A DNA stretch of 40,681 bases from assembly GCA_040289575.1 (NCBI GenBank), contig PSLL01000007.1, forward strand, positions 76,918-117,598, given 5' to 3'. Positions within the stretch are counted from its first letter, which is position 1. Each line of letters begins with the position of its first letter. Of this stretch, positions 1-40,681 are shown in pieces. Origin of the DNA: Candidatus Dadabacteria bacterium (GTDB lineage Bacteria; Desulfobacterota_D; UBA1144; Nemesobacterales; CSP1-2). The notes below the pieces were generated by a model, which had not been told where the DNA came from, searched no databases, and saw nothing but the letters and a program-made list of their open reading frames with translations. The position numbers were made by a program, and so were the translations under genes.

Positions 1-516
1 CGTGGCTCGTTCGAGTCGTCAGCAGCAGAACGACAATTAATAGGCCTCTTTGCTCTGCTGCCGCGCCTGGCAGACCACATCGACATTCCGATTATTGCCG
101 CGGGAGGAATTGGAGATGGTCGGGGTGTTGCTGCAGCGCTGATTCTTGGAGCAAGCGCGGTAATGATCGGAACAGCATTCTTGAGATGTCCGGAGGCGAA
201 AACCCACCGCGCCTGGGCCAATGCGCTGGATAATCTAGAACCGGAAGGCACGATGCTGACCCGCGTCTTCACGGGGCGACTGGGTCGGGCAATTGCCACC
301 GACTTTGTGAAGGCAGCGGCAGGACCAAACGCTCCGCCCCCAGCCCCCTATCCGGTGCAACGGGGTCTCACAGCACATATGAGGGAAGCAGGGGCTGCTG
401 CTGGCGACTACCACCGGATGCAGGTGTGGGCTGGGCAATCGGCGGCGATGGCCAAACCGATACCCGCGGGCGATCTGGTCGAGGAAATATGGAAGAAGGC
501 TCAGGCACTACTTTAA
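1..516 (+). CDS. Nitronate monooxygenase family flavoprotein (5' end outside window)
   Basis: Frame 1 is open from base 1: [43 protein letters not shown], then [10 protein letters not shown] and WAGQS, all typical of the NMO/2-nitropropane dioxygenase family. Confidence 0.9.
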
Positions 517-558
517 GAGCGATGGGCGGTCCACTGCGCGGGTCACTGAAAATTGCCG

Positions 559-1575
559 TTATAGTCCGACTAGCTCCGGGACCTCGATTAAAGACGTGCC
601 CACTTTAGAAAAGAGATTTTTTATATCGCCTCTTGGGGGAGAATCCGTAAAGATATATTTAATTCTGCCTCCAAGTGCGCTTCTTAGTTTTTGGCTTGGC
701 GAACCCTTTCCCGAATTAGATATGATCTTCGAACATATATTTTCGAGACCACTTTTTGCTTCAAAAAGAACGGTGGGCTTTACTTCAAGAATATCCTCAA
801 AGAAATCCTCCTTGGTTTCTGCTATAGTAATTCGGATCCCCATATATACACCGAGATAATTCACAAACCTTTCAAACGAACCTACAGAGGGTAAGTAGGA
901 AAAGGCTTGGTCCTCTTCATTAATGAATGAAAGTCTCTCTGAAGCCATACGTATAGCCTCGACCAGATCTCGGTGTGTAACCTCCTTTTTGTTAATTCTC
1001 CCATCCGAATTGAAATTGTAGAAAACCACGGCTGGAGAGTTGGACAAAACGCCTTTTGCCGTTTTAGCCAACTCATCCTCAAGCCCCTTTCTCTTTATCG
1101 AGCCGAACTTAAGAATCCCTTTAAAAGGAATAACCTTTTCGTCTTCTCCAACACTAGAATCCGAAAAGGATATGATCTTTGCTAAACTCGGGATTTCATC
1201 CTTGATATTTCGGAATTTATTCAGTGTAGATTCCTCTCCTACAAATATAAACCTACTCTCTGAATCCCTGGCAATCCGGACTATCGCATCTTGAGATTCA
1301 TTCTCAGCAATTGGGATTGAAATCCCGCCAATGAGATAGATTGCAAATTCAGCACAAATAGATTCCGTTCGGTTCCCTGAGACCATTAAAGCGGTGTTCC
1401 CAGGAGCAAAACCCAAACTCATAAAAAACGAGGCGATATCCTTTATGATTTTTTCAAAGTCCAGCCATGTTATTTGTTTCCAGCTCCAGCCAACCTTATG
1501 TTGAAAGAGCGGCTTTCCGCCATATTTCTTAATACGGTTTGCTATCATACTAGGTATGTTTTTTTGTATGTCCAT
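559..1575 (-). CDS. Degenerate AMP-binding (long-chain acyl-CoA synthetase-like) protein, N-terminal domain only
   Basis: FadD-like segments (WKQITW, SGNRTE, GGISIPI, SYLP, LEVKPT, LGGRIKYI). The YTSGTTGxPKG and GYGxTE motifs and the C-terminal domain are missing. Confidence 0.7.
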   Translation of the reverse strand: MDIQKNIPSMIANRIKKYGGKPLFQHKVGWSWKQITWLDFEKIIKDIASFFMSLGFAPGNTALMVSGNRTESICAEFAIYLIGGISIPIAENESQDAIVRIARDSESRFIFVGEESTLNKFRNIKDEIPSLAKIISFSDSSVGEDEKVIPFKGILKFGSIKRKGLEDELAKTAKGVLSNSPAVVFYNFNSDGRINKKEVTHRDLVEAIRMASERLSFINEEDQAFSYLPSVGSFERFVNYLGVYMGIRITIAETKEDFFEDILEVKPTVLFEAKSGLENICSKIISNSGKGSPSQKLRSALGGRIKYIFTDSPPRGDIKNLFSKVGTSLIEVPELVGL

Positions 1576-1682
1576 GTCTTCTTAATTAGCCACAAACAGG
1601 CATGAATGAAAAAGCAAGATACACGATACGGCTTTAGCTAAACGGAATCGTAGTATACAATAAATATTCAGGATAAAAAACG

Positions 1683-3038
1683 ATGGCGAATGTATTTAGA
1701 CTGAAGCCCCTTCCCGACGGGCTATTCGAGACGGCAAAAAGTGTAGTCGGGCGCCTTAGAGCCTCAGGCTATAGGGCATTCTTTGTGGGTGGATGCGTAA
1801 GAGACACCATTATGGGAATTCCGCCCAAGGAGTATGACATTACTACCAATGCCAGGCCTGAAGAAATCATGGAGATTTTTTCAAACACGGTGCCCGTAGG
1901 GGCAAGCTTTGGCGTCGTTTTGGTTCTTGAGAACGGGTACAAATTTGAGGTCGCCACATTTAGACGGGATGAAAACTATTCCGATGGGAGGCACCCCGAC
2001 AGTGTAATCTATACATCCTCAGAACGGGAAGACGTAATGAGAAGGGATTTTACAATAAACGGCATACTCTATGACCCGATTACAGAAGAAGCCATTGACC
2101 ACGTCGGAGGCACCGAGGATATAGAAAAGGGCATAATTCGGACAATTGGAAACCCATATGAGAGATTTAATGAGGATAAACTCCGAATGATGAGGGCAGT
2201 GAGGTTTGGAGCCAGGTTTAAATATGAAATGGAAAAAGAAACCCTTCGGGCAATGAGAAAACTCGCCCCACTAATCTCACAAGTGAGTGTTGAAAGGACA
2301 AGGGATGAGATTGTGAAAATAATAAGCCAAAAAAATCCGGGATCCGGTCTCAGACTTCTAAGAGAAACCGGTCTCTTATTATATGTACTCCCTGAGATTG
2401 ACAAAATGCATGGTGTGCCTCAGCCCCCCGAGTTTCATCCCGAAGGTGATGTTTTTACACACACCTGTCTCGTGCTCGACAAGGTATTTGAAATTACAAA
2501 TGGGGAACCCTCTTTGGAACTATCCGTTGGAGCGCTTCTCCACGATGTTGGAAAACCCGATACCTTTAGTATTGAAGATAGGATCAGGTTCAATGGACAT
2601 GATAAAGTCGGGGCTGAATTGGCTGTGAGAATCTGCAGAAGGCTCAGGTTCTCGAACAAAGAGACTGAAAGAATAAAAGCCCTTGTTAGGGAGCATTTAA
2701 AGTTCAAAGATGTCTTCAATATGAAAGAGAGCACACTAAAACGCTTTATTGGAATGCCTCATTTTGAAGACCATCTCAGGCTCCACCTTGCTGATTGCCT
2801 CGCAAGCCACGGCTCAACCGAGGCCTATGATTTTGTAAAGAAAAAGCTCGATGAACTGAAAGAAGAGGATATAAAACCCAAGCCGATTCTCAGCGGCTAT
2901 GACCTGATTGAAATGGGATATAAGCCGGGTCCCATTTTCTCGGAGATTCTCGATTCATTAGAAGAGGCCCAACTTGAGGGAAATGTGAAGGACAGAGAAG
3001 AAGCAAAAAGGTTTGTGATTGAAAAATTTCCTGTTTAA
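1683..3038 (+). CDS. cca: CCA tRNA nucleotidyltransferase with HD domain
   Basis: VGGCVRD, EYDITT, EVATFR..DGRHP, RRDFTIN, EDKLRMMRAVRF. HD module HPEGDVFTH..LLHDVGKP. No poly(A) polymerase G[RK][RK]F signature. Confidence 0.88.
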   Translation: MANVFRLKPLPDGLFETAKSVVGRLRASGYRAFFVGGCVRDTIMGIPPKEYDITTNARPEEIMEIFSNTVPVGASFGVVLVLENGYKFEVATFRRDENYSDGRHPDSVIYTSSEREDVMRRDFTINGILYDPITEEAIDHVGGTEDIEKGIIRTIGNPYERFNEDKLRMMRAVRFGARFKYEMEKETLRAMRKLAPLISQVSVERTRDEIVKIISQKNPGSGLRLLRETGLLLYVLPEIDKMHGVPQPPEFHPEGDVFTHTCLVLDKVFEITNGEPSLELSVGALLHDVGKPDTFSIEDRIRFNGHDKVGAELAVRICRRLRFSNKETERIKALVREHLKFKDVFNMKESTLKRFIGMPHFEDHLRLHLADCLASHGSTEAYDFVKKKLDELKEEDIKPKPILSGYDLIEMGYKPGPIFSEILDSLEEAQLEGNVKDREEAKRFVIEKFPV

Positions 3039-3052
3039 CCCCCCTGACTGAA

Positions 3053-3460
3053 TTATCTGAATATCCCATAATTGAAATCTGAATAGACATACCATTTCCC
3101 TCCCTTTAGAATCCAAGGGTCTTCAAGGAGTACGGTCTTTTCAGAAACTGAGGGGTATTTATAGTAATTTATAGCAACCCTGACCAATCCTTTCTTTCCG
3201 TCTGGATCAAAAACTACTTCCCTTAATTCATAACTCGTAATGTTTAGATTATCTTTAGTCTCCATAATGAATTTTTCAAACTTTTCCCTTTTATCGGCAT
3301 CTACGAATACAGAAGCCCTATCATAATATTTCCACATAAGCATGTTGTAATAGGTCGAAGAGGTTTCTTTAAGCAGCTGATCCTTCCCAGTGAACAACCC
3401 GCCGGTATAACAATCCATCAGGAAAATAGGCAGAACAGTTAAAGCAATGCTAATTCTCAT
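3053..3460 (-). CDS. Hypothetical exported protein / possible lipoprotein
   Basis: Hydrophobic N-terminus followed by Cys18. 135-aa ORF ending W..xxGKWYV, as in NTF2-like lipoproteins. Confidence 0.65.
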   Translation of the reverse strand: MRISIALTVLPIFLMDCYTGGLFTGKDQLLKETSSTYYNMLMWKYYDRASVFVDADKREKFEKFIMETKDNLNITSYELREVVFDPDGKKGLVRVAINYYKYPSVSEKTVLLEDPWILKGGKWYVYSDFNYGIFR

Positions 3461-3565
3461 CGGATCGGTTAATCATATTACAGTTTCTATGGAAAGTCTA
3501 TATATGCGCTGGTTCCGGGCAAGTGAGATGAAATAATATAATGGAATATTCCTACGACCTTAGTA

Positions 3566-4009
3566 CTAGAAATGGGTTTTAGAAATACTCTTACCGAAGT
3601 TAAGGATAAGATTCAGTCTATTATTAATACCGAGTTTTCTAAATATGTTCCTTATGTGATTCTTTACTGTATTTTCACTGATAAAGAGCTTATCGGCAAT
3701 TGGCTTGTTACGGTAGCCCTGAACAATAAGATTTAGAATCTCCTCTTCTCTCTTTGTGAGCTTAGGTTTTATAATCAATGTCTCCTCTCTTGGAGCTAAA
3801 ACTCGTCTCATAACTTTTGTTAGAATCCTTCTTTCAGCCCAAATCTCATCTCTGCTTATTGCCCTAATTGCTTGAATGAGGTGCTTTGTGCCTGATGTGG
3901 CTGTTAAGTATCCCTGAACACCTAAAGAGAGGACATTTATAATGGTTTCTTCATCCAGGGTATGTAGCAATAAAAGTATCTTTGTCTCAAGGCCCTTTTC
4001 TCCGACCGA
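3566..4009 (-). pseudogene. NarL/LuxR-family response regulator lacking the N-terminal half of its receiver domain
   Basis: LuxR HTH LTKREEEIL..G..NK.IADKLFISENTVKNHIRNIFRKLG. Frame is open from 4009 (SVGEKGLETKILLLLHTLDEE..GVQGYL) with a TAA just upstream and no phospho-Asp region. Confidence 0.75.
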
Positions 4010-4653
4010 TTAATACTTGAAGCTATATCTACGGCAACCTCCTCTTTGAGTACCTTAGTTAATAGGTTCACAGTGAGGGAATGGGTCTCTTCATTTATTA
4101 TATTGAATACCTCCCCTAAATCCTTACCTAAAGCCTCCTCATACCTCCACCCAGTCATCCTCTCAGCAACCGGATTCATAAATGTTATGACCCCATAAGT
4201 ATCAGTCGTAATTACACCATCCCCTATGCTCTTGAGTGTTGTGTTAAGCCATTGCTCACTCTCCTTTAACCTCCTCTCCATCTTATGCTTGTATAGAGCC
4301 ATCTCTATTGTGGTGCGTAAGTCCCTCTCCTCAAATGGCTTTAGTATATAACCATTTGGCTCTGTTATCTTAGCCCTCTGAACTGTACTATCGTCTGAAT
4401 AAGCACTGAGATATATCACAGGGATATTGAAACGAGCGCGTATCTCCCTGGTAGCTTCTATCCCATCCATATCCCCTTCCAAAACAATATCCATAAGGAC
4501 TAAGTCTGGATGGGTCTTTTGTGCCTTAGAGATGGCTTGCTCCCCCGAGGAGGCAATGGCACAGACGTCGTATCCCAATCTCTTGAGGGTGTCTTGTATA
4601 TCCTCAGATATGATGCCTTCATCCTCAACTACCAGTATCCGTGCTCCAGCCAA
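3937..4653 (-). pseudogene. Receiver-PAS protein truncated within the PAS domain
   Basis: ILVVEDE, DLVLMDI, YILKPF receiver, then TLKSIGDGVITTD..MNPVAERMTGW PAS. Similarity stops near 4020 with no PAC or output domain. Confidence 0.7.
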
Positions 4654-4896
4654 TTATTCTGTCCTCTTAAATAATTGATGATTACAGCTTAAATCAAAAA
4701 GTAAAGTCAATAGATAGGCAACGTTCACCAAACACCGGTAATATCATAGAATATCCCTAAGCTAATTATAATTCTTTTAGCTTTCCCTGCAAACTTTCAA
4801 ATAGAGTTTGATCGGTAAGAGAAGCATTCGGTCTTTGAAAATTATATGTGTTCTCCACTCTTCACATTCGAGATTGGAGAAAGCATATCGAGGCAA

Positions 4897-4918
4897 GCGG
4901 GGCTAGAAACCCCGCCTA
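4897..4918 (-). repeat. REP-like palindrome downstream of atpE (possible terminator)
   Basis: Minus strand TAGGCGGGGTTTCTAGCCCCGC, stem GCGGGG/CCCCGC. Confidence 0.55.
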
Positions 4919-4999
4919 TTCCCCTTAATATCTCATTTGGCTAAGTTTAGATAATGGGAAAGCAATGGGCAGTATGTTGTGTTTTCCCTACCCTCCCGA

Positions 5000-5320
5000 T
5001 TAAATCTTTGCCTGAAGTAAAAATGTAATAGCGAGAGCGTAAATGACAAGAGACTCGATAAGAGCAAGGCCGATAATCATAGGAGTTAAAATCTTTGCCG
5101 AGGCTCCGGGATTTCTTGCAATCCCGCTCAGTGCCGCTGCAACGGCGCGCCCCTGACCCAAGCCGCCGATACCGGCCGCAATCCCTATTCCTAATCCGCT
5201 GCCCAGAGCAAGCCCAGTCTTTGCCAGATCGCCGGCTCCTTCTGCGGCAAATGCCTGAGGAACAAACACCGCTAAAAGGGCAATTCCCAACATGCCAAAT
5301 ACCGAGAAAATCCTTTTCAT
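5000..5320 (-). CDS. atpE: ATP synthase F0 subunit c
   Basis: GxGxG-rich helix with GLGQG, ARNP loop, IESLVIY carrying the conserved Glu. GGAGGT RBS upstream. Signal-peptide-like N-terminal extension. Confidence 0.97.
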   Translation of the reverse strand: MKRIFSVFGMLGIALLAVFVPQAFAAEGAGDLAKTGLALGSGLGIGIAAGIGGLGQGRAVAAALSGIARNPGASAKILTPMIIGLALIESLVIYALAITFLLQAKI

Positions 5321-5444
5321 TTTTCACCTCCTTCGAATTAAATGAGTCCAGCAATTAATCTTAGACAAGAACACAAATATATACGAACAGAAGAATTCAT
5401 CACTATTTCTCCCCCGTATTCTGTGTCCTATATCCTACATTCCA

Positions 5445-6134
5445 CTAATGCTCATGTGCCACTGAAAGCGATATATATATTGCCGAAAGAACAGTAAATA
5501 TAAATGCCTGGAGAACAGAGACAAAAAGTCCAAGAGCAATAAAGAGCGCGGGAATTAGAAGATGCGTAAGATTGGTAAAGATTCCCAAAACTAGATGGTC
5601 TCCCGTCATATTCCAGAAAAGCCTGAGAGAAAGGGATACGGGACGAACAAAATGGCTTACAAGCTCAATTATAAACATAAGAGGAGCAATATAGATCAAG
5701 GGACCCGCAAACTGCTTTAAATAGCCTAAACCGTGCTCTTTAAACCCATAGTAGTTATACATAACAAATATCACAAGCGCGCAGGCAACAGGGGTATTGA
5801 AGTTCCCCGTAGGCGGAAGAAACCCGGGAATAAGACCGAGAAGATTTGCAAAAAGAATGAATATGAAACTCGTTCCAAGAAGGGGGAAATACCTCTTGGC
5901 CTTCTCGCGCGACCCCATCATGCTCGTAAATAGGTCGAGGAGAAAATCTATAGTCAGAATTTCAAAGACGTTTCTTAAAGATAGTTTCTCATCGGGAAGA
6001 ACCGAGCCTTCCTTAGAGAGGTTCTGCTTTATCTTATATCCGGCAAATATTAAAAAGAGGACCACTAAAACCGCGCCTAAGACGTGGTCATAGCGCCCCA
6101 GTCCAAATAACGTAAACCAGCTAAAGTGCTCCAT
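5445..6134 (-). CDS. atpB: ATP synthase F0 subunit a
   Basis: ANLLGLIPG..PT.NFN, IELVSHFVRPVSLSLRLFWNM, LQAFIFTVLSAIYI. Confidence 0.96.
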   Translation of the reverse strand: MEHFSWFTLFGLGRYDHVLGAVLVVLFLIFAGYKIKQNLSKEGSVLPDEKLSLRNVFEILTIDFLLDLFTSMMGSREKAKRYFPLLGTSFIFILFANLLGLIPGFLPPTGNFNTPVACALVIFVMYNYYGFKEHGLGYLKQFAGPLIYIAPLMFIIELVSHFVRPVSLSLRLFWNMTGDHLVLGIFTNLTHLLIPALFIALGLFVSVLQAFIFTVLSAIYISLSVAHEH

Positions 6135-6504
6135 CTTTATCGCCTCTTAATCCCTCTCCAATGATAACTATTACTACGCCCACGACCCCTATAAGAAAGC
6201 CGTATATATTCAGCTTCACAAACATAAAAAGAGAAACAACTACCCCAATGAGTATTGCCATCTTAATTAAGATGGCAAATACGCTAAAACCCCTTGAATA
6301 GCCTCCTCCGATAAGGGCATTAACTATCAATTTAATTGATAAAAAGTTTAAAAGAACCAATCCTCCTCCCACTGCGGCTCCAAAAGAGAGATCGCGCGAG
6401 CCTATGAGGGCGTTTATTGACATGAGAATTGCGGTGACAATAAGCCCCTGCTTCTCTACCCTACCTAATTTCAGTGCCTTTATCGGTTTCGTTACCGTCG
6501 TCAT
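6121..6504 (-). CDS. atpI: ATP synthase protein I (4-TM)
   Basis: Hydrophobic 127-aa ORF directly upstream of atpB with GG..LLNF motif. Confidence 0.8.
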   Translation of the reverse strand: MTTVTKPIKALKLGRVEKQGLIVTAILMSINALIGSRDLSFGAAVGGGLVLLNFLSIKLIVNALIGGGYSRGFSVFAILIKMAILIGVVVSLFMFVKLNIYGFLIGVVGVVIVIIGEGLRGDKDGAL

Positions 6505-6766
6505 TTTTTCTTTTTATTATACTCATGAGTAGACCAAATCCCGCAACCACCCCGCCTATAAGCCCAATGAAGGTAAACCAGGGTGTCTTCGTTCCAATCC
6601 ATTTATCAACAAAATGGCCCAGTATAAGCCCCGATATAACAGAAAATGCTAATTCTGTTCCTATCACAAAATACTTGAGCCATACTAAATCTTTTCCCCC
6701 TTTAACCTTAATCCGCCTCCACAAGTAAGAGTTGATAATTGGCGACTTATAGTGATCAATAGTCAA
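6461..6766 (-). CDS. AtpZ/AtpI-family 2-TM protein (start uncertain)
   Basis: IGTELAFSVISGLILGHFVDKWIGTKTPWFTFIGLIGG is the AtpZ/gene-1 signature. GGAGG at about 6716-6720 suggests a start downstream of the ORF-track start. Confidence 0.85.
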   Translation of the reverse strand: MTIDHYKSPIINSYLWRRIKVKGGKDLVWLKYFVIGTELAFSVISGLILGHFVDKWIGTKTPWFTFIGLIGGVVAGFGLLMSIIKRKNDDGNETDKGTEIR

Positions 6767-6786
6767 GAACCCTCAACTGCTAACCT

Positions 6787-8082
6787 TCAACTATTAACAT
6801 TTTTTAAAGCACTATAAGCAGCTTCAAGCGTCATATCTAATTCTCTCTCAGTATGCGCAAGTGAAAGAAATAGAGCCTCAAACTGAGATGGTGGAAACAT
6901 AATACCACCTGAGAGCATCCTTTTAAAGAATCTCGAGTACATTCTCGTGTCTGAACTGAGTGCAGATTCATAATCAACCACCTCGCGTCCCGTAAAAAAC
7001 AGGGTGAACATAGAACCTGCAGAATTTATCTGTGCTTTAATGCCCAGCTTTTTTAGTATCCCTCTAAGCCCTTGAACGATATACTCAGTTAATTCACCCA
7101 ATCTCTTATAGGTTTCCTTATCCTTAAGCCTGTTCAGTGTCGCAATCCCCGCCGCCATTGCAAGGGGATTTCCAGAGAGGGTCCCGGCATGGTACACAGG
7201 GCCAATTGGAGAGACCAGGCTCATTATCTCCTTTCTCCCCCCATAAGCTCCCACGGGAAGCCCACCCCCTATGATTTTTCCAAGACACGTAATATCGGGC
7301 ATAACACCATAGTTTTTCTGCGCTCCGCCTAGGCTCAATCTAAATCCAGTAATGACCTCATCAAAGATAAGGAGCGCGCCTGAGTCTTCGGTAATTTTCC
7401 TTAAGCCCTCTAGAAAACCTTCTTTGGGCGGCACGACACCCATATTTGCAGCAACCGGTTCAACCAAGATACAGGCAATATTACTTCCGTGTTCGGCAAA
7501 AAGCCTATCTACAGATTGAAGGTGGTTGTATCTGGCAAGAAGGGTATTTTTCGTAAAATCCTGAGGAACCCCCGGACTGCTCGGAATCCCGAATGTCGTC
7601 GCCCCAGAGCCAGCCTTGACGAGAAGATAATCGGCGTGTCCGTGATAACACCCCTCGAATTTGACTATTAAATCACGTCTCGTATAAGCCCTAGCAAGCC
7701 TGACTGCGCTCATTGTGGCTTCCGTACCTGAGCTTGTCATCCGCACAAGGTCAATCGAGGGGAATGATTTCACAACAAGCCTTGCAAGCTCAACCTCTTT
7801 TTTACATGGAGCACCATAAGTCGTTCCATTTTCTGCCGCCCTTTTTATGGCCCTTATAACATCAGGATGAGCGTGTCCCAGAATGAGAGGGCCCCATGAG
7901 GCTACGTAATCTATGTATCTGTTTCCATCCTCATCATAAACCCAGGCACCTTTAGCTTTTGAAATAAAAACAGGAGTACCTTCTACAGCCCTAAATGAGC
8001 GAACGGGGCTATTTACACCGCCAGGCATAAGGTGCTCTGCAGCCCTGTAGAGTCTCCTTGATCTTTTGGTTTGTAATTCCAT
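6787..8082 (-). CDS. hemL: Glutamate-1-semialdehyde 2,1-aminomutase
   Basis: MPGGVNSPVRSF, SSGTEATMSA, FEGCYHGH, FDEVITGFR, GKIIGGGLPVGAYGG, GTLSGNP. Confidence 0.97.
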   Translation of the reverse strand: MELQTKRSRRLYRAAEHLMPGGVNSPVRSFRAVEGTPVFISKAKGAWVYDEDGNRYIDYVASWGPLILGHAHPDVIRAIKRAAENGTTYGAPCKKEVELARLVVKSFPSIDLVRMTSSGTEATMSAVRLARAYTRRDLIVKFEGCYHGHADYLLVKAGSGATTFGIPSSPGVPQDFTKNTLLARYNHLQSVDRLFAEHGSNIACILVEPVAANMGVVPPKEGFLEGLRKITEDSGALLIFDEVITGFRLSLGGAQKNYGVMPDITCLGKIIGGGLPVGAYGGRKEIMSLVSPIGPVYHAGTLSGNPLAMAAGIATLNRLKDKETYKRLGELTEYIVQGLRGILKKLGIKAQINSAGSMFTLFFTGREVVDYESALSSDTRMYSRFFKRMLSGGIMFPPSQFEALFLSLAHTERELDMTLEAAYSALKNVNS

Positions 8083-8289
8083 TTCTACCTTCTTGACTTG
8101 GGCGGGAGCAAAAAACGGGAAATATTTAACATGGAGCAGGAAAAATTGTCAAGAATCTCCACAATTGGATGGATAAACTAACAAGTAGGACTAATGTGAA
8201 AATAAGTCTGTTGGCTTTACTACAAATCATCTAAAAAGCAATCCTATAGTCTCCCCCCCACGCTGGTAAATAGGCGCAGATATATAGAG

Positions 8290-8315
8290 AGGGGCGGTTG
8301 GGAAACCGCCCCTAC
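8290..8315 (-). repeat. GTAG-type REP-like palindrome downstream of the pal-cpoB-pal operon
   Basis: Minus strand GTAGGGGCGGTTTCCCAACCGCCCCT, 10-bp stem. Confidence 0.7.
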
Positions 8316-8344
8316 CCTTTCTAGTTACTTTCTTTATAGAGCTC

Positions 8345-9091
8345 TCATAGAGCAGGCTTGCTCTCGTCGTTAAATTTGAAGAAGATCCTCGCTCCCGGCG
8401 AAGCTCCCGGCTTCGTTGGAATGAAATGGGCTCTTCTATTTAGCTGGAAAGCCTCCTCAGTGCTTCCGGCAGCAAATTTCGAGGTCTCTCCTCTACTTAC
8501 AGCCTGTATTCTGCTGGGGTCAATTCCAAGCTTAACCAGATACGCCTTCGTAGCATTGGCTCTTCTCTGTGCTAGTCTCAGGTTATATGCACTTGTACCT
8601 CTTATGTCCGCATATCCCTCGATTACTATAGTGACATTCGGATTCTTCTTTAAGATTTCGGCGTCCTCTTGAAGCACAGGTTCAGCATCCGGCCTGATAT
8701 TGTATTTATCAAAATCAAAGAATATATCTTTAAGTCCAAATTCCTCTACAGTCGGCGCTGGAGGCGGTGGAACTGGGGCAGGAGCTTTCTTTGAAGCAAG
8801 GCACTTAAACCGAGCCTCATCGGCCTTTGCCTTCGCATCAATAAGAGCTCTGCGCGCCTCTAGCTCATGACAGAACTCACCTGCAAGAGCCTTCCCCCTA
8901 GCCAACGCACTCTGTGCGGCTGCAAATTCATCCGGAGCGCAGTCGGGCGCTCCCGCTTCCTTTGCCGCGGCGACTGCCGATTCGGCTTCGCCAACCTCCT
9001 TTGTTGGAGGAGGAGTTGCACAGCTTACAAGATAAAGCAATACAGCAATCACTAACGGAAAGACACTGAGAAATAACTTGTCATTTCTCAT
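8345..9091 (-). CDS. DUF4398-OmpA/Pal peptidoglycan-binding lipoprotein
   Basis: Lipobox LVSC, Ala-rich helical DUF4398-like region (AKEAGA..AP.EF), then DIFFDFDK..IEGYADIRG...YNL.LAQRRA..NRRA. Confidence 0.9.
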   Translation of the reverse strand: MRNDKLFLSVFPLVIAVLLYLVSCATPPPTKEVGEAESAVAAAKEAGAPDCAPDEFAAAQSALARGKALAGEFCHELEARRALIDAKAKADEARFKCLASKKAPAPVPPPPAPTVEEFGLKDIFFDFDKYNIRPDAEPVLQEDAEILKKNPNVTIVIEGYADIRGTSAYNLRLAQRRANATKAYLVKLGIDPSRIQAVSRGETSKFAAGSTEEAFQLNRRAHFIPTKPGASPGARIFFKFNDESKPAL

Positions 9092-9144
9092 CCTACTGTA
9101 CCTCCTTTAAGGTTATTGTTATTTATTAAATCCTATTTACACCC

Positions 9145-9873
9145 TCAACGCTTTTCTCCACCAAGGGCGGCTAACTTCTCCCGTGCTACCTTGGCCTCCT
9201 GCGATTTTGGGAACTTATCAATAAGAGTCTGAAGAAAAAGCCTCGCCTCTTCTTTTCTCCCAATATTAATAAGCGAAAGCCCCTGTTTTAGATAAGAAAG
9301 CGGAACCCTGCTGTCCTTTGGATAAGTATCAATAAATTTCTGAAATGCGAGGATTGCTTCCTCAAAGCTCCCTTGTCTATAGTAGGATTCCGCAAGCCAG
9401 TACTGCGCGTCGGAAGCCTTGGCAGAATTCGGATACCTGCTAAGGAAAAGCTTAAAGTGGTCTCTTGCGTCTTTATATCTGCCTTCGGTCAGGCTCTTGT
9501 AGCCTTCATTAAATAGGGCTTCTTCACTGCTAACAGCTGTAGGAGCCACTCCGCCCACCGCAGGTACTTCAGGTTGAGAGGGAAGGCTCGAAATCTCTTC
9601 GCTCCTCTTCTCTAACCTGTTTAATCTTTCACTTATATCCGAATTAGATTGCTCCATATCCCTTAATCTCTGTTCAATCTGTGCAATCCGCTGCCTAAGA
9701 TCGCTGTCATTTGTAGATTGAGCCTTTAGCGCTCCAACCTCTTGAGATAATTGCGCCACTCTGGCCTCAAGCCTAGCCTGTCTCCCGTATATCCCCCTCA
9801 CATCCTCTTGGGAGGCAACACATCCAGATAAGACAACAAAAATAGATAAAACAAAAATGGACTTGAGTTTCAA
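9145..9873 (-). CDS. cpoB: Tol-Pal system coiled-coil/TPR protein CpoB (YbgF)
   Basis: Lipobox LSGC, coiled coil, TPRs with YPNS..A..AQYWLAESYY and YPKDSRVP.SYLKQG. Adjacent to pal homologues. Confidence 0.92.
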   Translation of the reverse strand: MKLKSIFVLSIFVVLSGCVASQEDVRGIYGRQARLEARVAQLSQEVGALKAQSTNDSDLRQRIAQIEQRLRDMEQSNSDISERLNRLEKRSEEISSLPSQPEVPAVGGVAPTAVSSEEALFNEGYKSLTEGRYKDARDHFKLFLSRYPNSAKASDAQYWLAESYYRQGSFEEAILAFQKFIDTYPKDSRVPLSYLKQGLSLINIGRKEEARLFLQTLIDKFPKSQEAKVAREKLAALGGEKR

Positions 9874-9900
9874 TTTATTTACTCGGAAGCCTTAGCGAGT

Positions 9901-10638
9901 TCATCGAACTGCCTGTGGAGACGTTGACGTAGGGATAAAATGTGCCCTCCTGTTCTGCTGATATGCCTCTTCCGTATTTCCTGGAGCCCACTGTTCGGTC
10001 TCACCTTTACTTATGGCCTCAAGCCTTGAAGGTGAAACACCAAGTCCAACAAGGTACGCCTTTACAGAATCGGCTCTTCTTTGACCCAGCGCCAGATTGT
10101 ATTCTTCGGTGCCACGCACATCGCAATAGCCCTCAATTACTACCAAAACGCCGGGATTGTTCTTTATAATCTCTGCATCCGCTTTAAGGACACCCCTAGC
10201 ATCTGCTCGCACATCGGATTTATCAAAATCAAAAAATACGTCCTGAAGCCCAATGTCAAGACCCTTCGATAATCCCCCCCCTTGCTTCAACTCCTCGAGC
10301 TTCTGCTCTCTTGCCTGCTGCTCCTGCGGGGTCGTTGCTGATTCCGATTTTGCGATAATCGCTTTGCCTTTCGCCTCTATAGCTTTGAATCTCGCCTCTT
10401 CGAGAAGCTCGCGAGCCTCTTTATTCCGCCCCTGGGCCATCAGGTCTTTAGCTCTCTTAATGAGGTCCTCGGCAGCCTGATACTCAGCGGGAGCCAATTC
10501 TGGCGCTCCTACCTCCTTAGCGGATTGAAGAGCCGCTTCAGCATTAGTAAGTTCTTCATTCGGCCTTGCGCAACCAATTACGTAAAGAGCCACAACTAAG
10601 ACAGAAAACCCCGCTAGAAGGACTCCTACTTTCTTCAT
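9901..10638 (-). CDS. pal: DUF4398-Pal peptidoglycan-associated lipoprotein
   Basis: Lipobox VIGC, then DVFFDFDKS..IEGYCDVRGTEEYNLALGQRRADSVK..ISKGE..NRRA. Immediately upstream of cpoB. Confidence 0.85.
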   Translation of the reverse strand: MKKVGVLLAGFSVLVVALYVIGCARPNEELTNAEAALQSAKEVGAPELAPAEYQAAEDLIKRAKDLMAQGRNKEARELLEEARFKAIEAKGKAIIAKSESATTPQEQQAREQKLEELKQGGGLSKGLDIGLQDVFFDFDKSDVRADARGVLKADAEIIKNNPGVLVVIEGYCDVRGTEEYNLALGQRRADSVKAYLVGLGVSPSRLEAISKGETEQWAPGNTEEAYQQNRRAHFIPTSTSPQAVR

Positions 10639-10846
10639 AAGGGCTACCTCCTCCTTAACTCCTTTTGTAGCTTTATAATTAGATTGATACCTTATTTTAC
10701 AATCTAAGTCAAGAACATTTTATTTTACCTCTACTAAATCATTGAAGAATTTCACGGTCAATAAAGAGTTATCGCCTAATAGAGAATCGTGATATTATTC
10801 TTAAGTAGTAAGGCACCTAACCCAGTTTCTATTGAGGTAAACTTCA

Positions 10847-11428
10847 ATGAGCAAAGAAGAAGGAGCATCCGTTGCAGGAGCATTCTGGTCGCTTTCCCCC
10901 GTGGTTGCAATTACAAGTTCATATCATGGCAGGGTGAACGCACAGATTGCGGTGACCGTTGTTACTGCATCAATCGTCCACTCGATTCCGAGGCTTCTTG
11001 TAGGAATCTGGAAAGGGAATTATACACATGAATTTATCATAAACAGCAAAGCCTTTGCCGTGCATCTTCTAAGAAGAGACCAGATTCAACTGGTAAGAAA
11101 CTTCGGCTTTTATACAGGCCGGGAAAGAGAGAAGCTTAAAAATACTCCATACGAGCCAGGGATCACAGGAAGTCCTATTCTTAAAGACACCCTGGGCTAT
11201 GCCGACTGCAGGGTGATAAATGCAATGGATGGAGGCGATATGACCACATTCTTGGTAAATGTTGTAGATGGAGGAATAAATAGCCGCGGTGAGTGGATGA
11301 CACTTGATTACTTTTATTCTGCCGCCCCTACGGAGTGGATTACGGAATACGGAGAAAAACTCTCCCGCTCTGTATCGTTCTCGCTTGAGAGAATTCACAA
11401 AATAGATTATACGCCCTGGAGTCCGTAA
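10847..11428 (+). CDS. Flavin reductase-like (DIM6/NTAB) protein
   Basis: PVVAITS..GRVNA, NYTHEFI..SKAFAVH, NFGFYTGREREK, TGSPIL, DGGDMT. Confidence 0.88.
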   Translation: MSKEEGASVAGAFWSLSPVVAITSSYHGRVNAQIAVTVVTASIVHSIPRLLVGIWKGNYTHEFIINSKAFAVHLLRRDQIQLVRNFGFYTGREREKLKNTPYEPGITGSPILKDTLGYADCRVINAMDGGDMTTFLVNVVDGGINSRGEWMTLDYFYSAAPTEWITEYGEKLSRSVSFSLERIHKIDYTPWSP

Positions 11429-11505
11429 CAGAGGCGATGCAAGATGGGCGGTTCATGGTTTATCTTTATATCCCGCGCTGTGTATCACGCATCATAATTG
11501 GAGCG

Positions 11506-11534
11506 TTGACATCCAAAACCCCAAGATGTATTTT
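11506..11534 (+). promoter_or_regulatory. Sigma70-type promoter of thrC
   Basis: TTGACA-N17-TATTTT, ending 11 nt before the ATG. Confidence 0.6.
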
Positions 11535-11545
11535 GTTTTAGGAAA

Positions 11546-12886
11546 ATGAATAAATATAGAGCCTGGTTCCAGTGTATAAATGAAGAATGCGGTGAGATAT
11601 ATCAGCTCAATGAGATAATTTATCGCTGTAAGAGATGTGCAAATCTTCTTGAAGTAGTTCATGATCTAAAGCCCCTTAGAGAAAAAACCCCGGAAGAGTG
11701 GAAACAGCTTTTTGATAACCGCTACAGGCGTCAGGTCTGGCCTTACGGAAGCTCTGTGTGGGGAAAAAAGGAATGGGTCTGTCCCTACGTAGAAGACGAA
11801 AATGTCGTGTCAATGTATGAAGGCGCAACCAATCTTTTCTGGGCAGAGAGATTCGGGAAACAGGTTGGGATAGAAGACCTTTGGATAAAGATGTGTGGGA
11901 ACAGTCATACAGGCTCCTTTAAGGATTTGGGAATGACCGTTCTAGTTTCGGTTGTAAGGCAGATGATTGCAGATGGAGCAGACATTCCGGCCGTAGCGTG
12001 TGCATCCACCGGAGATACTTCGGCTGCTCTTGCTGCATACTGCGCAACGGCGGGGATTCAGGCAATTGTTTTCCTTCCTAGGAATAAGGTATCTGTTGCT
12101 CAGCTTGTACAGCCCCTGTCAAATGGTGCCCTAGTGCTTTCGCTAGATACGGATTTCGATGGCTGTATGGAGATGGTTCAAAAAATCTGCACTGATCATA
12201 ATATATACCTTGCAAATTCAATGAACTCTCTTCGGGTTGAGGGACAAAAAACGGTGAGTATTGAACTTTGCCAGCAGTTTGACTGGGAGGTACCGGAGTG
12301 GATAATCATCCCTGGTGGAAATCTGGGAAATGTATCCGCCCTCGGAAAGGGCTTTCTCATTATGTATGAGCTTGGCCTCATTGAGAGGCTCCCCCGAATA
12401 GTATGCGCTCAGGCTCAGCGCGCAAACCCTCTATATCTCAGCTATCTCAAGGGTTTCAAAGAATTCCATCCCGTAAAGGCACAGAAGACACTTGCAAGTG
12501 CAATTCAGATTGGAAACCCCGTGAGTGTAAATAAGGCAATCAAAATCCTAAAGATGTTTGATGGAATAGTTGAACAGGCAAGCGAAGAAGAGCTTTCTAA
12601 CGCCGCGGCGCTTGTGGATAGAACGGGAACATTTAACTGCCCCCACACGGGCGTGGCAATTGCAGCTTTCCTAAAGCTCCTTGAGAGGAAAATCTTCAAT
12701 CCCAAAGATAGGGTCGTGATAATCTCTACTGCCCACGGTCTTAAATTCGTTGAATTCAAAATCGGATATCACGAGAGAAGGCTTGAGGGTATAGTATCAA
12801 AATACGCCAATGCCCCCGTGGAACTGCCGCCCGATCTCAGAGAGGTGGAAAAGACGATATTTGAAAATATCGGGCAGAATAATTAA
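11546..12886 (+). CDS. thrC: Threonine synthase (long type with N-terminal zinc-ribbon-like Cys pairs)
   Basis: PLP lysine motif [52 protein letters not shown]. Confidence 0.95.
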
Positions 12887-12904
12887 CCACAACATTACAT
12901 GGCT

Positions 12905-13822
12905 CTAATCCCTTAACTCCCTCCCTGTCAGTCTTAAAAACACATCCTCTAGATTTGCACGGCGATGGAGAACCTCGAGGTCCCTTAATGAAAGGAGCCT
13001 CCTCCCTATTTCATCGCCATCTGATGAGAATATGTAAACCGTATCCCCTGCCCTCTCAGAGCTAAAACTAAGCCCATCAAGCTTAGCAAGAACCCTATTG
13101 TCCTCTGCGCGCCTTATCTCAAATACGTCTCTCCCAGCATATCTCTCAATAAGCTCCCTCGGGGGGCCTTCAACAACAATCTTTCCCGAATCCATAACCG
13201 CAACCCTGTCACAGAGCTGCTCAGCCTCCTCCATGTAATGCGTTGTAAGTATCATGGTAACCCCCTTCCTCTTCAGTTCGCGAAGCCTCTGCCAGATAAG
13301 ATGCCTTGCCTGTGGGTCAAGCCCCGTTGTAGGCTCGTCAAGAATCAAGAGCCTAGGCTCGTTGATGAGTGCCCTTGCAATTACAAGACGTCTCTGCATA
13401 CCCCCGGAGAGCTTTGTTACCTGCTCCTTTCTTCTCTCGTCTATGCTCATAAACTCAAGGAGTTCTCTCACCCTTTTCTCAGCATCTCTCTTAGGAATGT
13501 CATAGTATCGGGAGTAGACAATCAGGTTTTCAATCACGTTCAGGTCGGGGTCAAGGCTGTTTTCCTGAGGGGCTACACCGATCATCGCCTTTATTCTTCT
13601 CTTCTGATCCCTTACATCCAGACCGAAGACCCTCAAAGTTCCCGAACCAAGAGGGCTGTGACAATGGATCATACGGATTGTCGTCGTTTTCCCAGCCCCA
13701 TTTGGGCCTAAAAACCCATAGCACTCCCTCAGCATAACCTGAAAAGAAACACCGTCTACAGCGCGGATTGAGCCGAAATTCTTATATAAGTCCTTTGCAA
13801 ACACAACAGTCTCAGCAGTCAT
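12905..13822 (-). CDS. ABC-2 exporter ATP-binding subunit (NodI/DrrA-like)
   Basis: GPNGAGKTT, LSGGMQRR, LILDEPTTGLDPQAR, TTHYMEEAE, NLEDVFLRLTG. Confidence 0.93.
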   Translation of the reverse strand: MTAETVVFAKDLYKNFGSIRAVDGVSFQVMLRECYGFLGPNGAGKTTTIRMIHCHSPLGSGTLRVFGLDVRDQKRRIKAMIGVAPQENSLDPDLNVIENLIVYSRYYDIPKRDAEKRVRELLEFMSIDERRKEQVTKLSGGMQRRLVIARALINEPRLLILDEPTTGLDPQARHLIWQRLRELKRKGVTMILTTHYMEEAEQLCDRVAVMDSGKIVVEGPPRELIERYAGRDVFEIRRAEDNRVLAKLDGLSFSSERAGDTVYIFSSDGDEIGRRLLSLRDLEVLHRRANLEDVFLRLTGRELRD

Positions 13823-13913
13823 AATATGAGAAGAATACCCAAGGAAAGCACGGTTAGAAACATTTATGGATTAAAACACATCGGTTGGATTAATTTCAGT
13901 AAATGATAACCTC

Positions 13914-13936
13914 AGGGGCGAACGGACGTCCGCCCC
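13914..13936 (+). repeat. REP-like palindrome
   Basis: AGGGGCGAACGGACGTCCGCCCC, stem GGGGCG/CGCCCC. Confidence 0.6.
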
Positions 13937-13952
13937 GAGATAAATGCAAGCA

Positions 13953-14861
13953 CTATGTTCCAAACCTTATTATTAAATCGAGAAAATAATCCGCATTGGC
14001 AAAATCATTTACATTTTGGCCCACAGGAATCTGAACACCCATCCCAACGCTCACTATCTTACCGCCCAGTCTAATGCCGGGTGTAATGAAGGCCTCCGTG
14101 TGATTATTATTAAAAGAGGTGGTTGACACAAAGAGCGCCTCTAAGAGAAACGAGATCGAAAATGGAACGGGAAGCTCGGGGGTTACACTTCCAGTAACAC
14201 CGTATTTGAACCTAAGTTCAGTGTTATCGCCCTCGATTCTCTCGGCATTTGTAATTATCTCAGCACCGAAGTTTGCTTGAAAGCCGAAAATACCCGCGCC
14301 CGTTCCCAACACCAGATATGGGCTTAAGGTGGTAGCCTTTTTAACAAAATAGGGTAGGTCTCTGAAATACGCCCTTGCCGCCTCTGCGCCGAAACCATCT
14401 CTCGCGGTAGGGATCAAAACCTCGAATCCGCCCGTCAGGATTGCATAATCCAGATTGAGCAGAGCAAGCTTAGCCCCGATTCCTATGTTTCCAAAATTAT
14501 AATCGTCCTTCTCATTGGCTAGAAAAAGCCTTGTGCCTGTGCCAGAATCAAATGTGCCAGGGCCAAAGTTAACTACACCCGTAAAAGGAAACTTGGCATA
14601 TACACCTATTAGATTTTTAAATAGGTTTATATCCACCCTGTACTGGTTCATTATTAACGCCCCGCTTGGCGGGCTGTCTAGGTCTACCAACTCAACATTT
14701 GCCCTAATGCCCGTTATGGAATAAGGATTCTCAAGAAAGAAGGAATATGGAATCTGTGGTCCGGCAGCCTGTGTTCGCGGGGGAATAAAGAAGATCATAA
14801 GAATAACTAATAAGGCCGCCCGGATCCTTAAGCGACTAAAACATATTTGAGTCCCTTTCAT
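13953..14861 (-). CDS. Hypothetical exported protein, probable outer-membrane beta-barrel
   Basis: Signal peptide ending TQA/AG, many alternating amphipathic strands, FGNIGIGAK and FITPGIR segments, Phe near the C-terminus. Start chosen from GGAGG spacing. Confidence 0.7.
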   Translation of the reverse strand: MKGTQICFSRLRIRAALLVILMIFFIPPRTQAAGPQIPYSFFLENPYSITGIRANVELVDLDSPPSGALIMNQYRVDINLFKNLIGVYAKFPFTGVVNFGPGTFDSGTGTRLFLANEKDDYNFGNIGIGAKLALLNLDYAILTGGFEVLIPTARDGFGAEAARAYFRDLPYFVKKATTLSPYLVLGTGAGIFGFQANFGAEIITNAERIEGDNTELRFKYGVTGSVTPELPVPFSISFLLEALFVSTTSFNNNHTEAFITPGIRLGGKIVSVGMGVQIPVGQNVNDFANADYFLDLIIRFGT

Positions 14862-14942
14862 CCCGACCATACCTCCATAAAATTTTATAACCATCTATCG
14901 CGGGTTTGATTCTATCAAACCCGTGTTCCCATTTCAAGTCAA

Positions 14943-15971
14943 TATACTCGTTCAGTAGGTTAGTGACACATTACCTCCTTTGTTCCTTGCTCTTATCTAA
15001 CCAATCTCGATAATACTCATTTGGCGTTAGATAATCAATCCCCCGGTGTGGCCTTACATAGTTATAAGTATGTTCCCACCTCTGAAGCTGCTTATTGTGT
15101 TCAACCAAACTTAGTTCTATTTCCTCTAGCTCATAAAACTCTTCCCTATGAGTCCTGTTGGCTCTCTCTACACATCCATTTAGCCTTGGTGATCTTGGAG
15201 GAAGAACAAATAACGGATATGTCATTTGTAGATAATCCAAAAAGTTAGCAGCACAAAAGCTTGTTTGTCTTGAGTACACTCTTATCCCATCCCACTTGCT
15301 TATTACGTCTGTTGCACTAAATTGATACCTTACTTGATTGGGAAGAAGCCTAATGGTCAGTGTATCTACCTCAACCAGATCCCCAGGGGGATTTAACTTC
15401 ATAACCCTTTGGTTTTCTTACTGCATACCTTCGTTTAATTCTCCGCTTTCTAGCTAATTTCACCATTGCATCATTAACGGGTTCTAAAAGAAATCCCTCT
15501 TTGTTTTAGCCTCTTAATCACTCTTCCAACTGTAGATGTAGAAATACTGATCCCCTCACTACTTCGAAGTATTACCAGTTTATCTTTTCCCCATCTTGGG
15601 TATTGTCCCCTTAGTTGTCTAATCCTATCCATAACCTCAGTTGGAGTCTGTGGTTTTCTTCTCCTATGTGGCCTAGATGTTCTTGATTCTAATGTACTTA
15701 AATCATGGGGATTAAACCTCCTCTTCCAACGGTAGAATGTCTGAGAGGGGAGATGCCATAATATCTGCAAACTTTCCTGGCATTACCTGTAGGTCTTTAG
15801 TAATCAAACCACATTAATCTTTTCTTAACTTCTTTTGAAATATTGATTCTTCTTTCTAAAGAGGCTAAGTAACTGCCTCTGGGTAGAGCCGTTGCGTATC
15901 TATTCATAGTGACACCTATTTTACCACTGCTCATACTTCTTAAGTGTCACTAATGTTTCTGAACGAGAACA
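14943..15971 (-). mobile_element. Decayed IS481-family insertion sequence
   Basis: Imperfect terminal IRs TATACTCGTTCAGTAGG-TTAGTGACAC (from 14943) and TGTTCTCGTTCAGAAACATTAGTGACAC (minus strand from 15971) enclose transposase fragments. No target duplication visible. Confidence 0.85.
14971..15907 (-). pseudogene. IS481 / integrase-core transposase pseudogene
   Basis: ATG at 15907, in-frame TAA at 15797-15799, frameshifts near 15747, 15497 and 15388. Motifs CRYYGISP/QTFYRWKRRF, YPRWGKDKL, PGDLVEVDT, NGCVERANRTHREEF, YNYVRPH. Second catalytic Asp segment deleted near 15220. Confidence 0.9.
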
Positions 15972-16068
15972 TAGGATTTATGAGGTTTATGCCCGGTTCT
16001 CGTGGCGGATAAGAACTCGAATCCATGGAATTTGTAGAAATCCATTAATTTAGTTATCATTAAAACGA

Positions 16069-16728
16069 ATGGGTCATCTGCTGAAGGGGCTTTATGCAAT
16101 AACCGATAAAAAGCTCATCCCGAGAAATAGGTTTATAGAAAATGTAGAAAAAGCCGTCCGGGGCGGGGCTAAAATAATACAACTCAGGGAAAAAGACAGC
16201 CCAGAAGAGGAAGTTATAAGATTGGGAAGAGGACTTCTTGAGATTACAAGAAGGTACGGTATTCCACTAATTATAAACGATTCGCCAAAACTCGCAAAAG
16301 AAATAGGAGCCGATGGAGTCCATCTTGGACGTGACGACCCAGGAATTCTTGAATCAAGAAGGCTCCTTGGAGGCCATGCCATAATTGGGGTCTCGTGCTA
16401 CGGCGAGATTGAAAGGGGCTTATGGGCAGAGAGGGAAGGGGCAGATTACGTGGTTTTCGGAACACCCTTTTTTACACCCACAAAGCCTGATAGAAAACCC
16501 ACTCCTTTTGAGGTTCTAAGAGAGGCAAAAAGAAGAATCGCAAAGATTCCTGTCTTTGCCATTGGCGGAATAACAAGAGAAAACGCGCCCTCTGTCCTTG
16601 AAACAGGGGTTGACGGGATTGCTGTAATTACGAGCATCTTTGGTTCATCCGACCCGGAGAAAGCCGCACGGGGTCTTGCCAGCTTATTTGAAGATACATT
16701 TATCTTCGAGAACTGCTCCAATCCCTGA
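16069..16728 (+). CDS. thiE: Thiamine-phosphate synthase
   Basis: GLYAITD, IQLREK, PLIIND, ADGVHLGRDD, IIGVSCY, TPTKP, FAIGGIT, GIAVITSIF. Confidence 0.96.
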   Translation: MGHLLKGLYAITDKKLIPRNRFIENVEKAVRGGAKIIQLREKDSPEEEVIRLGRGLLEITRRYGIPLIINDSPKLAKEIGADGVHLGRDDPGILESRRLLGGHAIIGVSCYGEIERGLWAEREGADYVVFGTPFFTPTKPDRKPTPFEVLREAKRRIAKIPVFAIGGITRENAPSVLETGVDGIAVITSIFGSSDPEKAARGLASLFEDTFIFENCSNP

Positions 16729-16859
16729 GGTAGCAATAAATGAAGAAATATCAACTAACTGACGTTTGTTAAATTTAGCCATATCTTGTTAACACTGTCG
16801 CTATAATTTCTGTGAAAATCTAATAAAATCAATATCATACATTCTATATCAAGTAGAAG

Positions 16860-16875
16860 CGGAACAAAATTTGCA
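16860..16875 (+). promoter_or_regulatory. Possible sigma54 (-24/-12) promoter with no downstream gene
   Basis: CGGAAC-AAAAT-TTGCA matches TGGCAC-N5-TTGCW spacing. Confidence 0.4.
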
Positions 16876-17003
16876 TAATAAAGAAATATAATGATTACAG
16901 CAACTTAGAGAGATTTAACAAATATCAGCTAAATGACCGAGAAATATTCGGGCTTATTATTGGGTGTAAGATCGTATAAGTTATAACTTTCTCATAACCA
17001 AAT

Positions 17004-17697
17004 TCATCTTGCAATCCACCCGCCATCTATATGTAGCATGCTTCCTGTCATGAATTCAACCCCCTCTTCACAGAGAAATAACACTCCACGAGCAATTTCC
17101 TCCGGTTTTCCAAGTCGCTCCATTGGATTATAGGATTCCCATAGCTTCCAGCTAGCTTGTGGATCCTCAGTTTGATCAAATAGTCCTGTTACCATCGGTG
17201 TCACAGTGGTTCCGGGGCATATTGCATTAACACGAATTCCATCTTTTGCGTATTCAACTGCCATGGCTCTTGTTAGCTGTGCGATGGCTCCTTTGGTTGC
17301 AATGTACGCGGCACATCCAGGAGCAGCTCTTTCTCCAAGTAAGGTAAGTACCTCGTACATTTACAGCAAATGTCTTATCCCATATATCAGTGGGTGTTTC
17401 ATGTGTTGTATATACCCAGAGGACACCTGCGTTGTTAAAAAGTATATCAATTCTGCCGTATTTATTAATTACATAATCAACTACCTCTTTGCAGTCTTCT
17501 TCTTTTGAAACGTCACTTACAAGGTAGTCAATTTCTAAGCCTTCCTTCTTTGCTTCTTCCACGGTTTCCTCTAAAGTTTTCTCAGTACGACCTGTGATTA
17601 TAACTTTTGCACCTTCCTTTGCAAAAAGAAGAGCAGTTGCTTTTCCCAGTCCTAGACTTACACCAGTGATAAGGGCTACTTTATCTTCGAGTTTCAT
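17004..17697 (-). pseudogene. Short-chain dehydrogenase/reductase pseudogene
   Basis: MKLEDKVALITGVSLGLG..NNAG..NVRGTYL in one frame and AAYIATKGA..GIRVNAICPG..IDGG in another. The GSIVNxSS segment is missing at the junction near 17340. Confidence 0.9.
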
Positions 17698-17701
17698 TGA
17701 A

Positions 17702-18689
17702 CTAATCCCCCTCATCCCAAATTTTTAAAAACTTTTTGTTCGATTTGTCCATATCAAAATGTTCTATATTTCCTATTATTGGTAGGTTTAGATCCAAATT
17801 TATAGATTTTACTTTTTCACAACTTCTGGTCTTCTGTGCTGCCTCCCAACCGAGCATAGCTCGCTTCCTTGCAGAGCCCCACCTGTAATCACCTATGATA
17901 CCAATCTTGTAAATGATTCGATGACATGGGATGATATAACCAATTGGATTTGCCATCATTGCTTTCCCAACTTCATGTACAGCATAAGGCTTCCCAATTA
18001 AATTAGCGATGTCTGTATAAGATAGTACAAATTCTGAAGGGATACTCAGCAATGCTTTCCAAACTTGTATTTGGAGATTGGTTCCTTTCAAATACAAATT
18101 CAGTTTGGGTTTATCTTTCTTATTAGAAGAGACAAAAATCTGATCTACATAACGCCTGGGTGATACCTGAGTTTTCTGAGAACTTAGCCCCAAACCATTC
18201 ACTTTTGAGATCTTTGATGGCTTCTTCGCAATCCCCTCCTTGGGCAACAAAAGAAAGTCCGCATATTCCTCTCTCGGTAACTGAGAGTAGACAATCACCA
18301 AAAGGACTAGGATGAATCCCATATATAATTTCCAAACTTTCGCCTTTGTTCTTGAATTCTCCTGGCGTTATAGCATCAACCGTGACGAATAAGTCATGGA
18401 GACGACCTAGGCTTGATAATCCTGATTTATATGTGACTTCGAGTAAGCTCCTAGATTCTTCAAGAAGTCTCTTGGCATATTCTATAGTCAAGAGCTTCAA
18501 GAATTGCTTAGGACTGATACCCGCCCAACGTTTGAACAACCTTTGGAAGTGGTATTCGCTTAGGTGTACATGGTCGGCGATTTCTTTTAGGCTAGGCTGT
18601 CCGCGAAAGTTCTGCTCGAGAAAGAGAATAACTTGCTCTATTCGAGAGTAATCCTTCGATGATAAGGTCAAACTATTCTTTGACTGCAA
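17702..18689 (-). pseudogene. ada: Ada-like AraC-HTH / methylated-DNA-protein cysteine methyltransferase, frameshifted
   Basis: LSEYHFQRLFKRWAGISPKQF..GRLHDLFV, SPFG in one frame and KGTNLQIQVWKALL..NPIGYIIPCHR..YRWG in another. Shift near 18152. TTG start at 18689 behind AAGGAG. Confidence 0.88.
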
Positions 18690-18727
18690 TATCTGGCTCC
18701 TTCTGCTCACCTTCCTGTCATAACTGA

Positions 18728-18770
18728 AATATAAAATTTACCGTTTATTCTAGCAACCCGATTCTTGCTA
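18728..18770 (-). promoter_or_regulatory. ada promoter with overlapping palindrome (candidate autoregulatory box)
   Basis: Minus strand TTGCTA-N17-TATATT. TAGCAA-N8-TTGCTA palindrome at 18751-18770. Confidence 0.5.
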
Positions 18771-18920
18771 TTTCTGATTTTAGGTAGCCGGATGTTTTCA
18801 GATGAGATCTTAACCAGCACAAGAAGACTTTTAAAAATCCTAATATAGGATTAATCGGAGAGAAAAGCCTTAGGTACTGAGACTTCTTTTAAAAAAGACA
18901 AATCAATCATCGAAAACTAC

Positions 18921-19685
18921 TTACTGAATAGTGTTATGAATACCTCCGGCAGCCTTTCTTTTTATCTCTTCCCACTTCTGGATTATAACCCGTAGCACCG
19001 ACTGCACTTCTTCCATTTGGCCTTTGTTTATATAAGCAAGCATTTCCCATATCTCTTTTACTGAACGCTCATCTTTCATAGTATAAGGATTGATAAAAGA
19101 GCATATCCCTCCATAATCCAAGAGCAGATACCCAGATAAGTCAAAACCTGAAAGCCAAGCGTGAAGTTCGAGAGCTTCGGATCGAATCTTATTCAGCTTG
19201 AGGAAAAGAGGTGATTTTAGCTCGGCCTTTTCATATTTTTGAAAGACTTTATTTATAATTTCATTTGCTTCTTTTAGCCTTTCAAGACTGAAATTGATTT
19301 TTGTACAATAATGAATTCTCCCAAATCCCAAGTGGGTATAGAAGAATTTTCTTTCTTCATCCTTAAATAGGGTAAACCAATGGAGTGGTATATAATTCTC
19401 ATGGTACAAGATATAAGTGTTTATTATAGAACTACGAAGGGAAATATAGTACTTACCCTCGTTATCCTTCATAAAGAAGCAATCTTCGATCTCCCCTTCG
19501 TCAATTCCAAGATGCTTTGATAGTGCTTTTCTAAAGATCTCATATTCTTTTCCAAACCACACTCCATACGGTGAAGTAGGTCCACCCCAGTATTGCTCGT
19601 AAAAAGTAATATATTTATTCCAGTAACTCCTCCTTTGTCCAAATCTATCAAGTGGCTCATAAACAATTAGCATACTTGTAGCCAT
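18921..19685 (-). CDS. Conserved hypothetical protein
   Basis: Intact 254-aa ORF from ATG 19685 with YEPL..F, IPLHWF..F...ER and LDYGG motifs. Confidence 0.75.
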   Translation of the reverse strand: MATSMLIVYEPLDRFGQRRSYWNKYITFYEQYWGGPTSPYGVWFGKEYEIFRKALSKHLGIDEGEIEDCFFMKDNEGKYYISLRSSIINTYILYHENYIPLHWFTLFKDEERKFFYTHLGFGRIHYCTKINFSLERLKEANEIINKVFQKYEKAELKSPLFLKLNKIRSEALELHAWLSGFDLSGYLLLDYGGICSFINPYTMKDERSVKEIWEMLAYINKGQMEEVQSVLRVIIQKWEEIKRKAAGGIHNTIQ

Positions 19686-19843
19686 AAAGAAATTGATAAA
19701 CGAAACTAAATGCAAAGTCAACTTATGAATCCGGCTCAACTCAAAAGAGGGATAGATGACAGACTCAAAGGAATCTCAATCTATATGGTTTGCTACGCTT
19801 GAAATGACAATTTAGAGGGTTATAAGGCTGGATATAAACTTAG

Positions 19844-19999
19844 CCCAGTGGTAATGACTGTAGTGAGAATTACCAAACCAACACTGTAGTTACTCTTACT
19901 GCTACTGCCAATTCCGGCTCCAAGTTCGCGGGTTGGAGTGGGGATCCAGATTGTGCCGATGAAGTGGTCTCTATGAACGCTGCCAAGACCTGTAATTGA
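19844..19999 (+). pseudogene. Remnant of a divergent InlB B-repeat (bacterial repeat) surface-protein domain
   Basis: Startless frame PSGNDCSENYQTNTVVTLTATANSGSKFAGWSGDPDCADEVVSMNAAKTCN*, with VTLTA..GS.F.GWSG signature. Confidence 0.8.
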
Positions 20000-20237
20000 G
20001 TAATTGAGGGTCAGATCTTGAATCGTGAATTTCAAATCCTTCATCAATCCATGGCATTACTTTTTCCCCTCCTAGCACCTATCATATACCTCTCTCCCCC
20101 AAGTCAAGAGTTTTTGTAAGAAGTTTGTAAAATTATAGTTATCGTATATGGGTAACACTGCCGCTTGGGTTTAACCCACCAGCAAGACCGGTGAGCTACC
20201 CAATTTTTAAGTTTCATTTATCTTTGTAGCAGAACAT

Positions 20238-22730
20238 CTACACAACAATATTCACCAGTTTTTTTGGTACGACTATTACCCTTTTGATCTCTTTTCCGGC
20301 AATGTAACTTTTCACCCTTTCGTCAGAAAAAGCGGCCTGTTTTATCTCCTCTTCATCCGAATCGGGGTCCATTAGAACCTGGCTTCTCACCTTTCCGTTG
20401 ACCTGAATTACAATGGTCATCTCTGCGCTCCCTACAATCTCCCTATCCCACTCCATCCAAGGCTTATCGACCAGCGATTCCGCATGACCCAGAGATTCCC
20501 AGAGTTCCTCAGATATATGAGGAGCCATAGGGTAGAGCAGGCGCACTATGGCTTCAACCGATTCTCGGAGAATCACCATATCTTCACAGCCGTTGGGCTC
20601 AAATCGAGATACGGCATTCAGAAGCTCCATAATAGCCGCAACCGCCGTGTTAAACTGAAACCTTTCTAGGTCGTCTGTGACCTTCTTTATTGTCTTATGA
20701 ACCCTAATGAGAAGCTCTCTTGATTGCGCCCCTAGAGACTCCATTAATGGTGTCTCTACGTTTTTTCCAGAATCCGCAATCCGCTTCCTAGAATCATAAA
20801 CAAGCCTCCATACACGGTTTAAAAATCTGTATGCTCCTTCGATCCCCTCGTCGCTCCAGTCGAGGTCCTTTTGAACGGGAGAGGCAAAGAGCATAAAAAT
20901 ACGGACGGTATCGGCCCCGTATTTCGCGATCATATCGTCCGGGTCAACTATGTTTCCAAGAGACTTTGACATCTTAGCCCCGTCCTTAATAACCATCCCC
21001 TGAGTAAGTAGATTTAAAAACGGCTCATCGAGATCGCACATTCCGAGGTCTCTTAAAACCTTTGTATAGAACCTGGCATAGAGAAGATGCAAGATAGCAT
21101 GTTCAATCCCGCCGATGTACTGGTCAACTGGAAGCCAGTATTTAACCTTCTCTCCATCAAACATCCCTTTGTCATAATCAGGAGAAGCATATCTCAGGAA
21201 ATACCAAGAGGACTCAACAAATGTGTCCATTGTATCTGTTTCTCTTTTACCATCTCTACCGCACTTAGGACACATTACTCTTACAAAGCCCTCCACTTTA
21301 GAGAGCGGTGAGCCGCCCTTTCCAGTAAATTCAACGTCCAGAGGAAGCTCAACGGGAAGGTCTTTGTCAGGCACAGGAACAACTCCACACCCTTCACAAT
21401 AAACAATAGGTATCGGTGCGCCCCAATATCTCTGTCGCGATATGCCCCAATCCCTCAGTCTGTAATTTATCTGCCTCTTACCAAATCCTTTAGATTCAAT
21501 GTACTCTATAACTTTTTCTTTCCCGATTTCTGAAGGAAGCCCCGAAAATTCACCGGAATCCACCATAATCCCCGGCTCCTCATAAGCGTTTTTCATATCT
21601 TCTGGATTCAATTCCTGACCTTCCGGCTGAATCACAACCTTTATAGGCAATCCGTATTCCTTTGCGAACTCAAAATCCCTCTGATCATGGGCGGGAACAC
21701 ACATTATTACGCCGGTCCCATACTCCATAACCACAAAATTAGCAATATAAATCGGTACGCGCTCCCCGTTAAATGGGTTTATACAGTAGGCACCCGTAAA
21801 AACACCCTCTTTTTTTGCTTCCTCAGATACCCTCTCAATACCGGTTTGCCCCCGTACCCTATGTATGAACTCGAGAACCCCCTTATCCTGAGGTTTTCCC
21901 TTAGCCAATACCTCTGAAAGCGGGTGCTCAGGGGCAAGACTCATAAAAGTCACCCCAAAAACCGTATCAGGACGCGTGGTGAAAATTCTTAAGCTCGTCT
22001 CACCATCTATCTCTTCTTCTAATGGAAAATCAATTTCAACCCCAGTGCTCTTTCCTATCCAATTCTTCTGCATTGCAAGCACCCTCTCGGGCCATCTGTC
22101 TTTTAGCTTCTCAATCCAATCAAGGAGTTCCTCGGCATAGTCGGTAATCTTGAAAAACCATCCCTCCATCTCCTTCTGCTCAACCTCGGATTTACACCTC
22201 CAGCACCTTTCATCTTCTACTTGCTCATTTGCTAGAACCGTCTCACATGATGGACACCAGTTTACGACCGATGCCTTTTTATAAGCGAGTCCACGCTCAA
22301 GCATTCTTATAAAGACCATCTGCTCCCACTTGTAATAAGAGGGGTCACAGGTTGTGACCTCCCTTGTCCAGTCATAGCTAAACCCAAGCCTTTTGAGCTG
22401 CTCTTTCATCTGGGCAATATTTTGATAAGTCCATTTTGCGGGATGAATCCCGCGCTCAATCGCGGCGTTCTCCGCGGGAAGTCCAAAGGCGTCCCATCCT
22501 ATAGGATGAAGCACTTTAAACCCCATTGCCCTCTTATACCTTGCCACAACGTCGCCAATCGTATAGTTCCTTACATGCCCCATGTGAATCCTTCCCGAAG
22601 GGTAGGGGAACATCTCGAGAACATAGTATTTCTCTCTACTTGGGTCTTCCGATACTTCATAGACCCTTTTTTCATTCCATATTTCTTGCCACTTCTGTTC
22701 AATCCATTGGGGATCATAAGAAACTTCCAT
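20238..22730 (-). CDS. leuS: Leucine--tRNA ligase
   Basis: [51 protein letters not shown]. Confidence 0.98.
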
Positions 22731-22754
22731 ATTTCTAAATTCTCCTTAAATATC

Positions 22755-22781
22755 AGGGGCGGATTTAAAACCCGTCTCTAT
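22755..22781 (-). repeat. REP-like palindrome upstream of leuS
   Basis: Minus strand ATAGAGACGGGTTTTAAATCCGCCCCT, imperfect stem. Confidence 0.55.
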
Positions 22782-23097
22782 AGACTGATTTGTTCTTTCA
22801 CTCCGAAGCCTTTTTCGTGTTCAATCATTTTAAATCAACGCCTATTGGGTTTCAAATCTGTGTCGGCAAGTCTTCCTTAGGCGTAATCCCTCAAAAGAAA
22901 ATCACCTTGTGTCCTATAATCAGCTCGATGCGTGCATCCCCAACTGGATCGGGGACACTTTGCACCTCGCACTACTTTGAACTTATATTAAGCTCATGTT
23001 ATTTTAAGAAAATTTCAAAAAACAGAACTAAAAGATGGCGATTTACAGAGTTTTAGTGTTGCAAGACACTGTAAGAACTTAGATTTTTTACAAAATC

Positions 23098-23126
23098 TTG
23101 ACAATTTCATTCGGCATTGTTAGGAT
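23098..23126 (+). promoter_or_regulatory. dnaA promoter
   Basis: TTGACA-N17-TAGGAT with TGn extended -10. Confidence 0.7.
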
Positions 23127-23201
23127 TTACCAATGCTCGCCAGAAGATAAATCTTGGGGGAGGGAATTTTAAATATTAAGCTTCTGATATTGACAAGTGA
23201 G

Positions 23202-23233
23202 TTATCCACACCCTGTTGATAAGTTGTGGAAAA
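23202..23233. promoter_or_regulatory. DnaA-box cluster upstream of dnaA
   Basis: TTATCCACA 23202-23210, TGTTGATAA 23214-23222, TGTGGAAAA 23225-23233. Confidence 0.85.
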
Positions 23234-23255
23234 GTTGTTGGTTTTTGGAGGATTC

Positions 23256-24737
23256 TTGGCTAAGAAAGTAACCCTGGGACGCAATCTTAGATCCCTTTTT
23301 CCAGATGAAAACGATAAAGAAGCATTTAGAGGAATAGGCCTATTTGTAAAGCCCTCTAGCCCTTCTTCTGCTAATAATCAAAAGACCGACACACCCAATG
23401 AGATTGTATGGGAAGAGGTAATTGAGAGGATAAAAAAGAAATCAAACCCTCAGGTGTTTTTCTGGTTTGATTCTCTAAAGCCCGTGTCGCAGAAAAACGA
23501 ATCTATTACGCTAAAGGCTAAAAGCCCGTTTGAGAGAGACTGGATAACCAACCACTATATGGACGTTATAAGTAAAGCTGTAGAAGAGATTGGTGGAAGG
23601 AAGTTTGAGATCAAGATTATATCTGATGCCCCCTCCCCGGTTTCAGTTGAAGAGATTGAAGAAGAGTCGAAACCTAGGGAAAAGAAGGAGATACTCTTCT
23701 CGGGGTTTCTCAACCCGAATTATACATTTGAGAGATTCATCGTAGGGCCAAGCAACCAGTTTGCACATGCCGCTTCGATTGCAGTGGCAAGAAAACCCGG
23801 AGAGGCATATAACCCTCTTTTTATATACGGTGGGGTGGGGCTTGGAAAGACCCATCTAATCAATGCAATTGGAAACTATATACTTAAGACCACACTCGTG
23901 GCAAGGATATGCTGCATATCCGCCGAAAATTTTACAAACCAGGTGATAAACAGCATAAAGTCCAATAAGATGGAGGAATTCAGGAACAGATACAGGTTTG
24001 GCTGCGACGTCCTCCTTATTGATGACATACAGTTTATTGCAGGAAAAGAGAGCACACAGGAGGAGTTTTTCCATACATTTAACACACTCTATGAGTCAAA
24101 GAAGCAGATAGTAATCTCAAGCGATAAGTCTCCCAAGGATATGTCATATCTCGAAGAGCGATTGAGATCGAGATTTGAGTGGGGACTCATTACCGACATT
24201 CAACCGCCTGAGACTGAGACAAAGGTTGCGATACTCAAGAAAAAGGCGGAAGCCGAAAAGATAATGCTCCCGGATGATGTTGCACTATTTCTTGCCCAAA
24301 ATATCACATCCAACATAAGAGAACTCGAGGGAACTCTGACAAACATCAGTGCTTATGCAAAGCTCTTAAACACGGAAATCACGATAGAGCTTGCTAGAGA
24401 GGTTCTAAAAAACATAGTAAAAGAGCACACAAGGCAGGTCATGAGCATAGAGTCCATTCAAAAAGAGGTTGCCAACTTCTTTGGGATAAAGCTCCAGGAA
24501 CTAAAATCAGAAAAGAAGGTGAAAAACGTTGCGCTTCCAAGGCAGGTCGCCATGTACCTTGCAAGGAGGTATACAGGGGCATCATTTCCAGAAATCGGAG
24601 AGAAATTCGGAGGGAAGGACCACTCTACGGTAATACACGCAGTAAGAAAGATCGAAACTATGATAGGAGAAGACCCAACACTTAAAGAGATGGTAAATGC
24701 TGTATCGAGAAGAATCAACACATCAAGGAGTGGATAG
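23256..24737 (+). CDS. dnaA: Chromosomal replication initiator DnaA with N-terminal extension
   Basis: YTFERFIVGPSNQFA, YNPLFIYGGVGLGKTHL, LLIDDIQF, QEEFFHTFN, RLRSRF, NIRELEG, RQVAMYL, GGKDHSTVIHA. TTG start at 23256 behind GGAGG. Confidence 0.98.
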   Translation: MAKKVTLGRNLRSLFPDENDKEAFRGIGLFVKPSSPSSANNQKTDTPNEIVWEEVIERIKKKSNPQVFFWFDSLKPVSQKNESITLKAKSPFERDWITNHYMDVISKAVEEIGGRKFEIKIISDAPSPVSVEEIEEESKPREKKEILFSGFLNPNYTFERFIVGPSNQFAHAASIAVARKPGEAYNPLFIYGGVGLGKTHLINAIGNYILKTTLVARICCISAENFTNQVINSIKSNKMEEFRNRYRFGCDVLLIDDIQFIAGKESTQEEFFHTFNTLYESKKQIVISSDKSPKDMSYLEERLRSRFEWGLITDIQPPETETKVAILKKKAEAEKIMLPDDVALFLAQNITSNIRELEGTLTNISAYAKLLNTEITIELAREVLKNIVKEHTRQVMSIESIQKEVANFFGIKLQELKSEKKVKNVALPRQVAMYLARRYTGASFPEIGEKFGGKDHSTVIHAVRKIETMIGEDPTLKEMVNAVSRRINTSRSG

Positions 24738-24937
24738 TCTGTGTATAACCCTGTGGGAAATTCTGTGGATGAAATTGTGGATAAAAAACATGTAGATAAG
24801 TTGTGTATAGATTCCGGAATTTATCAACAGAGTTATCAACCTCGAAAACCCAATACTATAAAGGCTTCCTTTGACTTATCCACAATTTCACAGTCCCTAC
24901 TACTACTGCTATTTGTATTTTAATATTTATTCTTTTT
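24729..24937. other. oriC: DnaA-box array and DNA-unwinding module
   Basis: About ten DnaA boxes (consensus-perfect at 24740, 24776, 24876), then ATTTCACA-GTCCC-TACTACTACTGCTAT and an AT-rich tract. Confidence 0.92.
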
Positions 24938-24951
24938 AGGAGTAGAAGGAG

Positions 24952-26058
24952 ATGAAATTCAGGGTGGAAACAATAAGACTCGCCGAAAGGTTGGGGTTGG
25001 TACAGGGAATTGCAGAAAGACGTGCTACTATGCCTATACTCTCTCATGTTCTGGTTCTTGCTTCCGATGGAAAAATCAAACTCACCGCAACCGATCTTGA
25101 AACTACTATGACGACTTGGTGCGATGGGAGTATCCTAAAAGAGGGCAGTCTCACCCTTCCGGCTAGAAAGCTCTATGAGATTGTAAAGGAGCTTCCTCTT
25201 CAGGGCGAGATTGAGATTGAGGAGATTGGAAACCATTGGACTCAGATTAGGGCACAGAGTGCGACATTTAAAATCGCGGGGCTTCCCGCCGAGGATTTTC
25301 CGTCTACTCCTCAACTGCCTTTGGACAGCCTATTTCAGGTAGAAAGCCGAACGCTTGACGATATAATAGGAAAAACCATATTCGCAGTTTCTCCCGATGA
25401 CCTAAGACGGAACCTATCGGGGATTTATTTTGAAAAAAGGGGGATTAGGACTTTGAGACTCGTTGCTACAGATGGACACAGACTCTCTCTGGCCGAGAAG
25501 AATATTGAAGATGATATAAAACTCAAAAAAGGCGTTGTTGTTCCCAAAAAGGGCGTGTCAGAACTGAGAAAGATGGTGAAGCTCGATGAGAATGTCAAGA
25601 TTGGGTGCGGGAAAACCGATTTCGTTGCCCAAAGTAGCGGAATTTCTCTGGTTGTAAGGCTTATTGATGCCGATTTTCCCGACTACAGGCAGGTAATTCC
25701 AGAAAATACAAAGATAACATTTCATATAAATCGAGAAGAGTTTTTAAGTGCGCTAAGACGCGTCTCTATTCTTTCCGCTGAGAGGACAAAGAGTATTAAG
25801 ATGAGTGTGGGGAGCGAAAAAATGACGCTTGCCTCTGTATCTCCAGAGCTTGGAGAGGCAAAGGAGGTTGTGCCAGTAGATTATACGGGGGATTCTCTTG
25901 AGCTGGGGTTTAACGCTAGGTATCTGATGGATGTTCTTGAGGTTATCAGCGGCAATATGGTTCAGTTAGGAATAACCGATGAATTAAGCCCTGTGGTAAT
26001 TAAGCCAGTCGTTGAAGAAGGAGTTTATGTATCTGTTATTATGCCAATGAGGGTGTAG
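24952..26058 (+). CDS. dnaN: DNA polymerase III beta sliding clamp
   Basis: MPILSHVL, LTATDLE, PARKLYEIVK, VATDGHRL, RLIDADFPDY, GFNARYL, IMPMRV. Confidence 0.98.
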   Translation: MKFRVETIRLAERLGLVQGIAERRATMPILSHVLVLASDGKIKLTATDLETTMTTWCDGSILKEGSLTLPARKLYEIVKELPLQGEIEIEEIGNHWTQIRAQSATFKIAGLPAEDFPSTPQLPLDSLFQVESRTLDDIIGKTIFAVSPDDLRRNLSGIYFEKRGIRTLRLVATDGHRLSLAEKNIEDDIKLKKGVVVPKKGVSELRKMVKLDENVKIGCGKTDFVAQSSGISLVVRLIDADFPDYRQVIPENTKITFHINREEFLSALRRVSILSAERTKSIKMSVGSEKMTLASVSPELGEAKEVVPVDYTGDSLELGFNARYLMDVLEVISGNMVQLGITDELSPVVIKPVVEEGVYVSVIMPMRV

Positions 26059-26064
26059 AAAGCG

Positions 26065-26140
26065 GGATACAGTAGACAGAATACAGGAAACAGAATTTAG
26101 CGGTATTTTTCCTGTATTCTGTATCCTGCTTTCTGATTTT
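26065..26140 (+). repeat. Heptamer-repeat inverted hairpin between dnaN and comF (possible terminator)
   Basis: GGATACA GTAGACA GAATACA GGAAACA faces TGTATTC TGTATCC TGCTTTC. Perfect 15-bp stem 26076-26090/26108-26122. Confidence 0.7.
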
Positions 26141-26142
26141 CG

Positions 26143-26871
26143 ATGCTGGATTTCATATTCCCTAGTGTATGTCCTTTTTGCGAATCTGTATCGAAGGATA
26201 GAAGAGTCTGCAATAACTGCCTATCGGAAATAAGGTTTATTAAGGGGGGTTCTATTTGTCTAAGGTGCGGGGTTCCTTTTGATCTTACCGAGACATCAGA
26301 TCAAGATGCCCGCGTGGAATCGGTGCCGGCTCATCTCTGTGGAGAATGCCTTCTGGGTAGGTTCTATTTTGATAAGGCGCGCTCAGTTGCCTTTTACTAT
26401 GGCCTATTGCGGGATATGCTCCATAAATTTAAGTATCAGGGGAAATTGAACCTTGGAGAGGCGCTTTCAAATATTCTAATAGAGAATTTTCCGGATGACT
26501 TGGACATGCCGGACATTATAATTCCCGTTCCGCTCTACATCGGCAGGCTGAGAAAAAGGGAATACAACCAGTCTGTAGTTCTCGGAGAGGGCTTATCTAG
26601 ATATTTGAGGGTCTCTTTTAATCCGTTTGTGCTTAGAAGGGTAAGAGATACAAGACCCCAGTTTGAGATTAAAAACGGGGATGAAAAGAGAAAAAATGTA
26701 AGAGGAGCCTTTTCCCTAAGAGATTCACGGGAAATAAAGGAGAAATCCGTTCTAATTATAGATGACATATTCACCACCGGCTCGACTATAGATGAATGCG
26801 CAAGGGTGCTTCTCGATTTCGGCGCCTCACGTGTTCAGGTTGTAACACTAATGAGGGCTGTGCAGATTTGA
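26143..26871 (+). CDS. comF: ComF family (double zinc ribbon + phosphoribosyltransferase)
   Basis: Four CxxC pairs, FKY, IPVPL...RLRKREYNQS, NVRGAF, LIIDDIFTTGST. Confidence 0.93.
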   Translation: MLDFIFPSVCPFCESVSKDRRVCNNCLSEIRFIKGGSICLRCGVPFDLTETSDQDARVESVPAHLCGECLLGRFYFDKARSVAFYYGLLRDMLHKFKYQGKLNLGEALSNILIENFPDDLDMPDIIIPVPLYIGRLRKREYNQSVVLGEGLSRYLRVSFNPFVLRRVRDTRPQFEIKNGDEKRKNVRGAFSLRDSREIKEKSVLIIDDIFTTGSTIDECARVLLDFGASRVQVVTLMRAVQI

Positions 26872-26877
26872 AACTTA

Positions 26878-26901
26878 GTAGGGCAATTTAGCTGTCTCTA
26901 C
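26878..26901 (+). repeat. GTAG..CTAC REP-like palindrome downstream of comF
   Basis: GTAGGGCAATTTAGCTGTCTCTAC. Confidence 0.5.
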
Positions 26902-26952
26902 AGTCTTAACAGCGGCATGGAAAACTAATCGCGCCGATTAGATATAATTTAT

Positions 26953-27021
26953 TTGACTTTAAAATTCATCTGCTTTAAATTTATAACTCTAAATTAAGTT
27001 CTCTACTTAATTTAGAGTTAT
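26953..27021 (+). promoter_or_regulatory. gspL promoter followed by a perfect 17-bp inverted repeat
   Basis: TTGACT-N17-TAAATT (26953-26981), then ATAACTCTAAATTAAGT-tctct-ACTTAATTTAGAGTTAT (26983-27021). Confidence 0.65.
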
Positions 27022-27054
27022 CTGATCCTTGTCGCGGACCGGATTGGAATAATA

Positions 27055-28548
27055 ATGTATGGAAGATTTGTAGGACTAGATATTGGAACCGATACTATAA
27101 AGATTGCCCTTATAAAAAGGGGGTTAACAGATACGGACTTATCCCAGATATTACAGATAAAAACCCCCGATTCTCTTCAAGCCTTTTCAGAGCTTACGAG
27201 CATCTTTGCAGAGAAATTCCTTCCCAAAAATGATGTTGCGGTATCACTTATTGGCAATCCGGTCTCCATTCGGGTGCTCAGCTTTCCGTTTTCCGACCCG
27301 AAAAAGATTGACCAAACATACGAATTTGAACTCGAAAACGTATCCCCTTTTGACCTTTCCGATAAGGTGCACGGGTATCATCTGGTCAGACGCCCGGAGG
27401 GGAGCGAAGCCATAGTTTGCATGTCACAAAGTGAAGACATAAAGCAATTGGTTGATATCTGCCAGTCAAATGGGATTGACCCAAAGGTTATAACGTTTGC
27501 CCCTCTTGCTTTTGGTGCCCTCGACGGTTTCCTTCTTGGGGAAAGGCCATTGGTTTTAATAGACATAGGGGCATCTCGAATGGGATTTTCTCTATTTGAT
27601 AGAGGGGGAATTAGGCGCGTAAGGTCTTCGTCAAAGGCCGGAGGGCTCATATCAGAGATGATATCAAGGAGCCTTGGGGCATCACATGATGTGGCCGAGT
27701 CCATAAAACGCGAGGGGTTCAAGGGGGATAAAAATCGGGTTCTCGAAGAGGCTGTGTCTCCGATTATTGATGAGATAAAGAGGACGGTTCATTTCTTTGA
27801 GATTGAGATTGGCGAGGAGATTAAGACAGTAATACTCTCAGGCGGCACATCCCTTATGCCTGGCATAAACGATTACATTGAGGAAAGATTAAAAAAGGAA
27901 GTAAAGGGATTTTTTATTCCGGATCTGGGGGAAAATAACTCTGCTATCTTTGCCCAGTCTTTTGCCCTTGCTATGTACGGGAGCGCCATAGGTAGGGGGA
28001 GGCTTAATTTAAGGAAAGGGGATTTCAAATACACAGGCAGGGATAGCGAACTCAGGAGGGTATTTATGGTCCCTGCCTTGCTCTTTTCACTCTTTATACT
28101 CTTTTCCATATACAGGGCCGGGGCGAGGTACTTTGAACTCAAGAGTGAGGTAGAGAGGATAGAGGCCCAGATTAATACGACTGTGAGGGAAACATTTCCT
28201 AATGTAAAGGTAATTCCAAAGCCTATGGAGTTCATGGAGAGCGAGGTCAAAAAGGTAAGGGATAGACTAAAATTGGTTGAAGAAATCAGGGGAGGGCCTA
28301 CACCGCTTGATGTCCTAAAAGATATATCCGCAAGCCTCCCTTCAAACATCAAATTGACCGTAGATGAGGTCAATTTTGTAGACGATAAGACGGTAAGGAT
28401 GCGGGGGAGGTCTGACTCATACGATGAGGTAGCAAGGGTTGAAAAAGCCCTCTCCAGCGCAGGGATGTTTAAACAGGTCATCCGCGAATCAACTGAGACG
28501 GCCGTAAATAACACCGTAAAATTCCAGATGACCCTGGTGCTCAAATGA
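27055..28548 (+). CDS. gspL: Type II secretion GspL (PilM-like actin fold + TM + PilN-like domain)
   Basis: VGLDIGTDTIK, LIDIGASR, VILSGGTSLMPG, LNLRKGDF, one TM helix, periplasmic PilN-like domain. ATGA overlap with the next gene. Confidence 0.8.
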   Translation: MYGRFVGLDIGTDTIKIALIKRGLTDTDLSQILQIKTPDSLQAFSELTSIFAEKFLPKNDVAVSLIGNPVSIRVLSFPFSDPKKIDQTYEFELENVSPFDLSDKVHGYHLVRRPEGSEAIVCMSQSEDIKQLVDICQSNGIDPKVITFAPLAFGALDGFLLGERPLVLIDIGASRMGFSLFDRGGIRRVRSSSKAGGLISEMISRSLGASHDVAESIKREGFKGDKNRVLEEAVSPIIDEIKRTVHFFEIEIGEEIKTVILSGGTSLMPGINDYIEERLKKEVKGFFIPDLGENNSAIFAQSFALAMYGSAIGRGRLNLRKGDFKYTGRDSELRRVFMVPALLFSLFILFSIYRAGARYFELKSEVERIEAQINTTVRETFPNVKVIPKPMEFMESEVKKVRDRLKLVEEIRGGPTPLDVLKDISASLPSNIKLTVDEVNFVDDKTVRMRGRSDSYDEVARVEKALSSAGMFKQVIRESTETAVNNTVKFQMTLVLK

Positions 28549-29135
28549 ATGCAAACGACTCTGTTGAGGGATTAAAGGCTCTTTTAAATCAGGCCCGCGA
28601 GAGATTCGACCGCGCTATGGTTTCGGATAGGGATAGAAGGGCTGTGATCTTTGGTGGAATAGGCTTTCTTATTTTGATTCTCTATGTGGTCTTTCAGTTC
28701 TTTTCATCTGGAAGTGCAAGGCTTGAGAAGAGGGTGAACGCGCTTCAGTCCGATCTTAGGCGAATCGAATCTCTTCGCACTGAATACCTACGGTCAAGGC
28801 GTAGAATAGAGGAACTCACAAACACTATAAAAAACGGGGATGAGCCGTTAATCTCCGTGGTTGAAAAAACACTTGTGGATGCACGAATTGATAGGGCGAA
28901 CTTCTCTATAAAGTCGAGGACCCCTTCGTCCGGAGACCTGTGTGAAGAGACGAGCGTGGACGTTGATATTAAAAAGATTCCCCTTGATAGAATGGTGGAT
29001 ATCCTCTACAGGTTTCAGACAATGCCCACTTTTATCAGGGTATCGAAGTTGCGTCCTCAGACGAGATTTAATGATCCGGATTTAATGGACGTTTCATTTC
29101 GTGTGTCGACCTTTAAGTTTAATAAGGTGCTCTAG
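28545..29135 (+). CDS. gspM: Type II secretion GspM-like protein
   Basis: SDRDRR before a single TM, coiled coil, EETSVDVDIKKI.L..MVDILY, DVSFRVSTF. Confidence 0.78.
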   Translation: MNANDSVEGLKALLNQARERFDRAMVSDRDRRAVIFGGIGFLILILYVVFQFFSSGSARLEKRVNALQSDLRRIESLRTEYLRSRRRIEELTNTIKNGDEPLISVVEKTLVDARIDRANFSIKSRTPSSGDLCEETSVDVDIKKIPLDRMVDILYRFQTMPTFIRVSKLRPQTRFNDPDLMDVSFRVSTFKFNKVL

Positions 29136-29281
29136 GCGGAGCTGAGTCTGCCGACTAATTAATCGTGTATGGGTCGACATACCTTTGCCATACCCGACGA
29201 GTTGGAGAGTAAGACGGGCTCTGACGCGGGCAGCTATCAGATTAAGGAGGTTCCCAAAGACCTCCCCTTCGGAAGGAGAAC

Positions 29282-30193
29282 ATGAGGTATTTAACCTTTG
29301 ATAAGGACTTATTAGAATCAAAGTATTTTATTCCGGCCTGTTATGTGCTCTTTTTCATATTGACATTTCTCGTATTCCTTTACCTCTCGTTTCCCTCGGA
29401 GAGTTTTAAACAGAGAATCATATATGAAGTTGAAGCGAGAACCCCATTTGATTTGAACATAAAGAGCTTGAATATATATCCGATATTTAGCTTTAAGTTT
29501 CAGGATGTTAAGCTCTCAAGAGCTAAATCGCTCTATCTAAGCATTGACGATCTCAGCGTAAGCCCTTCTCTATTCTATCTCATTTTAAAAAAGGTCTCTC
29601 TTCCTTTTAAAGCCCATCTCTATGGAGGCGAAGCAAAAGGAAGGCTCATCTATAGCTCCAAGACCGGGCAATTGATAAAGGCAAGTGGGACCATAAGTGG
29701 AATAAACCTAAAAGGTGTCCCCGCGGTCTCCATTGCCCTTAGGGATGCAAACTCCTCGATTCAGGGGATTGTGGAGGGGAATTTTTCTATTGAGTTTGAT
29801 CCTCAGCCCAAGGGGCAGGTTGTTCTTGATGCAAAGGACCTATCGGTTAAAAACATAAGACTCATAGAAGGCCTGACGCTTCCCGACTTTGGTCGGTTAG
29901 AGTCCAGTTTCAGAAGCCATATAGAGAATGGGATGACAAAGGTTGATGAGTGGAAACTCAAGGGAAACGGCATTGACCTGACGCTCTTTGGAACCATACC
30001 GCTTCTTTGGAAGATCTCTAATCAGGGGGCTATTGATCTTGATATGAGGCTTCGGACCAATAGAGGGAGCAGGGGAGTGCTTGGTTTTCTTAGTGCCTTC
30101 TTATTGCCTGAGAGCGATGGAAGCCTCAGGGGTAAGATCGTAGGGACATTCAGCAGCCCTAGGTTAGTGAAAGGGACTATAGGAGTTAGGTAA
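29282..30193 (+). CDS. gspN: Type II secretion GspN-like protein
   Basis: N-terminal TM ending LYLSFP, AHLYGG, LTLPDFG, C-terminal GTFSSP. Follows gspL-gspM. Confidence 0.72.
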   Translation: MRYLTFDKDLLESKYFIPACYVLFFILTFLVFLYLSFPSESFKQRIIYEVEARTPFDLNIKSLNIYPIFSFKFQDVKLSRAKSLYLSIDDLSVSPSLFYLILKKVSLPFKAHLYGGEAKGRLIYSSKTGQLIKASGTISGINLKGVPAVSIALRDANSSIQGIVEGNFSIEFDPQPKGQVVLDAKDLSVKNIRLIEGLTLPDFGRLESSFRSHIENGMTKVDEWKLKGNGIDLTLFGTIPLLWKISNQGAIDLDMRLRTNRGSRGVLGFLSAFLLPESDGSLRGKIVGTFSSPRLVKGTIGVR

Positions 30194-30205
30194 AGGTCTT
30201 GATAC

Positions 30206-31002
30206 TTACCAGCTAAACTGAAATGTAATAGTTCTGCTTAGGACAGTCGACCATGAGAGTTGGCCATCTCGAATAACGATCTTTGCTGGATTAACAACAT
30301 AGCTAAGCCCCCTCATAAACTGGCTATCACTCTTTTCTAACAGATTTGAAGTTTCTTCAAGGGCTATACCTAAAGGAACCCCCAGACCCGGCGTAACAAT
30401 TAAATCGGTGATTGATGGTGACTGCATCCAGCCCTCAACCGTGTACTCAAAAAGCACGCTAAGCTCAAAAGAAGCGAGGCTTGAAGCGGCTCTATCATAC
30501 CCCATTTGTCTATAGTAAAGATAAGTCCCTGCCCCAAAGATGGGATGCTGTACTAAATTGGCGTGAATAGCATCGCCATCCAAACCGGAAAAGCCCAAAA
30601 GGGCTTACTCGCAGGGGAACAGCGGTGATGCTCAAACTTAGCCTGGTTACAATTCTGCCATTCGGTTATATTATGTAACCATTTGGGGAGAGAAGAAGGC
30701 GTAAAAACTGCCCCAACATTTTTTGGGTCATAAATTCCTCTTGCCGACCACAACATTGTATATGTAAATAGGTTTTCCTTGATAAATTCATCGAGGTCTT
30801 CTCTTAGGGTTTTTTCCTCTTTTTTGTAATCTGGCTTAGAAGATTCCTTATTGAATCTTAAGTTTATAGGCTTCTTCGGTTGTATCAGAAGTGGGGCTGT
30901 ATCACCATAGATGTCGCGAATAACCCAGTCCTCGGCCTCTACTTGCGTAGATACACCGATAACTAAGGCTATAATAAGCACCCTTATAATCGTTAAGAAC
31001 AT
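30206..31002 (-). pseudogene. DUF3943-domain exported protein split by a 1-nt deletion
   Basis: Restoring one G at 30580-30581 joins the two ORFs as PVW-DGDAIHANLVQHPIFGAGTYLYYR..FEYTVEG..PSITDLIVTP..G. Confidence 0.75.
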
Positions 31003-31034
31003 TACAATCTCCCTAATGGCTGAACACACTTATT

Positions 31035-31061
31035 TAGAGACACGTCGTAGCGTGTCTCTAC
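31035..31061 (-). repeat. GTAG-type REP-like palindrome
   Basis: Minus strand GTAGAGACACGCTACGACGTGTCTCTA, perfect 10-bp stem. Confidence 0.7.
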
Positions 31062-31101
31062 TGGGGTGTTTACTTTTGGAATCCGCGGAATTGGTCATTT
31101 T

Positions 31102-31764
31102 TTATTTCACTATAACCTCAAATTTCTGGGAAGGGTCGGGCTGAACCTGCATAGGCATACCCAGTACGGTTAATGACAATACCCTCCCATTGATCGCTTT
31201 GGCTTCTATCCTGTATCCCGGACTTATATCTCTTAATTTATCCGCAGACGCTCTGAGCTCATATTCTGTCTGTGAGGAGTCTTCTTTTATTGTGATCGTT
31301 CCTTCATCAACTGAGATGACCTGACCTACCACCGTTCCCGAAAGGTTTGGAATAGCAGCAACGGCTGTCTCAGTAGGATTGCCAGGAGCAGACATCCCTT
31401 CTGTGCCCTCTATTTTCAGGTTTATAGTCCGGTCTCCCTGTTTAATAACCTTAAACCTCTGTGAAGGTGCAACCTGAGCATGGGTGGGCATGCCTAATAT
31501 AATTAATGATAAAACCCTTCCATTTGCGGTTTTAGCCTCTACTCTATATCCCGGACTTATATCTTTTAGCTTATTTGGAGAAGCCCTGAATTGGTATTCC
31601 TCTTGAGTGGAGTCCTCTTTTATACCAATGGTTCCTTCATCAATAGAAGTAACTTCGCCTATTACAGTTTCCGCAGATTCCTGCGCAATTGCATTTGGTC
31701 TTATACCAAAGAGCAAAACGGCGGCGAAAGCAAACGCAATCGTGAATATAGAAATCCATTTCAT
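31102..31764 (-). CDS. Exported protein with two tandem OB-fold-like repeats
   Basis: Signal peptide ending AIA/QE and GAGGT RBS. Two ~78-aa copies of G.V.S.DEGTI.IKEDS..EY..RAS..KL.DISPGYR.EAK..NGRVLSL..LGMP. Confidence 0.8.
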   Translation of the reverse strand: MKWISIFTIAFAFAAVLLFGIRPNAIAQESAETVIGEVTSIDEGTIGIKEDSTQEEYQFRASPNKLKDISPGYRVEAKTANGRVLSLIILGMPTHAQVAPSQRFKVIKQGDRTINLKIEGTEGMSAPGNPTETAVAAIPNLSGTVVGQVISVDEGTITIKEDSSQTEYELRASADKLRDISPGYRIEAKAINGRVLSLTVLGMPMQVQPDPSQKFEVIVK

Positions 31765-31966
31765 CCTATCTTACCTCCTCTCTTAGTTTTGTCATATTTA
31801 TATATTATACATCCAGTGATAACAGGCGTCGCTTCTAATTTAATTGGTCGGAGGCGTCCATAAGCTACATACAAAAGTGACAGATGTGGGCTTTTAGTAC
31901 AATAAGAAGATTCTCTTTGGAGCTTTTTCTCCCTTTGTGCTATCCTAACCCGAGGAGGAATTAAAG

Positions 31967-32494
31967 ATGAGAAGTGATGTATTATTTAAAGTATTGTTTG
32001 TTCTTTTGGTTATTTCATTTTCTCTTTCCGGCGAATCTGAAGAGAAGCAAAATAAACCCCTGCCCGAAGAAGAGGAGATGGTAATTAAGGGTGTGGGATT
32101 TGATCAGGACGCCCAAAGCCCTGTTGTAATTCTTTCGGATAAAAAGCAGGAAAAGGTGCTTCCAATCTGGATAGGTCTCTGTGAAGCAAGGGCAATTAAT
32201 CTTGGACTTTCCGGAGACATAACCCCCCGTCCATTTACTTATGACCTGGTTGCGGCGATTATAAGGACGGTGAAGGCAAAGGTAGAGAGGGTAGTGATAG
32301 TTGACCTTCGCGATCAGGTTTTCTATGCCCAGGTAGAGATTTCAGTAAACGGAGCGGTCTCAAAAATCGATGCGCGTCCAAGCGATGCCCTTGCCCTTGC
32401 ATCTCGTATGGGTGCTCCGATATTCGTAAAAAAATCCGTCATCGAAAAGGCTCCCCCTGTAGGCGGCGAGGAGGAGAAGAAAAAGGGAACGTAG
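31967..32494 (+). CDS. Bifunctional nuclease (DUF151/BFN) family protein with N-terminal hydrophobic segment
   Basis: LPIWIG..EA.AI, PRPFTYDL, FYAQV, IDARPSDALALA. GAGGAGG RBS. Confidence 0.9.
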   Translation: MRSDVLFKVLFVLLVISFSLSGESEEKQNKPLPEEEEMVIKGVGFDQDAQSPVVILSDKKQEKVLPIWIGLCEARAINLGLSGDITPRPFTYDLVAAIIRTVKAKVERVVIVDLRDQVFYAQVEISVNGAVSKIDARPSDALALASRMGAPIFVKKSVIEKAPPVGGEEEKKKGT

Positions 32495-32596
32495 TGGATT
32501 AGAGCATAATTTAGCCACGAATAAAATAATTTAAAAAAATGGGTTCGTGAACATTCGTGTGGATTGGCGGCTGATTAAATACTATTCCAAAAGCAA

Positions 32597-32625
32597 TTGA
32601 CATACATTTCTCGTATAGCTATTAT
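32597..32625 (+). promoter_or_regulatory. pheA promoter
   Basis: TTGACA-N17-TATTAT. Confidence 0.65.
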
Positions 32626-32656
32626 TCTCTCCAAATTTCATCCCTCGGCAGGATAA

Positions 32657-33739
32657 ATGGGTTCTTCGGAAGATTTAGAAAATCGGAGAAAAAGAATTGA
32701 CGAGATTGATAGAAAGATACTCGAACTCTTAAATGAGCGCGGAAGGATTGCGATTGAAATCAGTAAGCTAAAGCGGGAGAACTCTTTTAATATCTACGAC
32801 CCCGCAAGGGAGCGGGAGATTGAAAGAAATATCAAAAGGACAAATCCCGGCCCGCTCCCTACGGATTCGGTTCTTTCCATTTTTCGGGAAATAATCTCAG
32901 GGTGCCGCTCTCTTCAAAAACAAATTAGGGTAGCGTATCTAGGACCGGATGGCACATTCTCTCATCAGGTGGCGTTTCGCGAGTTCGGGAGCTCGGCTGA
33001 GCTTGTGCCTGTAAAGGGCGTTGATGATGTGTTCGAAGAGGTTAAAAAGGGCAGGGCTTCTTTCGGCGTTGTGCCTGTTGAAAACTCCGTAGAAGGCTCT
33101 GTAGGCAGTGTGCTCGATGCATTCTTAAAATCAGACCTCCGGGTTTCTTCTGAACTCTTTCAAAGGGTTAGCCTCTTTCTTCTCTCAAAAACCGGGGACA
33201 TAGAGGATATTGAGATTGTTGCTTCTCATCCTCAGCCCCTTGGACAATCTAAGAAATGGCTAAGTGAGCACCTAAAACACGTAGAGATTCGTGAAACGCC
33301 CAGCACGGCGAAGGCTGCTTCCCTTGCCTCCCGCGATAAAAGGATTGCCGCGGTAGCAGGGGAGCTTGCGGCTTCGATATACGGGTTAAAGGTTGTAGAA
33401 AGGCATATAGAGGACAGTCCTGAGAACACGACGAGGTTCTGGGTAATCGGACGGGAGCATTGCCGTCCTACCGGATTAGACAAAACCTCCGTTGTTTTTT
33501 CACTCAAACACGAGCCGGGTGCGCTTCAGAAAGCCCTTTTGCCCTTTGCTGAGTCCAATATAAACCTCACAAAAATCGAATCGAGGCCTTCTAAGGAAAG
33601 ACCCTGGGAATATGCATTCTTTGTGGATTTTGAGGGGCACACAGATGATGAAAAGGTAAAAGATGTCCTCTCCAAGGTCAAAGAAAATTGCGTTTTCCTC
33701 AAAATTCTGGGCTCTTATCCGGTGGGAATCAGTGATTAA
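32657..33739 (+). CDS. pheA: Chorismate mutase / prephenate dehydratase
   Basis: RKRIDEID..LLNER, AYLGPDGTFS, VPVENSVEG, SHPQ, NTTRF, NLTKIESRP, LGSYP. Confidence 0.97.
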   Translation: MGSSEDLENRRKRIDEIDRKILELLNERGRIAIEISKLKRENSFNIYDPAREREIERNIKRTNPGPLPTDSVLSIFREIISGCRSLQKQIRVAYLGPDGTFSHQVAFREFGSSAELVPVKGVDDVFEEVKKGRASFGVVPVENSVEGSVGSVLDAFLKSDLRVSSELFQRVSLFLLSKTGDIEDIEIVASHPQPLGQSKKWLSEHLKHVEIRETPSTAKAASLASRDKRIAAVAGELAASIYGLKVVERHIEDSPENTTRFWVIGREHCRPTGLDKTSVVFSLKHEPGALQKALLPFAESNINLTKIESRPSKERPWEYAFFVDFEGHTDDEKVKDVLSKVKENCVFLKILGSYPVGISD

Positions 33740-33771
33740 GCGGTATTCCGACTACATATTAAGGGGTTAAG

Positions 33772-34629
33772 GTGATTATAAAAACCTGGACTGTTATAGC
33801 CCTTCTGTCTAGTTTCCTTATGCTACCATCGAGCACAGCACAGTCTGAGGAGCTGATTTTTAGGAATCATGGCAAAGTGGTAAAAACCCTATCCTTGGAA
33901 CAGATTGAAAGGCTAATTCCATCTAAAACGATTATGGTTTTTGAACCGCATGAATCGGAAAATCGAGAGTATGTGGGATTCACCCTCAACGCTCTTTTCA
34001 CAGAGGTGTATGGGGGGAAATGGAAAGGGACTGAAGAGATACTATTTACCTGTATAGACGGCTATCAGCCATCTATACCATCAGCTAAGTTTAAAGAATA
34101 TCTCGCTTATTTGGTCTATGGACGTGCCGACAAAAAAGAATTTACTCTTGTTAATAGGCTCCAGAATAATGAACTCGTGCAACTTGGCCCTTTTTATTTA
34201 GTTTGGGATAATCTTAGGCATCCTGAACTTAGGGCTGAGGGTGGGGAGGACTGGCCCTATCAGGTTACCACAATAGATCTTATCAACTTCTCTGACCGTT
34301 TTCCTGCTATGTCTCCGCCAAAGAACAGCTCGGCAGCGGTAAAGAGCGGCTTTTTGGCGTTTCGCAAACACTGCATGACCTGCCACACAATTAATGGGGA
34401 GGGCGGCGGAAAATCCGTGGAGCTAAACTACCCCGTCAGTGTCACCGAGTACATTAAAGAGCCTTGGCTTATGAGATGGATAGATAAACCGACGAGCATA
34501 AGATACAATACGACCATGCCCGCTTTAAATCCGGATTTGAAAGGCCGAGAGACGACTATAAGAGATATCATCACTTATCTTAAGGCGATGAAAGACAATA
34601 AACGGAAGCCATTGCCGGGGAAAGATTAA
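33772..34629 (+). CDS. Periplasmic monoheme cytochrome c fused to an N-terminal molybdopterin-oxidoreductase-like fold
   Basis: Signal peptide, DGY..GPFYLVW..WPYQV region, CMTCH and distal TTMP. Confidence 0.8.
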   Translation: MIIKTWTVIALLSSFLMLPSSTAQSEELIFRNHGKVVKTLSLEQIERLIPSKTIMVFEPHESENREYVGFTLNALFTEVYGGKWKGTEEILFTCIDGYQPSIPSAKFKEYLAYLVYGRADKKEFTLVNRLQNNELVQLGPFYLVWDNLRHPELRAEGGEDWPYQVTTIDLINFSDRFPAMSPPKNSSAAVKSGFLAFRKHCMTCHTINGEGGGKSVELNYPVSVTEYIKEPWLMRWIDKPTSIRYNTTMPALNPDLKGRETTIRDIITYLKAMKDNKRKPLPGKD

Positions 34630-34685
34630 AATCGGATTAGGTCTCGGATATGAAAATAATCGGAGACTTAAGACTTGATTCATTC

Positions 34686-34722
34686 TTGACATCTTTCCAT
34701 ACACTATGTATGGTTTTCCATA
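34686..34722 (+). promoter_or_regulatory. vapBC promoter with overlapping operator palindromes
   Basis: TTGACA-N17-TATGGT. CCATACA-cta-TGTATGG (34697-34713) and TATGG-tttt-CCATA (34709-34722). Confidence 0.75.
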
Positions 34723-34953
34723 ATGAAGACAACACTTGTTATACATGGCGACGTCGTAAAGCGCCTCCGCAAGGAAGCGGCTAGGCGCGATACAACTATT
34801 TCAGAACTGGTAGAAGCCGCACTCCGATTAATGCTGGAGCCGCCTCATGGTGCTCAGTCTGAGATTCCGCCCCTGCCTGTATTTGATTTGGGAGGCGCTT
34901 ACATAGATATTGCCGATCGGGATGCCCTTTACCGGGCAAGGGAAGGGCACTGA
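34723..34953 (+). CDS. vapB: VapB-type ribbon-helix-helix antitoxin
   Basis: MKTTLVI...V..RLRKEAARR.TTISELVEAALR. TGATG overlap with the PIN gene. Confidence 0.88.
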   Translation: MKTTLVIHGDVVKRLRKEAARRDTTISELVEAALRLMLEPPHGAQSEIPPLPVFDLGGAYIDIADRDALYRAREGH

Positions 34954-35390
34954 TGTTTGTTGTTGATACAAATATCCTTATTTATACCGCAGATAGCCGA
35001 TGTCAGGAACACGAACGCTGTCGGGCTTTATTAGAGAAATGGAGAAGGGACTTACTCCCATGGTATACAACCTGGGGGATTCTATATGAATTCCTCCGCA
35101 TCAGTACGCATACGCGCGTGTTTCAGCGTCCCCTTTTGGTTGATCAAGCCTGGTTCTTTATCTCTACGCTCCTGGTCTCGCCAAGCCTGCGCGTGCTCTC
35201 AGAGGGGGAGCGTCATGCTGAGATAGCCGCAAGGACATTTCAAGAAATTCAGGGTTTGCACGGCAACCTCATTCACGACGCCCATACCGCCATATTGATG
35301 CGAGAGCACGGAATCAGGCAAATATACACACGGGATACGGATTTTCATCGTTTCCCTTTCCTGGAGGTTATCGATCCTCTAAACCTATAG
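34953..35390 (+). CDS. vapC: VapC PIN-domain toxin
   Basis: VDTNILIY, EFLR..TH, GNLIHDAH.A, TRDTDF.RF. Confidence 0.93.
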   Translation: MFVVDTNILIYTADSRCQEHERCRALLEKWRRDLLPWYTTWGILYEFLRISTHTRVFQRPLLVDQAWFFISTLLVSPSLRVLSEGERHAEIAARTFQEIQGLHGNLIHDAHTAILMREHGIRQIYTRDTDFHRFPFLEVIDPLNL

Positions 35391-35431
35391 GATACAGGAG
35401 CGATTTGTTTAACAATTTTCTGGAGGATTCA

Positions 35432-36520
35432 TTGATACAGCCAAATGAATATGTAAAGAACCTGATTCCCTATGTTCCCGGAAAGCCCATCGAAGAGCTT
35501 GAGCGCGAACTCGGTATTCGGGATGCAATAAAGATTGCATCAAATGAGAACCCGATTGGTCCCTCTCCACTTGCCCTTCGCGCTGTATGCGAATACTTAG
35601 CTAAACTGAACCGTTATCCCGATGGGGATGCATTTTATCTAAAGAATAAACTCGCTAAGAGGCTCGGCGTAAAACCTGAGAATCTGATTTTTGGAAACGG
35701 TTCAAACGAGGTAATAGAGATTGTCGCGAGGACATTTATGAAGCCCGGAGATGAGGCGGTAATAGGTGAGTTTGCTTTCATAGTTTTTCCAATTGTCACA
35801 CAGGCCGTCGGCGCAAGGGCGATAATATCCCCTATGCCTCAACTTACTCATGACCTAAGTGATATGTTTAAACGTATAACGCCCAAGACTAAAGCCGTAT
35901 TCATTGCAAATCCGAATAACCCCACTGGGACTATGGTGAAAAGGGACGAGTTTGAATGGTTTCTTGAAAGGGTTCCCGAAGACATAATCGTCGTTATAGA
36001 TGAGGCATACTTTGACTATGTTGATGACCCTGAATATCCGAATTCTCTCAATTATCAGGATCTCGGAAAGTCAATAATTACGGTTAGAACGTTCTCAAAG
36101 ATTTACGGTCTTGCAGGGCTAAGGCTTGGATTCGGCGTATCTTCGGGAGAAATCATCTCATACATGAACCGCGTAAGGGAGTCTTTTAATGTAAATTCGC
36201 TTGCCCAGATAGCCGCCGTCGCCGCGCTCGACGATTCGGAGCATGTAAGGAGGTCTAAGGAAATAAATAAAGAAGGGCTTGTATACCTAACAAAAGAACT
36301 CAAGAAACTCGGTCTCCCATTTGCCCCTTCTTTTGGGAACTTTATCCTTGTGGATTTGTGTGATAACCCTATCCCTATATATGAAGCCCTTCTGAGGGAA
36401 GGGGTGATAGTAAGACCCGTCATTAACTACGGGCTTAAAACCCATATACGCGTGACAGTCGGACTGCGTGATGAGAATGAGAGGTTCATCAGGGCTATAA
36501 AAAAGGTTTTGGGGAGATAA
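35432..36520 (+). CDS. hisC: Histidinol-phosphate aminotransferase
   Basis: YVPGKP, KIASNENP, GNGSNE, ANPNNPTG, DEAY, RTFSKIYGLAGLRLG. TTG start at 35432 behind GGAGG. Confidence 0.96.
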   Translation: MIQPNEYVKNLIPYVPGKPIEELERELGIRDAIKIASNENPIGPSPLALRAVCEYLAKLNRYPDGDAFYLKNKLAKRLGVKPENLIFGNGSNEVIEIVARTFMKPGDEAVIGEFAFIVFPIVTQAVGARAIISPMPQLTHDLSDMFKRITPKTKAVFIANPNNPTGTMVKRDEFEWFLERVPEDIIVVIDEAYFDYVDDPEYPNSLNYQDLGKSIITVRTFSKIYGLAGLRLGFGVSSGEIISYMNRVRESFNVNSLAQIAAVAALDDSEHVRRSKEINKEGLVYLTKELKKLGLPFAPSFGNFILVDLCDNPIPIYEALLREGVIVRPVINYGLKTHIRVTVGLRDENERFIRAIKKVLGR

Positions 36521-36561
36521 AATTTTGAATTCACTTCTCAGTCCTGTAAACTATCCTCGGT

Positions 36562-37207
36562 ATGCCGGTCAGGATACTTATCGGAGAAAAAGAGATTAGT
36601 CCTCCTTTTTCAATTCATAAACCCTTTGTTTCAGAAGAAGAGTACCTTGAGATTGCAGATGAGGATACTCGATGTGAACTCATCTTCGGAGAGCTTATTA
36701 TGAATTCACCTGCCTCTACAATACATAAGGAAATACTTGGTTTTCTTATCTCTCTCATCAGATCTTACGTGAAAGAGAGAGACATTGGGACTGTGCTCGG
36801 TGCAAACACCACAGTCCATTTTAGAAGGGACTTGATTCTCGTGCCCGATTTAGTTTTTATGGCGAAGGAAAGAGAAGGGATTATAAAAGATACCTATTGA
36901 AGACTCTCCAGACCTGGTGATGGAGATAATATCCGAAACGACTAGGGATAACGATCTGGGACGAAAACTCAAGATTTATAGAGAGCACTTGACCAAGGAA
37001 ATCTGGATTATTGACCCGGGGGAGAAAACTGTCCAAATTCCCAAACTTCTCAAAGAGGGCTATAAGATCCAAAAGGCAAGCAATGGGACTCTCAAATCCA
37101 GCATTATACCCGGGTTCTTCATCCATCCAGAGTGGCTATTTATATCACCACGTCCCAAAGTACGCGAGTGCTTTGAAGAAATCTTAGCATCCAATGAGCT
37201 TCTCTAA
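36562..37207 (+). pseudogene. Uma2-family (PD-(D/E)xK) endonuclease, frameshifted
   Basis: ELIFGEL..SPA...H, VPDLVF in frame 1 and IEDSPDLVMEIISETT..D...K..Y..EIWIIDP in frame 2. Apparent 2-nt loss at 36895-36898. Confidence 0.85.
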
Positions 37208-38051
37208 GATAACCATAATAGGCCTCGGGCTTATAGGCGGGTCACTTGCCTGGGGTTTAAAGAAATCAGGTCATGTAGGGGAGGTATTCGGGGTTGATAC
37301 AGACGAGAAAGCCATAGATTATGCTATTGGGGAAGGGATAATTGACGGTGGCTCCAAGGAGATTAAAAAAGGAGTTGATCACTCGCAGGTAGTTATAATT
37401 GCCGCTCATGTTGGGCTTATACCAAGACTCGTAAAATCTGTCTTCTCTATTGCCTCTGCTGGAACCGTAATCACCGATGTTGGGAGTGTAAAAGGAAGAA
37501 TAGTCGAAGAGGTTGAACGCTCCCTTCCTTCTCATCTCTACTTTGTCGGCGGTCATCCGATAGCGGGAACCGAGCGCTCAGGCGTCTGGGCGGCAGATTT
37601 AAAACTCTTTTACGGGAAGAGGTGTATTCTGACCCCTACATCAAAAACCAATCCCAAGGCATTGGAGAGCGTTAAGAATATCTGGGAGTCCGTGGGCGCC
37701 CATGTCTTCACAATGGATGTCGAGACCCATGACCGTGTGTTTGGGTTTGTAAGCCATCTCCCTCACATTGTCGCTTATGCCCTAATAAACGCCGTGGCCT
37801 CCATAAAGGAACCGGACAATATACTCGACTTTGCTGGCGGGGGACTCAGGGATTATACGAGGATAGGCGTAAGCTCTCCTGATATGTGGAGCGATATATT
37901 TCTTGGAAATAGGGAAAATACGCTGGAGGCTGTTCGGGAGTTTAAAAGGGTTTTGGAAAGGATAGAAGACTTGATAAAAGCCGAAAATGCAGATGGGTTG
38001 AAAGAGGAGCTTAGGAAGGCTGTCGAGGTTAAAAACAGGATGGGTAAATAG
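37194..38051 (+). CDS. tyrA: Prephenate/arogenate dehydrogenase
   Basis: IIGLGLIGGS, TDVGSVK, GGHPIAGTERSG, HD...VSHLPH, GGGLRDYTRI, MWSDIF. Confidence 0.95.
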   Translation: MSFSKITIIGLGLIGGSLAWGLKKSGHVGEVFGVDTDEKAIDYAIGEGIIDGGSKEIKKGVDHSQVVIIAAHVGLIPRLVKSVFSIASAGTVITDVGSVKGRIVEEVERSLPSHLYFVGGHPIAGTERSGVWAADLKLFYGKRCILTPTSKTNPKALESVKNIWESVGAHVFTMDVETHDRVFGFVSHLPHIVAYALINAVASIKEPDNILDFAGGGLRDYTRIGVSSPDMWSDIFLGNRENTLEAVREFKRVLERIEDLIKAENADGLKEELRKAVEVKNRMGK

Positions 38052-38176
38052 CCTATTAAGAAGAACCTTCCCGAATTTTCTTGACTCAATATTTCATTTA
38101 TTATAATATGAGTTATATCCATTCTATTGAGCAACTGTCAAATTAGCATTAATCCCCTGAGAAAAGGGAGACAACC

Positions 38177-39877
38177 ATGGCAAACACAAGTATACCAGCG
38201 GATTATAAGCCGCCTGTCACTCATGATGAGTTTATAACAGGTTTTACAGATAAGCCGGAGGATCGGATTAATATGGGGATTTTATTTGTCGGCGCGGGAC
38301 CGGCAAGCCTCGCGGGTGCGATTCGTCTGGCTCAACTCCTCGGCGAGGAGCCGGAATTAATGTCATCCCTTGGGGAGATTCCTATTGGGATAATTGAAAA
38401 GGGAAAATACCCTGGGGCGCATCTCCTCTCCGGCGCTGTGGTGAATCCCATTGCATTCCGTAAGCTCTTTCCAGACCTTAAAGGCAGCGAATTCCCATTC
38501 TTCGGTCCTGTAAAGAAGGAAACGGTATATTTCCTGACATCACGCGGTGCGCTTCCATTCCCTGTAACCCCTCCGACAATGCAGAATCATGGGAATTATG
38601 TTGCTTCCATTAGCAAGATGGGTGCGTGGCTTGCAGAGAAGGCCGAGGCCCTGGGTGTATTGATACTAAATGAGACCGCCGGTATGAAACTCATAGTGGA
38701 GGAGGGGATTGTAAAGGGCGTCCGAACAGGAGATAAGGGACTCGATAGAGAAGGCAATCCTATGGGGAGCTTTCAGCCGGGCTCCGATATTTCAGCAAAG
38801 GTCACAGTCCTTGGCGAGGGAACCCAGGGGCATCTGATGCAGGCATTAATAGAGCACTTTGGGATAAAGAGACCCAATCCGCAGGTCCATGCCCTTGGAG
38901 TGAAGGAAATATGGGAGGTATCGAAGCCGCTTGATAGGGTCATACACACAATGGGTTGGCCCCTACGCGGGGGGAAGAAATACAACGAATTCGGCGGGAG
39001 CTTTATATATCCTATGGGTGAGGATAAGGTATCTCTCGGTCTTGTTGTAGGACTCGACTATACTGATGCCTCTCTCTCTGTCCATGACCTTCTTCAGGAA
39101 TTAAAAACCCACCCCCTACTTAAAGAGATACTCAATGGCGGAAGGCGCGCAGACCGGGGTTGGGGGGCAAAGACAATCCCGGAAGGCGGATTCTATTCAC
39201 TCCCCGAGCGTTTTCATGTCCCGGGTGCTCTTATGATTGGGGACTGCGCAGGCTTTGTCAATGTTCCGGCTCTCAAAGGGATTCATTATGCCATGTGGTC
39301 TGGAATCCTGGCGGCTGAGACAATATTTGATGTCCTGAAATCCAAACGGGACCCACAGTCTCAGGGCGCTCTGGCTGGATACGGCATAGCCGTGAGGGAG
39401 AGTTTTATATGGAATGACCTCTATAAGGTAAGAAATATGCGTCAGGCGTTCCAGTATGGGTTTGTGCCCGGCACGATGCTTGCAGGGCTAATGACCGTGA
39501 CAAACGGCGCATTCCCCGGATGGAGATTCCGTGTGCATAGAGACAGCGAACATCCGATGTTCAAGGGAAATAAAACATATCCTAGGCCAGACAATAAATA
39601 CATATTCGATAAACTCACAAGCGTATACGCAAGTGGCAATAGGACACGGGACAATCAGCCAAGTCATCTGAGAGTGAGAACAGATGTGCCTGAGGTTATC
39701 GCTGAAACATGGGTCAATATGTGCCCGGCTCAGGTCTATGAACTGGTTGAGAAAGAGGGGCACAAACACCTCGAAGTCAATCCCACCAACTGCATCCATT
39801 GCGGCGCTATCACATCAAAGGGGGGTCGCCTAACCCCTCCCGAAGGCGGTGGTGGACCAGAATATACGGAGACGTAA
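38177..39877 (+). CDS. Electron-transfer flavoprotein:quinone oxidoreductase
   Basis: VGAGPASL, LSGAV, MQNHGNY, GVKEIW, GAKTIPEGG, GDCAGFVN..KGIHYAM, CPAQVY..NCIHC, PEGGGGPEY. Confidence 0.93.
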   Translation: MANTSIPADYKPPVTHDEFITGFTDKPEDRINMGILFVGAGPASLAGAIRLAQLLGEEPELMSSLGEIPIGIIEKGKYPGAHLLSGAVVNPIAFRKLFPDLKGSEFPFFGPVKKETVYFLTSRGALPFPVTPPTMQNHGNYVASISKMGAWLAEKAEALGVLILNETAGMKLIVEEGIVKGVRTGDKGLDREGNPMGSFQPGSDISAKVTVLGEGTQGHLMQALIEHFGIKRPNPQVHALGVKEIWEVSKPLDRVIHTMGWPLRGGKKYNEFGGSFIYPMGEDKVSLGLVVGLDYTDASLSVHDLLQELKTHPLLKEILNGGRRADRGWGAKTIPEGGFYSLPERFHVPGALMIGDCAGFVNVPALKGIHYAMWSGILAAETIFDVLKSKRDPQSQGALAGYGIAVRESFIWNDLYKVRNMRQAFQYGFVPGTMLAGLMTVTNGAFPGWRFRVHRDSEHPMFKGNKTYPRPDNKYIFDKLTSVYASGNRTRDNQPSHLRVRTDVPEVIAETWVNMCPAQVYELVEKEGHKHLEVNPTNCIHCGAITSKGGRLTPPEGGGGPEYTET

Positions 39878-40053
39878 GACTAGTAGATTACCTCTGCTAT
39901 ATTCAACATTGATTGAATAGAAGGGGTGTGTCTATGGAATGGGCAAAATCATTCTTTTTTAATGACAACCTGTTTTTCAAGGTGTTGAGAGTATTTTATT
40001 TGCATTATTTCTATAGTTAATGCCACTGAATTATCCATTTGTTTTCATAGTAC

Positions 40054-40082
40054 TTGACAAAATTAGTTCAGTGAAATATAAT
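40054..40082 (+). promoter_or_regulatory. Perfect-consensus sigma70 promoter of marR (probably leaderless)
   Basis: TTGACA-N17-TATAAT, ending 6 nt before ATG 40089. No SD. Confidence 0.8.
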
Positions 40083-40088
40083 TCAGGT

Positions 40089-40541
40089 ATGAACGAAAGT
40101 TGTGGAAAGGAATGTGGTAAAGAAATCGAAGGGAATGCGCTTTTGCTGAAAAGGCTCATGTATACAGCCTCACGCGTAGAGGCACGACTTGAGTCTGCAC
40201 TGGAGGATACCGGTCTTTCCCTTCCTAAGTTTGCAGTTCTCGATCGGTTAATAAGAATTGGTGAGCCTATTCCGCTTACACGCCTTGCCGCGCAGCTCGC
40301 GTGCGTTAAATCGAATGTTACACAGCTCGTCGACCGCCTTGAGGCGGATGGCCTTGTCGAGCGTAGAGATGACCCCGAAGACCGACGCAGCGTACTTGCC
40401 GCGATTACAGATAAGGGTCGGCGTCGTTATGAGATTGGAGGCGGGGCACTGACGGCGGCGGCAAAAGAGATACTCAAATCCTTTAATGAAGAGGAGAAGG
40501 AACTTTTGAATCGCCTACTGGCTAGATTCAACGGTGGCTGA
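40089..40541 (+). CDS. MarR-family transcriptional regulator
   Basis: GLSLPKFAVL..L, SNVTQLVDRLEADGLVER..DPEDRRSV...TDKG. Confidence 0.93.
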   Translation: MNESCGKECGKEIEGNALLLKRLMYTASRVEARLESALEDTGLSLPKFAVLDRLIRIGEPIPLTRLAAQLACVKSNVTQLVDRLEADGLVERRDDPEDRRSVLAAITDKGRRRYEIGGGALTAAAKEILKSFNEEEKELLNRLLARFNGG

Positions 40542-40628
40542 ATCTCAGGTTTTTTATCCTGAATGTTCAGTATTGAATAATCTATATACTGAATGATACA
40601 GATTTGAACTTATCAAAGGAGGCCACAA

Positions 40629-40681
40629 ATGTATAAATCAATTACAGATAACGTTGAGAAATTGGCGGTTGGGGATCGGCC
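40629..40681 (+). CDS. Start of a downstream gene (partial), possibly peroxiredoxin/redoxin-like
   Basis: AAGGAGG RBS, then MYKSITDNVEKLAVGDR running off the window. LxVGD resembles AhpC/TSA N-termini. Confidence 0.5.
   Translation, partial: MYKSITDNVEKLAVGDR

Follow-up and report, generated by a model that had tools for sequence, protein, structure and literature searches.

The replication initiator DnaA encoded in the window (the whole stretch of DNA analysed, 40,681 nucleotides) carries, ahead of domain I, an N-terminal tail whose first 15 residues resemble the ParA-binding peptide of ParB. The tail stands an even chance of being a ParA-docking tag of the ParB type. To judge from comparison with related loci, it is translated and under strong purifying selection, and the ParB-like peptide at the N-terminus of DnaA is no chance feature. 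The resemblance suggests a direct link from replication initiation to chromosome segregation; ParA binding, ParA stimulation and all downstream consequences are what we infer from sequence.

The dnaA coding sequence (23256..24737, plus strand) has a TTG start and encodes 493 amino acids plus the stop codon. Its Pfam domains are found in the canonical order: PF11638 DnaA_N at residues 51-110 (41.9 bits against a cut-off of 24.6; 8.3e-11), PF00308 Bac_DnaA, the AAA+ domain, at residues 152-314 (238.6 bits; 5e-71) and PF08299 Bac_DnaA_C, the helix-turn-helix of domain IV, at residues 398-466 (109.9 bits; 5.9e-32). The surroundings are those of a replication origin. Three DnaA boxes lie just 5' of the start (23202..23233: 23202-23210 on the plus strand, 23214-23222 and 23225-23233 on the minus strand), and six more form an oriC-like cluster between dnaA and dnaN (24740..24884). 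In the whole window there are 22 boxes with at most one mismatch against 9.5 expected, a number reached in none of 100 shuffles. The 368-aa ORF directly 3' of dnaA (24952..26058, plus strand) is read as dnaN, the beta-clamp gene, on grounds of position and sequence. A sigma-70-like promoter candidate, TTGACA-17 nt-TAGGAT with TG, is found 5' of dnaA (23098..23126, plus strand); it is a consensus match only, and the search gave two sites against 1.7 expected from shuffles.

The TTG at 23256-23258 is preceded, with a 4-nt spacer, by the Shine-Dalgarno sequence GGAGG (23247..23251, plus strand). Direct reading agrees with the original prediction on both elements and on the peptide sequence that it quoted. 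It also claimed that no in-frame ATG, GTG or TTG separates this TTG from domain I, and indeed the next one is residue 67, within domain I. Because Pfam DnaA_N begins at residue 51, residues 1-48 (23256..23399, plus strand), which are disordered in the structure model, stand ahead of domain I (residues 51-123; 23406..23624, plus strand; Pfam and AlphaFold2). The prediction of some 47 extra translated residues thus becomes one of about 48, with a conserved start and a codon-position bias. Three further in-frame starts that it had not mentioned, GTG 23226, TTG 23235 and TTG 23238, lie 5' of TTG 23256, the first of them within the DnaA box at 23225-23233.

Among the 20 dnaA loci of the two tail-bearing families, 18 start with TTG, one with GTG and one with ATG, and of 19 loci listed from relatives, 18 have GGAGG no more than 20 nt 5' of the start. 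Six relatives (L013, L014, L016, L020, L021 and L028) have an in-frame stop 0-2 codons 5' of the start, which, together with the conserved TTG and GGAGG, pins the predicted start. Over 13 codons of 14 own-family loci, pairwise differences at codon positions 1, 2 and 3 are 0.127, 0.128 and 0.505, so that third positions of the tail are about four times more variable than first and second positions. For each of the invariant L, G and R of the tail, own-family loci use four to five synonymous codons.

It is hardly credible, given these patterns, that the extension is untranslated, with translation of DnaA beginning close to domain I, at a non-canonical codon, and the upstream conservation residing in the DNA itself (DnaA boxes, promoter). 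Such a reading would suit the deposited protein for this dnaA (P0004, 467 aa), which begins at ATA, residue 27, and the DnaA boxes just 5' of the start. But these boxes stop at 23233, short of the start codon, and the conserved TTG with GGAGG, the in-frame stops directly upstream, the fourfold variability of third positions and the synonymous codons at invariant residues all speak for a translated tail. Note that the ATA start removes the peptide, so gene calls like P0004 would conceal the feature. Of the DnaA protein calls in relatives, P0002 (503 aa) begins at the upstream GTG and P0003 (492 aa) at the TTG.

Within the window's own family 14 of 15 genomes (its own genome counted) have the tail, as do 32 of the 33 genomes of a second family. 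It is absent from all 53 genomes of the other six families of the order, so that its carriers are 46 of 101 genomes, confined to two families. None of the 80 DnaA loci from other phyla among the matches listed for a whole-DnaA query carries it. The tail profile gives one match per genome in a frame of about 500 aa, the exceptions being one extra chance match and some frames truncated by the end of a contig. Matches inside a 169-aa protein read as MarR-like (G090; internal position) and in a 517-aa membrane protein (G108) were rejected as chance, and a further one, in a 28-aa frame (G118), is probably chance as well. Apart from one doubtful eukaryote-like repeat protein, all that the profile retrieves from 1.84 billion representatives are DnaA fragments from the same clade. 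A homologue search with DnaA residues 1-60, its sensitivity limited by shared words, gave three proteins among 17 candidates, and a protein atlas search with residues 1-36 gave no usable match. Two families, f5 and f6, are without the motif and keep parAB; in the DnaA tree they are nested among motif-bearing lineages, and the motif was apparently lost in both. The motif may therefore be dispensable. Within the carriers both the extension and its motif, K-K/R-x-T-L-G-R-x-L-x-S-L, are conserved, as the original prediction would have it.

Motif 1, a sequence of the ParB-like ParA-binding type, occupies DnaA residues 3-16 (KKVTLGRNLRSLFP; 23262..23303, plus strand; L7, R9, L11, L14 and F15, as defined in PMC12462528). 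It matches the N-terminus of the ParB of the same genome, KKVTLGRGLDALIP, with seven consecutive residues identical; the two N-termini are (M)KKVTLGRGLDALIPTE in ParB and (M)AKKVTLGRNLRSLFPDE in DnaA. BLASTP of DnaA against this ParB N-terminus finds 12/27 identities (E 1e-6, a single comparison). When the alignment of 20 DnaA tails is compared with that of 29 ParB N-termini by hhalign, the probability is 90.5% and E is 1.3e-6 over 25 columns. The predicted likeness to ParB is thus significant both for the sequence of its own genome and for the ParB N-terminal profile. All the sequence-level checks that the original prediction proposed turned out to favour it. A strict pattern, [KR][KR]..LG[RK].L..L[LIVMF], composed after both peptides were known, has two matches among the genome's 2862 open frames of 150 aa or more (921,068 residues), and these are the N-termini of ParB and of DnaA. 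The looser LG[RK].L..L[LIVMF] has four, of which only the ParB and DnaA ones are N-terminal. TTG is the common start of both genes (dnaA 18/20 loci, parB 26/29).

In Myxococcus xanthus the ParB motif is reported to comprise residues 11-19, ParA binding requiring each of L11, L15, L18 and I19, and ATPase stimulation requiring R13; the R13A protein retains binding and nearly loses stimulation (PMC12462528). All five positions mapped in Myxococcus are present in DnaA at the same spacing, as L7, L11, L14, F15 and R9. The hydrophobic residues at i, i+4, i+7 and i+8 are found in 14/14 own-family loci and in 19/20 across both families, the exception being L018 with P at position i. The central arginine (i+2; R9 in the window) is likewise present in 14/14 own-family loci. 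Five of the six second-family loci have H, H, H, N and Y at the central R/K position, and ATPase stimulation is therefore doubtful in that family.

The second half of the DnaA motif departs from ParB in a consistent manner: G is replaced by N at i+3, D by K/R at i+5 (which reverses the charge) and A by S at i+6. These DnaA-specific substitutions may point to a different specificity. An HMM of ParB N-termini, too narrow since it was built from 30 near-identical peptides, aligns only to the first seven residues of DnaA (5.0-8.2 bits) and ranks it 8th of 21,459 six-frame segments. In the reverse direction, ParB is never retrieved by the DnaA-tail profile at E <= 0.01 in 120 genomes. The ParB N-terminal peptide is nearly invariant across relatives and unchanged between families. 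Pfam finds no ParB domain in the window's DnaA, neither the ParB/Srx CTPase nor the parS-binding helix-turn-helix, and the ParB of this genome is a separate gene on a different contig. What the DnaA tail mimics or copies is the ParB peptide only.

Further along the tail, residues 25-33 form motif 2 (RGIGLFVKP; 23328..23354, plus strand; family consensus [KR]-G-[ILV]-[EG]-x-[LF]-[IV]-x-P), in which G26 is nearly invariant among relatives. By eye, motif 2 resembles the ParB half-motif [KR]GLDALIP. The reading of motif 2 as a second ParB-like half-site finds no statistical support, with the ParB profile scoring -3.7 to +0.6 bits there. An S/P/N-rich linker of variable length and sequence among relatives (residues 34-48; 23355..23399, plus strand) leads to domain I. 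In an AlphaFold2 model of residues 1-126, residues 1-51 are without secondary structure (pLDDT 47-55) and domain I reaches about 80, so that the model has a disordered tail followed by a confidently folded domain I. Partners of ParA/MinD ATPases are reported to have a positively charged, disordered N-terminus (PMC10241942).

The genome encodes one canonical Soj-type ParA (E 1.7e-97 to PDB 8ray). Mapped by alignment with an offset of 19, nine of the ten pocket residues named in M. xanthus are kept in it, identical or conservative (Y61, D94, I100, E101, L134, L136, V139, L171 and L176), the exception being H62 in place of E82 of M. xanthus. A complex model of two ParA with ATP/Mg and DnaA 1-48, run without controls, weighs neither for nor against docking: it scored 0.17 and 0.03, where 0.32 was the mark. 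No second, dedicated partner of the ParA kind emerged among the frames of the genome that were read; beside the one Soj-type ParA there is a broken 117-aa ParA-like frame. Three further Walker-A frames, when translated, are read by eye as one ArsA-type and two Mrp-type proteins. Remaining ParA-family matches in the genome include open frames of 800 and 1090 aa.

A mechanism can be proposed from these features. DnaA residues 1 to about 16, at the tip of the flexible tail that precedes domain I, would dock on ParA in the manner of ParB, the peptide being probably copied from the 5' end of parB or else convergent on it. When DnaA oligomerizes on the DnaA boxes of the origin, many tails would be displayed side by side, and they would tether the origin-bound initiator to nucleoid-bound ParA. 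R9 would contact a neighbouring acidic/tyrosine patch, and in the window's own family the tail of DnaA would trigger ATP hydrolysis by ParA locally. The outcome may be initiation coupled to origin segregation, or a feedback in which the monomer/dimer switch of ParA, known from B. subtilis, acts on DnaA. A more ambitious form of this proposal is tentative. In it, DnaA of this clade is itself a cargo adaptor of ParA, and the origin-bound oligomer arrays ParB-type tags, possibly with two half-sites per tail (motifs 1 and 2). The ParA gradient would then capture, position or segregate the orisome directly, and the initiator, not only ParB-parS, would trigger hydrolysis at the origin.

Other functions of a conserved tail have to be weighed. 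It is somewhat unlikely, though worth taking seriously, that motifs 1 and 2 form a short linear motif module for a partner other than ParA, which may descend from a retargeted copy of the parB 5' end. This would account for the conserved residues that DnaA does not share with ParB (K/R at i+5 and S at i+6), for the second conserved motif, [KR]-G-[ILV]-[EG]-x-[LF]-[IV]-x-P, 10-12 residues downstream, and for the second family, which drops the central R yet retains L..L[KR][ST]LF and motif 2, with ParB itself unchanged between families. The search of 1.84 billion representatives yielded no candidate partner, and the positions conserved in the own family are exactly the five ParA-contact positions; both results count against this reading. 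An improbable reading takes motif 1 (..L[KR]SLF) as a beta-clamp-binding motif, making this an Hda-like DnaA that is inactivated or recycled by the clamp encoded downstream. Motif 1 ends in S-L-F in 11/20 loci and in T-L-F in 2/20, and its last two positions are L-F in 15/20 loci (LI in three, LL in one and VF in one of the others). Hda, a DnaA paralogue, has its clamp motif at the N-terminus (PMC5295017), and the two are alike in having a short motif at the N-terminus of an AAA+ protein of the DnaA family and dnaN in the vicinity; here the next gene is the ORF read as dnaN. The clamp-binding consensus is reported as QL[S/D]LF or QxxLF with a critical position 1 (PMC12309361), but Q stands there in 0/20 loci in either register; a pentapeptide register puts L or F at this position, a hexapeptide register N/D/T/S/K/E. 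At the last position three loci have I and one has L, and one locus has V at the fourth. The window's protein differs from Hda in being a full four-domain DnaA, and its motif is longer than a clamp-binding motif, whose 5-6 residues leave the invariant T-L-G-R and the upstream K-K/R unexplained.

The tail might also act in cis, as an autoinhibitory fold-back on DnaA, or as an N-terminal degron for regulated proteolysis, both distinctly improbable. A disordered (in the model), N-terminally basic and hydrophobic-patterned tail would be suited to either role. Its lineage restriction and its apparent loss from f5 and f6 are also common in regulatory add-ons. What these roles leave unexplained is the specific and significant likeness to the ParB peptide of the same genome, and AlphaFold2 placed the tail off domain I (residues 1-126 modelled).

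As a candidate ParA-docking tag, the DnaA motif shares with that of ParB the extreme N-terminal position in a region predicted to be unstructured, the basic residues followed by L-G-R-x-L-x-x-L-hydrophobic, with four hydrophobics and the central arginine identically spaced, and the TTG start of the gene. It differs in carrying N at i+3, K/R for D at i+5 and S at i+6, in the loss of the arginine in most second-family DnaA, and in having with it a motif 2 that is without a demonstrated ParB counterpart. It is also attached to domain I, not to the ParB/Srx CTPase clamp, so DnaA peptides would not be juxtaposed by clamp closure. Single ParB peptides are reported to bind ParA weakly (1-100 uM) and best when juxtaposed in the closed ParB clamp (PMC12462528). 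Short, positively charged, disordered N-terminal 'luggage-tag' peptides that assign a cargo to its ATPase are described for ParA/MinD partners such as ParB, McdB, MinE, PomX and others (PMC10241942, PMC7993993); with DnaA, the cargo would be the replication initiator itself, which is not among the cargos in the available text of PMC10241942. Soj/ParA is reported to regulate DnaA in B. subtilis, where the dimer or monomer state of ParA matters for initiation (PMC5295017), in agreement with the background invoked in the original prediction. B. subtilis thus likewise links the segregation ATPase with the initiator (PMC5295017). There, in contrast, Soj contacts domain III of DnaA, the ATPase-stimulating peptide is supplied by Spo0J and not by DnaA, and no peptide on DnaA is described.

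The original prediction named no precedent for this architecture, and no description of a DnaA with a ParB-like N-terminal tail is found in the literature searched; the word 'extension' is absent from a review of DnaA N-terminal domains (PMC5448010). The significance of the tail lies in the coordination of two processes. To our knowledge, how initiation is coordinated with origin segregation is understood mechanistically in few model species only. B. subtilis achieves it with proteins distinct from the initiator, Soj and Spo0J, whose action is on domain III of DnaA. If DnaA had a ParB-type docking peptide of its own, a single protein would suffice, and nature would have set up an experiment in what the peptide alone does outside the ParB clamp. 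If DnaA of this clade is indeed a cargo adaptor, it would hard-wire initiation to segregation within one polypeptide.

The dnaA frame of the window reads from TTG 23256 on the + strand and has 493 residues, with Pfam matches to DnaA_N (residues 51-110), Bac_DnaA (residues 152-314), and Bac_DnaA_C (residues 398-466). Because DnaA_N begins at residue 51, about 48 residues lie ahead of domain I, in agreement with the about 47 of the original prediction. GGAGG (23247-23251, +) is present as claimed, four bases 5' of the TTG. No canonical start intervenes before domain I, as was also claimed; the first in-frame ATG, GTG, or TTG past TTG 23256 is residue 67, within domain I. Three in-frame candidates are found further 5' (GTG 23226, TTG 23235, and TTG 23238). 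GTG 23226 is inside the third of three DnaA boxes upstream of dnaA (23202-23210, 23214-23222, and 23225-23233), and DnaA boxes together with the ribosome-binding site account better than coding does for the apparent conservation of 23226-23255. Six DnaA boxes (24740-24884) fill the spacer between dnaA and a downstream 368-aa ORF (24952-26058, +), which is read as dnaN. The box consensus used here agrees with the one quoted in PMC5295017. A promoter-like site at 23098-23126 is a consensus match only.

A protein search of 41 genomes of the same order, including the window's own, gave matches in 39, and 30 loci were retrieved. In all 20 loci from the window's own family (f1) and a second tail-bearing family (f2), a start codon exists 3-6 codons ahead of motif 1 (DnaA residues 3-16). 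It is TTG in 18 loci, GTG in one, and ATG in one. GGAGG is found at most 20 nt 5' of the start in 18 of 19 loci (L018 is not among the 19), and L020 has GGAG in its place. In six loci (L013, L014, L016, L020, L021, and L028) an in-frame stop is located 0-2 codons 5' of the start, and therefore no alternative start exists there. Among the 14 f1 loci, pairwise differences over 13 motif codons (1183 codon comparisons) are 0.127, 0.128, and 0.505 at codon positions 1, 2, and 3, and the invariant Leu, Gly, and Arg of the motif each use four to five different codons. Such an excess of third-position variation, with invariant residues encoded variously, is characteristic of a translated peptide under purifying selection rather than of a set of conserved DNA sites. 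Note that the protein in the record itself (P0004, 467 aa) is called from ATA 23334, residue 27, and misses the peptide; annotation of this sort would conceal the motif. For proteins of two relatives, the start is called at the upstream GTG (P0002, 503 aa) or at the TTG (P0003, 492 aa).

All 101 genomes of the order, the window's own among them, were searched with a tail profile of 37 positions. Apart from the window's own genome, the profile matches 13 of 14 in f1 and 32 of 33 in f2, so the extension is conserved in relatives. It matches none of 53 genomes in six other families (f3 0/5, f4 0/1, f5 0/2, f6 0/2, f7 0/6, and f8 0/37). The matched frame is about 500 aa wherever a contig end does not shorten the gene. 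In the only f1 genome without a match, G009, dnaA is probably unassembled, because the protein search too gave no DnaA match there. Each matching genome has a single match except G090, where a second, chance match is internal to a protein read as MarR-like. A phylum-wide run (120 genomes) added 19 genomes and two weak matches (E 0.0045 and 0.0059), one within a 517-aa membrane protein and the other in a 28-aa frame. Of 80 DnaA loci listed from other phyla, 21 were picked out by script because their N-terminus is long or they match the motif loosely, and in none of these 21 does the motif precede domain I.

Against 1.84 billion representative proteins the profile finds seven at E <= 0.001, five of which are N-terminal DnaA fragments from the same clade as the window. 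Another is P0010 (169 aa, metagenomic), in which a two-motif tail, as in the DnaAs of loci L013 and L014, is joined to sequence other than DnaA domain I, for which Pfam gives no match. Its contig may be chimeric, or the tag may have a second host protein. P0011 (873 aa, eukaryote-like, E 8.5e-4) has three tandem LGANLKNLFEKK-type repeats (..LGANLKNLFEKKHD..) near its C-terminus and no Pfam family; its match is probably due to chance or low complexity. In a DnaA tree of 28 loci, the motif-less f5 and f6 are placed among f1 and f2 lineages, f5 inside f1 with support 97/90 and long branches. L030 and L031 are absent from this tree because their frames escaped the Walker-A pattern, and it includes no other f7 or f8 locus. 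Two losses of the motif would explain the placement, unless a tree built from one gene is misleading here.

The N-terminus of ParB from the same genome is (M)KKVTLGRGLDALIPTE and that of DnaA is (M)AKKVTLGRNLRSLFPDE, with seven consecutive identical residues. BLASTP of the 48-residue tail against ParB residues 1-60 gives 12/27 identities (E 1e-6, a single comparison), which bears out the expected likeness to the genome's own ParB. Profile comparison bears it out in part. When the tail alignment is compared with 29 ParB N-termini by hhalign, the probability is 90.5% (E 1.3e-6, 25 columns), whereas a narrow ParB-peptide HMM extends over no more than the initial seven residues of motif 1, with 5.0 bits and rank 8 among 21,459 segments when the genome is scanned, and up to 8.2 bits in a separate comparison. 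At E <= 0.01, ParB is not among the matches of the tail profile in the order (101 genomes) or the phylum (120 genomes). ParB N-termini are near-invariant across the order (LKKxTLG[RK]GLDALIP, 30 sequences), and parB, like dnaA, starts mostly with TTG (26 of 29 relatives). The pattern [KR][KR]..LG[RK].L..L[LIVMF], defined after both peptides had been seen, is confined, in the 2862 open frames of this genome that reach 150 aa, to the N-termini of ParB and DnaA. The looser LG[RK].L..L[LIVMF] has four matches in the genome and is N-terminal only in these two.

It is reported in PMC12462528 that the ParA-binding motif of M. xanthus ParB is residues 11-19 of an unstructured N-terminal region. There, serine at L11, L15, L18, or I19 strongly impairs ParA recruitment, R13A keeps binding and nearly eliminates ATPase stimulation, and R13K lowers stimulation; Lys occupies this position in about half of chromosomal ParBs. 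DnaA L7, R9, L11, L14, and F15 match this motif with exact spacing. Counting from L7 as position i, the central Arg (i+2) is found in 14/14 f1 loci and the hydrophobic pattern in 19/20 f1 and f2 loci, but five of six f2 loci have H, H, H, N, or Y in the central position. Thus the predicted K-K-x-x-L-G-R-x-L-x-x-L holds in its hydrophobic positions and, for the Arg, in f1 but not in most of f2. Unlike ParB, the DnaA motif conserves N at i+3 and S at i+6, and has K/R rather than D at i+5. Motif 2 (23328-23354, residues 25-33, RGIGLFVKP) is found in the same columns in L003-L021 and L028, 10-12 residues after motif 1, with the consensus [KR]-G-[ILV]-[EG]-x-[LF]-[IV]-x-P and a nearly invariant G26. 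By eye it recalls the closing half of the ParB peptide ([KR]GLDALIP), but its scores with the ParB HMM range from -3.7 to +0.6 bits. In the AlphaFold2 model (residues 1-126, 20 sequences), residues 1-51 have no secondary structure (pLDDT 47-55), and domain I is folded (pLDDT about 80).

ParA of this genome is a canonical Soj type (E 1.7e-97 to PDB 8ray). We infer that 8ray is the M. xanthus protein, because its chain numbering matches the residues named in PMC12462528 at offset 19. By this mapping, Y61, D94, I100, E101, L134, L136, V139, L171, and L176 are kept and H62 replaces E82. parA and parB are on contig C28, separate from the dnaA contig, and overlap by 23 nt (L001 1820-1842); the C-terminal end of ParA (..GGQEVEKSNLR) shares bases, in another frame, with the parB ribosome-binding site, TTG, and first residues. 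Contig C63 has a 117-aa ParA-like frame (L144 1351-1701, -) that breaks off after an intact deviant Walker A, and it looks like a degraded second ParA. With the parS consensus, one palindrome, a perfect one, is found in the 3.06-Mb assembly at up to 2 mismatches (contig C29, position 39996). The window has none even when 3 mismatches are allowed, nor has the remainder of C25, the dnaA contig, with 2 allowed. The assembly is fragmented, and dnaA is about 100 kb from one end of C25 and 17 kb from the other. Several relatives have frames of about 320-340 aa with a weak match to DnaA domain IV only (E 1e-4 to 3e-11; genome:contig G010:C7, G012:C44, G005:C32, G011:C8, G006:C104, G017:C342, and G025:C114). 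They look like small DnaA-C-like proteins, and the same search gave no such match in the window's own genome.

The most economical reading, to which we give an even chance, is that f1 and f2 DnaA carry a ParB-type docking tag for ParA. It is plausible because partners of ParA/MinD ATPases generally have a positively charged, disordered N-terminus (PMC10241942), and because Soj acts on DnaA in B. subtilis, as the original prediction had it, through a monomer/dimer state that Spo0J sets by ATPase stimulation (PMC5295017). A motif retargeted to a partner other than ParA is a possible but doubtful alternative, favored by the residues that DnaA does not share with ParB, by motif 2, and by the missing Arg in f2. 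The L-F ending in 15/20 loci recalls an Hda-like clamp-binding motif. This is unlikely: the glutamine reported as critical in PMC12309361 occurs in 0/20 loci, and the conserved K-K/R-x-T-L-G-R is left unaccounted for. A cis-acting or degron role of the tail is quite unlikely, and that the tail is not translated at all is highly improbable.

A search of open-access full text and bioRxiv found no report of a DnaA that bears a ParB-like or ParA-binding peptide, and the word "extension" is absent from a review of DnaA N-terminal domains (PMC5448010). DnaA and ParA-partner peptides are already known as kinds; we found no earlier account of both combined. The tail is well supported as a sequence feature and unproven as a mechanism. 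ParB peptides reportedly bind with affinities of 1-100 uM and act more strongly when clamp closure juxtaposes two of them (PMC12462528). If DnaA docks ParA in the same manner, DnaA oligomers on the origin would stand in for the ParB clamp as the source of avidity. The origin might then be tethered to ParA, ATP might be hydrolyzed locally, or initiation might be subject to feedback.
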